A stretch of DNA of 63,014 bases, filler included, from Ministeria vibrans ATCC 50519 (Eukaryota > Protista > Filasterea): NCBI GenBank assembly GCA_943704425.1. It is 5 parts of 5 records of this genome, joined end to end, with 100 filler letters (N's around TTAATTAATTAA, not from the genome) between each part and the next. Parts side by side here need not be neighbours in the genome. Positions count along the whole stretch, not along the records: positions 30,253 to 60,100 come from CALSCP010002308.1; 4 more parts are not named here. One strand, written 5' to 3'. Both the position numbers and the translations under genes were made by a program. The notes under the pieces were generated by a model. The model did no database searches. It was given only the letters and a program-made list of their open reading frames with translations, and was not told the origin of the DNA. Below are positions 1 to 63,014 of the stretch, piece after piece (within the stretch, counting starts at the first letter, position 1; each line of letters begins with the position of its first letter).

Positions 1-60
<60 letters not shown>

Positions 61-74
61 TATATAATTTATAC

Positions 75-3000
75 CGAGTGCTGCTTTGTCCACAAAACGA
101 AGGTCTTTGTAAAAATGGGCAGCGTCGGGATAGTGCTGACGAACAGTGCGTGCAATGAACATGAGCAGTGACTGTTTCTTGTCGGACGAGCGAGTGTCGT
201 TGAGACGGTCAAAAGAGGTCACCTATGGAAAAAAAAATGGTGTCAAACGAAACAAAAGTATTGTAGGGAGTATTGGAGTGCTTACTTTGAAACCGTAAAC
301 ACCGCCACGTTTTGCTGAGTTAAGATAGTTTCCAAAGGCCAAAATGACTTCGAGAACGACGACAAACCGCTCGGAGGAGCGCAGGGCATTGCTTGCAACA
401 ATGATCGCGTCAATTTGCGGCATAATGTACCTGAATGGATCAAAAACAAGTCAGTGACACAAGAAAATAATAAGTGTAATTTCGTACTGGAGATCCTGGT
501 CAAAGGTGCCCATAAAGTACATGGCGCGCAGCTTCTGCTCGTAGCGCTCAATCTTGGTCATTTCGTAGAGGAAGCGATCACCCTCGGCGAGCTGCTTGTC
601 TTCGCTGACCTTCTCAGCAAGCAACAGACGCTCTTCGGCCGTTGGAACGACCTTGAGCAGCAAATCAACGTGTTCGGGGACAAGCGTGCGCAGGTCGGCC
701 GACTCGATAGCGTGTGTGATCTGTTCGGCAGTGAGACCAATGCGGCGTGTCGCCAGCACCACGTTGCGCGACCGGTTGCTGTCAATCACGTGCACCTTGG
801 CCTTCTTCCCTTCAGGTTGATTCAACGAAAACTTTCGGTCCAAACGCGCCTACACACATAAATAGTAATACATACACAGGTCCAAAACGTTAAAATAGAA
901 AAACGTTGCATTTGTGAAAAATGTTTAGAATGTACCTGAATTTCATGGGAACGAGTGTTGGTTTTGAAGAGCTCCTCAAACTCGCCAAAGTTGAGCTCTT
1001 CGTGAACGTGTTCGTCGTCGAGTTTCTCGAAAATGGTGTTCTTGGTGGCGCGCAGGGGCTGCCAGTTGAGAGTGGGCAAAGGCACATTTGGTCTATAACA
1101 GAAGAATAATAAACACACAATGATTATTATTATTCATTATCGCGATTCTTCTTTATTTTGTTTCTCTTTTTGTTGTTACCTGATGACTCGCTTTGCCTCG
1201 CGAAGACCATCGAGTGTGCCCATGTTGTTCATCATGCCGAGCATGGGTGGTGCGGCGGGAGGCGGAGGCATGCCGTTGTCGCCCATGGGCGGTGGGGGAG
1301 CAGGGGGCATGGGAATGTCGGCCATGGGCTCGGCTGTGATGCCGCCGACAATGGACGAGCGACGACGCGCTGAGATGCCACCCGACAAGTCAGTGGGCGC
1401 AGCGGCCGGTGGTGGGGGTACACCTTCGTCGTCGCTGTCACTGTCGTCGTCATCATCATCTGCATCACCGCCGAGTGCGCCGCCCTCACCGCCCTCCGCC
1501 TGAGTCTTGGCAATCTCTTCGTCTGCGAGCGCCGTGATCTCGGTGTCTTCGGCGAGCGCATCGTCAATCAGCGAGTGCATACCCTGTGCCTTCAGTTGCG
1601 CATCGAGTTTGGCCGCCTCGCGTCGCAACATGTTGGGTTTGCCCAGACGCAACTTCATCACACCAATCTTCTTCTTGAGCAGCTCGACTGTGCGCTCGTA
1701 CGACTCGAGCTTCTCAATGTTCTTGGCGGCGTCGGCGTGAGAGTTGTCGCGGTCTGCCGTGACCGTGCCGAGTTCCTTCTCGAGGGTCGCAATGCGCTCC
1801 ATGAGCGTATTCTGGGTCTCTTCGGCAGACTCCTTTGTCATTTGGAGTTCGTCTTCGAGCTTGGCGGCGAGCTTGAGGGCCGCCTTGGCCTCGCTGACAC
1901 CGCGCTGGAGAATGCCCACGTCGACATAGTTGTCGCGGTATGCACTGAGCTGGCCATGGAGTACCAGGTCGGGGTTCTGTTCGAGCTTGGCGAGGATGCT
2001 GCCAAGGCCCAGGTAGGTGAACTCGCCCTGGAGGTACACGCGCATGTTCATGTCCTCGCACGAGTGCACGACGACATTGATGAGCGACATACAGGCAATC
2101 TGGAAGTCTGTGGCGTCGCGCGATCGGTCGCTGGCGTGCTTGTTGAGTACCCTGATGAGGTACTCGAAGCGCGCGCGTTCGTTGTGGACGACGCGGAAGT
2201 TGTCAAAGGCATCGAGGAAGCGACGGTGACCGTCGCCCACTAGACAAATGGCACCGAGAAGCTCAAAGATGAGCACGAGAGTCTTGAGGGACGCCTTGTA
2301 GACGTTGAGCGCGATCAGTTTGATCGAGTCGTCGTGCATCATGACGCTGTTGAAGCCATACGAGTTGTTCATGAGTGCCTTGAGACAAACAATGCAGCGA
2401 TCGGCATCCTCGAGCTTGGCCGAGTCGTTGTCGGTACGCAGTGCGTCCGAGAGGACACCCAAGTACACGAGGAGCACGTCTGTGCCGTTGTGAGGGGCGT
2501 CGCAAAACTCCTTGACCCACGAGAGGGCGTTGGTCGACAGCGAAATGGCAAGATGGTTCAACATTTCGCCGCTCGCCATCATTTCCTTGGGCAGCTTCTT
2601 GCGCCCTTCACCACGAAAGTCTGCGTAGGCACGCAACACACGGATGAAGAAGGAGGCCGCATATCGACTCTGGTTGGAGTTTTTATCGTAAATGAGACGC
2701 CATTTCTTCTCGGGAGGCAGTTTCATGACCTACACACATACACACACACAAAGGTCAACATAATGGTTTTTAGAGGTGCGGTTTGACATTGAGTGAAAAA
2801 GTCAAATCTTGTCATTGTTTCGCTCGTCGCACCTCCATGAGCTCGGCGTCGGGCAAGTTCATATCGTCAAGGAACCTCATGAACATCTTTTGGAGATTCT
2901 CTTCACTGCAAAACGCAAAGGGGAGAGAAAGTAAGTGTAAGTTGGAAAAACAAATGTTGGCGATCTCGAGAATGAGAAAAAGAAAAATAGAGAGCGCGAG

Positions 3001-3888
3001 CGACACAGACAAGACTTGCAGTTGAGATTGATGTGTGTTATGTGAGTGTAGAGGGGCGCTGGGGAGTTGAGGAGCCTCGAGGTGAGTGTGAGAGGCGTTT
3101 CAGACAAGTGAGCAAAACACAAAAAAAAAACATCCACACGACAAGAGGACAATTGCGCAAGACAAGTGGTCGCAGGCGGTGGTGCAGCGGCAAATCAATG
3201 GGGCGAGTGGGTGAATTCGCGCCCGCTGAGACGCGGAGGGCGCGTAGGAGAGAGGAGAGTGAGAATATCAACGAAAAAGCCGTCGTCACTTTTTTGGTTT
3301 GATTCGCTGTTTTTTTTAAGCACATCGCGTGTAGACAGGGAGACGGGTTCAGCGGCGAGAATAGTTGGAGTAGACGTGTTTGTCTGGGGTGTGGAGCGCA
3401 AGGGGGCGGGGAGAGCAGGCGAGGAGAGCGTGAGCGGTGAAAGAACGTTTTTAAGGACACGTAAATCGGAATGAAAAAAAAGAAAGTCACAGACTGTGTG
3501 TGAAAGAGAAGCAAGCAGGCCCGACCCAGCGGCGCGGAGACGGGGGCCAAGACGACATGCAAGCAGGGGAGCGGGAGCAAGGGCGGCGGCAGAGCGCGAT
3601 GGGGGCGCAGGGACAGCAAACAGAGCGGAGAGAGGCGAGGGGGATCTGCAGCGGTCACAGAAACTGTCAAACCGCCCGTGCGCAATGCATGCCGCGCCCC
3701 CCTCCCCACGCACACCCGCCGCGCGTCGCCCGATGCCCACTGCAGTCCACAGGACCGCGTTCGAGAGCGACTCTGTGTTTCGCCCTTTTTTTTCCTTTTT
3801 CTCCTTTTGATATTTCGAACCTGGGCATTGGAAGGTCATCGAAAGTCAGCACCTTGGCGGGTGCCTCCTTTGACGAAGATCCTCCCAT
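75..3888 (-). CDS. FMNL/diaphanous-related formin (GBD-FH3, FH1, FH2); 3' end runs off the window
   Basis: Spliced exons 3888-3821, 2905-2833, 2729-~1180, ~1092-937, ~849-494, ~430-285 and ~222-75 give MGGSSSK...LPMPSEENLQKMFMRFLDDMNLP...PPEKKWRLIYD (Drf GBD), FH3 (FQIACMSLINVVVHS, RVYLQGEFTYLGL), polyproline FH1 and FH2 (LPTLNW, LAFGNYLN, GVYGFK). MG start resembles myristoylated FMNLs. Confidence 0.93.
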
Positions 3889-4043
3889 GTTGGAGCAAGG
3901 AGAAGAATTTTTTTACGATTATTATCGTAAAAATTGCGATAAGTTCAAATCGATGATCGATTGATCGACTCACAATAAAATATAAATCTCACTTTTTTTG
4001 GTTGTGTGTCTGTGGATTTCTGACTCGGTGGACAAGGCTGGAT

Positions 4044-4896
4044 ATGTTGATTCTTTCAAGAGTGATGCTCTCTGCAACGAGACCGATGCGCGCTGCGGCA
4101 TGGATGAGCATGAGGAATTTCAGTTCGAGAACTGATCAACTTCGCTCAGAGGAGATGGAAGCACCGTCGCAGATACTGCAACGACTTGGTGCGTAGTAGG
4201 AGCCTAGGGGCTCGAGCCTCAAGATGGAGGGGACGGGAGACGAGTGGGCGGGAGAGCAAATGGAAAACGAACGACTGACTGACTGACACACTCTGTCCTC
4301 TTTCACACAGAAACCGACAGCATGAGCCACATTACAGACTACGGGCCGCATGGGTTTACAGTCAACGGACTCCATTTTGCCTCGCCCGTTGCCGTCTTTC
4401 CCACCTTCTCTCTCATTTGGAAGGTGATCGACTCACACACATAATAATTATTACCTATACTATATTTTCTTGGTGGTCACAATCAAGTTGAACGTCTGTT
4501 ACTTTGTAGCCGAGGACCTTTGAAGAATTGTCCGTTGAGTCATTGTCTCTCTTCACTCTGTACAGACCGAAACTTGGTGCGGCACACGCGAGAAACGGGT
4601 CCTTTCTAAATATGCATGTTCTATACTGGTAGATATTCTATTGATTGGGAGTGGCAAACGGATTCAACCACTAAGTCCGGAAGTCAAACAGTTTGCACAG
4701 CGTCACAGGCTGCATTTGGAAGTCGTCGATTCGGTTAGGGAGTCGAACGCGCAGAGAAAAATACTCACTGGGCTCCATCGGTATATGTGTCTGTCTATGT
4801 GTTTTCTAGGCCAATGCATGCTCCACATTCAACTTTTTAGTGCAAGAGGGCCGCATGGTCGCGGCCGGTCTCATTCCCATTGGAAAGTTGTCGTGA
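4044..4896 (+). CDS. NDUFAF3: Mitochondrial complex I assembly factor, Mth938/DUF498 domain (5 exons)
   Basis: Spliced product: Arg-rich presequence-like N-terminus, HITDYGPHGFTVNG...SPVAVFP...WK|PRTFEELSVESLSLF...KL|DILLIGSG...LEVVDS|ANACSTFNFLVQEGRMVAAGLIP; all introns GT-AG. Confidence 0.9.
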
Positions 4897-4926
4897 AAAA
4901 TGTTTTAATGTTACTCGATTGATTGT

Positions 4927-5824
<898 letters not shown>

Positions 5825-6085
5825 TGATATCAAATACTTCTATAAAAGTAATCAATAAATTAATTAAATCAATCGATTGAATCGAAGGACCAATTCGTCC
5901 GGGAAAGTGAAAAGAGGGTGAGTGTTGTGGTCTGTGCAGTCTCCAGTCTGGCATCGTCTGTGCGTGACCTAGCTCGCATGAGTTTATTTATTGAGTGTGA
6001 ACTACTTACATTGAATACTTTACACTATATTAATTTATGATGTTTCACACCACACACACACACACACACAGTTTTACACTTTGAA

Positions 6086-6631
6086 TCATTCATCCTTCTT
6101 TTGCCGCTGCCAATCTGAAGTATTGGCTTTGGTCGCTTTGGTTGCGTTGGTCGCGTTGAGAAGTTTGACTTCACGCCAAGAGATGCAGAGCAGTGCGCCA
6201 TTGAGAACGTATGATGTGAGACACACAACACACAAGTCATGTAAGAGAAACGCCAGAATGTACGCCAAGTAGACACAGCTGAGACACGCAAGACTGGTAG
6301 CAGCAAAGATGCCGTAGGCAAAGACCCAGTGCTTGGAAGAGAGCAGACCGACGAGGAGAGAGCACACAAAGAACAACAGACCGACAAGAACATTCGGGAC
6401 ATTCAGCCAATGGTCGTCGCCCAGAAGCGCTCCAGCGATGCCAAAGCCCCGCCCATACTTGCTGCGAAAGACCGTCGAGCACGAGACAGACGCGTGAAGG
6501 TCACAAGCGGGCGAGAAGGTGGAGTCCAATTCGAGATTCCGCTGTGTGTCCAGCGCGTAAAGAGAGAGCGCAATTCCACCCAGGCAAAGTGCAAGGCGAG
6601 GCCAGAACACCTGCAAAGAATGGGAATCCAT
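6086..6631 (-). CDS. VKORC1: Vitamin K epoxide reductase family protein (VKORC1-like), single exon
   Basis: 181 aa with four hydrophobic segments, loop cysteines (ACDLHASVSCSTVFRSKYGRGFG), LNVPN and the active-site CVVC. Confidence 0.92.
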   Translation of the reverse strand: MDSHSLQVFWPRLALCLGGIALSLYALDTQRNLELDSTFSPACDLHASVSCSTVFRSKYGRGFGIAGALLGDDHWLNVPNVLVGLLFFVCSLLVGLLSSKHWVFAYGIFAATSLACLSCVYLAYILAFLLHDLCVVCLTSYVLNGALLCISWREVKLLNATNATKATKANTSDWQRQKKDE

Positions 6632-6703
6632 TGAAAGAAACGATTTGTTGTGTTTAATCTTATCCGATTACTCAAATATCATTTTCTTTCACACACTTTT
6701 TTA

Positions 6704-9700
6704 ATGTCTGAGGACGAGGACGACTCGGGCGAGTGGCACGTCGTCGTTCGTCGACGACCAGGCGGTGGAATTGCGTGGTCTGTGCCAGCCAAGGGCAAAG
6801 CGGCCAGGCCGCCGTCGAAGAAAAGCCGGTCGTCAGTGGCAACGACAACAACAGCAACAACAACGACCGCACCGGCGGCGTCGACACCACCACCATCACC
6901 ACCACCACCACCGCCGCCGCCGACTTTTGCGGCAGGTGCGCCGGCAGCGGCAGCCGCACAGCGAGTGTCTGACAACGAACTCGAACACCAACGAGAAACG
7001 CGCACCTTCAATGTGATGCTCTACGACCTCCAGTGCGCCATCGACAGCCTCTACTTGCTGTGCGAGTCGGCGTCTGCCGTCGAGTGCGACGACCTTGTCA
7101 CGGTGCTTGAGACTGCGCGCGTCGACTTTAGTGCACTCGCTGATCGGCACCACTTGCTCGACGAGTACCTCGAAGACAGCAACACGAGCGGCGGCATTGC
7201 ATGGGAAGTGCGAAAATCCACGTCACGAGGGAGCACCATTGGTGGCGGTGGCGGTGGTGGTGCTTTGGGTGAGAGTGGCGCGGTGCTAAGTTACGCTGAT
7301 AGTGTGCGTCGCAACACGTCGCGTACGGCATCTCGCACGGTCACTGCGACGGCGACAGCCGCCCGGGACAGCATCCCGCTCATTGTAGACGACTCGGAGT
7401 GGCCCCAGACAGACACAGTTGAAGACAACCTGAGCGACTCGGACACGACGCCGAACCCACTCAAACGCAGTGCCTCCCTCCCGAGCCACGCCAATGCGAC
7501 CAACGTGTCGTTTAACCCGCCTCTCACCACACAACAGAATGCGCTGCACGAGCGTCTCAGTAGTCCGCAGCGACGTCGGCGTTCCATTGAGGAACTTCGA
7601 CGTGCCGAGCAAGAGCGCATGCAACGTGCGGCACAACTGCGCGAAGAGCTGCACCAGGAACGCGCTCTGAAATTGCGTCGTGTCAGCGAACGCGTGAAGG
7701 GAGTCCATGAGGCGTATCGCGAAAAGAGACGACGCGCCCAAAAGCAGTTTGACGAGAAGATGTCGCGGGCGGCAGAGCTGCGTGGTGCACACCTACGCGA
7801 GCGTGTACGCAAGGCACAGGAGGAGGAGGCCAAGGTGCAGGAAGTGGCATTTATTGCGTCGCTTGAGGCGGAGAATCGACGGCGCGAGGCAGAGGCGCGT
7901 GAGGAGCAGGAGCGCGCACGGGCACAGGTGGTGGAGACGCAGCGAAGTGCACGACGGGCGAGCAAGGCAGCACGCGAGGAGGCCGTGCAGCGACGTCGTA
8001 GGGAGCTCGAGGAAATGCGACTCGAGCGCAATCGGCTGCTTTTGGTGCGTAGGCGTGCCAAAGAGACGCAGCTGGAACAGGAGCGAGAGCAGCGTGAACG
8101 GGAGCGTGAAAGGGAGCGCATGGAACGTCGTGAGATGGAAGAGCGACGTCGTGAGGAGCGTCGGCAGGTAGCACAAGCGACCAAAGGAGCACTGCAGCAG
8201 CGACTGGACACGGCACTGGCGGGCTCGGAGAAACGACGCGAGGAGCACTTGAGGGAACGGAGTGCGTTGGCGACAGGAAGTAGTGCGGTGGCAGTGCGTT
8301 CAAGGGAGGAGTCGGGGGTAGATGGGTCGGCTGAAAGTGAAAGTGGAAGTGAGGGGGAGAGTAGCCAGACGAGTGGCAAGAAGATGTCGCAGCAGCAGCA
8401 GCCGAGAAGGAGACGACGTGGAAAACGTCTGAAGAAGCGCAAGAGCACACTTAGTCGTGGTACTGCTGCTGCGACCCATATTGCTGTCACAGCGAGTGAT
8501 GCTGTGAAGACGGAAGAGACAAAAGGAGAAGTGGTGGAGCAGGTGGTGGCAATGCTGAGGGAGGGAGAGCGGAGTGTACAGAGGCGAGCGCGTAAGACAC
8601 GCCAGCGCATGATGCTGCTGGTGGGCAAGTCGCTGTTGCGCCCAGTAGCAATGTCGCTTGCGGACTCGACATGCGCTTTGCGCTTTACAGTGGCCGCATG
8701 TGTGCGTGGATTGTGGTCAAGTGAGTCGCGCGTTGTTGCGCGTTCCATTGTGGGTCTCGCACGCGCAACGGAAACGGACGAGCGACTACACGCAGAGCTG
8801 GAGGCGATCGGAGTGGTTGCTCGGATGGCACACATTGTGGTGGAGCAGCAGTACAGCGCACTTACGCCCGACACGCTTGTGGCTGCACTCTCTGTTTTGC
8901 GGCATACTCTCAACTCCAACAGACGCAAGAGCAGTGACGATATGTTTGTCAAGTGGAGTGCGCTTCACGCGACCCTCGTGGATGTCCTGGTGGAGGCAGT
9001 GTCGCAAGCGGCAGATGTGCACTCTCGTGATGATGATGACAACAACAAGGCGACGCTTCTTACTCTTGCTCAACTGGCACTTGAACTGCTCACACGCACA
9101 CTTGAACTGACGTATTGCTGTGTCCTTTCTGCACACTCTCTGCTGATGCGTTATGTGTCGCTTTCCGGTGCACTCTATGCACTGCGTTGGATTTTTCAAC
9201 AGGTTCGTAGTAGTGTGGAAGCGAGTGCCGCGTCGCACACCCTCGCCACACACGCAATTGCACTGTGTGTGGCGCTTACCACCGACGGCAGCGCAGGTTT
9301 TGACGCTGAAACACAAACACTCGTGGACGAGAGTGTGGTGCGCACTGAACTGTGCGGCGCCATTGTACAACTGATCCATGCCGTCATGCTGGAACCATCT
9401 GACCGTGATACGCCAGTGCCTTCCGTAGTCACACTCCTTGTCAGCGACAGCGACGACACATCGCGCCTCTCCCTTGTCCGCCAATGCCTCCTGACTCTGT
9501 CGCGTCTTCTCGCTCGTCCCTCGGGTGAGCATCTGCTGCCTGACCAGTGGGCCCAGTCTGCGTCGCTTCTTGCACAACTGCGCCAGTTTGCCGGCGCACT
9601 TCTCCGTCAAGGCAGTCGACGTCTTGTCACTCACCGTCGCACCACAATGCTCACTCCACATACACACACTCTCCTCAGCGACTGTCTCACCGACACCATC

Positions 9701-10065
9701 CACCTTCTGGGACTTCTCGTGCGCTCACGTCAGCCCCACCTGCAGGATCTCCTTCGCCACGGCGCCACGCCCACCCTCTTACAGTCTATGTGTCGCCTTC
9801 CCATTCACTTCTTTACTCTGCCAAAGTGAGCGAAAGGGGGGAAAAGATGAAAAAAAAACCACACTCACTAATTACTTCTTCCATAAGGTTCCAGTGTGCG
9901 CTCCTGCCGACCCTTGCCGCCGCCTGCCACCACAACCCTGCCAGCACTCAAGTCGTCTCGGCCGAACTCTCTTTGCAACTGATCACTGACTTTTTTGCTG
10001 ACGAGTTACTCTCCTCACTTCCCAGTGTCGTGCGTTGCTTTTCTGTACGTCCCGCAGTCTTTTGA
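6704..10065 (+). CDS. SCAPER: S-phase cyclin A-associated protein in the ER
   Basis: N-domain LQCAIDSLYLLCE...DFSAL...IAWEVRK, LHERLSSP, long E/R coiled coil with AQEEEAKVQEVAFI, and C-terminal PTLLQSMCRLPIHFF|...LLPTLAAACHHN; one intron at about 9826-9887. Confidence 0.9.
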
Positions 10066-10249
10066 ATGTAATTATTTTGTTTTGTAAAAATGTAATCGAC
10101 CAATACTAATGGAAAGATAGAGCGAGCGTCGCTTTCAAGTTTAGCATTGCAAAGCTTGTCTCTTGTGTTGTGCACGCTGGAGTTCCTGCTTTAATTTGTG
10201 ATCTGCCATTCTCTCACACATACGACATACAATATAGAATATCACACAA

Positions 10250-10314
10250 TAATAGTTATAACAACAATAATTAATAATAATAATAAAAATTAATAATAAT
10301 TATTTACAATAATC

Positions 10315-10362
<48 letters not shown>

Positions 10363-10365
10363 TTT
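10250..10365. repeat. (TAA)n microsatellite
   Basis: Run of aataataat seen directly. Confidence 0.95.
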
Positions 10366-10852
10366 TATAGTTTGCGGATGCCTTGATGATTATGTAGGAA
10401 TGTCACAAGCACCTCTGTGTTCTCCCATATTACCGTTATGGTTACCGCTAGTAGTTTAGTATATTGCCCTAGGATTTCCAAAAAAAAAAATAGTTTAGTA
10501 TTATTATAATAATTATGAAAAATAAAGCGGTACTCGTAATAATAATAAATTTTATTATCAGAAAGGCTTGTCTATCAATCTAAAGCCCAATGCGCTTCTA
10601 CCGCTCAAAATCCCAACTTCCGCGCATCTATGGTGTTCCAACTCTCATTATAACCCTATTGGTGGCAGTTGCTGCACGATTCACTGCACTTTAGATCTTT
10701 TTCACACGCGAATATTATCCCGGAACCAAAAATAATAACAGTAATAATTATTATTATTTGTCACTCTTTTCTCTCTCACTCACTCTCTCTCTCTCTCTTC
10801 CTCTCTCTCACTCACTCACTCACTCACTCTCTGCCTGTGTCTCCGCCTGTGT

Positions 10853-12339
10853 ATGACTTCCACCCACGCGTCTCTTGCGGACCCGTGCGACTCGAGTGAC
10901 GACACTCTCGCGTGTCTCGCGCCGTCGCGCCGCATTGTCGGGCGCTTCCAGGTGGAGCAGCGCGTCGCCATCGCCCACGGCACCCCCTGTCTCGGCGACG
11001 TGCAGGTGTACTGCGGCGTGGCCGTGGACGACCCCGGCTGCCGTGTGCGCATTAAGGCGCTGGCAAAGGCCAACTTCGACAGGGTGGCGTGTCGCAAGGC
11101 AACGCAAGCCGAGATCGCAACCCTGCAACTCGTCCGCGCCCACCCCGCCTTCCTCACGCTGGAGGGCATCTACGAGGACGACCGTGCCATCTACTTTGCC
11201 TCCAACGACCTCGCCCACGACGGCTTTGTCGACGCTTCACGCGTTGTTGACGTTGCCCTTGACGCCCTCCCATCCCCCAAGTTCATTCGCTCCATCGCCC
11301 GCCAACTCGCCGCCGGCCTCGCCTTCCTACACTCCCACAGCATTGTTCACCGCGACATCAAGCTGTCAAATGTCGCCGTTCGTGGGTACGTCCGACATCC
11401 AAACCAAACAACGACTTTCGTTTCTATGTCCCCATTTCGCACTCCCTCTGCACGCCATCGATGCAGCCCACTCCCCTTTGAAATCAATAGACACTCTTAT
11501 GATGACTCTACCCCGCCGCCTTTCCGCCTGGGAAACCTCCCTGAATTGCCCGGAGTTGATCAGTGTGAATGTGTTTTTTTTGGCACCATGTGAAATCCTG
11601 CGCCCACGCCCGAAGCGGGCCGGTTCTGCCGCATTCGCCCTTCGATAGACGCCTTCTAGCCTCTACGCGCCCCTTCTTGCCGAAATGGTGCACGTCTGCG
11701 TGCGATCCGTTGTTTGTTCTGAGCACACCATAACAAGCTCCTTTTTTTGTTCTTTGCATTTCACTCCACAGCGACACGGTGATACTTGCCGACGTGTCCC
11801 GTGCAATGCATGTCCCAGATGGCACGCTGCTGAACGACCATCGCGGCGGAAGTCTGGCCTTCCAGGCGCCTGAAGTGTTCACTCCTCAAAGTCTCACGGT
11901 GGGTGTGGACGGCCGAGCCCTCGACATGTGGGCGCTGGGCGTTGTTCTCCACACATTCGCCACGGGCTCGCTGCCCTTCCACGACCCCAATCCTCGTGTG
12001 ATGGCCGAAAAGATTCGCGTTGGCATATTCCCATCGCCTGACAGCGCCCAACGCACTGCCACCCTCCCCCACGACACCATGCGTCTCCTTCGTGCCCTCC
12101 TCACGCGTGACCCGGCCCAGCGCATTACAGCCGAGCGACTCCTCACGCTCCTCGACGCCATTGACCTGCTCAGCAGCGACCTTCCACGCGAGGACAACGG
12201 TGGGCCCATACGCCGACACCACAGCGCCAGCCGCTCGGCTCGAGCTCTCCTCCGCGCCAATGTGCCTCTACGACGCGCCTCTTTACCCTCCAGCAATGAT
12301 GCGCTGCACAATCGTGATCAGATTGTGCCGCATCACTAA
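10853..12339 (+). CDS. Tribbles-like (pseudo)kinase
   Basis: Intron 11386-11771. HRDIKLSN, DFG replaced by DVS, LNDHRGGSLAFQAPE, DMWALGV...LPFHDPNP...KIRVG, LLTRDPAQR, and C-terminal DQIVP (Tribbles COP1-binding motif). No Gly-rich loop recognisable. Confidence 0.78.
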
Positions 12340-12558
12340 AAAGGTTCTGGTGATATACCCATGTACGTGTAAATACAAGCTTCTGCAATTGTGATTAGGA
12401 CAACCAAATCAACCTTGAATCCATAATATTGTCTCAAGCATTCAATTGGCATCTGTCCAAGGCGGGCAAGAAGCCAAGAATGATTGTTTAGTTCTTCCAA
12501 TATGATGATTTGAAAATTGAATAGAAGTAGAAATAATTATTATCATTAATTTTACTCT

Positions 12559-13854
12559 ATGCGATTGCTCTCCGTCTTTCTCTCCCTCGCGGCTCTTCTT
12601 CTCCCAATTCGCGCATGCTCAACCGATCTTGACTGTAGCCTCAATGGCGTCTGTCAGGCTGCGGCGTGTCAGTGTGACCGGCCTTGGACAGGAGCGCAAT
12701 GGTCAGCACACAACAACACGATCAATGACTAACCTGCCTTGTTTGTTTGTTTGTGTCAGTGATACGATGCAATTCCGCCCGTCTGTCAACCCTGCCGCCT
12801 ATGGATACGAAGGAGGCCCGTTCAATCCCACGTCCTGGGGTGGAAATGTGATCTTTGATGAGCGCGACGGTCTCTACCATCTCTTTGTCGCTGAGATGGC
12901 CGGCGCTCACTGCGGTCTGCACGTCTGGGGGTCTCAGTCGCAGGTCGGCCTGTGCGGTTCCTCGTGTGCTTTGCTGACTGACATGATTCTCTTTCATTCC
13001 CGTCTCCTCCTTAGGTGGTGCACGCTGTGTCCAAGTCCATCGATGGGCCATTTGAGCGCGAGTCGGTTGTCATTCCGACTCAGTCGCACAACCCTCAAGC
13101 GATCCTCATCAACTCCACCTACTACATCTTCCACATTGGCGGAGGCAACTCGGGTGCTTTCAAAAACTGCAACGAGAGCGAGCCTCACAACAACACGAGC
13201 ACCCGTGTGATGGCAGAGGGCAGCGTCATACACTACTCCACATCGCCTTCGGGGCCCTTCCTGCCCCTTCCCCTGCCCCCCTCCGCCAACTACCCCTCCT
13301 GCAACAACCCCTCGCCCTACTTGGCCCGCAACGGGTCGCTCTTCGTCGCCTGCCACTGGTCCCTGCGCCAGTCCCCGTCCGGCGACCCGCGCGGGCCCTA
13401 CCTCCCCCAGCGCCCTATCCCCACCCCGGCCCCAACGCCCCCGCTCGGCCGACACTGGGAAGACCCCTTTCTTTACCAAGACCATCGCGGTCACTGGCAC
13501 GTGCTCGCCCACACATTTGCCATGCCTGCCTACCCACAATTCTCCATCTCGGGGCACCTCTTCAGTCCCGACGCCCTCACCTGGCACCCTTCCCCCACCG
13601 AACCCTTCAACGCAACCGTCCACTTTGTCTCTCACCCCACAAAGACCTTTGCAACCCTCGAGCGTCCCAAGCTCTTCTTCGACCCGACAACCCTGCGCCC
13701 CACACACCTCTTCCTCGGCGCCTCGCCCGCCCTTCTTCCCTGCGCCCAGTGCTCCAGCCAGCGCTGCAGTGCCTGCAAGCAGAGCTGGAAGGGCAACACT
13801 CCCGATCAGGTTGATCTCGACTGGGACTACACTCTCGTGCGTCCACTCGCCTGA
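12559..13854 (+). CDS. Secreted EGF-like + five-bladed beta-propeller glycoside hydrolase (GH43/62/32/68/117/130-like)
   Basis: Signal peptide MRLLSVFLSLAALLLPIRA, CSTDLDCSLNGVC...CQCDRPWTGAQC, SWGG, YHLFVAEM, HNPQ, NNPS, EDPFLY, LERPKLFF; two introns. Confidence 0.82.
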
Positions 13855-13966
13855 CACAATAATTATGATATTTGAAAAATATAATAATATAAAATGCAAC
13901 TTTTTGGTTTGGTGATACAGTGAATATAAATTAGGAGAGAGACAGAGAGACAGAGAAGCGAGGAAG

Positions 13967-14588
13967 TTAGGCTGATCCAGGTCCCCAGATGGGCTTGAGA
14001 GGATCGGGACGCATAAGAACCAGACCAAAGAGAACCAACTACAAAAACGTGTCAGTAAAGTGAAAGTGAATATGACTGAGACACAAAATGGAAAACACAC
14101 ACACACACACACACAGAGAGAAAGAGACGTAAAGAAGGCGACAGACGATGAAGCGGGGCTGACCTGGAGGGTGGGGACGATGGCGATGAGGGCCCACACC
14201 CAGAAGGGCACGGCGTACGCCCATGACTTGGCCGTGTGCATGTACGACACGTCCTGGCCCTCCTTCAGCAGCTGGTCGTACAGCTTCTGCTCCGACACGC
14301 TCATGCTTTCGTATGTCACCTACACACCGCGCGCCGAGTCAGTCGGCCAAAGCAACAGTCCCAAAACAATCACGAAAAAAATTTCAAAAACGAGAGCGAT
14401 CAATCAAAAGAAGAGAAAGAGAGTCCCTCTTGATACGGAGGCGACGGCGGGGGGTGAAAGCTGGCCCCAGGGGGGAGGGGCAGTGGGGCAAACCGAACCT
14501 GGACGTCGTGGTAGTAGTGGAACATGCCGATCCAGCCAAACACAGACAGAATGATGCACAGCGCAGCAACGCGTTGTCGGAAATTCAT
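13967..14588 (-). CDS. LYSET: Lysosomal enzyme trafficking factor (LYSET/TMEM251/GCAF) homologue, 3 exons
   Basis: Exons 14588-14499, 14319-14164 and 14038-13967 give MNFRQRVAALCIILSVFGWIGMFHYYHDVQVTY...AVPFWVWALIAIVPTLQLVLFGLVLMRPDP...*. Matches recalled TMEM251 hallmarks MNFRQR, PFWVW...VPxLQ and RxDP, with two TM segments. Confidence 0.85.
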
Positions 14589-14737
14589 CGCTCAACCAAC
14601 AACTGTCGACAGCACACGGGAAAGAAGAAAATGAGTAAAATTGTGAAATGTGAAGAAAAAAAGCCTCCAAATTCCAAATAATAGTCATTTCTGTGACTAA
14701 TTTCGAATCTCATTTGCACGATTTCACAATTTCACTG

Positions 14738-15759
14738 TTACGTCTGGCACGAGGCGATCTCCCTCTCATGCCCAACACACATGGTTTCCCGTTCCTTTCT
14801 ATGCGCACTGCTCCACGCCGTCTGCGCAATCGTGTTCCAATTCTCGGCGCAATTCGCTTCATCATAGTTGATCGCCCAGAAGGCAAGTCCCGCCGTGCGC
14901 TTCACCTCGATCGCATCTGCAGCAAGTGGCAGCGGCACGTCCATCCAAAACAGCTCTCCCCACAGTCTCATCATCTCCCCAATGCTGAGAGTTCCGTCCG
15001 TCAGCTGTGCCAGTCCATCAACAAACAGAGTCATTTGCGTTGCATTGAGCCGCCCCGCAAACGGCGACAGACGCGTAAAGTTGCGGTTTGCATTGGGAAT
15101 CTGATGGATCCAAGTGTAGATGTCAAACGTCTAAGAGAAAAAGTGTGAAAAGGGGAAAGTGAGAGAGTGAAACAAACCATAACATTCCCATTCCCACTTA
15201 CTTGTGCGTATCCCATCCAAATGTAGTACTCGTCGGGCGCCGCGTACTGCACGGAGAAGGTGTGGATGGCAACGGGGTTCACGTTGATGTTCACCTGCAG
15301 GAAGACGCGTCCGGCGGTCAGAGCGGGTGAGACACACTCACCCAGACCCAATTGACAGCGCAGCGAGAGGACTGTCTGCGCCACGCGCGACTTCTCGGGC
15401 GGCGCCACGCTTGAGAACTTCCAGTAGACAACGTTTGCAGACTGCACGGCAAAGTACTGCTGCCAGGCGAGCAGTGTGGCGTTGTTGATTGTTTGATTGT
15501 TCCGCTCCAGTTGTTGCGGCCACCCGGAAAAGATGAAGGAGACTATTTGCGCCGTCGAACCGCAGTCACAGCCACTAGGAGAGAATGTGCCGCTTGGTCC
15601 GGCGGCGACAATGAAGGAAGAGACGGCGTCGCGCGAGAGTCGGTCGCAATTGCTTCCCAAGCGGCTCAAAACCACATCCGAGCAAGAATCTGCATTGGAG
15701 AAGGGCACACAAAGAGCCGCCGCGTAGACAAGCATTATTATGATCTTGTGAAGCGCCAT
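14738..15759 (-). CDS. Secreted hypothetical protein (~315 aa, Cys-containing)
   Basis: Signal peptide (MLVYAAALCVPFSNA); phase-0 intron 15201-15131 joins two ORFs in frame; several N-glycosylation sequons; no family recognised. Confidence 0.7.
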
Positions 15760-15980
15760 CGATGTTCACAAAAAACGTTTATCGTGATGAATAAATAATT
15801 AGTGATGAATATTATTTTTGATTTTGATCTTGATCTTGATGACTTGATATTCTCATTGCTTTTTGTTGTCTCTACAGGTGTACCCGAGAGATACTGTCAT
15901 AACCTTTAGGAAACAACGACGTGTCTGACCTTGCGGTTTTTGCCTGCTCTCTCTCTCTCTCTCTCTCTCTGCCCTACAGC

Positions 15981-17805
15981 ATGCTTCTGCGCCTGACTGC
16001 CGTCCTATTTGTGCTCTCGCTCGCTCGGCTGCACGTTGAGGCGTCGGTTGACGCCGACACGGTGGCTCCCGAGGGCTCGTGTCCCGTGGGCGACGAGGGC
16101 TGCCTTGGCGCTCGAATGGCGTGCGCTGATGGCCGGATAGAGATGCAGTATTCGCGCGACAAGAGCGTCGTTGTGTTTGACGCGTTCATTGCCGCACCGC
16201 GCCTCGTTGCGCTTGTTCTGCCGGCCACCGTCGAGCACAAGCGCATGCACACCATGGACCGCGGCAAAGTCCCGAAATCATTCAATATCGATCGGGCACT
16301 GCAACTCGGCGAACTGACGTCGCCACCGCACCGCCTCGCGTGTCGCTTCTCGGGCGTCTCTGGCAGCGACAGCGACGCGACAGTTGCCGCCACCGCCGCC
16401 TTCCTCGACGACAAGAGCCACCATGCACACTCCACTGCGATCCACTGTGTTCCGCCCGAGGAAATCTGGTCGCAGTGGCTCACGGGCGCACAGCGACTCG
16501 TCACGTTGGAAATCAACGACGACCCAACACTCTCAGTGGGTCCCTTCCCCCTCTGTATCCCCCGCGAAGTCCTCAACTCCACCCAGCCCAGCCAGACAGC
16601 GCCGCAGCACAAGCTCGTTGTGTGCTCGAGCCCCTTAATCACGCTGCGTCGACAGGGCGGCGAATTCTTCACCGACGCAAACCACTTTTCGGCACTGTGG
16701 CACTGGATCGAGCACAACCGTCAAATCGGAGTCGAGCATTTCTACGTACCCCCTCTCCCCCCTCAATTACCATTTTATACTACAGCTCTTGAAAATGCCA
16801 TACGTTTGTTGTTGTGTTCGTAGCTTTACGATGTGAGTGCGCTCACTGGAAATCGCGCAATGAACTCTCATCATCGGACAATTCTCGAGCGACTCATTTC
16901 ACTGGGGGTTGTGACACACATTCCCTTTGGTCAGTGGAGCAAAGATGGATTTGAGCAAATGAACAGTTTCCAGGAAGTTGCTCAGGTACGCCTTAACTCT
17001 AACCCTATCATATATGTCATGACGTTTTGTTTTTTTGTTTTTTTCAGCAACACTGTGTTCAGAAATACGGACAGGCCACTGAGTGGATTGGAATGTACGA
17101 TCCCGACGAGATGTGGATTCCTCTCCGCAAAAAGGAACGCACAGTCATTCCATTCCTCAATGAAATCAAAGAAACCAAACCAAACATTGGAGAAGGTACA
17201 GTATCATCAACTACCACACATACACTTACCCACACTTACCCACCACACTTAGTGTGGGCATCGCCCGTTAACTACGGAGTGTGCGACTATGAGCGCAAAA
17301 TGGGCGGCAGTGTGTTTGACCGCTGCACCAAAAGCACCGTGTTCAATCCAGACAATGAAAAGGGCGAGGCGGAGCGCCCCAGCACACGCGGGGTGTACAC
17401 AAAATACTTTATGCGTCCCGAACTGGTAAAACTGTCTTCTCTCTTTCTCTTTCTCTCTCCCTCTTTCTTTCTTTCTTTCTTTTTCTTCTTTTCTTTCTCT
17501 TTCTTCTCTGTACTCCTACTTATTACGCACTCTCCCGATTGCTTCTCTAAACCACGTGTGTCTAGGTGTTGGGTCCTGGAGTGCATAAGGTGCTTTTGTT
17601 CAAGAGCCCTCAGACCCTCACGTATGAGATTCCCAAAGAGCGCATTCGCCTCAATCACTACATCTCGACCTTTTACAAGCGTGCCTATGTGCAGCCAAGT
17701 ATGAAGCTGGTCACTGACCCAATTGCACGTGAGCTCTTTGGGAAGGACCTCAAGAGACGCATGAAGGTGTTGGGCGATCCCATTGTCAAACACAAGAAGA
17801 AGTAA
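15981..17805 (+). CDS. Glycosyltransferase family 92 (DUF23)-like
   Basis: N-terminal hydrophobic segment; KLVVCSSPL...WIEHNRQIGVEHFY|LYD, Q..AQ|QHC...WIGMYDPDE (DxD), KYFMRPEL|VLGPGVH; four introns. Confidence 0.82.
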
Positions 17806-17891
17806 TACACACAAATAGTTCGCGATCCCATACGAAAATAGGAAAAGACGTAATAAACAACGGACCATAGTGCATTCTCCTCTCTCTGTTG

Positions 17892-18304
17892 TTACGATGC
17901 AACTCCGACATACGACGTCTCCTTTCCCGTCTTCTTGATCTGTGCCAAGAGCGTGTCCGCATCGACAGTGCTCTACAATCATAATGATGAGAAAGAATCA
18001 GAAGAAGAACACATAATGTTCAATGTGTGAGCAAAAGTGTGTGAAAAAAAAAGAGCAAAAGCGATTTTTGTCAACTCTCGTACCGTCACTTTGACGCGCT
18101 TGGTCTCCAGGTTGCACTCGATGTTCGACACGCCTGCTCGGTGGCAACAGCAACGCACAAACACTCGTGTGAGCGGTTTGACAGACAAATGAACAAAAAA
18201 AAAAGTCAATGTTTACCATCCAACTTTTTCAAGACGCGCTCCACTGCTCCCGAGCAGCCTCCACACGTCATAGCGACGCTGAATTCGTGTACAGATTCTG
18301 ACAT
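17892..18304 (-). CDS. ATOX1: Copper chaperone Atx1/ATOX1 (HMA domain), 3 exons
   Basis: Exons 18304-18217, 18133-18084 and 17972-17892 give MSESVHEFSVAMTCGGCSGAVERVLKKLDGVSNIECNLETKRVKVTSTVDADTLLAQIKKTGKETSYVGVAS*, with MxCxxC and KTGK. Confidence 0.96.
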
Positions 18305-19571
18305 GTTTGTAAAAAGAAAAAGTGAAAAAAAAATTATTGGAAGATTTTGAACTCTGAACTACTACAACTCATTTCATATTACAAAGATGGGAAACCCCGC
18401 TTTGCTGTCCGCCAACAGATGTCAGAGAGACAAACCCCACAGACGTGAGACGTGATTCCTCATTAGTGATTAGTGAGTGCAGAACCGCCTTTGCTCGACC
18501 GTCATTCCGGCGAAATCAATCGTCAAAAAAGCGGCGCGTTGGCGGCAAAATTACAAATAATTCTCTCTCTCGGGCGAATGGACTTTATTTACGGGCATAT
18601 CTTGAGTGTAAGTGCAGAGCAAGACGTAAGTGAGTCAGTTGAGTCTTGCCTTACTTAGTCAAGCCTTCGATATCTGCCTGAGTTTGTCGATGAAAGAAAA
18701 CAAAAACGGGGGATTATAATTATTAATTTTTATTATTTATTAAATTCATTATTCTTGATCGATGCGTGGCCCATTGTCATACTTCAGATTACAAGCCTGG
18801 TATGTAGCTCTGTGTAATTTAAAAAAAAAATTGTGTGGGGAAAGGTGTCTGCATGAAATGTGCATATTTGAGGGTGTGTAACCCTGAAGCGACTGTGGGA
18901 GAGCAGGGGTGTTGTTGTGCGATGACAGTGATAGGTGGTTTGCGTGTTCAGGGTTGTGAGACAACTCTCGTTTGGGTTGTGGCCAAGAGCAGCTGCTTAT
19001 ACGCTGCTTAGGGAGATTTTTATTTTATTTCGTCCGAACAAAAAAAAAGTCGGTGTATTCGCGGTTCGTTCTTTTTCTCGCTACCTCAAGCTTTCCCTCA
19101 TTTAACCTTTGGCTGTCTGAAATGGGCTGCTCGTCTATAGCGGCCGGAGGATGGAGCAAGAACGGCTTTGGTTGATGTTGGGCTCCTGTGGTGTTGAGGG
19201 CTCTTGTGCAATAGTCTGCGAAGTGTGAACTTACTCCGCAGGGTCGACTTGTCGATTTATTGCATTCCTCGAGAATTTGATACGTCATTTTGTCTCGAAG
19301 TATTTGGCCTAAACAGTAGATGTGCGTGCTTGCTTTGTGGCTTTTAAAATTTAATGCTCAATGGTGGCAGAGTTCTCGACGCATGTCGGTCCGGTCACGA
19401 AGGCGTGTGGTTGGTGGCAGATAGGCGGAGATTCCGGATGCCATTAATATTATATTAAAGGGGTTAACGAAATTGACTTGGGAGTTGGGGCAAAGGAGTC
19501 ACACACAGGGTTGCTTTGCACGCAACACTAACACAGGCACGGCGCCACTACTACTTTTGAATAGTTCAATC

Positions 19572-19829
19572 ATGAAGCAGGCTGCTTCTCTTGTCTTCGT
19601 CTGGGCTCTCCTCTGCGCCACCGTTGAAGCTGGCCCGGGAGTATGCATAGCTGCGGTGACAACGTGCTGCACGGCGTCGTTCTTCTGGCAGCCCGCACTG
19701 GCGGGCGGGTGCCTTGCCTGCTGCGGACACTGCATCCCCGGCTATGTCGGCCCTGTCGGTCCCGCCGACGTCTTTGCCGCCCACTGTTGCGCCATTGGCG
19801 TAGCCGCGGGTATTGCGCCTACCCCGTAG
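19572..19829 (+). CDS. Small secreted cysteine-rich peptide (AGP...APTP type)
   Basis: 85 aa: signal peptide ending VEA|GP, 9 Cys in the mature part including three CC pairs, C-terminus APTP*; GC-rich ORF in a lower-GC context. Confidence 0.75.
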   Translation: MKQAASLVFVWALLCATVEAGPGVCIAAVTTCCTASFFWQPALAGGCLACCGHCIPGYVGPVGPADVFAAHCCAIGVAAGIAPTP

Positions 19830-20317
19830 CCGCGGTGTCCGCCGTCTTTCTATCAGTCAGTCAATCTACGTCTAACAATTATTAGTGAATACAACAAGAA
19901 GAACAACACAACACAACAAGACAGTCCATGACACAAAAAAAACTGTAAACATACGGCCCATCATGGATTTGGTTTATCCCCCTTACCAGAGAGCAACCAA
20001 GACTGCGACAAGACGCGTCGGCACTAACGTACTGTGAGACCTTTCATTGAACTTATTTCTCATAATATTATCGATCAGTGGTCCAGAAATTACCGACCCT
20101 CTCCGTATCCGTACTTTGTACCAAACTACTGATTACTGGAGTTACGATTTTAGATTTATGAAGGCCCAAAGTACTTAGTGCCGATTTTGATGCAGTTATT
20201 GCAATAATTGCATACCCACTACAATTCATTGAGTTTTTCTTTGCGTCTGAAAATTGAAAAAGCAATACTCCTCGTAATTATTTTGACATTTATCAAACTT
20301 TTTTTTTTTCTCTTGGC

Positions 20318-23220
<2,903 letters not shown>

Positions 23221-23299
23221 TAAGAAAGAGAATCGAATGATCTTAAAAACAAAAACAAAAAACAAAACAGAAACAAAGAGAATAATTATGTATATCACA

Positions 23300-26200
23300 T
23301 CACAGAGTCTCCCATTCAACGGCAGGGACAGCGCTACGTCGGTCCTCAATGATCCGACAGAGATCGTGGGAAATGTAATCGTCGTTGAGCTTGGCATAGC
23401 GATCGGCGTTGAGCTTGAGACGGACGCCGCGACGCAGACCATTGTCGGGCTCGCCGTGGGCGTCGAGGTAAGGAGCGTGCGAGCGGAAGCCTGTGCGGTT
23501 GTGCGAGTCGAGGTAAACAATAACCGCTGACTTGACAAGAAGAAAAATGCAGGCGGAGCGCGAGCACTGCTGCGCGTGCGTAAACAAGTCACCGCGTTGT
23601 TGGCAGCAGCGCACCTTGACAAACGCACCGCACAGCAGACACAGTGCAGGGTCAGACTGGCGGCAGACGGTACAGCGAACGCGAGAGGTCGCAGATGCGT
23701 CCAGCAAGAAAGTGTCGTAGTTAAGTGGAAGAGGAATGAGCGCCGAGAAGCCGTCGACGTGAGGAGGGAGCATGGGCGCAGGAAGGAACGCAACAACGCT
23801 CGAGAGGTCATGCGTGACGCCCGGAGGGAAGAAGTGGTCGCGCAAAGAGGACGACTCGAGAAGTGACGGGAGGCACACGTTCGCGTAGAGTGGTTTTATT
23901 TGTGTGCTGGTCCAGTCAGCAAAAAGGCTCTCTTCGGCAAACAAGACTACGGCCAAGAGTGCACTGCGCCGCAAAAAGACCAAAAGCGCCCGACGCACAC
24001 AGTTCACCACACACTTAAGACGCCTCGACGACACCTCGGCGGTCACACCACCAGCAGCGACCGAGGTAAACTCCGCGGCGTGTGCCTCCACAAACGCAGC
24101 AAGGCCATTCATTTGACGGCGTACAATCGCATCGTCGTCATCATCAACAGGTGCAGCGTCGTCTGGGAGAGCCCTCTCGTCGAGAACCATGGCACCAAAC
24201 ACCGCCTGGAGGACCACCATGGAGGCACAAAAAGTGGCGCACACACGGAACTGGTGTGCGCTCAGTGAACCTGCACTGGTGGAAGGGTGGAAGCGCGTCA
24301 CAACCACCGTCGACACGAGCAGCTTGAAAGGGTCGCTCTGAGGAAAACACTGGACGGGCGAGATAAACTTGACAAAGAACTCGGCCAGCGACGACGTGTT
24401 GAGCTGCGGCTCTTTGAGAATGGCGAGCGCACGGATCTCGGAGACAACCAAGAGGAGATGACGCAGGAAACTGAGACGCTGGGGTCGCACATGACGACTG
24501 CGCACGAGCAGACGCTGCTCCGACTCGAGCGACGCCAGTGTGTACGCACATATCTTTGGTAGTTGGCTTGGCTTACCAAGTGCCGAAAACAATGCAACGT
24601 CAATGGCAGCGTCGTCGCCCGTCAGACGCGACGGAAGCACGAGTGGCGCGTCAATGTGCAGCTGGGACGCGATCCAGGTAGGAAGCTCAGAGGCAGTCGC
24701 AGGCGCATCGCCCGTCCACACTGTGCTGCTGCCATGCGATGGGGTGTGAGCTGGCAACACTGGTACAACCAGACTGACTGGTGTCTTGCACATGGGACAG
24801 GCATGGCGCAACCGACGCGTTGCACTCGACTTGGCCCAGCACTGCTTGTGCACGCAGTGCCCGCACGAGCCAAAGTACACATTCGAGCCGCCCGCCACCG
24901 CACGCGTCTCCAACTGATGGCGCTGCTCAAACTGTTCGTCGTACTCGGGCACTGCAAATGCCAATGACTCTGCTTGGGGCATGTAGCGACGCCGCGCAAT
25001 GGTCGAGAGAACACTCGACACTTGACAGCTCGCAAGTACCCCAATAACATCGTCGGGTTCGTCCGTTTGACACAGAATGCACACGTCGTCCTCGTGCATA
25101 CTCTCGTCGTCCAGTGTGAAGCCGCTGAGTGACGAACTGGTGCGTTCGCGACCCACCGACGAAGGTGTGCTTACGTTCGAAGTTGCTGTCGTCGTGGTGC
25201 TAGCGGATTTGCCTCCCAACGTTGCGGCTGCGGCAGAGGAGCTGTCGTCACCGGCCGAGGGACTGCCGCTCTCGACTTCGGCAATAAACTTATTCTGTGC
25301 CGTCTGCATCATTTTAAGGGCCTTTTCGCGACGCAACCGAGCCATGTCCTGCTTGCGTTTCTTCTCGGCCGCCTTGTCCTCCTCGCTGGGTCCCGCGTCG
25401 GCCGCGGCGACACGCAACGGCCCAATGGCCGTCTGGGCCACCGAGCCCCCTGCACGTAACAGCAGATTGACAACGTACTTGGCGTGCGCTGCAAGTCGGT
25501 CAGGACTCGCGGGAGCATCGGCGAGCGTCACAATGCTAGCAAAGAGCGACGGTTTCAATTGGGTGTCACACACCTGTTGAACAAAGCCAGTGTGTTCGCG
25601 CTCGTCGATGAGCGCCCCGAGTGCAACTGCGTCGAGTGCCGCACTCACACACGCATCAGAGACGGTCGATTTCTTCTCCTCCTTCTTCGGCTGCTCGTTG
25701 GCGGCGCTTGCAGCAGCAGCAGCAGCAGTGGTGGAAAGCAGGATGGGCTCGTGAATGAGCTGCAGTGTCTGTTTGCACACAAGCACCTGGTCGAGGCGTG
25801 CAAAGTTGGCGTGCAGTGGTGGAGGCAGGGGCATGGGCACGTAGGAGGCGTCTGACTTGGACGTGGTGGTCGCAGACGATGATGATGATGACGACGACGA
25901 CGATTTCTTTTCGAGGAGCGAGCAGACGTGTTGTTTGGCAAGCTGGCGGTCGGAGCGAGGATAGTGGATGAAGTATGGATTAAACTGTGCAAGGAGATTG
26001 TCATGAGCGGTGTAGACTCCGTCGGACGACGCCTCGGGACGGCGGTAGGAGGCGCACTGAGCAAGCGTCGACTCGAGCAGATCGTTGGAGACAATGTCGG
26101 GCGAGATGTTCTGGCGCAGACTGCTGTATGTCTGGGTAGGTGCTGTGAGCAGCCGGTGGGTGACCTCGCGCAGAGCAATAGACTCGAGTGTGACAGTGGA

Positions 26201-27856
26201 CGACACGCAGAGGCGATAGCGCTCAGACGTGATCTGGATAAGGAGCGACAGAAGATCTTCGAGCACGGACGAGTAGAAATCGTGAGCAAACTGTCGCATT
26301 TGGTTGAGCTGGAACAGGTCTATGAGGGTGCCCACAAACTCGCCAGAGTTCATGCAGGCGGCGCAGATCTGCAAGATAAAGAGGTCTCGGTTGAACGTGT
26401 GGATGGCGCACGTGACAAAGGTGTAGTTGTAGACGACGTTGGCAACGGAAAGGCCGTTGCGCACCCACAAACCCGTCCGTTGGTGCGCCACAAAAGCCAT
26501 GATGCGCGCCGGGTGTTCCATAAGAGCGCGAGGAACCAATGAGCCGGTGTTAAACGAGTTGCCAAACTGGGCAAAAGTGAGGTCGGGATGGCGCACAAAA
26601 GCACTCTCAATGAGACATGCAAGAAAGCGGTGGAGCGGGATGTGGACACTGACACGGTCCGAGAGCACATCAAACTTGGGGTTGCTGGTGGTCTCGGACC
26701 AAAAAAGGCCATCGGGCGACTGGGACAGAACCATGCGTTCACGAATGCGTGAGACGACACTGTCGACAGCGTAGGTGATACTCTCGACACCAGCCGCGGC
26801 AGTGTAGATGGCAAAGAGAGGCGAGAGGGGCGATGTGTGAAGGAGAAGGGTGAAGGCGGTCTTCCAGTCGTCGCTCTCGTACTCAACGTGCGCGCCCGTC
26901 TTGCGCGAGACAAAATCCATGTTGTGAAAGAGCGCAAGAAAGTACCCAAAGGCGACCTGAGGACTAGTCTCCCACTCGACGGCGGCCGATACGGGCTGGC
27001 TGGTGTGGCGCAACAAATACATCAGGTCGGTAAGTTGGTGGCGATAGCGACGGTTGCTGATGTGATCGTTGAGTGACTCGCAGCTGAGGTCCACTCTGGC
27101 TGAACGATGTGAGTCCGGCTGCGCTGTGGATTCGGTGTAGTTTGCCAGGAAGATGTTGAGAAGGGAGAAGGAGACGCGACGCAGCAAGCCCCAGCTCTTG
27201 TTGAGTTCGTGGACCAGCGAGGGCACGGTGAACAGCTGCACGGTGACGGCAATGACCGAGTCACTGGCCTCGTGTGTGTCGCGAGCAAATTCGTCGTAGA
27301 TACGACGGTAGTTGCGCGTAAAGAGCATTGCAAAGCGCGCCTTGTAGAGCGGATCAATCATGAATGACGCCATGTAAAGGGTGTGCAGACGCGCACGCAC
27401 TGTCTTCCATATGCGCGCATCGGACAGCAGAAAACGCTCGAGGAGACAAGCGTGGGTCTCGCGAGCGGCACGCGCGGCCCGCAGTGCACCCTGACGCTCT
27501 GCGTCCGGACTGCCGTGGATGGCCACGTCGAGAGCAAGCTCGTTGTCTGTCTCCACCTGCACATCTGGATTGTATGTCAGAGGCGCGTCGCAAGGACGCA
27601 CAAAGGCATGACAGAGCAAGCGGCGAAACACGTCCTGGCGCGACGCAAGATCGGACAACCACGAGATAAGCTCAACGGCCATGGCCTGGTGCATCATTAC
27701 GCGCGTCGGCATCACCGACACACGCAAGGGCTCCGTCAGCTCCCCTTCGCCAAACAAGCCTGAGTCCAATGGCAAGTGTGGTGTGCGTGCCGCAACAACC
27801 GATGCAATTTCGTCGCTCTTGGCTCGAGAGCGTTCAATCGCAATCGTAGCACGACC
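23300..27856 (-). CDS. UBR1: UBR1/UBR2-type N-recognin E3 ubiquitin ligase, 5' part lost at contig end
   Basis: About 4.5-kb exon: WKTVR..LH, VQLFTVPSL, RKTGAHVEYE, VSVHIPLHRFL, WVRNG, RING CILCQ...CGHCVHKQC...CPMCK, and C-terminal CLLCG...HAQQC...PYLDAHGEPD.GLRRG. The UBR box is not in the window. Confidence 0.92.
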   Translation of the reverse strand, partial: GRATIAIERSRAKSDEIASVVAARTPHLPLDSGLFGEGELTEPLRVSVMPTRVMMHQAMAVELISWLSDLASRQDVFRRLLCHAFVRPCDAPLTYNPDVQVETDNELALDVAIHGSPDAERQGALRAARAARETHACLLERFLLSDARIWKTVRARLHTLYMASFMIDPLYKARFAMLFTRNYRRIYDEFARDTHEASDSVIAVTVQLFTVPSLVHELNKSWGLLRRVSFSLLNIFLANYTESTAQPDSHRSARVDLSCESLNDHISNRRYRHQLTDLMYLLRHTSQPVSAAVEWETSPQVAFGYFLALFHNMDFVSRKTGAHVEYESDDWKTAFTLLLHTSPLSPLFAIYTAAAGVESITYAVDSVVSRIRERMVLSQSPDGLFWSETTSNPKFDVLSDRVSVHIPLHRFLACLIESAFVRHPDLTFAQFGNSFNTGSLVPRALMEHPARIMAFVAHQRTGLWVRNGLSVANVVYNYTFVTCAIHTFNRDLFILQICAACMNSGEFVGTLIDLFQLNQMRQFAHDFYSSVLEDLLSLLIQITSERYRLCVSSTVTLESIALREVTHRLLTAPTQTYSSLRQNISPDIVSNDLLESTLAQCASYRRPEASSDGVYTAHDNLLAQFNPYFIHYPRSDRQLAKQHVCSLLEKKSSSSSSSSSSATTTSKSDASYVPMPLPPPLHANFARLDQVLVCKQTLQLIHEPILLSTTAAAAAASAANEQPKKEEKKSTVSDACVSAALDAVALGALIDEREHTGFVQQVCDTQLKPSLFASIVTLADAPASPDRLAAHAKYVVNLLLRAGGSVAQTAIGPLRVAAADAGPSEEDKAAEKKRKQDMARLRREKALKMMQTAQNKFIAEVESGSPSAGDDSSSAAAATLGGKSASTTTTATSNVSTPSSVGRERTSSSLSGFTLDDESMHEDDVCILCQTDEPDDVIGVLASCQVSSVLSTIARRRYMPQAESLAFAVPEYDEQFEQRHQLETRAVAGGSNVYFGSCGHCVHKQCWAKSSATRRLRHACPMCKTPVSLVVPVLPAHTPSHGSSTVWTGDAPATASELPTWIASQLHIDAPLVLPSRLTGDDAAIDVALFSALGKPSQLPKICAYTLASLESEQRLLVRSRHVRPQRLSFLRHLLLVVSEIRALAILKEPQLNTSSLAEFFVKFISPVQCFPQSDPFKLLVSTVVVTRFHPSTSAGSLSAHQFRVCATFCASMVVLQAVFGAMVLDERALPDDAAPVDDDDDAIVRRQMNGLAAFVEAHAAEFTSVAAGGVTAEVSSRRLKCVVNCVRRALLVFLRRSALLAVVLFAEESLFADWTSTQIKPLYANVCLPSLLESSSLRDHFFPPGVTHDLSSVVAFLPAPMLPPHVDGFSALIPLPLNYDTFLLDASATSRVRCTVCRQSDPALCLLCGAFVKVRCCQQRGDLFTHAQQCSRSACIFLLVKSAVIVYLDSHNRTGFRSHAPYLDAHGEPDNGLRRGVRLKLNADRYAKLNDDYISHDLCRIIEDRRSAVPAVEWETL

Positions 27857-27977
27857 CTGTTCAAAAATTAATAAAGAAAAAAGAGTGTGTGTCAGTCGTG
27901 GTTTTTCTCCTTGTATCATTGTTTCTGTCCCATTCCTTTTCTTTTCAATGTCTGGCCTGTGACACAATCGTCTTTGN

Positions 27978-28076
27978 NNNNNNNNNNNNNNNNNNNNNNN
28001 NNNNNNNNNNNNNNNNNNNNTTAATTAATTAANNNNNNNNNNNNNNNNNNNNNNNNNNNNNNNNNNNNNNNNNNNN
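27978..28076. other. Artificial contig spacer (N-run, TTAATTAATTAA, N-run)
   Basis: Six-frame stop linker flanked by Ns; same structure recurs four times. Confidence 0.95.
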
Positions 28077-28981
28077 CAGGGCGGCAGTTGTTCCCAGGAG
28101 AGTTCCTGACGAAGCAGGAATTGCAAATGCAATTAGAAACGATACCACTGCAATATGCGATATCTGCATTGTGAAGGTGGTAGAGGAGACAGTGGGTGGC
28201 CGGGTGGGCACTTCGACAGGTTGCGGCTGGGAGGCAGACACTGACGAGTAAAAATTTATTTTATTTTAGGTTTACGAAGACTCCACGAAGACTGAATGAC
28301 GACTGAAGCCTGACTGATAAAAAAATTCCTCGGTGATAACCATACCCCTGAAAAAAAAAAATCTTGTCGAAGAGGGGTAGGCAAAGCAAAATGGTGATTT
28401 TGGTGTCGCCTCGAAGTCGCCTCACTTGCCTGGCCATCAGCAATCTGTCTCCGCTCTCTCTTGACGCTTCTGTAGCTTAGAAAGTACCTCCAAGTGGTTC
28501 TGAGCTGTGTCTGGAGTCGCTTTTCGTTTAGGTTGTGAATAAAGGAGAGGAGGAAAGAATGCTGAAAATGTTCTGTACTCTTAGCTAAGTAGGCATCGCA
28601 TGCGCCCCACTCCCTGGAGATGACTGCTTAGCCTATGCATAACCTGCCTGAGATCAATCCCTCAGTAGCATTATGTTTTCTTGCGTGCGTCCCAGGGGGC
28701 TGCCAGTTGGACATCAAACCCAAAACAAACTCAAAACAAACTAAAGACGAACTAAAAACGAACTCAAAACTACCCCTTGGAAATTTTCACTCCCTCCCCA
28801 CACCTCTTTGATGGCTCCCGTCCCATCAGGCCTTCACATAGTAACTCCGGACTTGGCGACGTGTCAATATACATTGAGTGGAAGCTCAACTTCAACATAA
28901 TTTGCTGGCAAAACGAAGACAAAACGAGGACAAAACACATCGCTAATCAGCCGTCAATGACACTTGCCCAATGTCACAGCA

Positions 28982-29580
28982 GGCGACTACCAGGTGTCCA
29001 AGGCAACCATCGCGGGCGGGGTCAACGACTCGGCTCTGCCGAAGGCCCCCAACGGCGAGTCGGTGATGCGCGTGTCTCTTGAAACTTCCTTGAAACGGTA
29101 CGGGGCACGACGGTCACGCGCGAAGCCGGTGTGACGCTAACGCTCACGTCGACCGAGACGCTGGGTGGCAAGTACGCCCTCTATGTACCCTTGGCGGATG
29201 GTTTTGAGTGGGTGCAGGCTACCCCCTGTGCCGGCCCCACGACCTCGGGCAACACCATGACTGTGACCCTGTGCGAACCGGTGACTGCCTTCTTTTTTGC
29301 ACCGGACACCACCTCTTCGAACAATCGCAACGTGATCATCATCTCTGTTTCCATTGTACTTGCCGTCTGCGCTATGTTGATCCTGTTGGTAGTGCTGCGT
29401 CGTCGGGATAAGAAGAAAAAGAAGACATACGTGAATGGAATGGAGTTCAGACCGGACTTCACGGAAGACTACGAACGAAGCCAGTCCGCCTACTCAATCC
29501 TGCTGCTGCGCTCGTGACCTCGCGAGACTCACTGTCCACTTCATCGCCCCGACTGGGAAGCTGGGCGACGGATTCGAGTC
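28982..29580 (+). pseudogene. Degenerate single-pass receptor, probable receptor tyrosine kinase relic
   Basis: Extracellular segment broken by an 11-nt insertion (29086-29096); TM VIIISVSIVLAVCAMLILLVVL plus basic stop-transfer RRRDKKKKK; juxtamembrane PDF...; in-frame TGA at 29515; then PRE and frameshifted ...GKLGDGF resembling the start of a kinase Gly loop. The kinase body is absent. Confidence 0.5.
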
Positions 29581-30152
29581 CTCTTGGTCAGACGATGAGT
29601 GTTCGTCTGTAGTCGAGAGAAAGAGAGAGGAGAAAGTGGTAGAGAGGGAAAAAGAGAGAGAGAAGAAAATGATAGAGAGTGAGAGGAAGGATCTAAAAAA
29701 TCCGATTTCAATAAAGAAATCCTTGTTGTGAAAAACATTGTAACAAAAATTGAAAATGTACGACAAAAACGTCGTAGTCGGTAGTGTATGCTCAGCAGAG
29801 ATTTCCAACTCCACACCCGGTGGAACAGAAAGAATGAGGACCACCCGAATTGCCATGCTGAAGAGAGACAGAGTATTCGCTGAAAGAGCCCCCGACAACG
29901 CGACTTGCTCCTGGAGGCACATAGCCAGACTTTTTGCATGCAGCAATGTAATCTCCTGCACGCACAAAGGACACTCGTTTCAGATAAAGATTTCTGTGTC
30001 ACATTCCCACTCTGTCATAATGTCGCTTTGTCACTTTGTCATTCTCATTTTGTCACTGTGCCACTACGTCTCTCTATCTCTCTATTACTTTGTTTCTCCC
30101 TCGTCTCTTTCTCTTCTCTTTCTACCACATTCCCCTGTCCCCCTCCCCCCCC

Positions 30153-30252
30153 NNNNNNNNNNNNNNNNNNNNNNNNNNNNNNNNNNNNNNNNNNNNTTAA
30201 TTAATTAANNNNNNNNNNNNNNNNNNNNNNNNNNNNNNNNNNNNNNNNNNNN
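30153..30252. other. Artificial contig spacer
   Basis: N-TTAATTAATTAA-N. Confidence 0.95.
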
Positions 30253-30283
30253 CGGTAATAACCATCGCAGTTGGATCATACAC

Positions 30284-30570
30284 GAGAGAGAGAGAGAGAG
30301 AGAGAGAAAGAAACAAAGTGATAGAGAGAGAGACAAAGTGATAGAGAGACAAAGTGATAGAGAGACAAAGTGATAGAGAGACAAAATGATAGAGACAAAG
30401 TGATAGAGAGACAAAATGATAGAGAGACAAAGTGATAGAGAGACAAAGTGATAGAGAGACAAAGTGATAGAGAGACAAAATGATAGAGAGACAAAATGAT
30501 AGAGAGACAAAATGATAGAGAGACAAAATGATAGAAACAAAAAGTGAGAAAGGAGGCAAAGCGATAGAGA
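30284..30570. repeat. Minisatellite array, ~16-nt unit GAGAGACAAA(G/A)TGATA
   Basis: About 15 tandem units seen directly. Confidence 0.92.
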
Positions 30571-30632
30571 GAAAAAACCAAATAGAAAAAGTGATGGGAT
30601 ATATGACATTTTGACATGACATTTTGGTTTAG

Positions 30633-31062
30633 GTGTTGGACACAGCAATGAAGAATTGCGGTGCGGCCATGCACGACCATGTGTGCACACACACCGTCGT
30701 CGACGAACTCTTCAACGTCATTCAGGTATGTACAGTGATAGTTGGATTTTTTTTGTGTGTAACATTGCTTCAGACTGACTTTCTGTATCAATCAAGACTG
30801 GCAATGACCGAGTTCGCGAGCGAATTCTTGAGCTCCTGCAGCTGTGGGCGCACGCCTTTCGCAATGAGCCCACTCGCCACATCTTCCGCGACACCTGTGC
30901 TCAACTTCGTAGTCAAGGTAGCCAAATTATGATTATAGTTTTGTCAGAAAAGAAATTTACCTTTGGCTTTTTAGGCGTTTCGTTTCCGCCGCTCAAAGAA
31001 TCCGATGCAATGTTCAACACAGATACAGTAATAATTCATCTCTCATTCTCGTTTTTTGCACA

Positions 31063-31107
<45 letters not shown>

Positions 31108-31987
31108 TCTATCACTTTCTTCATTCTTCTTCTTCTTCCTCCTCCTCTCTCAATCAGTCTCTTTCGTTTTTTTTCCCTCTTTAACATTGTTCCTTCTTCT
31201 TCCTTTCTCTCCTTCTTCTCTGTCTCAGCCGCCAATGTGGCGCGATGCTCCATCGTGCGCCGTGTGCCACAACGACTTTTCTGTACTGACTCGTCGCAAG
31301 CACCACTGTCGCCACTGTGGCTCGGCCGTGTGCTATGCGTGTTCGGGAAAGCTATCGGCAGTTGTCAAGTATGGCTATGAAAAGCCAGTGCGCGTGTGTG
31401 ATCCGTGCTTTGCACAGCTCAACGGGAGAGGTAGTGACGCTGCTGCAGATCTGTCGACGAGCACTCCGCTCACGGCTGTCGTGGCCGGCGCCACCACGGG
31501 GGCTGCGTCAACTGCAAGTGCGGCCACGGTGGACCCACAGGTGCAGGAGCGTGAGCAGGACGAGTTGGAACAGGCTATTGCCCTGTCCCTCGTTGAAGAT
31601 GCTCAGGCTCGCGAGCGCCGGTCCACTAACATCCCTTCTAGTGCTGCCTCGCCTCACCACCAACACTACCCGCAACAGCAGTACCACCACCACAACCCGA
31701 CTGCATCGCCCCCGCCCCCCGCTACCGCCCCCTCCTACGCACCCGAGCGAGTCGACGATCCCGAGCTTGCGCGATATCTTGACCGAGACTACTGGGAGAA
31801 CGAGCGACGCAAGAGCGAGGCTGAGCGAGAACGACAGCTGCAACAACAACAAAAACAAGAACAACAACAGCAACAGGAGGAAAAACAGCGACGGGAGCAG
31901 CGGAAACGCGAACAACGACAACGCGAACGAGACCGTGAAGTACAAGAGCAGGAGGAACAGCGAGCACGACAGAAGGCGAAGGAGGAA

Positions 31988-32020
<33 letters not shown>

Positions 32021-32992
32021 ACTACTACTACTACTGCTGCTGCTGGTAGTAGTAGCACTGCTGCTATAGTCCCCGCTGCGTCTTCTGCATCCACGACTGT
32101 GAACACCGTTGGCCCATTCTCGGTGGTGTCGGGCGTGACGGAGGAGTCTACCGATCAAGAGGGGCAAGTGGTGGCCAACTTGCAAGGGGCGCTGCAACAG
32201 TTTGATGAACGACTTCATCGCGCCATGACAGCGGGACGGACGCTAGCAAGCGATACTGCATTGCGAACGCTGCGTGCTCAGCTAGACTCGCTCCACACAC
32301 AGCTGCTCGAACACATTGATAGGCGTGAGGGTACGCGCTTCAAGTACGATGTGGTGTGCAAGAAGACGGCTCAGATTGGCGAAATGCAAATTGCTTTGGG
32401 CCAAGCGCGCGTAGCCCACGCGGAACGAGTTGCAGCGATGCAGCGCGAGCAGGAAATGCTCCAAAGAATGCAACTTGAGCAAAAAATGGAACTGTTGCGA
32501 CAACAGGAGCGTGAACGTGCAGTCTTTGTCGCACCTTCTGTCGCCACTGCCACGCCTACCCCTGCCCCTCCTCCAACTGACTTTCACCCGTATCCTATTC
32601 ATCAAATGCAGCCGCAGCAACCATATCCCTTCCAATCACCACAAACAGCATCATCGTCAACAGCTACAGCAGCGGCAACGACGTCATACCCCGCCTTTGT
32701 GGGCCAGCCACCGCCACACCCTGCTTCAGTGGGGTCATTCTCTGCCACAGGTTCCCTGCCTTCCGCCAATCACATACCCTCTTCTGCTGCCGTACAGCAT
32801 CCGCAGGCGTTAGCGTTTCCTTCTGTTCCCGTAAGTGCAAGTTCAGGTGAAATGTGGTGGCCTAATTTTTTTTTGCTTGTTTTTTCTTGACAGAATGTAC
32901 CCCTTCCACCTCCAGCCCAAACGCGACAACAACAACAACAACAAGCACAGCAGCCGACCCCAAGTGTGCAAGGCGAACTCATATCGTTTTGA
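30633..32992 (+). CDS. HGS: ESCRT-0 subunit Hrs/Vps27 (VHS partial, FYVE, UIM, coiled coil, clathrin box); 5' end missing
   Basis: VHS VLDTAMKNCG...RERILELLQLWAHAF...FPPLKESDAMF; FYVE RRKHHCRHCG...VRVCDPC; UIM EQDELEQAIALSL; DPELARYLDRDYWE; QMQLEQKMELLRQ-type coil; C-terminal ELISF*. Confidence 0.95.
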
Positions 32993-34607
32993 CAATAATT
33001 ATTGAAGCAAATAGAAGGAAAATAATAATAATTATTATTGTGTTTTGACCATATTTTGACCTTATTTTACCTTAAACTGATAGTCCTATTACACCGTTAA
33101 CGCTGGGCGTTAAACAAACACAGTAGAGTGAATAGCGATGGAGCAGAAATTTAATCAACTTAATTAATTTGAAGTGAAATTATGAGAAACTCAGAGAAGA
33201 GAGTATTTATTACTTTAGAGTACCTGCTAATACAAATTATACAATGCTTCCATCAATATTAAACGGCAACCATAGGACATGGGCGAGCCCCAAACCCCAA
33301 GATGATATTAGAAGATGAAGCACAAAGACCCACAAATAAATTAACAATCTTAATAAAAAGAAGAAAATATAATGCAATAAGGCAGAAGAATGAAGACTAA
33401 TGTGAAGTGCTTTCGTCAAAGTCTCAAAGACTAACCCCCAAGAAGATGGAGCGCCCATGATCGACGCACAGGACCCTCTCTGACCTTCCATTAGAGGTCT
33501 AAACGAATGAAAATGGATGTTGTTGCTGCTACAATACATGCCGCCTTCTGCTTCTGCTGCAGTGGCTCTGTGGCTGCGGGACGACCACGCACACCTGATA
33601 CACCGCGATTGGTGGGCGGCTGGGAATGTTGAGCTCACTCGACTGAACCCATTTTGATAATCCACCGCACATCCATACGCGTTAACGCGCACGGTTGACA
33701 GTTCGTACTTCGTAAACTGTAAGAATCAGCAATGTACCTCGTCCATTGGCGGCGTCGGGTTGTCAGTTGGTTCGATCGCGTTTTGGATTTCACACATATT
33801 GAGTCACACACATGACGGGGAAGTGACGGGTGCCCAACGTGTCTCGCTGCCGGTTTTTTCGTCAGCAACCGACGGGACAGTGTTAGTACTATGAAACCCG
33901 GTAAATCTAGGCTGCAAGCATGACCGTTTGTTTGCTGCATAAACTTTCTCGTCGCCATTAAGTTTTTTTTTTCATAACAACAATGTTGATAATAATTTTT
34001 TTTTTCTTTTTTTTTCTCGATTTCGACAATTTTTTTGGCAGCTGCGAGCCTGCGATTCGTCGATCGTAGAGGGCGCCAGCTGTGTGGACGTGGTTCCTTC
34101 TATTCCTACGTGTGAACTACGCTCCGGGCCCTTCTGTGTCTTCTGCCTTCCGCGAGGATTGATTGTCCCCGGTACGAAATTCCGTAAGGATTACCGCACG
34201 CCCTTGTCGGGGGTTGTTTCGCGTCGACGCCACGCGCTAGACAGTCATCAAGTGCGTATAGTGGTGTATGGGGGCGTCTCGGCCGTCGCCGGGCGTTGGA
34301 TTGGTACACCGTCAAACGCAATGGCAATGTTGTGTTTCGGCATCTGGTGATGACTGTGCTCCAACCCCAAGCTAGATTGCCGATAAATTCCTCGCTTGCT
34401 ATCCTGCGTGTTGTCGCGTACCTAAAAGCGATGGAATGACGCGAACATCTGACTTTTTTTTTCTTTCTTTTTTTTTTTCTCGTTCTACTATTGAAGAAAA
34501 AGGTGCTCGCTACTGTGTGGTTCCCACGCGCCGTAACGCTCGGAGTGGCATCGTCGTCGAAACAGAGGTCGTCTGGCGGGTCGACTGTCGCCGGTTTGCA
34601 ATCCCCG

Positions 34608-35862
34608 ATGTTTCCAAATGCACCGCCTCGTCCTGTACCTTCCCCAGCGCCGCCCTCGTCGGAACCACACCAGCCAGCGCCGCACCCGCAGTTATTCTAC
34701 GAACAGCAACAACATCCGCTGCCGCCGCAACAGCCGCAGCATCTTACGCAGCCAGTGCAGTCAAATGTGACGGCGCCGCAATTGACACCACCAAACCCGT
34801 TTCTTCCATCCGCCATGTACTTTGCGCAGCCCCCCATGGGCATGGGTGCCCCCATGCAGTTTCCCATGCCAATGATGATGCCTGCGCCATCTTTGCCGGT
34901 ACCACAGTCTCACACGCAGCAACAAACACAGCAACTTGTCCCACCCCCCCAACAAATCCTCGCTCAATTTCAACCGCAACACTATCCTCCGTCGCTTCCG
35001 CTTTTCCCTTCGTATTCACTCCAAGGTGGTATGCCTCAGGGTCCCTACTTTTACCCACCACACCCACAGTATCCGCAATTGCCACCACCGTCCTCCTTCG
35101 ACCCGGCGGGCAGTCACAGCCACGCCGCTGTAGCTCCACCACCGCATCTCCAACATCAATTATTGTCGACTTACAAGCTACCAACCTCCGCGTGGCAGCC
35201 ACAAAAGCCCAACTACGACTTCACCGTGGTCACAAAGCCACGCGAACCAAATGGTGCAGCCAAGGCGGCAGCGGCAACAGCTGTGTCCGCGACCACCTCC
35301 ACAACAACAACAGCAACAACAACAACAGCAACAGCAACATCAGCGGGCCTGAATGCAAATGGAACAGAATCGCAGGCTTCCAAATTGATCAAGCGCAAGC
35401 GTTCACACTCCGAGTCTGCACCTTTGTACCAACAAGAGGTCATCGACTCTGCCCAGGTCAGTCGCACGGAGGCAAGTACCGTGGGCATACGCAATGACTC
35501 AGATGGAGCCGAACCAATGCTGGGACCGCGCAAGCGTCGTCAACTTGCCCAGCAACAGACACGTCGGCACACCCTGAGTCGTCAAGCCCCCCCACCCACA
35601 CCACGGCGACCACCGACCGAAAGACGTACCAAGCCCCCGGCCAAAGGTTCGGTCACGGGCGCCGTCGATGCTGCTGCTATTGGTCGTGGCACGGCCAAAC
35701 AGATTGGGCGTCCACTCGATCCGCATCGATGGCAAGAACGATTTGAGCAGCTCAAGGCGTTCAAGGAGGCGTACGGACACACGCTGGTGCCTCAGCGGTA
35801 TCACAACCAGCGGTTGTGTCGATGGGCCAAGACACAACGAGAGGTGCGAAGGGAGTCATAGG

Positions 35863-35954
<92 letters not shown>

Positions 35955-36008
35955 AAACAAAGTGATAGAGAGAGAGGAAACAAAGTGATAGAGAGAGAGG
36001 AAACAAAG

Positions 36009-36060
<52 letters not shown>

Positions 36061-36063
36061 CAA

Positions 36064-36115
<52 letters not shown>

Positions 36116-37430
36116 CAAAGTGATAGAGAGAGAGGAAACAAAGTGATAGAGAGAGAGGAAACAAAGTGATAGAGAGAGAGGAAACAAAGTGGTAGAGAGA
36201 GAGACAAAGTGATAGAGAGAGAAACAAAGTGATAGAGAGAGAAACAAAGTGATAGAGAGAGAAACAAAGTGATAGAGAGAGAGACAAAGTGATAGAGAGA
36301 GAGTGTGTGTGTGCGAAGGGGGGCAGAGAGAAGGAGAGATAGGGAGAGAGACAGAGACAGAGATAGTGACAGAGAGACAGTGTGCGTGGTGAATGCATGT
36401 ATACGTGTGTGTGCAAGTGGGAAGAGGGGATCGTGGGTATGTATGCGTGTATATATATGTGTGTATTTGTATGTGTGTGTGTGCACCTGCGCAGAAAGGA
36501 GAGAGGAGGGAAACATGAGGGTTTGATGAAAGAAAAACGAAGAAAAAAAAGAAAAAGCTGTGGGCGAGATGATTGAGCGTGCCATCCAAAGGAACACGGG
36601 AGGTGACGGGTCCAGTTCACTTGAATATGCCTCTTTAACGTGCGGCTGTGCTCTCTTCATTCTTTGTTTCTTTCCTTTTGTGCACTCTTTTACCTTCCCA
36701 TAAAATAAATTATGGCGCTAAAACCGAGATCTATTTTTAATTAATGTAGATGTATCGCGCAGAGACACTCACACAAGACCGAAGGGCACAGTTGAAAGAG
36801 ATTGGATTTGAGTGGGAGTGTAATCAACAACTGAAAAAGGCACAGTTTGCACAGCGACTGCGAATGTTGCAAACACAAGCACGCCAGACGGTGTCGCGCT
36901 GCATGTCGACCTCCATCGACTGGCAGGAGCTCTACGAGAAGCACAGGTCGCTGGCGATCTGGCTCGACGAGCAGGCAACGCTGTACCGCGACGGCAACCT
37001 CTCCAACTATCTCATTATGGAGCTTGTCGAACTTTTTAACGACCCAGTGTGTGCTGGGCTCGTGTGCGATGAAGAGCGCTTCCCTGCCCTCGAAACGCGC
37101 ATCCCGAGTGGTATCGAGGCATCGCCGCCGGGAACGAGTCACAATGCGCATCAGCCCAAGAGGAATTCGGTGGTGACCGACGAAGGTGATGATGAAGATT
37201 TAAATGTGGATGTCGACGATTGTGACGTGAATGTGAACGGCGATGATGGCGCCATTGCAAGCGACGGTGATGATTTGGACAGTTCAGACGAGGACGAGGA
37301 TTACAGGAGGGCGTGGGGAGTGGGGACAACAGTATCCCGAGACTGGACGGATGATGGAGACGCGTGCGAGCAACCGTACTCTGTGGCGAGGCAGAAGGAA
37401 GAAGATGATGATGGGGGAGAGTGCAACTGA
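34608..37430 (+). CDS. P/Q-rich protein with helicase-associated (HA) domain(s) and acidic tail
   Basis: RWQERFEQLKAFKEAYGHTLVPQRYHNQRLCRWAKTQRE|MYRAETLTQDRRAQLKEIGFEW is a typical HA repeat, split by intron 35844-36749. A second degenerate repeat (LAIWLDEQATLYRDGNLS) and basic NLS-like patches are present. Start uncertain. Confidence 0.8.
35866..36302. repeat. (GA)n plus AAACAAAGTGATAGAGAG minisatellite, intronic
   Basis: Same unit family as 30284-30570, interspersed with GA runs. Confidence 0.92.
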
Positions 37431-38466
37431 GCGCCAGGATGGGGCAGGGGCGTGAAGGAGAAGAGGGAGAGAGGGAAAAAAAAAAAAAATGGAAAGCGAG
37501 CTGACGCTCGGCGATCAGTGGGGGAGAATGGGCCGCTGAATGAATGAAAGGGTGTACTATTGTGCTATGTTTGTGAATTGTGTCAGGTGTGAGTGCGTTT
37601 GTTTTTTCTCTCCGTTCACTGAGTGTGTGTGAGTGTGTAAGTGTTTCAGTTTTGTGTGTGTTGAGTGAAACGGAGAATTTTCATTTTTCATTTTACGAAA
37701 AAACACCGCAATCGGTGGGGCAAGCGTTCGATAGCTTACAATGACTTGGTTGCAACATCTGTATTTGTCACAGGTAGCGAAGAGCGAGTGGTCGTGATGG
37801 CTCGTCGCGAGCGCAGCGAAGGTCAAACGAGACTGTCAAGCAAGTAGGGTGTATCGAACTTAAGTCTGATGATCAGAGTAGGCTTACACACTCATATGCA
37901 TTACAATAGCGGAGAGGAGGATGGACAGAGAAAGACAGAAATGATTTAATGAATAATTATTACGTCTTACTTTATTTTTACGATTAAAGTAACGTCATTA
38001 TAATTCACTCAACACGTCAAAGATATTATGTTGTGGAACCGCCAGTGAAAAATAACTTTTATTTGGTCACTCCCAATACTGAATACGATCGACTGCGTAT
38101 AAATCGTATTTAACACTCAGGAGTCAGGAGTCAGAAGTAGACCGAGTGGTGGCTTGTGATTACGGGGTAGTAGTTAGTACTCCAAATGGCAATCAGTGAT
38201 CAAAGGAAGGGCTTTATTCGATTGAATTCTGAGTGATTCTAGAATTTGTGTGTGTATTCGGCGCTCCATCTTCTAATTCTTCTTGGCAATCTTGATTGAG
38301 TTGATTCTTCATTCTTGGAGCTGTCGCCTGTCAGCTGCCCGGGCTAGTCTATATTGATTATCGAAATTTTGATAATTGATTTTTGACTTTCTTCACATTT
38401 TTTCGTTCAATTTGAATCAACTCTGCACTCAAGTCAGCTGTCGTTTGTCTTCGGACTACATACTAC

Positions 38467-39639
38467 ATGGGCGCACGGGCAAGCGTTGAGTTGCGAGACG
38501 CGGCTCGTGCGGGAAACGTTGAACTTGTCGATGGTGCACTGAAACGCGGCGGTAAGCCCAGCTGTGGCTTCAAGAATGGCAACACAGCCTTGCACTGGGC
38601 AAGTCATCGAGGTCACACGGCTGTGGTCGAGCGTCTTCTTGCGGCCAAGGCGAAGGTGTCGGTTGATGCCAAAAATAAATATGGTCGCGTACCGCTCGTC
38701 TGCGCCGCTCAGAATGGCCATGTCGAGTGCCTCGAGAGACTTCTCGATGCGGGCGCGAACCCCCGCATGCCCGCGGCCGATCAAAACGGCCGCACTGCGC
38801 TACACTCGGCAATCCGAAACCGCCATGTCGAGTCGGCCCGCCTGCTTCTGCGTCGCGGCGCCGATGCGACGGCTGTTGCCAAGAAGGGCTGGACACCTCT
38901 CCACTGCGCCGCTCGCGAAGGTCTCGCCGACCTCATCCCTCTCCTGCTTGAGCACGGCGCGCCCCTCGAAGCTCTCGACCACCACTCTTCAACCGCCCTC
39001 TACTACGCCGCCTTCAAGTAACTACACACTCTCTCTGTGTGTGTATGCGGTTTTTTTTTATGACTAAATAATATTCTTAGGGGTCATTTGGAATGTGTGG
39101 AAATACTGCTTCGAGCGGGGGCCAACGGGAATGCTGTTGGTCGCAACGGCTTTTCCGTCTTACAAGGCGCAATAGTTGCCGGGAAGCGCGACACCGCTGA
39201 GGCACTCATCTGCTGGGGCGCCAACCTGGCGTACAAGCATCGAGCGGGGCGCTCGGCATACGGACTGGCAGTGCACTGGCGACGTCCTGAATGTATCACA
39301 CTTCTTGAAGATACGGACCGTTGGGAGACGCTTGCCCATCGATGTTTGCAAGCGGTCAAACTGAACACGGAGCTGGCGGTGCAGGCGCGAGACACGACTC
39401 ACTTTCGCGTGTGCTACGGCGCAACCAGTGAGGTGGTAGAAGAAGGCCGTGCAGATGGGGAGCTTGAAAGCAATCCAATACGGCCAGCAGAAGGACAGTC
39501 TCGCCCAACGGACCTGAGCGAGGAGGATGTCGGGGAGGCGCGCGACGGCGACGATGGACCGTGCGAGGTGATGAGTCGCGCAAGTGCCGATGCTTTGCAG
39601 CAGCACCGCCTTCCTTCCTTCCCTCCAAGCCACAAGTAA
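38467..39639 (+). CDS. Ankyrin-repeat protein (about 7-8 repeats)
   Basis: GNTALHWAS, GRVPLVCAA, GRTALHSA, GWTPLHCAA, TALYYAA|KGHLECV; intron 39018-39080. Confidence 0.92.
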
Positions 39640-39819
39640 CACGTATTTAAATGTATCAACATATTTTTGAGTATAAATAAAAGTTCACCCCCTCTTTTTG
39701 TTAATAAATTTTTGTTTTGAATTTCACTTCCGACTTGACGATTTCGTTGAGACTTCGTCTAATTTGAGTAATTTCTATAAATTTAAAATAATTATTATTA
39801 TTTTGAGTGTATTGCACAG

Positions 39820-42789
<2,970 letters not shown>

Positions 42790-42928
42790 ATAAAAAACAA
42801 AAACTAACTCACACAAACCATAAGTCTCACAAGTAAAATTTTCAATAAAAACAATAGTATTTTCTACGTTCATCTGTCTTTCAACCACCAGTGCGACTCA
42901 CGGTTTGACGTTTGTGTGACTTGAGAAG

Positions 42929-45900
42929 ATGAGCACGGAATCACTGCGAGAGCTCTCCGGGCGCTTCCTCGCCGGGAAGGTAGGCGGGGGCGCGACGGGC
43001 CCTTATGGCGCCATCCTCTGAAACCCCTGTAGGAAAAATTCAACGAGTCTCTTGGTCTTGTCGCCGACAAGGAGCTTCACCTCTTTAGTGGTACGGCGTT
43101 GTTGGGGTTGTGCAGCGCGCGATCAAAGGGGGGGAGAGAGTGTGTGTTTGTGTCGCCGACGCGTTTTCTCACGCTGTTGTTCATGCTGCCCTCCTCGCGC
43201 AGGCGAAGCGGCTCTTGCCTATGCCACCGGCGAAATGGCGTTGACCAAGAAGGACGCGCGGTCTATGCTGGACTTTGCCCTCTCCGAGGGTCTCATTCGT
43301 CTCTGTCACACTTGCGTACGTAAAAAGTGGCGCATTGCAATGACAAAGATTGTTATTGTCTTTTCTTTCCTCCTCCAGCCCTACCAGTCCGACTCGGACG
43401 ATTCCTTTGATGACGACAGCCACGACGACGAGGACAATGATGGGAATCTCCACGACGCTATGAGCGTTGGCAACAACTCAAACGTAAGCGATCTCACGAG
43501 GCGATATGTCAAGTTCTCCGAAAACGCGCATTACACTGTGTCAGCGGAAGAGAAGGTATGAATGCCTTTTTTTTCTTCTTCTTTTTACCCTTACCATTCT
43601 TTACTTACTAAAAATGTATAGCTGTACAAGAAGTACAACGAGGACGCGAGCATGATGCTACTGAATGACATTGAGTCGACGCTGAACACGGACGTCAGTG
43701 ACCAGGCTATGCTGCGCAGAGTCGCCGGCGATGATGATGATGACGACGACGATGATGATGATGATGATGATGACGACGATGAAGAACATGATGCCGATGA
43801 TCTCTCTTCTTGGGTAAGTATGCTATTGTAAGCTGACCAAAAATTTAACGATTGTACAATAGGACACCGTGTCGTCGGAGGAGATTGCGTCTGCCATTGT
43901 GCCGGAGTCATGGAAGGAAATGCTTGATGCGAACGAACAGAGCGCGCTGCGCATCGTCACTGTCACGGACGACGTCGTGCGCCAGCACGACGGTGAGTTT
44001 GTCATTGCAGAGTACGTTGCAATCCATCCTATAAAATTATTGTTTTGTTTTACTTTGGCAATTTACCCACCTCTCTTTGACTAGTCTCCTTGAGGAGTGC
44101 ATTCCAGCTGTGGTATTCATCAATGGCCGAAGCGGGGGCAAGATGGGGGCGCGAGTGTTGGAGGCGTTTCGCGAAGTGGGACTTCACGATTCACAACTGT
44201 GGGATTTGAGCAACGGCGGACCGGAGAAAGGACTGCGTGTGTTTGCGCACTGCAAGCACACGGTGGTGGCGTGCGGCGGGGACGGGACCGTCGGGTGGAT
44301 TCTGGCGACCATGGACACCATTGACTATGCGCAAGGGATGCGCCCTTCCGTCTCCATTCTCCCACTCGGCACAGGCAACGACCTCTCACGTGTCCTTAAC
44401 TGGGGTCCCTCGGTGCCCTCTCGTCCACCCCTTCCCACCGTTCTTCGTCGTCGTCTCATCAGTCTTATCTCTGCCCAATCGCTTCATCTTGATCGCTGGT
44501 CTCTTGCTCTCACCCCCGATCCCTTGCACAAGTCCATTGTCATGAACAACTACTTTTCAGTGGGCGTTGATGCTAAAATCGCTCTCAAGTTTCATCTCGC
44601 GCGCGAGGCCCATCCGGGTCGCTTCAAGAGGTACCCTCATCACACGAATCATTACGTGCTGTCAATCACACCCTCACGCCACACGTACTCACTCTACGTC
44701 TGTTGTGTTCAGTCAAATGGTCAACAAGATGTGGTACGGGACATTCAGCACTGCCATTATGGCTTCGTCCGGTACACTTCTTTCCTCTTGTGTTACACTC
44801 TCTTTGACCGACTCCGCTCTTCATTTGTGTAGCCTTGAAAGTGTTTCGACACAAACACCTCAATGAGTCACTGTCGTTGACAGTCGACGATGAACGCGTG
44901 CTCATTCCCAACGACATTGAGTCGATAATCGTGCTCAACATCTCTTCGTACATGGCGGGTGCCGACCTGTGGGGAACGCGCAAGGAAGATGCCTACACAG
45001 CGCCCTCCTTCAAGTGAGCCACCCTGCTTGCTGTCCCCAGCGTTGCTTTTGATGTTTTTGATGCTTATCTGTCTCCTCTGCATTGTGTGCTTTTAGTGAT
45101 GGATTGGTTGAAGTTGTGGGCGTGACAGGCGTGTCTCACCTTGCGCGCATCCAGGCTGGTGTGGGTCACGGAGTGCGTCTCGCACAGGGCAGCAAAGTTG
45201 CCATTGGGATCAACGCAGACGCTCGTCTTGCCATGCAGGTAGCTCTTTCTCTTTCTCTTCTCGTTTCTCACTCATTTCTCTCTATCACTTTGTTTTCTCT
45301 CTCTAATTATTTAAATTATTATTATTAATTTTATTATCTTATTATTATCTTGGGTATGTCTTCTTCTTCTTCTTCTTCTTCTTCTTCTTCTTCTTCTTCT
45401 TCTATTTTTTATTATTGATAAATAGGTTGTATTCTTCTTCTTCTTCTTGTTCTACTTATTCATTTTTTTCTGTATAATAGTGTGATGGGGAGCCATGGAA
45501 GCAACCGGCAACCACGATAACTATCACGCATCACAGTACATCGCCCATGGCTGTCGCTGCGCTCTCCGCCGCCGATTCTTCCAGTCACACTGGTCTCGGT
45601 CGTGGCGCCACTCGCGTCAAAAGTTTCCCGTCCATATCCTTTGCGTCAACACAACGAAAAATGCGCGGATCGCTCTGTGAAGGCAACGTTGAGTGCGGTA
45701 TGTCTATCGAAGATTTTTTTGGAACTGTTGATTTATTGCTGTGTACATTTTAGAGGAAACGGAATCTATATTGAAGTCATTGACGGACGAACGGCTCGAA
45801 GAGCTCACACAACTGATCCGACGCAATGTAAAGGCGCCTTCGCAAAAGACATCAGAGTGTGCAGTGTACGGCGAAGACATTGGTACGTTAAAAGGAATAA

Positions 45901-46136
45901 CAATTCCTCCACTCGTTAACACTTTCCGTCTCTATTTCAATGCAGTGGACTACTTGTTGATTGAGCTCAAGACATCGAACCGCTTTGCGTCGTTCTCTGT
46001 CGCGTCCAAGCTGTACATGTCCGGCTTCATTTCGCCCTTGTCCAAGCACATCAAGGCTTTTCGCGACGGTCGCATTCTCTATACCTTTCAATCGCCCCTT
46101 TCACGTTCCTCAATGTCTCTCAGTAAGTCCAAGTCC

Positions 46137-46219
<83 letters not shown>

Positions 46220-46257
46220 NNNNNNNNGTATTATTATGATTATTATTATTATTATTA

Positions 46258-46347
<90 letters not shown>

Positions 46348-46968
46348 TTATTAAAATAATAATAAATTTTATTATTAGTAGTCTTATTATTATTAGTCTT
46401 ATTATTATTCATTTTTCATTTTATTCATGATTATTATTGTTTTTATTTGTTGTCACAGGTGCTCGTGAGTCTTCAGGATGACGCTGCGAAGGTCTTCTCC
46501 TCGCGCAGTGCCCATCCTATCTTTAAACATGCTCCGTTGGTCTTTGTGGCCAATCGATCCAATGCCGTGCTGCGATTCGACGTGTTTGAACGGCGTGCTC
46601 GTCGGGTACTACACAACACTGCCCATAGGTTTCTTTCTAACATTTTTTGAAATGGATATGCTTCACTAGGTGTCGGGCTTGAAGAAGAAACACTGGGTGA
46701 TGATGGGACATGCACAAGTGCCATTCTCGTCGATCAAGTCACTGTCGCCGGGTCAAGAGATCTCGAAACAGCTCAAAGTAGTCTTCTGCGACCCGGATGG
46801 CATCTCCTGCGACATCCGCGCTCAGCTCAACACGACCCTTTCCATTGCCTGGTCTGGTGCAGGCATTACCGACGAGACCGGTCTTGCCAATGATCCGAAG
46901 CCTTTTGTGCCACAGGTAAGTAAACGCGCGCCACAAATATACACATACACACACATACACACCACAAA

Positions 46969-47007
<39 letters not shown>

Positions 47008-48468
47008 CAAAGTAGACACACGCACACGCACTTACTTACTTACTCACTCACTCTCACACACGCACACCACAAACACACACATACTCACTTTGTAACCGAT
47101 CTCGAAATCTAAAACTCGTTTTTTTTGACTCCACTGTACGCATGATCAGCGTCCTCCCAAAGGTGGCTTCAAGGGCGTCATCACAGCACTCTCCGAGGCC
47201 AATCACTGGGTCAATCCCTTTGAAAATGTCGTCGTGTGGGACGCACCTGCGTCCCCTGATGACCTCGACAGTGCCCTCAACCGCTTTTCCACCACCATCA
47301 CTGGTCGCTTTGAGTACTTTACAGCGCTTCTCGCCAACGAGAGCGTTGAGGTACGTTGATAAGGCGCAGTATACCTCGTTCGTTTTTCTCATTTTCCTTT
47401 CTTAGTGCTTCATTCAACGCAGCCAGTCTGTGTACACCGACGAGTGGATTTCACTAGGCGTCCACACCACCGACTCCAAAGGCCGTCTGTCCTTCCCCAT
47501 CACACACAAAGACCTTCCTCGCGATCCGCTCGCGCCCAACGACCTCTGGGGCCACTATCGCCTTCGCATGGTACACAGTAAACAAAAGGCAAATCCACTG
47601 CTCCTCTCACCGACTCCCCTCTCTCCTGGCCTCTCTGCACGTTTCTCTACACAGGTGGTGCAACACGACAACTCCATGAGTGGCGGACAACTTTTTGTAC
47701 TGCGTCGCGGCGTTCAGGCCATTGTCGTTGATCTTGATGGTACAATCACCGTCGGCGACACACAAGTTGTGACTCAGGTGCATATCACATTTCCTCTTCC
47801 ACCCATACAATAACCTTACACTTGCCTTCCTCGTCTCTTGTCTAGGCGGTGATTAATGAGAAACACGACATCAAGAAGCGCCGTGGCGGCCTAACCATGC
47901 TACGACTATTTGCCGCCAAGGGGTTCCTCCCCATCTACCTGTCGGGCCGCCAGGGCAGCTTCTACAACCTCACGCGTGACTGGCTCATTCGCCACTCATT
48001 TCCACCGGGCCCTATTCACCTGACACACTCACACAAGCCCACACTGCCCATCTATTCCTCTGTTGGTGTATTCAAGGTGAGAGAGCCCGTGCGTCTCAGC
48101 TGAAGCAAAATATTAATCTCTATGCGAAAATAGCTCAAGTACCTGCGCAACCTCGCCTCGCTTGGCGTCGAGGTGTTCGAGTGCTACGGCAACACTGGCT
48201 CAGACCTACGCGCATACACCGAATGTAAGCCCCTCGTACAAAAACAATATAAAATAAAAATGTGCCACACACGCACTTGTGCACTCACACTCACTCTCAT
48301 CTCTCAGTTGGAATGGACAAGGCTCATCTGTATCTGGTGGGCCCCCACAGTGGGTCCAAGGACACCGCCACGTGCGGTCGTAAGCACTTCTCTCTCGAGC
48401 ACCTTGCAAAGGTTGCCGCTCTTCCCGATCCCCCGATCAAAGCGCCCAATCTCTCTTTTGAATGGTGA
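42929..48468 (+). CDS. DEP-like + diacylglycerol kinase (DAGKc/DAGKa) + C2 + Nir/RdgB-type LNS2 HAD phosphatase fusion (about 22 exons)
   Basis: Hand-spliced in one frame: HLFSGEAALAY...LDFALSEGLI (DEP-like); VFINGRSGG, VACGGDGTVGW, PLGTGNDLSR, LDRW, MNNYFSVGVDA, LNISSYMAG, DGLVEV, MQCDGEPW (DGK); LRFDVFE...MGHAQVPF (C2); ANH...ITGRFEY...TDSKGRL...YRLRMVV...VVDLDGTIT, YLSGR, WLIRHSFPPG, YGNTGSD (LNS2). Each domain is well supported; continuity relies on a 20-nt microexon at 46124-46143. Confidence 0.8.
46140..46445. repeat. (GT)n followed by (TTA)n microsatellites, intronic, with an 8-N gap
   Basis: Seen directly. Confidence 0.92.
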
Positions 48469-48583
48469 ATGCGCAAAGAAATATATATAAAAAATTAATA
48501 TAATTAAATAACAAATTATGGGGTTTCTTTTTTTTGCAACGATTCGAAATTGAAGGAGATAGCGTTAAAATGAAGTTCAATGG

Positions 48584-49777
48584 TCAATCTTCCTGTGAAA
48601 ACTTGGCTATGAGCCGCTCCGCCTGTTGGATATCATCCAGCTTCTCCTCCTTGAGCTCCATCTGCAGAGTACGACAATACATGTGTGTGAGCGAGTGGAA
48701 GATGGTGCGCTTGTGTGCGCGCAGAGTTGGCTCCTTACGCTAATTTTGATAAACTCTTCGCGATTGCGCGTCGCCAAAAGCTTGGAAAAGACTGCATTGC
48801 ACACCTAAACACAACAAAATCAATGCCCATTGATCAGCAGAGGTTTCTCTTGTGTACCTGCGCAATGAGAGCGACCACTTGTGGGGCTTTGGGAGTGCGG
48901 AAAACATGTGCCTCAAAGAGCGCAGAGTCATCGTGGTAGTGAATCAAGGCAAATGCACGCGACGAGTGCTACATTGGCAAAATAATGACAACCAATCCAA
49001 TCCAATCTTGTTTCTGTGGTGTGTTTTACCGAAATGAGAAAGGCAATTTTAGTGAGTGCCAGATTGAGAATGACACCACCCGACGAATCCACAACCTGTG
49101 CACCACTTTCAAACACAGCTAAAACCTCTTTCAGCGTGCCCGACAAGTCACTACACAGAGATCAGATAAGATACACACACAAAAAAAACATAACGACAAA
49201 CACAGAAGACTCACGCACAGACACACATAGACAAACACACAAAGGGACGTACGCCTGAGAGACAAGTACAGTGTTCTCCTTGACAATGGCGGACACAGCT
49301 TCACGCGCAACTTCACGGTTCTCCTGACGCACTCGCTCGCGTGCAAGCTCAGCTGCCTTGGAATCGCCGCTGAAAGGAACAAAAAAAAGATAAAAAAAAG
49401 CACTTCAGACACAAAGTTTGGTTTGGGGTCACATGGGGTTCTCTTACGCCGCATCACCACTGCGGAGTCGCTTGATGGTGTACTTGCCAAGAAGACCCAC
49501 CTCAAACGAGCCAAACGCATTTAGCTATTCAAAATAAGTGTTAAAATCTTGATCAGCAGAAAACACCACCACCGCCTTTGGGGTACCTTGACACTCTGTC
49601 GCGCCATATCAGCTTTGCTCAACTTCGCGCGTCCCTTTGCAATCTGACTTCGTTCCTACAATCAAGCAATGAACGCCACACTTATTTAAACACACCCACA
49701 CACGCACCACACCACACACCACACACCACAAAGACAGACAGACAGACAAACAGACAGAGACAGAGACAGACAGACAA

Positions 49778-49808
<31 letters not shown>

Positions 49809-50337
49809 AACAGACAGACAAACAGACAAACAGACAAACAGACAAACAGACACGTACACGTACATACAATGGCTCTCCTTGGCTGTACCTTTCGATTGTC
49901 CGCAATTACTTTGGCTGCGTCTGCGCCACCCACAGCGACGCCCGGGACAACCGGAAGCGGCTCAGACACTGCACTAGCTTCCTCCCCTTCAAAAAGCTCA
50001 GGATCTTCTTCGCCCGTGCTCGTCGTCTCATGGAGAAACACGTCCAACGAAATATTGTGTGAAATCTACAAACAATAAATATAAACCACAAGGGAACAAG
50101 AGTCACTAAATGACAGCATACCTCGACAGGAAAGTGGACAAGTGCCTTGAGGAAGCCGTTGAGATCAACGCGACGCTTCTCGGCAACTTCGCGCAGCGCA
50201 GAGCGTCCAAACAGAATCTTATCGGGCATGTCGGGCAGGACCAAGTTGCTCGCGGCCGCAACCGGCTTGACAAAACGTAAACAGAATAAACGTTAGAGCT
50301 CTATCACTTTGTCTGTCTGTCTGTCTATCTCCCTCCT

Positions 50338-50386
<49 letters not shown>

Positions 50387-53300
50387 CTCTCTAGCTCCGT
50401 TTCGTATGTGTGTGTACCTTTAGTTCCTTTGCCAGAGCGTGAAATTGACTGTAGCGACGTTGCACAACCTCTTCCGAACCGTCATCGTGAAACACACGAA
50501 TCTTGTACACGTAGTGTTTGCTGGGTGTTGTGATCTTCTCAATGTCAAACACGTCCACGTCGGACACACTTCGCTCGTAGGCGGCACTAGTAGCACGACT
50601 GGCACGCTCGTCGGCGGAAACAGTTAGGGAGGGCGCGGAGGGAGCAACAGGTACGACAGGAGACACGGTGTCGGAGCCAGCGGGAGACTCCGAAGAGGGC
50701 GCCATGGACGACATGCGTGACTTGGCGCGTTCTTTCTTGACACGACGCGGCGCCACAGGTGCGTCTTCGTCAGATGCCAAAACTGGTTCTGCGCTGGATA
50801 TGACAGGCACGCCCGGAGCTGGGCGGGTCGGCAGAGGAGCAGCGCTGCTTGTCGACGCCTCGACGGACGAAGACACACGCGACGGTTTGGGAGGCGGAGG
50901 CGCGCTAGCGGATGTGACCGCAGGTGGTGGTGGGCGTGCCGGTTGCACAGGTGCGTCCTTGAAATTTGCGTACACGGACGCTTCTTCGTACACAGTATCG
51001 CTGCCGGCCCCGTTTGTCTCCTCCAATGGCTTTGTCGGCTTTGGCGGTACACTTGCACCAGCACCCGCACCAGCCCCTGACACACTCGGCGCTGGGGGTC
51101 GCGGCGGTGGTGTCGACGACTTGCATGCACTCGACGCGGTGTCCTTGGCCGACTCGGTCGCTGATCGGGAGGGCTTGGCTGGTGGGATCTTCGTCGATGG
51201 TGAAGACGGCACAACAGTGGATGCAGCTGATGCGGGAGCAGGGGCAGGCTTAGACGAGGGAGCAGGCGTAGTAGACATGGGAGCAGGTTTCGCCAGTTGA
51301 GCCACCTGGGAGGTGGTCGATGTTATCGAAGATCCAGAGCGTGCAGGCTTGAGGGGAGGCGGTCCTGCTGCGGGTTTACTCTTGGGGGCAGCGGGACTCG
51401 AATTTGGCGTGGTGGCAACGCCAGACCATTTCGGGGGCGGCACGGCACTCTGTTTTGGTTTGATCACAAAAGCAGGCTTGCTTGCGGGTGGCGGGGGTTT
51501 CTTTGACTGGACCGGTGGAGGAGCAACGGCTTCTGTGGCAGCAGGCGATTTTTTCGTCACCGTCTCCACTGATGACGCAGCAGTGGTGGTCTCAGACACA
51601 CTTGCGCCGTGTGACTTGCCAACTACCGCCTCAAAGGCGTGGTCCTGGCTTGCGGCGTCGATGGCAGCAAAGAGAGCTGCCTTGGCCGCCTCCTGCTCGG
51701 GATCCGGTACGTACACTTTTCTGTCGGGAACTTGTGCAGCCGCACGTAAAGTTTCGACGTAGCTAACACGATTTTGATGAGAATCTGCGCGTGAGGGTGC
51801 AGACGAGAGTTGCTCCACGCGTGAGTTTTGCTGCTCGTCAATGGCCTGCATCACGGCAACCTTGGCCGACTCTTGTTCACGACCCTCGGCAGAGACGGAG
51901 CGACTGGCTGCAGGCTTGGTCTTGGGCAGCGTCGGTGGTGGTGGCAGTTTGGCCTTGGCCGGAGGTGGAACGGCCGCCGCTTGGACAGTGCGTTCCTGAC
52001 TGTCAGCGTCGATAGCGGCAAACAAGGCTGTGCGAGCGACGTCCTGTTCATCGTCGTGTTTCGTCACAGTAGATGTCTTCTTGGCAAGCGACGGGGGTGG
52101 AGCGGTGGCAATGAAACGTTTGGTAGTTCGTGGTGACGTCGGAGGCGACGCAAGGGTCGACGTGCGTTCGGCAGAGGCCGTGTCAATTGCCTGCAAAATT
52201 GCCTCTTTGGCATCAGCGTCGTTAGTGGGTAGTGGGGCAGAGTCATCGGGGGCGCTCGCCGGAGGCGCCGAGCCAAGTGACGCGGTGCGTTCGACCTCGA
52301 CGGCATCGATGGCAGCCATGACAGCCGCACGCGCAACATCCTGTTCGCTGTCTGTGACGGTGGCGGCATAAATTGAAAGGGTTTTGTTGGCGAGGGACGG
52401 TGGGGGAGCAGTGGCAATAAAGCGACGCGAGTTGCGCGGTGAGGTTGGAGGGGAGGCAAGGGACGCGGTGCGCTCGGCTGAAGCGTTTTCAATGGCCTGC
52501 ATGACTGCCTCTTTGGCGTTTTCGCCATCGACGACGGGCGTGACGAGACCATCGTCGGACGAGACGGCAGAGGGAGCCGAGCCGAGCGACGAGGTGCGAG
52601 CGGACTCGGAGGCGTCAATGGCCGCCAGAAGCGCCTCCTTAGCCATGTCTTGCGACGGCGACCGTTTCACCGCGTTCATTTTGTTTTGGGTTGTTGTGAC
52701 AAGAAAGCGGCGAGACATGGTTGGCGAGGTAACATGCGACGTTGGTGGCGACGAAAGCGACACCGTCTTGGCTGACTCGGAAGCGTCAATGGCGGCAAAT
52801 AGGGCCGCTTTAACATCCTCCTCTGTTTCATAATTGTTCGCACCCGACTTCGTATCATCACCAATGTCTGTTTGCGCTGGGGCATGCGACAGACGGTGGG
52901 TACTTCGCTCGACTTCGCGTGTGATGGCATCCAAAAGGGCCTGCTTGGCGGCCTCTTGTTCGGCGCGATCATGCACCTTGGTACCCTCATCCACTGATGG
53001 AGCACTCGTGGACGGAGGCATTACCGCTGCCCGGCGACGATCTTCTTCTGCCGACTCAATGGCGGCCATGAGCGCTTCCTTCGCTGAGTCTGAGTCGGCG
53101 GCGACCTCTGACTCGGCCGTGGTGCTCGACTCTGCCTGGTGCTTGGGCGGTGCGTCCGTAATACTGGAAGTTCGCTCGTGGGTGGCCGCATCGATGGCAG
53201 CCAGCACACGATCGCGCACCATTTCTTGCTCCACATCTCGTTTCTTTGATGGTAACACAATAGTCGGACGCACAATCGTAGGCGCAGGGGCCGACGAGAC

Positions 53301-54211
53301 GGGGCGAGGTGGGAGCTTGGATGCTGCTGGTGATGATGAAGATGCTGCAGTTTCAGGGGAAGCAACATCAGCATCAGCAGCAACAGTAGTAGTAGTAGCA
53401 ACAGCAGCAGAAGCAGCAGCAGAAGCAGCAGCAGCTGGTGGCGTTGTTCTCGTTGTTGTCGTTGAGATGGAGGTGTCCTTAGTTGTCGCGTCGACGGCAA
53501 CGCTCTGAACACCTGTGCTCTCAGTAATGGCAACGGAGGTGTCTGTCAAAGAAGAGGAAGAGCTAGGGACGACAGTCGTGGCAGCAGTGGCTGGAGCCGG
53601 TTTGCTTGCTGAACTTGCAGGTCGCACTGGTGGAGGCGCACTAGGTCGCGTCGCGTGGAGTCCAACAGCGTTCGCCAAAGCTGACACTCCTGTGGGGGCA
53701 GCGGGACGAACAATAGAAGGCGTGGGCGCACTCGTGGTCGACGAGACGGCTGGTGCCGACGCTGCAGGAGAAGAAAAGACAAGATATGTTTACAAAGAAA
53801 GATGGAAAAAAGATGAAAAAAAAAACGTATACGTCACAGAATCTTCTGTTACGATCACAGACAGATACAGATCCCCATTACCTTTTGTGGACGTCGCTGT
53901 TTCAGTGGCAGAGGTCGCTACAGGCGGTGCTGGATGAAGAAGGAGAGAGACGAAGCCGAAGAAAAAGGTGAGAAGACGACAAAACGCATTCAGCACAGAG
54001 CAGGAGGCGATAGAGAGAGAGAGAGAGAGAGAGAGAGAAGGAGACCACAGCGGGCTAGGTGGAGGTTCAAGTGGAACACGTTGGCATCGACGACGGTCGA
54101 AGGAGAAGGGACGTCGAAGCAAATGCGGTTTGGTTTACATTTCAGAGTCGAAGATGAATCATCGGTGCCAGGTACGATCCACACTGCCTTGGGTCCCTTC
54201 TGAGCAGACAT
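48584..54211 (-). CDS. Large adaptor: Pro/Ser/Thr-rich region with 11 helical repeats + PX domain + C-terminal PTB domain
   Basis: PX: IEKITTPSKHYVYKIRV...RRYSQFH...PDKILFGRS..REVAEKR (Tks/PI3K-C2-like). PTB-like: FEVGLLG...REAVSAI...IAFLIS|...AFALI...FEAHVFRT...VVALIAQVCNAVF. Exons splice in frame from ATG 54211 to TGA 48584. Confidence 0.8.
49730..49850. repeat. (AGAC/AAAC)n tetranucleotide microsatellite, intronic
   Basis: Seen directly. Confidence 0.9.
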
Positions 54212-54313
54212 TGTGATGTGCAATATGAGATCAGAGAGGGGTGAATAAATTAGAAAAAGAAATAGAAAAAAAAATGATCTTCACAGTTCACAGTATTTTA
54301 TTTGACTTGAAGG

Positions 54314-54788
54314 ATGGATCATCTGTTGACGCTTTTGGGAAACAAGGAGCTGGCACACACGTACTGGGCAGTGACGGGCGATCGAAAGGCCTACGCGCAG
54401 CTCTCTGTTCGCGACCTCCTCTTCAGCTTGGGCTCCACACCCTCAAAGGCCGATGTATTAAGAGCGCAGACCATTGCGGAAGTGTCGGTAAGCTTGCTGC
54501 GCCTGGTCACTTTGTGTGTGTGTGTGTATGTATGTTTGTGTGTTTGTGTGACTTGAGGGAAAAAGCCCTTTTGTCTTCTTATTCCTGTGCTCCTGCACCC
54601 CGCACGTCCCGCTTGCATGCGGAGGGGGTGTGTGCCCCGTTGTTGCGGCGGTGCGCGTCGCTCTCGGCTCACCGTCGTTGTGTGCGTAGGCGTACGTCAA
54701 AGAGAACCCCAACGCAACCGACGAAGAGAAGACGCTCTTTGTCAAGGCCAAGATTGCCCAGTTTGCCGACAACGTCGCCGCCTTGTAA
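54314..54788 (+). CDS. Small hypothetical protein (~90 aa, 2 exons)
   Basis: MDHLLTLLGNKELAHTYWAVTGD...AEVS|AYVKENPNATDEEK...FADNVAAL*; phase-0 intron GTAAGC...TAG (54488-54689); helical, non-repetitive composition. Confidence 0.7.
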
Positions 54789-55153
54789 CCGCTGCCTTTT
54801 GTTGTTGTTGTCAATGTAACAGTTTGTCTTGTATCTTTCTTTTTTTTTCTTCTTCAGTTCTTCTAATTAGTTGAGTATTTGTCATATCAAATGATTCTGA
54901 GCTGTTTGTGATTTTTGTATGTATGTGACTACTGGCTGTTGAATGTTGACTGAATGACTATTGAGTATTGACTGTTGTCGAGATTTGTGTGTGATTGACA
55001 ATAAATTGGGATTTAATAGAAAAAAATATTATTACGTCTTATAATAAATGAACTTATAGTAATAATGATAATAATAAAAATAACAATAATAATAATAGTC
55101 ATTATAGCTTAATCGTAAGTAAAACATTAGAGGAGAGAGGAACAAAAAAAAGT

Positions 55154-58100
55154 CTAAAAGAGCTGCGAGCGATTCTTCTTGAATTGACGAAGCGACGCGA
55201 GAATCTCCTTGGCTGTGTCGCCGACCGTCTTGCACGAGTCGTCACTGGCAATGGACAGTTTGAGGCGCATCACGTTCTTGTAGGCGAGCAGGTGGAGGCG
55301 CTTGGCCTCGGGTAGGTGTCCAAGAGTGTCGTGTATTTGGGCGGCCAGCGACACAATTTTGCAGCCCCAGACACGCTCGTATGTGGTGCCGGAAATCTCG
55401 TCCTCGTCGGGCAGCGTGGCGAAGCGTTCGAGCACGTTGAGCGCGCGATTGATCAGTGCCTTGCGCTTACTCGCGCTCTTCTCCATGTCGGCGCGCCGCA
55501 ACAGACACTCGCTGTAGTTGAAGCGAGCCAGAAGAAGGGTGTGGTGCATAGGGGCAGTGGCAAAGTGGACGCTAATGCGCTCCTCGAGAATCGCCTCGAA
55601 CACCAGCAATGCCTTGTTGTGCTCGTTTTGCTTCACGAGTGCCAGAGCGTGCGTCTGCTTGGAGGAGTGCGCCAGGTCGCACAAACTGCTGCTTTCCGCG
55701 CCCAAACGTCGTGCCTCGTCCTGCAGCGCAAACGAACCTTCGAGAAGGTCTAGTGCGCGCTCCTGACTCTTCTTGTCTGTGCCAAAGCCCGGCAGCCGAA
55801 TAAGAGCATCGGCAAACTCGTGGCGCAGCACGGCCAACGGAATGTGCGATGGGGATTCACGATGGAGTCGCTCTTGCAACTCAAGCACATCTTGAAAGAG
55901 GGGTATCGCCTCGGTAAGTCGGCCTGATTTGGCAGTAGCCCTGGCAATGGCATGCTTGGCGGAAGCAATGGAGCTGTGATCGGGTTTTCCGGCGTGTAGC
56001 ACCTCAAACGTGCGAAGCACATCCTTGTAGACCACAATAGCGTCGTCGTAACGCGCCAAGTGCACGTAGACATCGCCCAGGTTGAGCTTGGTCGAGGCCA
56101 CGGAGGGGTGGTGTGGGTAGCCCTGGTGAAAGCTCATCTTCACCTTGAGCGACTCGACGTAGAGCGACAGTGACTTGGCGTAGTTGCCCAGGCGCATGTG
56201 AACGTTGGCCAGGCCATGCTTGGCGGTGGCCACATGCAGACGACTCACGTCACAGCAGCGAAGGATGCGCAGTGATTCGGTGTACATCGCCAGAGCTTCC
56301 TGGTCGCGAGCAAGACGCACGTACACATTGGCCAGCGTGTACTTGGCATTGGCCATAGGCAAATTGTCCGGGTGGTGTGCGTAGATGCGCTCCAGCATAC
56401 CCACCACACGCTCAATCATGGACAGCGCCTCGCTCAGCTGCGACATATTCGCCATAAGATTGGCGCGCACGTAGAGCGTGTCGGCAACGCGCGGGTGGCA
56501 GTCTAGCGCGTCTGCATGAAGCGTGTCGATGATTCGCTGCGACTCCTCGACCAGCGTCATTGACGCACCGTAATCTCCTTTTTCGCTGAGCACACGACCC
56601 ATCTCGCGTTTGGTCTCGGCAATCGCCGAATGATTCGGCTGCTCGTCATACAGCTGAAATTGCAGGTTGAGCGCTTCGGCGAGTCGCGTTAGAGCCTCGT
56701 CAAATTTGCCAAGGTTCGCGAGGGCCGTCGAGTGAAACAAAATGGCCTCAATAAGACGCGCAGAGTTCACATCAAACAAGGTACGCGCCATTTTCTCCGC
56801 ACGCGCCGCCTGATCCACTACCAGCTCTGTGTCGCCGGCGCAACCCGTGACGCGAGCACACATCATGAGTGCCTCCACGCGTATCCAGTGATTCACTTCG
56901 CGCTCCAGCACTTCACCTATTACCTCCATGAGGTGTTCGTGCGATGTCAATGCCTCGTTGTAGAGCACCTTTGACGCGTAGCACTCGGTAAGACTCAGGC
57001 ATGTGGTCATGTGCACCAGTGGCCACAGTTCAATGGAGGCACGTTTGATGCACTCGCACATGAGTGCCGCAGCACGATTGCACACTGTGCGCGTGTCCGT
57101 CAAATGCAACATGGCACACACGCGTGCCCATTCGAGAAAAGCGCGTTCGCCGTGACGATCACATTGCTCCAATATATCGAGAGCACGCTCGCGCATTTTC
57201 ACGGCGTCGCCAAGCTTTCCCATTGTCTCACATCGAATCGCGTCGACAAGGTACACACGAGCACGATGTACCGAGTGCTCATCGGTCAGAGATGTAGCGC
57301 GAGCCAACAAGCGCCCCGCGTGTTCCATGTCGCAGCGCAATTTCAGGCCAAGCTGTGCACAGTGAGCGAGGGCCTTAACACGGTGCACCCTGTCGATCGA
57401 AAGAGTGCCATTCTCACGACCAACTCCCTCTCCCACTTCCTCCTCCTCGCGATCCCACACATCAATTGCCATTTGAAAAACACGCGACGCCAGTCGATCG
57501 TCACGGTTGCCCAAAAGGGAGACTGCCTTGAAGAAGAGTTCGCGGGCGGTCGACGAGTCCTCTTGCGGTTGTTGTTGGTCACACGGAGTGCCCAGCACTG
57601 CAAGGAGCCCCGACGCGGTCTGGTCGCCCTCCGTGCTGCCCAAACAGTAGTTGAGAAAAGACAGAATGTCGGCATTGATCTCGGGCAAATGCACACGGGC
57701 GTTGGCACTGTCGAGACGCGCCTGGTGTGCCTCCGTTATTGACGCAAGATTTCCCAAGACATCACACATGCTCTTTTTGGCCGACCAGCCTTTGGGGTCC
57801 GACATGATCAGGTACAGGAGGGTAGCACCCACGGAGTAGACGTCCATCCATGCGGACTTGGAATTGGCCTGTGCCTCCGGTTGGAATGAGGTGTCAGTGT
57901 CTAAAAAAAAAAAAAAAAGAACAACAACAGAGCAAAATGAGAATGCGTTAGGATTTTGGCAAGACCACATTTTCACCTGATTGCTGCTCTACGCCAATGT
58001 TGGTGATCATCGCACGAAGTTGGGTGCGGTAAGAGCCATCTGAGCTGGTGAGCGTCTCGGGGGCAATGAGGACGTTCGCTGGCGACACGTTGAGCAGACG

Positions 58101-59400
58101 GATGCCTCGTGCATGGAGGAAGGCAAGTGCCTCGGCGAGATCTTGCGCTAGCGAGAGCACCAGCTGGGTGGCTGCCGAGCGGTTGGGAACGCCTGAAAAT
58201 GGGCTGTGCATTGGCTCTTTGGGAGCTTGGACGGTCTCACCACGGTCGATGCGGAGCCAGTCCGTCATATCCTGTGGGCAAGCCTCGGGATCCACATTGT
58301 AGTTGTGTTTGTCGTCGGTGTCGGAGCGATGACGAAACAACGACGACGTCTCGCAATGACGTTTGAGCGAACGTTGAGTGTGTACCTTGTCAAGGAGCAA
58401 ATGGACGCGCTCCTGATTGGTAAAGGTTGCAATGCACGTCACGACATTGCGATGGCGTGCCAGACTGAGCCAGCGACGGGCCTGCGAGAGGGTAATGTCG
58501 GTGAGCACCATGGCCAGACGAAGCCCCGTTTGTGCGTCTTCACACGATAAGACAAGCTCCGAGTCCGCTATAGAACAACAACAACAACAAAAAAAAAAAA
58601 AGCCATTAATTTTATCAATTTTTTGCAGACGATAATGGCTTTACTTTCTCGTGCGAGTGATCGGACACGATAGCGTCGAGGTTCGACGGCTTCGCCGTAG
58701 GAAAAGGCAAGACAGTGAAGAGGACCTGGTTCACCACAGTGGATGGCCTGACGCAGGAAGGCGATGGGGATCCGTGTCATGTTGGCTATCGTGAGATCCG
58801 CTGCGAGTCCAAACTGGACACGCTCGTGTGAGTCGTGCACGGCCATGCGAAAGTCCGTAAACCACGTGCGGAGAGTACGCTCCTCTGCTACTCTCTCGGA
58901 CGCGTCGTCGGCGTCGTCAGCCCCCTCATCTTGCTGGCCACAGAGCTTGGCAAAATAGTCGCTCTGCACAGAGTGCAAGTGCCACTTCCCCGACGCGGGC
59001 CATGCCGCTTGCATGCTCGAGTCGCCCCAGTGGAGCACTGCATCCACGAGGGATCTCTCCTCCCAGGTCGTCTCGTCTGGCTGGAAACACGCATTATTTC
59101 AAAGTCGTGCGACATTTTCAGACGAATATCTTTCTTTTGTTTCTGATTTTCTTGGCGGCTTACCAGAATACCAAACAGCATTTCGGCACGAAAGAGACGT
59201 CTTCGAAGCACATTGTTCGAGCACAGCTGAACAGCGTACGGGGTGTCGTTTTCGCCTAAAAACGAGCGAATGAGATACGTTCTGATATGATTTTGCGCTC
59301 TCAAGACGCATTGTGGGGTACGCATGATGATCTGCATTAGCATGTGCGGACTCGCGCGAGCATGGTGTGATTGTGGACTCAACAAGCGCGAGGTGAACAT
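55154..59400 (-). CDS. N-terminal unknown domain + pseudokinase + long TPR array (kinesin-light-chain/TPR_12-like), 4 exons
   Basis: Kinase fold (HRNVV, LAEALAFLHARGIRLLNVSPANVLI, ITNIG, FQPE, DVYSVG) lacking VAIK Lys, HRD and DFG; about 42-44-aa repeats such as HPSVASTKLNLGDVYVHLARYDDAIVVYKDVL; introns splice in frame. Confidence 0.8.
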
Positions 59401-59479
59401 GATTAATTTTAATAAGTAAAGTGAAAATTAGTTTAAAAATGAAATCAGTTCTCAATTCTCACATTTTTAAATATCAACT

Positions 59480-59729
59480 ATGATTCGATTCCTGCTCCTC
59501 TGCTTCTTTGTATGTGTCTCCGTCTCGCAAAATCCGTACGAGCCTGGAAAATACTCCGTGGTGGTTGTGAAAGGTAAAACCTGCATTGTTATTTGTTGCT
59601 TGTTTATTGTTTGACTCACTCAACGCAACAGAACCATGGAAGAAGGACAACGCCACGTCGCCGCCGGAGACACTTGACATTTACATTCCGATCATGTCTG
59701 AGCGAGCTCCCGTTGCTGTGTTTCTCGGC
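59480..59729 (+). CDS. Secreted chlorophyllase-like alpha/beta hydrolase, 5' fragment (truncated at contig end)
   Basis: MIRFLLLCFFVCVSVSQNPYEPGKYSVVVVK|EPWKKDNATSPPETLDIYIP...PVAVFLG resembles the chlorophyllase N-terminus (F.PG...SPP..L.I..P...PV..F.hG). Catalytic triad not in the window. Confidence 0.55.
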
Positions 59730-59779
59730 GGTCTCGTACAGACGAAACAAAATAATTATAACGCATTGCATCTAATTGT

Positions 59780-60100
59780 CTCTCCTCTTCTGTCGACTAC
59801 TCTCTCTCTCTCTCTCTCTCTTTGTCTTCCTTCATCGTTCTCTGTACCTCTCTGTCTCTGTATCTCTCTGTCTCTGTATCTCTCTCTGTATCTCTCTGCT
59901 GTCTCTCTCTACCTCTCTTCCTTCTATCTCTCTATCACTCTGTCTCTCTCTCTCTCTATCACTATATTTCTTTCTCCCTCCTCTCTCTCTATCACTTTGT
60001 TTCTTTCTCCCTCCTCTCTCTCTATCACTTTGTTTCTTTCTCCCTCCTCTCTCTCTATCACTTTGTTTCTTTCTCCCTCCTCTCTCTCTATCACTTTGTT
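59780..60100. repeat. TC-rich tract and CTCTCTATCACTTTGTTTCTTTCTCCCTC tandem array
   Basis: About 30-nt units of the same minisatellite family, running into the gap. Confidence 0.88.
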
Positions 60101-60200
60101 NNNNNNNNNNNNNNNNNNNNNNNNNNNNNNNNNNNNNNNNNNNNTTAATTAATTAANNNNNNNNNNNNNNNNNNNNNNNNNNNNNNNNNNNNNNNNNNNN
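60101..60200. other. Artificial contig spacer
   Basis: N-TTAATTAATTAA-N. Confidence 0.95.
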
Positions 60201-61061
60201 CCCACCCCCACCACCCCCACTGTCGTCATCCCACCCACTGCCGCTCCCAAACCCACCCCAGCCAAACGCCCCACCCCGACTAAACGTACTCCCATCCCCA
60301 AATCGCGCGCTCAGCCTTCCACGAAGACTGTCTCCCTCTCCGCCCTTGACGCCGTCATCTCCGCCGAACCCCCTCTCGTCTCTGCCACAAAATCTCGTCC
60401 GAAGCGTGCCGGGGCTCGTCCCCCTGCTCGCGCAAACATTCGAAAGCAGCGAGTCACCTCAGACCCAGATGGTAATAAAACGAGTGACAACACCATGACT
60501 CAATCTCACACACTCTTTCTACTCAGTTGACAACACCAGCACAACGAGCACAACAACAACGGGTGCATCAAACTCACCTCCACCCTCTAGTGCCACCGCA
60601 ACCGTCACTACAACCACTACGACTCCCGCTATTACTAAAGACACTGCAGAGGGAAAGGGCCCTGCTCGCAAGACTATTCAGGTGTGTGTGTGTGCTGCGT
60701 GTGTGTGCGCGTATGTTGATCGTTTGTGCCTTTTAGTCTCGTGGGGGAAGATTACGGAATTTCATGAAGGGAAGCGACGAAAAGAGTGGGAAGAAAGAGA
60801 AAGGAATTGCGGAGGAGAAGGAAGAAGGAGGAGGGAAGAAGAAAGGGAAAGGTGGGAAGAGTGGGAAGAAGAAGAGCAAAGAGATCGAGTCGGATGGGCT
60901 ATCTGTTGGGGATGAAGACGTAAGAACAAATGGGTGTGAGTGTGTGTATGTATGTACGTGTGTGGGAGAGAGAGAAAGAGAGAAAATGGGAGTTGTGTGG
61001 AAATCAGTTATTCTTTTTATTGTCTCTTTGTTGTCTGTCGTTTTGCTGATGCATTCTCATA

Positions 61062-61107
<46 letters not shown>

Positions 61108-61705
61108 TGTTTGTGTGCAGAGCAAGTCGATTCTGTCCAACGAAACGCTCGACGATTCATCTCTGAGTGTCTCGCGTCCCGTTCGCACTGTCAAGAGGAG
61201 AGTCTTGAAACCCAAAAAGACAAACGCAGTAAGCAAAATTAACCAACGGGCGAATTGCGTCAGAGAGGAGAACAAAACAAAGTGTGGGTGAGAGAGAGAG
61301 AGAGGAGAGAGAAAGAAACCAAGTTTGAGAAAGAAGCAGATTTGAAAGAGTGCGAGAGAAAGAAATGTGTGTGTGTGTGTGTGTGTGTTAATATTTTTCT
61401 TTGTTTTGTGTTGTAGGTCACCTATCATATCATTGGACGCGCAATCGTCAAACAGGAATACTCTCCAAGTGCATACGACGACTCACTGTTAGCGTTACAG
61501 GTAGCCAAACATAGTCAAGTTTCACTCTCTCGGTGCCTGTTTGTGTCTCATTGTTTTCACATAGGTTGGAGAGTCTGTTGATTTGGTGGAGAAGCGACAG
61601 ACTGGAATGTGGACTGGTGTGTGCAACAATCGCTTTGGACAGTTTACCTTTTTGTCAGTGGAAGAGACAGACGAAACAGTGGATGAAGATGTCACCTACG
61701 AGATG
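60201..61705 (+). CDS. Internal fragment of a Pro-rich adaptor with CPI-like motif and SASH/SLY-type SH3 domain
   Basis: LVSATKSRPKRAGARPP (CPI-like); SH3 GRAIVKQEYSPSAYDDSLLALQ|VGESVDLVEKRQTGMWTGVCNNRFGQFTFLSVE resembles the SASH1/SAMSN1 SH3. Both ends truncated. Confidence 0.7.
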
Positions 61706-61786
61706 GTACAACACACACCATGCTTGACATTTCTGGTTGTGATATGCTTTTGTGTGTGTGTGTGTGTCACCGTCACTCTCTGTGTG

Positions 61787-61893
61787 TTGTGTTTTCTCTG
61801 ATTTTGTTGTGTTTTCTCTGATTTTGTTGTGTTTTCTCTGATTTTGTTGTGTTTTCTCTGATTTTGTTGTGTTTTCTCTGATTTTGTTGTGTT
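61787..61893. repeat. 20-nt tandem repeat TTTTCTCTGATTTTGTTGTG
   Basis: About five perfect units ending at the gap. Confidence 0.92.
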
Positions 61894-61993
61894 NNNNNNN
61901 NNNNNNNNNNNNNNNNNNNNNNNNNNNNNNNNNNNNNTTAATTAATTAANNNNNNNNNNNNNNNNNNNNNNNNNNNNNNNNNNNNNNNNNNNN
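61894..61993. other. Artificial contig spacer
   Basis: N-TTAATTAATTAA-N. Confidence 0.95.
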
Positions 61994-62081
<88 letters not shown>

Positions 62082-62100
62082 GTTATTGTTATTATTATTA

Positions 62101-62153
<53 letters not shown>

Positions 62154-62210
62154 GTTATTATTATTATTGTTATTATTATTATTATTCTCATTATTATTAT
62201 AGTATTATTA
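61994..62210. repeat. (TTA)n microsatellite
   Basis: Seen directly. Confidence 0.95.
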
Positions 62211-62245
62211 TTTTCTACGCTCGCACGTTAAATGATTTTTTCTAG

Positions 62246-62443
62246 GCTCTTTCGTACTTCATGTTGCGACGAGGAGAGCTCACTATTTTGATGCATCCGT
62301 TAACAGAACATGCGATTGAGGACCACACTGGCCGCGCAATGTGGCTGGGTCCCTCGTACCGTCTCAACTTGAATGTACTCAACGGTTCCGATCCGCCGCA
62401 GTACCCGGAGCTGCATCTCGGATACAATGGAAAAAGCCAATAA
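62246..62443 (+). CDS. DOPA 4,5-dioxygenase family protein, last exon
   Basis: After TTTCTAG acceptor: ALSYFMLRRGELTILMHPLTEHAIEDHTGRAMWLGPSYRLNLNVL matches the family C-terminal pattern R..L.vLiHP.T....DH...A.WLG...L...L. Confidence 0.82.
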   Translation, partial: ALSYFMLRRGELTILMHPLTEHAIEDHTGRAMWLGPSYRLNLNVLNGSDPPQYPELHLGYNGKSQ

Positions 62444-62627
62444 ACACCATTTCGTGTATGCATAAATAGGTTCAGCTTGCAAACTTTTAGTTATCCTTTT
62501 AAAAAAATAATTTAAATTAATACTAGTTCGCGCGCGAGAGAGAAGATCTCGTCCAGGCATAGAAAGCAGAAAAGAAGAAAGAAAATGAGTGTTTGTATAG
62601 GGTAGAAGCACAACAGGGGGAGAGCAC

Positions 62628-62992
62628 TTATGCCTTATAGCGGTAGAGGTCCTTCTGGTCCTCGGCACGCTCGAGGTACTCCTTCTCCAGGAGCACTCCA
62701 ATGTTCTTCTTGATCATGGGCACGCTCGGCTGGAAGCGACTCTTGAGCTGGTTGATGACCTCCGTCACAAGCTCCGAATGTACCATTTGCTTGCGTGCCT
62801 TCATCACGCGCACCACACACGCCTGGATGTAGTGCTTGCGGTCTTCCTGTACACAGATGTTTCGAGTGTAAGGCAACACAAACACACAATAAATAAATAA
62901 AAAATCGTACAAGAACGTGCTGGTGGGTCTCGTCACGCTCAACCTTTTGCTCCGCCTTGATCGGCATGTTCAAATTCACGCGCACACGGTTG
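62628..62992 (-). CDS. CUL1: Cullin (CUL1-like) C-terminal neddylation domain, last two exons
   Basis: RVNLNMPIKAEQK...EDRKHYIQACVVRVMKARK...QLKSRFQPSVPMIKKNI..LLEKEYLER...YRYKA*; neddylation Lys in VRVMK. Confidence 0.9.
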
Positions 62993-63014
62993 CTAAGCAT
63001 TACAGAAAAAAAAA

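What the first reader, a model, noticed from the sequence alone, without database searches (positions are those of the whole stretch)
42929..48468. Candidate bifunctional DAG kinase / phosphatidate phosphatase: opposing lipid-signal activities in one polypeptide
Seen: exons can be spliced with GT-AG introns in one frame from ATG 42929 to TGA 48468. They encode DEP-like, acidic linker, DGK catalytic and accessory domains (GGDGT at 44275-44289, GTGND, QCDGEPW), C2 and an LNS2 HAD domain (DLDGT at 47730-47744, SGR, K, GNTGSD). Established: DGKs convert DAG to PA; lipin/Pah1 LNS2 domains with DxDxT convert PA to DAG; the five animal DGK types carry C1/EF/PH/SAM/ankyrin/RA domains, not LNS2. Inference: a single-chain DAG/PA rheostat, logically like PFK-2/FBPase-2, targeted to membranes by DEP and C2; alternatively the LNS2 domain senses the PA product. 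I do not know a described protein with this architecture.
Basis: partly seen in the sequence, partly recalled or inferred. Interest (0 to 1): 0.92.

Follow-up and report, generated by a model that had tools for sequence, protein, structure and literature searches.

The report
DAG kinase fused to lipin-like phosphatase
A protist gene joins a diacylglycerol kinase to a Nir2/lipin-type phosphatidic-acid module that keeps every phosphatase residue; the same fusion occurs in Capsaspora, two other holozoans and an amoeba, and I found no paper on it.

Summary
The exons tile a complete, motif-intact DGK catalytic and accessory domain, then a DEP domain, a C2-like region, and a beta-sandwich plus HAD module. 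That last module is the PITPNM/Nir2 type of LNS2, not the lipin type.

Four predicted proteins have the same order of domains and align collinearly to both halves of the locus. They come from Chromosphaera, Capsaspora, Corallochytrium and Balamuthia. In Capsaspora, residues 73-1542 lie in one uninterrupted open frame, so the fusion there needs no splicing.

All four HAD motifs are invariant in 43 relatives and present here. Animal Nir2, a phosphatidic-acid (PA) sensor, has lost the nucleophile.

Weak points:
- The exon 13/14 junction crosses an N run and is out of frame with the best splice sites. About 30 residues of the C2 N-terminus are missing, so an exon is probably hidden in the gap.
- Exon 6/7 needs an atypical donor.
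- The N-terminal DEP is not supported, and there is no C1 domain.
- No reads could be laid.

Verdict: a real, conserved but unstudied DGK variant. Dual kinase/phosphatase activity is plausible and untested.

The parts
42929..43996 (+). Exons 1-6 (42929-42979, 43033-43090, 43203-43315, 43379-43555, 43622-43813, 43863-43996). This is a putative N-terminal region with acidic D/E runs. It is the least certain part of the model.
   Evidence: There are no Pfam hits. There is no similarity to the homologs' N-termini and no C1 domain. The DEP profile gives only E 0.15 on exon 3. The exon 6 donor must be GTTTGT at 43997 to stay in frame.
44085..44630 (+). Exon 7: DGK catalytic domain and the start of the accessory domain. 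GGDGT is at 44275-44289 and GTGND at 44368-44382.
   Evidence: Pfam gives DAGK_cat E 4.5e-20 and DAGK_acc E 3.3e-10. tblastn identity to the four fused homologs is 43-50%.
44713..45238 (+). Exons 8-10 (44713-44771, 44833-45013, 45097-45238): the rest of the DGK accessory domain.
   Evidence: Pfam DAGK_acc matches profile positions 52-99 and 109-153 on exons 9 and 10. The exons tile the domain collinearly with homologs and with DGK-theta.
45481..45697 (+). Exon 11: the end of the DGK domain (CDGEPW at 45481-45498), then a Ser/Thr-rich linker.
45754..46122 (+). Exons 12-13: the central DEP domain. The interval 45883-45945 is in frame and free of stops, so it may be coding rather than an intron.
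   Evidence: Pfam DEP gives E 4e-4 on exon 13, matching profile positions 25-72. The family DEP profile gives E 1.6e-07. Chromosphaera residues 601-689 align at 45777-46091.
46123..46458 (+). Intron 13 with (GT)n, an N run at 46220-46227 and (ATT)n. This is the unresolved junction, and a short exon is probably hidden here.
   Evidence: The frame enumeration is and the N run. The first 30 or so positions of the C2 profile have no counterpart in the window.
46459..46915 (+). Exons 14-15 (46459-46605, 46670-46915): a C2-like region. Its end (a DPKPF motif) is the conserved link to the next module.
   Evidence: Against the profile of the homologs' C2 region, exon 14 gives E 1.5e-4 (profile 46-78) and exon 15 gives 6.8e-6 (profile 89-154); control exons are negative. 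There is no Pfam hit.
47150..47350 (+). Exon 16: a conserved N-terminal extension of the lipin-like module (GGFKG..SEANH at 47162-47206).
   Evidence: blastp gives E 2.4e-11 to Chromosphaera 958-1035 and 9.5e-09 to Corallochytrium. That it is an amphipathic membrane helix is inferred from Nir1 and lipin.
47406..47570 (+). Exon 17: the beta-sandwich (Ig-like) domain that precedes the HAD core.
   Evidence: Pfam PITM1-3 beta-sandwich gives E 0.016, below the cut-off. It aligns collinearly with all homologs.
47655..47777 (+). Exon 18: HAD motif I, DLDGT at 47730-47744.
   Evidence: D, D and T are invariant in the 43-sequence alignment.
47846..48076 (+). Exon 19: the HAD core, with motif II (SGR, 47942-47950) and the motif III Lys (48074-48076).
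   Evidence: Pfam LNS2_PITM1-3 gives E 2.7e-08, 34.3 bits against a cut-off of 27.7. It is 68% identical to Chromosphaera and Pigoraptor.
48134..48224 (+). Exon 20: HAD motif IV, GNTGSD at 48188-48205.
   Evidence: G, N and D are invariant.
48308..48468 (+). Exon 21: the C-terminus, ending in a conserved Trp, then stop TGA at 48466-48468.

Best explanation
The locus is one multi-exon gene of a conserved, unstudied family found in unicellular Holozoa and Amoebozoa. Its order of parts is: a variable N-terminus, a diacylglycerol kinase (catalytic plus accessory domain), a DEP domain, a C2 domain, and a lipin-like module (extension helix, beta-sandwich, HAD core) of the PITPNM/Nir2 type.

Shown:
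- The domain order.
- Its conservation in four other species.
- Intact DGK motifs.
- All four HAD phosphatase motifs intact.

Inferred:
- The kinase makes phosphatidic acid (PA) from DAG.
- The HAD module binds PA in the pocket that Nir2 uses, and, having the Asp nucleophile that Nir2 lacks, hydrolyses it back to DAG.
- DEP, C2 and the extension helix hold the protein on acidic membranes.
- The protein would then set the local DAG/PA ratio, with the two activities presumably regulated in opposite directions. How they are regulated is unknown.
For: Domains on single exons:
- Pfam detects DAGK_cat, DAGK_acc, DEP and LNS2_PITM1-3.

The same architecture elsewhere:
- It occurs in Chromosphaera P0002, Capsaspora P0136, Corallochytrium P0137 and Balamuthia P0144.
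- All four align collinearly to both halves of the window.
- Capsaspora residues 73-1542 lie in one open frame, L001 3830-8239.

Both catalytic centres look intact:
- Window exons 7-11 tile a complete DGK with its hallmark motifs.
- D-x-D-x-T, G-R, K and G-N-x-x-x-D are invariant in 43 relatives, and the window has DLDGT, SGR, K and GNTGSD.
- Nir2 has SIDGS at motif I and Ser for the motif IV Asn, and is reported to be a PA sensor.

Fold:
- A homolog model (pLDDT 85) matches the Nir2 C-terminal domain bound to PA at TM 0.83-0.87, and then lipin Pah2.

Expression:
- Nine RNA-like runs from three studies hold 0.51-0.58 of the sampled 31-mers of 44085-48468.
- Exon-only words of both halves together predict 0.543. 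Either half alone predicts 0.26-0.29.
Against: - No enzyme activity was tested.
- The exon 13/14 junction is out of frame with the best splice sites and crosses an N run.
- A kinase and a phosphatase for the same lipid pair in one chain make a futile cycle unless regulated, and no regulatory element was identified.
- The nearest solved relative, Nir2, is a sensor and not an enzyme.
- The structure model is of a Pigoraptor homolog, not of the window protein.
Confidence: 0.5

Rival explanations
1. The gene and fusion are the same, but the lipin-like module works mainly as a PA sensor or tether, as in Nir2. It would bind the kinase's product and keep the enzyme on PA-rich membrane (positive feedback), or report PA for product inhibition, with little or no turnover.
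For: The closest solved relative by sequence and fold is the Nir2 C-terminal domain crystallised with PA. The Nir LNS2 domains are established PA-binding modules. A sensor would avoid a futile cycle.
Against: Both motif I Asp residues, the motif III Lys and the motif IV Asn and Asp are invariant in 43 relatives, from myxobacteria to holozoans. That is the pattern expected under selection for catalysis. Nir2 and Nir1, the known sensors, have lost exactly these residues.
Confidence: 0.27
2. The HAD module is an active phosphatase, but its substrate is not PA. It could be lyso-PA, DAG pyrophosphate, ceramide-1-phosphate, a phosphoinositide or a phosphoprotein. In that case the two activities do not oppose each other.
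For: Only generic HAD and acid-phosphatase neighbours appear when the core exon is compared by language-model features. Weak Pfam matches to Acid_phosphat_B, HAD_PNKP and APP1_cat occur in the homologs. Myxobacterial and algal relatives have no DGK.
Against: Both solved relatives of this fold, lipin/Pah and Nir2, act on or bind PA in the same pocket. Fusion to a PA-producing enzyme in five lineages points to PA.
Confidence: 0.13
3. In this genome the two halves are separate neighbouring genes, a fission of the ancestral fusion, or the model is an artefact of joining across an assembly gap.
For: The best donor and acceptor at exon 13/14 are out of frame, and the intron holds an N run. DGK-less DEP-C2-LNS2 proteins exist in Balamuthia and in transcriptomes.
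Against: - In the DGK-less relatives the DEP domain belongs to the LNS2 protein. Here the DEP lies upstream of the gap, spliced in frame to the DGK exons.
- Exon 14 has no usable start codon ahead of the C2 region.
- Only 336 bases separate exons 13 and 14.
- The C2 profile lacks about 30 N-terminal residues in the window, which fits a hidden exon rather than a gene boundary.
- RNA-like runs hold the words of both halves in the expected proportion.
Confidence: 0.07

Closest known systems
Capsaspora owczarzaki 'diacylglycerol kinase 1' (P0136, 1542 aa), Chromosphaera perkinsii Nk52_evm1s223 (P0002), Corallochytrium Clim_evm3s80 (P0137), and Balamuthia mandrillaris 'Diacylglycerol kinase' (P0144)
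   Same: They share the order DAGK_cat, DAGK_acc, DEP, beta-sandwich and LNS2_PITM, with a Pfam C2 hit between DEP and beta-sandwich in three of the four (none in Corallochytrium). They are 43-50% identical in the DGK and 45-68% in the HAD core. The HAD motifs are intact.
   Different: Three of them carry a C1 domain and a significant N-terminal DEP. The window gene shows neither. These are automatic annotations, and I found no functional study.
PITPNM1/Nir2 C-terminal LNS2 domain (PDB 9jtz, 9jz1, 9jzp) and PILS-Nir1
   Same: They share the beta-sandwich plus HAD fold and the PA pocket. The profile E-value is 1.8e-59 and the fold TM-score 0.83-0.87. There is also an N-terminal extension helix.
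   Different: Nir2 has SIDGS for DxDxT and Ser for the motif IV Asn, and it binds PA without hydrolysing it. It sits behind PITP, FFAT and DDHD domains, not behind a kinase.
Lipin/Pah phosphatidate phosphatases (Tetrahymena Pah2: PDB 6tzy, 7lhk, 9d13)
   Same: They share the Ig-like plus HAD fold, the DxDxT nucleophile, and Mg2+-dependent PA hydrolysis as the family function.
   Different: The sequence relation is distant (E about 1e-12, 17-19% identity). The window shows no N-LIP/C-LIP arrangement, and lipins are not fused to a kinase.
Animal type V DGK (theta), type I DGKs and plant DGK1/2
   Same: They are the nearest non-fused relatives of the DGK region, at 40-45% identity with the same catalytic and accessory motifs.
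   Different: They carry C1, RA/PH or EF-hand domains. None carries DEP, C2 or LNS2 (Pfam column).
Bifunctional kinase/phosphatase enzymes: PFK-2/FBPase-2 and PPIP5K/Vip1 (named from general knowledge, not tested here)
   Same: The logic is the same: opposing kinase and phosphatase for one metabolite pair in a single chain.
   Different: The folds and substrates are unrelated. Reciprocal regulation is established for those enzymes and is unknown here.

Membership tests
Eukaryotic diacylglycerol kinase | DAGK_cat domain with the Gly-rich GGDG loop | tested here: met
   Pfam gives E 4.5e-20 on exon 7. GGDGT is at 44275-44289.
Eukaryotic diacylglycerol kinase | DAGK_acc accessory domain, complete through the DGEPW end | tested here: met
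   Profile positions 1-29, 52-99 and 109-153 match on exons 7, 9 and 10. Exons 8 and 11 fill the remaining positions in the alignment.
Eukaryotic diacylglycerol kinase | C1 domain(s) N-terminal of the catalytic domain (typical, not universal) | tested here: not met
   There is no Pfam hit on exons 3-6 (exons 1-2 are too short to scan) and no tblastn match to the homologs' C1 regions. The 5' exons are uncertain, and an N run lies at 42370-42379 upstream.
PITPNM-type LNS2 (PF24694 plus PF24695) | LNS2_PITM1-3 HAD core above the Pfam cut-off | tested here: met
   Exon 19 alone scores 34.3 bits against 27.7. The homologs score 72-92 bits.
PITPNM-type LNS2 (PF24694 plus PF24695) | A preceding beta-sandwich domain | tested here: inconclusive
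   Exon 17 scores 15.9 bits, below the 27.7 cut-off. It aligns collinearly with the homologs' beta-sandwich.
PITPNM-type LNS2 (PF24694 plus PF24695) | The Nir2 C-terminal-domain fold | tested here: inconclusive
   This was tested on the Pigoraptor homolog P0003 (68% identical in exon 19), not on the window protein. That model gives TM 0.83-0.87 to 9jtz, 9jz1 and 9jzp. The joined window protein was not folded.
HAD phosphatase (catalytically competent) | Motif I DxDxT, motif II S/T, motif III K, motif IV (G)NxxxD | tested here: met
   DLDGT, SGR, K and GNTGSD are at the aligned columns. These columns are invariant in 43 relatives. Activity itself cannot be tested with these tools.
Lipin/Pah1 phosphatidate phosphatase | LNS2 (PF08235) above cut-off, together with an N-LIP region | tested here: not met
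   PF08235 reaches only E 0.11 on exon 18. In full-length homologs it is just above cut-off (32.5-50.8 bits against 32.3), and always below PF24694. No N-LIP hit appears in any Pfam scan.
DEP-domain proteins | DEP domain | tested here: met
Central DEP: Pfam gives 20.6 bits on the half-domain exon 13, below the 32.7 cut-off. The family profile gives E 1.6e-07, and there is a collinear match to the homologs' DEP.
C2-domain proteins | A C2 beta-sandwich | tested here: inconclusive
   There is no Pfam hit on exons 14 or 15. The family profile gives 10.5 and 14.9 bits, collinear, with negative controls. The N-terminal third is absent from the window.

The most novel reading that the evidence does not exclude
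The fusion is an ancestral amorphean single-chain DAG/PA switch in which both centres are active and reciprocally controlled. The animal Nir1-3 PA-sensing LNS2 domain would then descend from this catalytically active lineage by loss of the nucleophile, so a signalling enzyme became a lipid sensor on the way to animals.
Probability: 0.25. Interest if true: 0.8.

Novelty: new variant of a known kind. Interest (0 to 1): 0.62.

Why it matters
DAG and PA are opposing second messengers, and in studied organisms separate proteins interconvert them. A conserved protein carrying both a DGK and a catalytically intact relative of the Nir2 PA sensor would be a new way to set the DAG/PA ratio at a membrane.

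It would also provide an active outgroup for understanding how Nir2 and Nir1 became PA sensors. Capsaspora, where the whole protein is one open frame, would be a practical system for testing this.

Tried and rejected
- **Read laying.** There is therefore no read-level evidence for splicing or transcript ends. Those places were not sent to any search tool afterwards and were masked in local scripts.
- All later work used coordinates only.
- **The joined protein.** The spliced protein was never assembled, searched or folded. Every search used single exons by reference, or public homologs.
- **Metagenome scan.** The scan with exon 15 gave 403 pattern matches, none confirmed.
- **Same-organism proteins.** I looked for proteins from this organism among the hits. 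None aligned above about 70% to the window apart from an 84-aa genomic fragment.
- **ESM Atlas.** Exon 19 returned only generic HAD and acid-phosphatase neighbours below 0.85.
- **PDB search with the DGK exon.** It found only bacterial YegS/DgkB-type kinases, which does not help with DGK type.
- **C1 domain or conserved N-terminus.** A search upstream of 44085 found nothing beyond acidic low-complexity matches.
- **Literature.** Seven full-text searches found no description of a DGK-LNS2 protein.
- **Rejected reading.** That the LNS2 module is lipin-type: it is much closer to Nir2.

Full report
**What is in the sequence**

The piece is eukaryotic. It has short GT-AG introns, many microsatellites and neighbouring multi-exon genes.

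From ATG 42929 to TGA 48466-48468 I could place 21 + strand exons.
- GGDGT at 44275-44289 and DLDGT at 47730-47744.
- GTGND at 44368-44382, CDGEPW at 45481-45498, SGR at 47942-47950 and GNTGSD at 48188-48205.

Every search used single exons by reference, or public homologs.

**Domains on single exons**
- Exon 7 carries DAGK_cat (E 4.5e-20) and the start of DAGK_acc.
- Exons 9 and 10 carry the rest of DAGK_acc.
- Exon 13 carries the C-terminal two-thirds of a DEP domain (E 4e-4).
- Exon 19 alone passes Pfam's cut-off for LNS2_PITM1-3 (34.3 against 27.7 bits).
- Exon 17 weakly matches the PITM beta-sandwich.
- Exon 18 holds motif I.

In an alignment with homologs and with DGK-theta, exons 7-11 tile a complete DGK with its hallmark motifs. 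The only departure I saw is a Pro-to-Ser change in the NIPSY motif.

**Is the fusion real?**

A search of 1.84 billion representatives with exon 19 found a 1293-aa Chromosphaera perkinsii protein that is 68% identical. Pfam reads it as DEP, C1, DAGK_cat, DAGK_acc, DEP, C2, beta-sandwich and LNS2_PITM.

Searching with its C-terminal region found the same architecture in three more species:
- Capsaspora owczarzaki, filed as 'diacylglycerol kinase 1' (1542 aa).
- Corallochytrium limacisporum (1322 aa).
- The amoebozoan Balamuthia mandrillaris (1158 aa).

All four align collinearly to the window: DGK at 44083-45241, DEP at 45777-46091 and the C-terminal module at 47153-48465.

In the Capsaspora genome, residues 73-1542 lie in one uninterrupted open frame, L001 3830-8239. 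The DGK-to-LNS2 fusion there does not depend on any splicing model.

For this organism there is indirect expression evidence. Nine RNA-like runs from three studies hold 0.51-0.58 of the sampled 31-mers of 44085-48468, while the DNA runs hold 0.95-0.96. My exon model predicts 0.543 if both halves are expressed and spliced. It predicts 0.26-0.29 for either half alone. This shows both halves are expressed. It does not show that they share one mRNA.

**Weak points of the model**

1. Exon 13/14.
   - The strong donor GTAAGT at 46123 is phase 1 and the strong acceptor CAG before 46459 is phase 0.
   - In-frame pairs need AT-rich acceptors or donors inside (GT)n.
   - The intron holds an N run at 46220-46227.
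   - A profile of the homologs' C2 region matches exon 14 (profile 46-78) and exon 15 (profile 89-154), with control exons negative. The first 30 or so profile positions have no counterpart.
   - The simplest reading is that a short exon, of length 2 mod 3, lies in the unsequenced gap. This is an inference.
2. Exon 6/7 is in frame only with an atypical GTTTGT donor.
3. The interval 45883-45945 is in frame and stop-free. By the Chromosphaera alignment it may be partly coding.
It is supported only by homology. Exon 15 ends in the conserved DPKPF-type motif, and in Pigoraptor, Chromosphaera and Capsaspora that motif runs straight into the GGFKG..SEANH segment of exon 16.
5. The N-terminal exons have no detectable domain.

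**What the C-terminal module is**

A profile of 43 relatives hits the solved Nir2 (PITPNM1) C-terminal domain at E 1.8e-59 and lipin/Pah2 at about 1e-12.

An AlphaFold model of the Pigoraptor homolog (pLDDT 85) matches the Nir2 domain crystallised with PA at TM 0.83-0.87, and then Tetrahymena Pah2.

Nir1 and Nir2 bind PA without hydrolysing it and have lost the catalytic Asp (PMC12419160; PMC12582312). The alignment shows SIDGS at motif I and Ser at the motif IV Asn in Nir2.

In the present family the following columns are invariant across 43 sequences: both motif I Asp residues and the Thr, the G-R of motif II, the motif III Lys, and G, N and D of motif IV. Those sequences include the fused proteins, DGK-less DEP-LNS2 proteins, green-algal proteins and myxobacterial proteins. 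The window has all of these residues. This is the pattern expected of an active HAD phosphatase.

**Mechanism**

Shown: an intact DGK, a DEP, a C2-like region and a lipin-like module with a complete catalytic set, in a conserved order.

Inferred: the kinase converts DAG to PA. The HAD module, using the PA pocket seen in Nir2 and lipin, converts PA back to DAG. DEP, C2 and the extension helix provide membrane binding.

I put this at 0.5. The rivals are:
- A Nir2-like sensor role: 0.27.
- Another phospho-substrate: 0.13.
- Two separate genes in this genome: 0.07.

**Comparison and novelty**

The DGK part is closest to type V (theta), type I and plant DGKs, none of which carries DEP, C2 or LNS2.

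The architecture is visible in public databases under automatic names. Seven full-text searches found no paper that describes or tests it.

I file it as a new variant of a known kind. Both parts belong to known families. Their fusion, with a catalytically intact Nir2-type module, is unstudied. It is conserved in unicellular Holozoa and Amoebozoa, and I did not see it among animal hits.

The source organism was not identified. The best matches are ichthyosporean and other unicellular holozoans, and a marine polyA metatranscriptome holds part of the locus.

**Limits**

- Those places were not sent to any search tool afterwards and were masked in local scripts.

Noticed in passing
L001:3830-8239 (Capsaspora owczarzaki KE346372.1): The Capsaspora ortholog encodes residues 73-1542 in a single open frame, covering C1, DGK, DEP, C2, beta-sandwich and LNS2. 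That makes it a convenient construct for biochemistry.
   Followed up: yes
P0155, P0156 (Myxococcota) and P0138, P0139, P0010, P0142 (green algae): Beta-sandwich plus LNS2_PITM proteins with both motif I Asp residues and the other HAD motifs conserved exist without any DGK. They occur in myxobacteria (with long low-complexity N-termini) and as roughly 800-aa proteins in green algae. The Nir2-type module is therefore much older and wider than animals.
   Followed up: partly
P0019, P0022 (Balamuthia), P0050, P0147: DGK-less DEP(-C2)-beta-sandwich-LNS2 proteins coexist with the fused form in Balamuthia. DEP-C2-LNS2 looks like a mobile cassette.
   Followed up: partly
window 50394-53687 (- strand): This is a 1098-aa open frame of low complexity with no Pfam hit. 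By eye it has about ten copies of an AKEAL-AAIDA-type motif and a PX-like C-terminal end.
   Followed up: partly
window 30929-32887 (+ strand): This is an Hrs/Vps27-like gene with FYVE (E 2.7e-17) and Hrs_helical (E 7.5e-14). It has long Gln/Glu-rich and Ala/Thr runs.
   Followed up: partly
window 55157-58511 (- strand): A 940-aa single-frame TPR protein (TPR_12, NPHP3-like) is preceded on the same strand by a weak protein-kinase-like piece at 57951-58511.
   Followed up: partly
window 40571-42390 (+ strand) and 38467-39640 (+ strand): Phosphoglucomutase exons lie directly upstream of the DGK gene, and an ankyrin-repeat gene lies further upstream.
   Followed up: partly
window 42370-42379 and 46220-46227: Short N runs sit inside microsatellites ((ATT)n, (GT)n). 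They look like assembly gaps and may hide sequence, including an exon of the gene studied here.
   Followed up: partly
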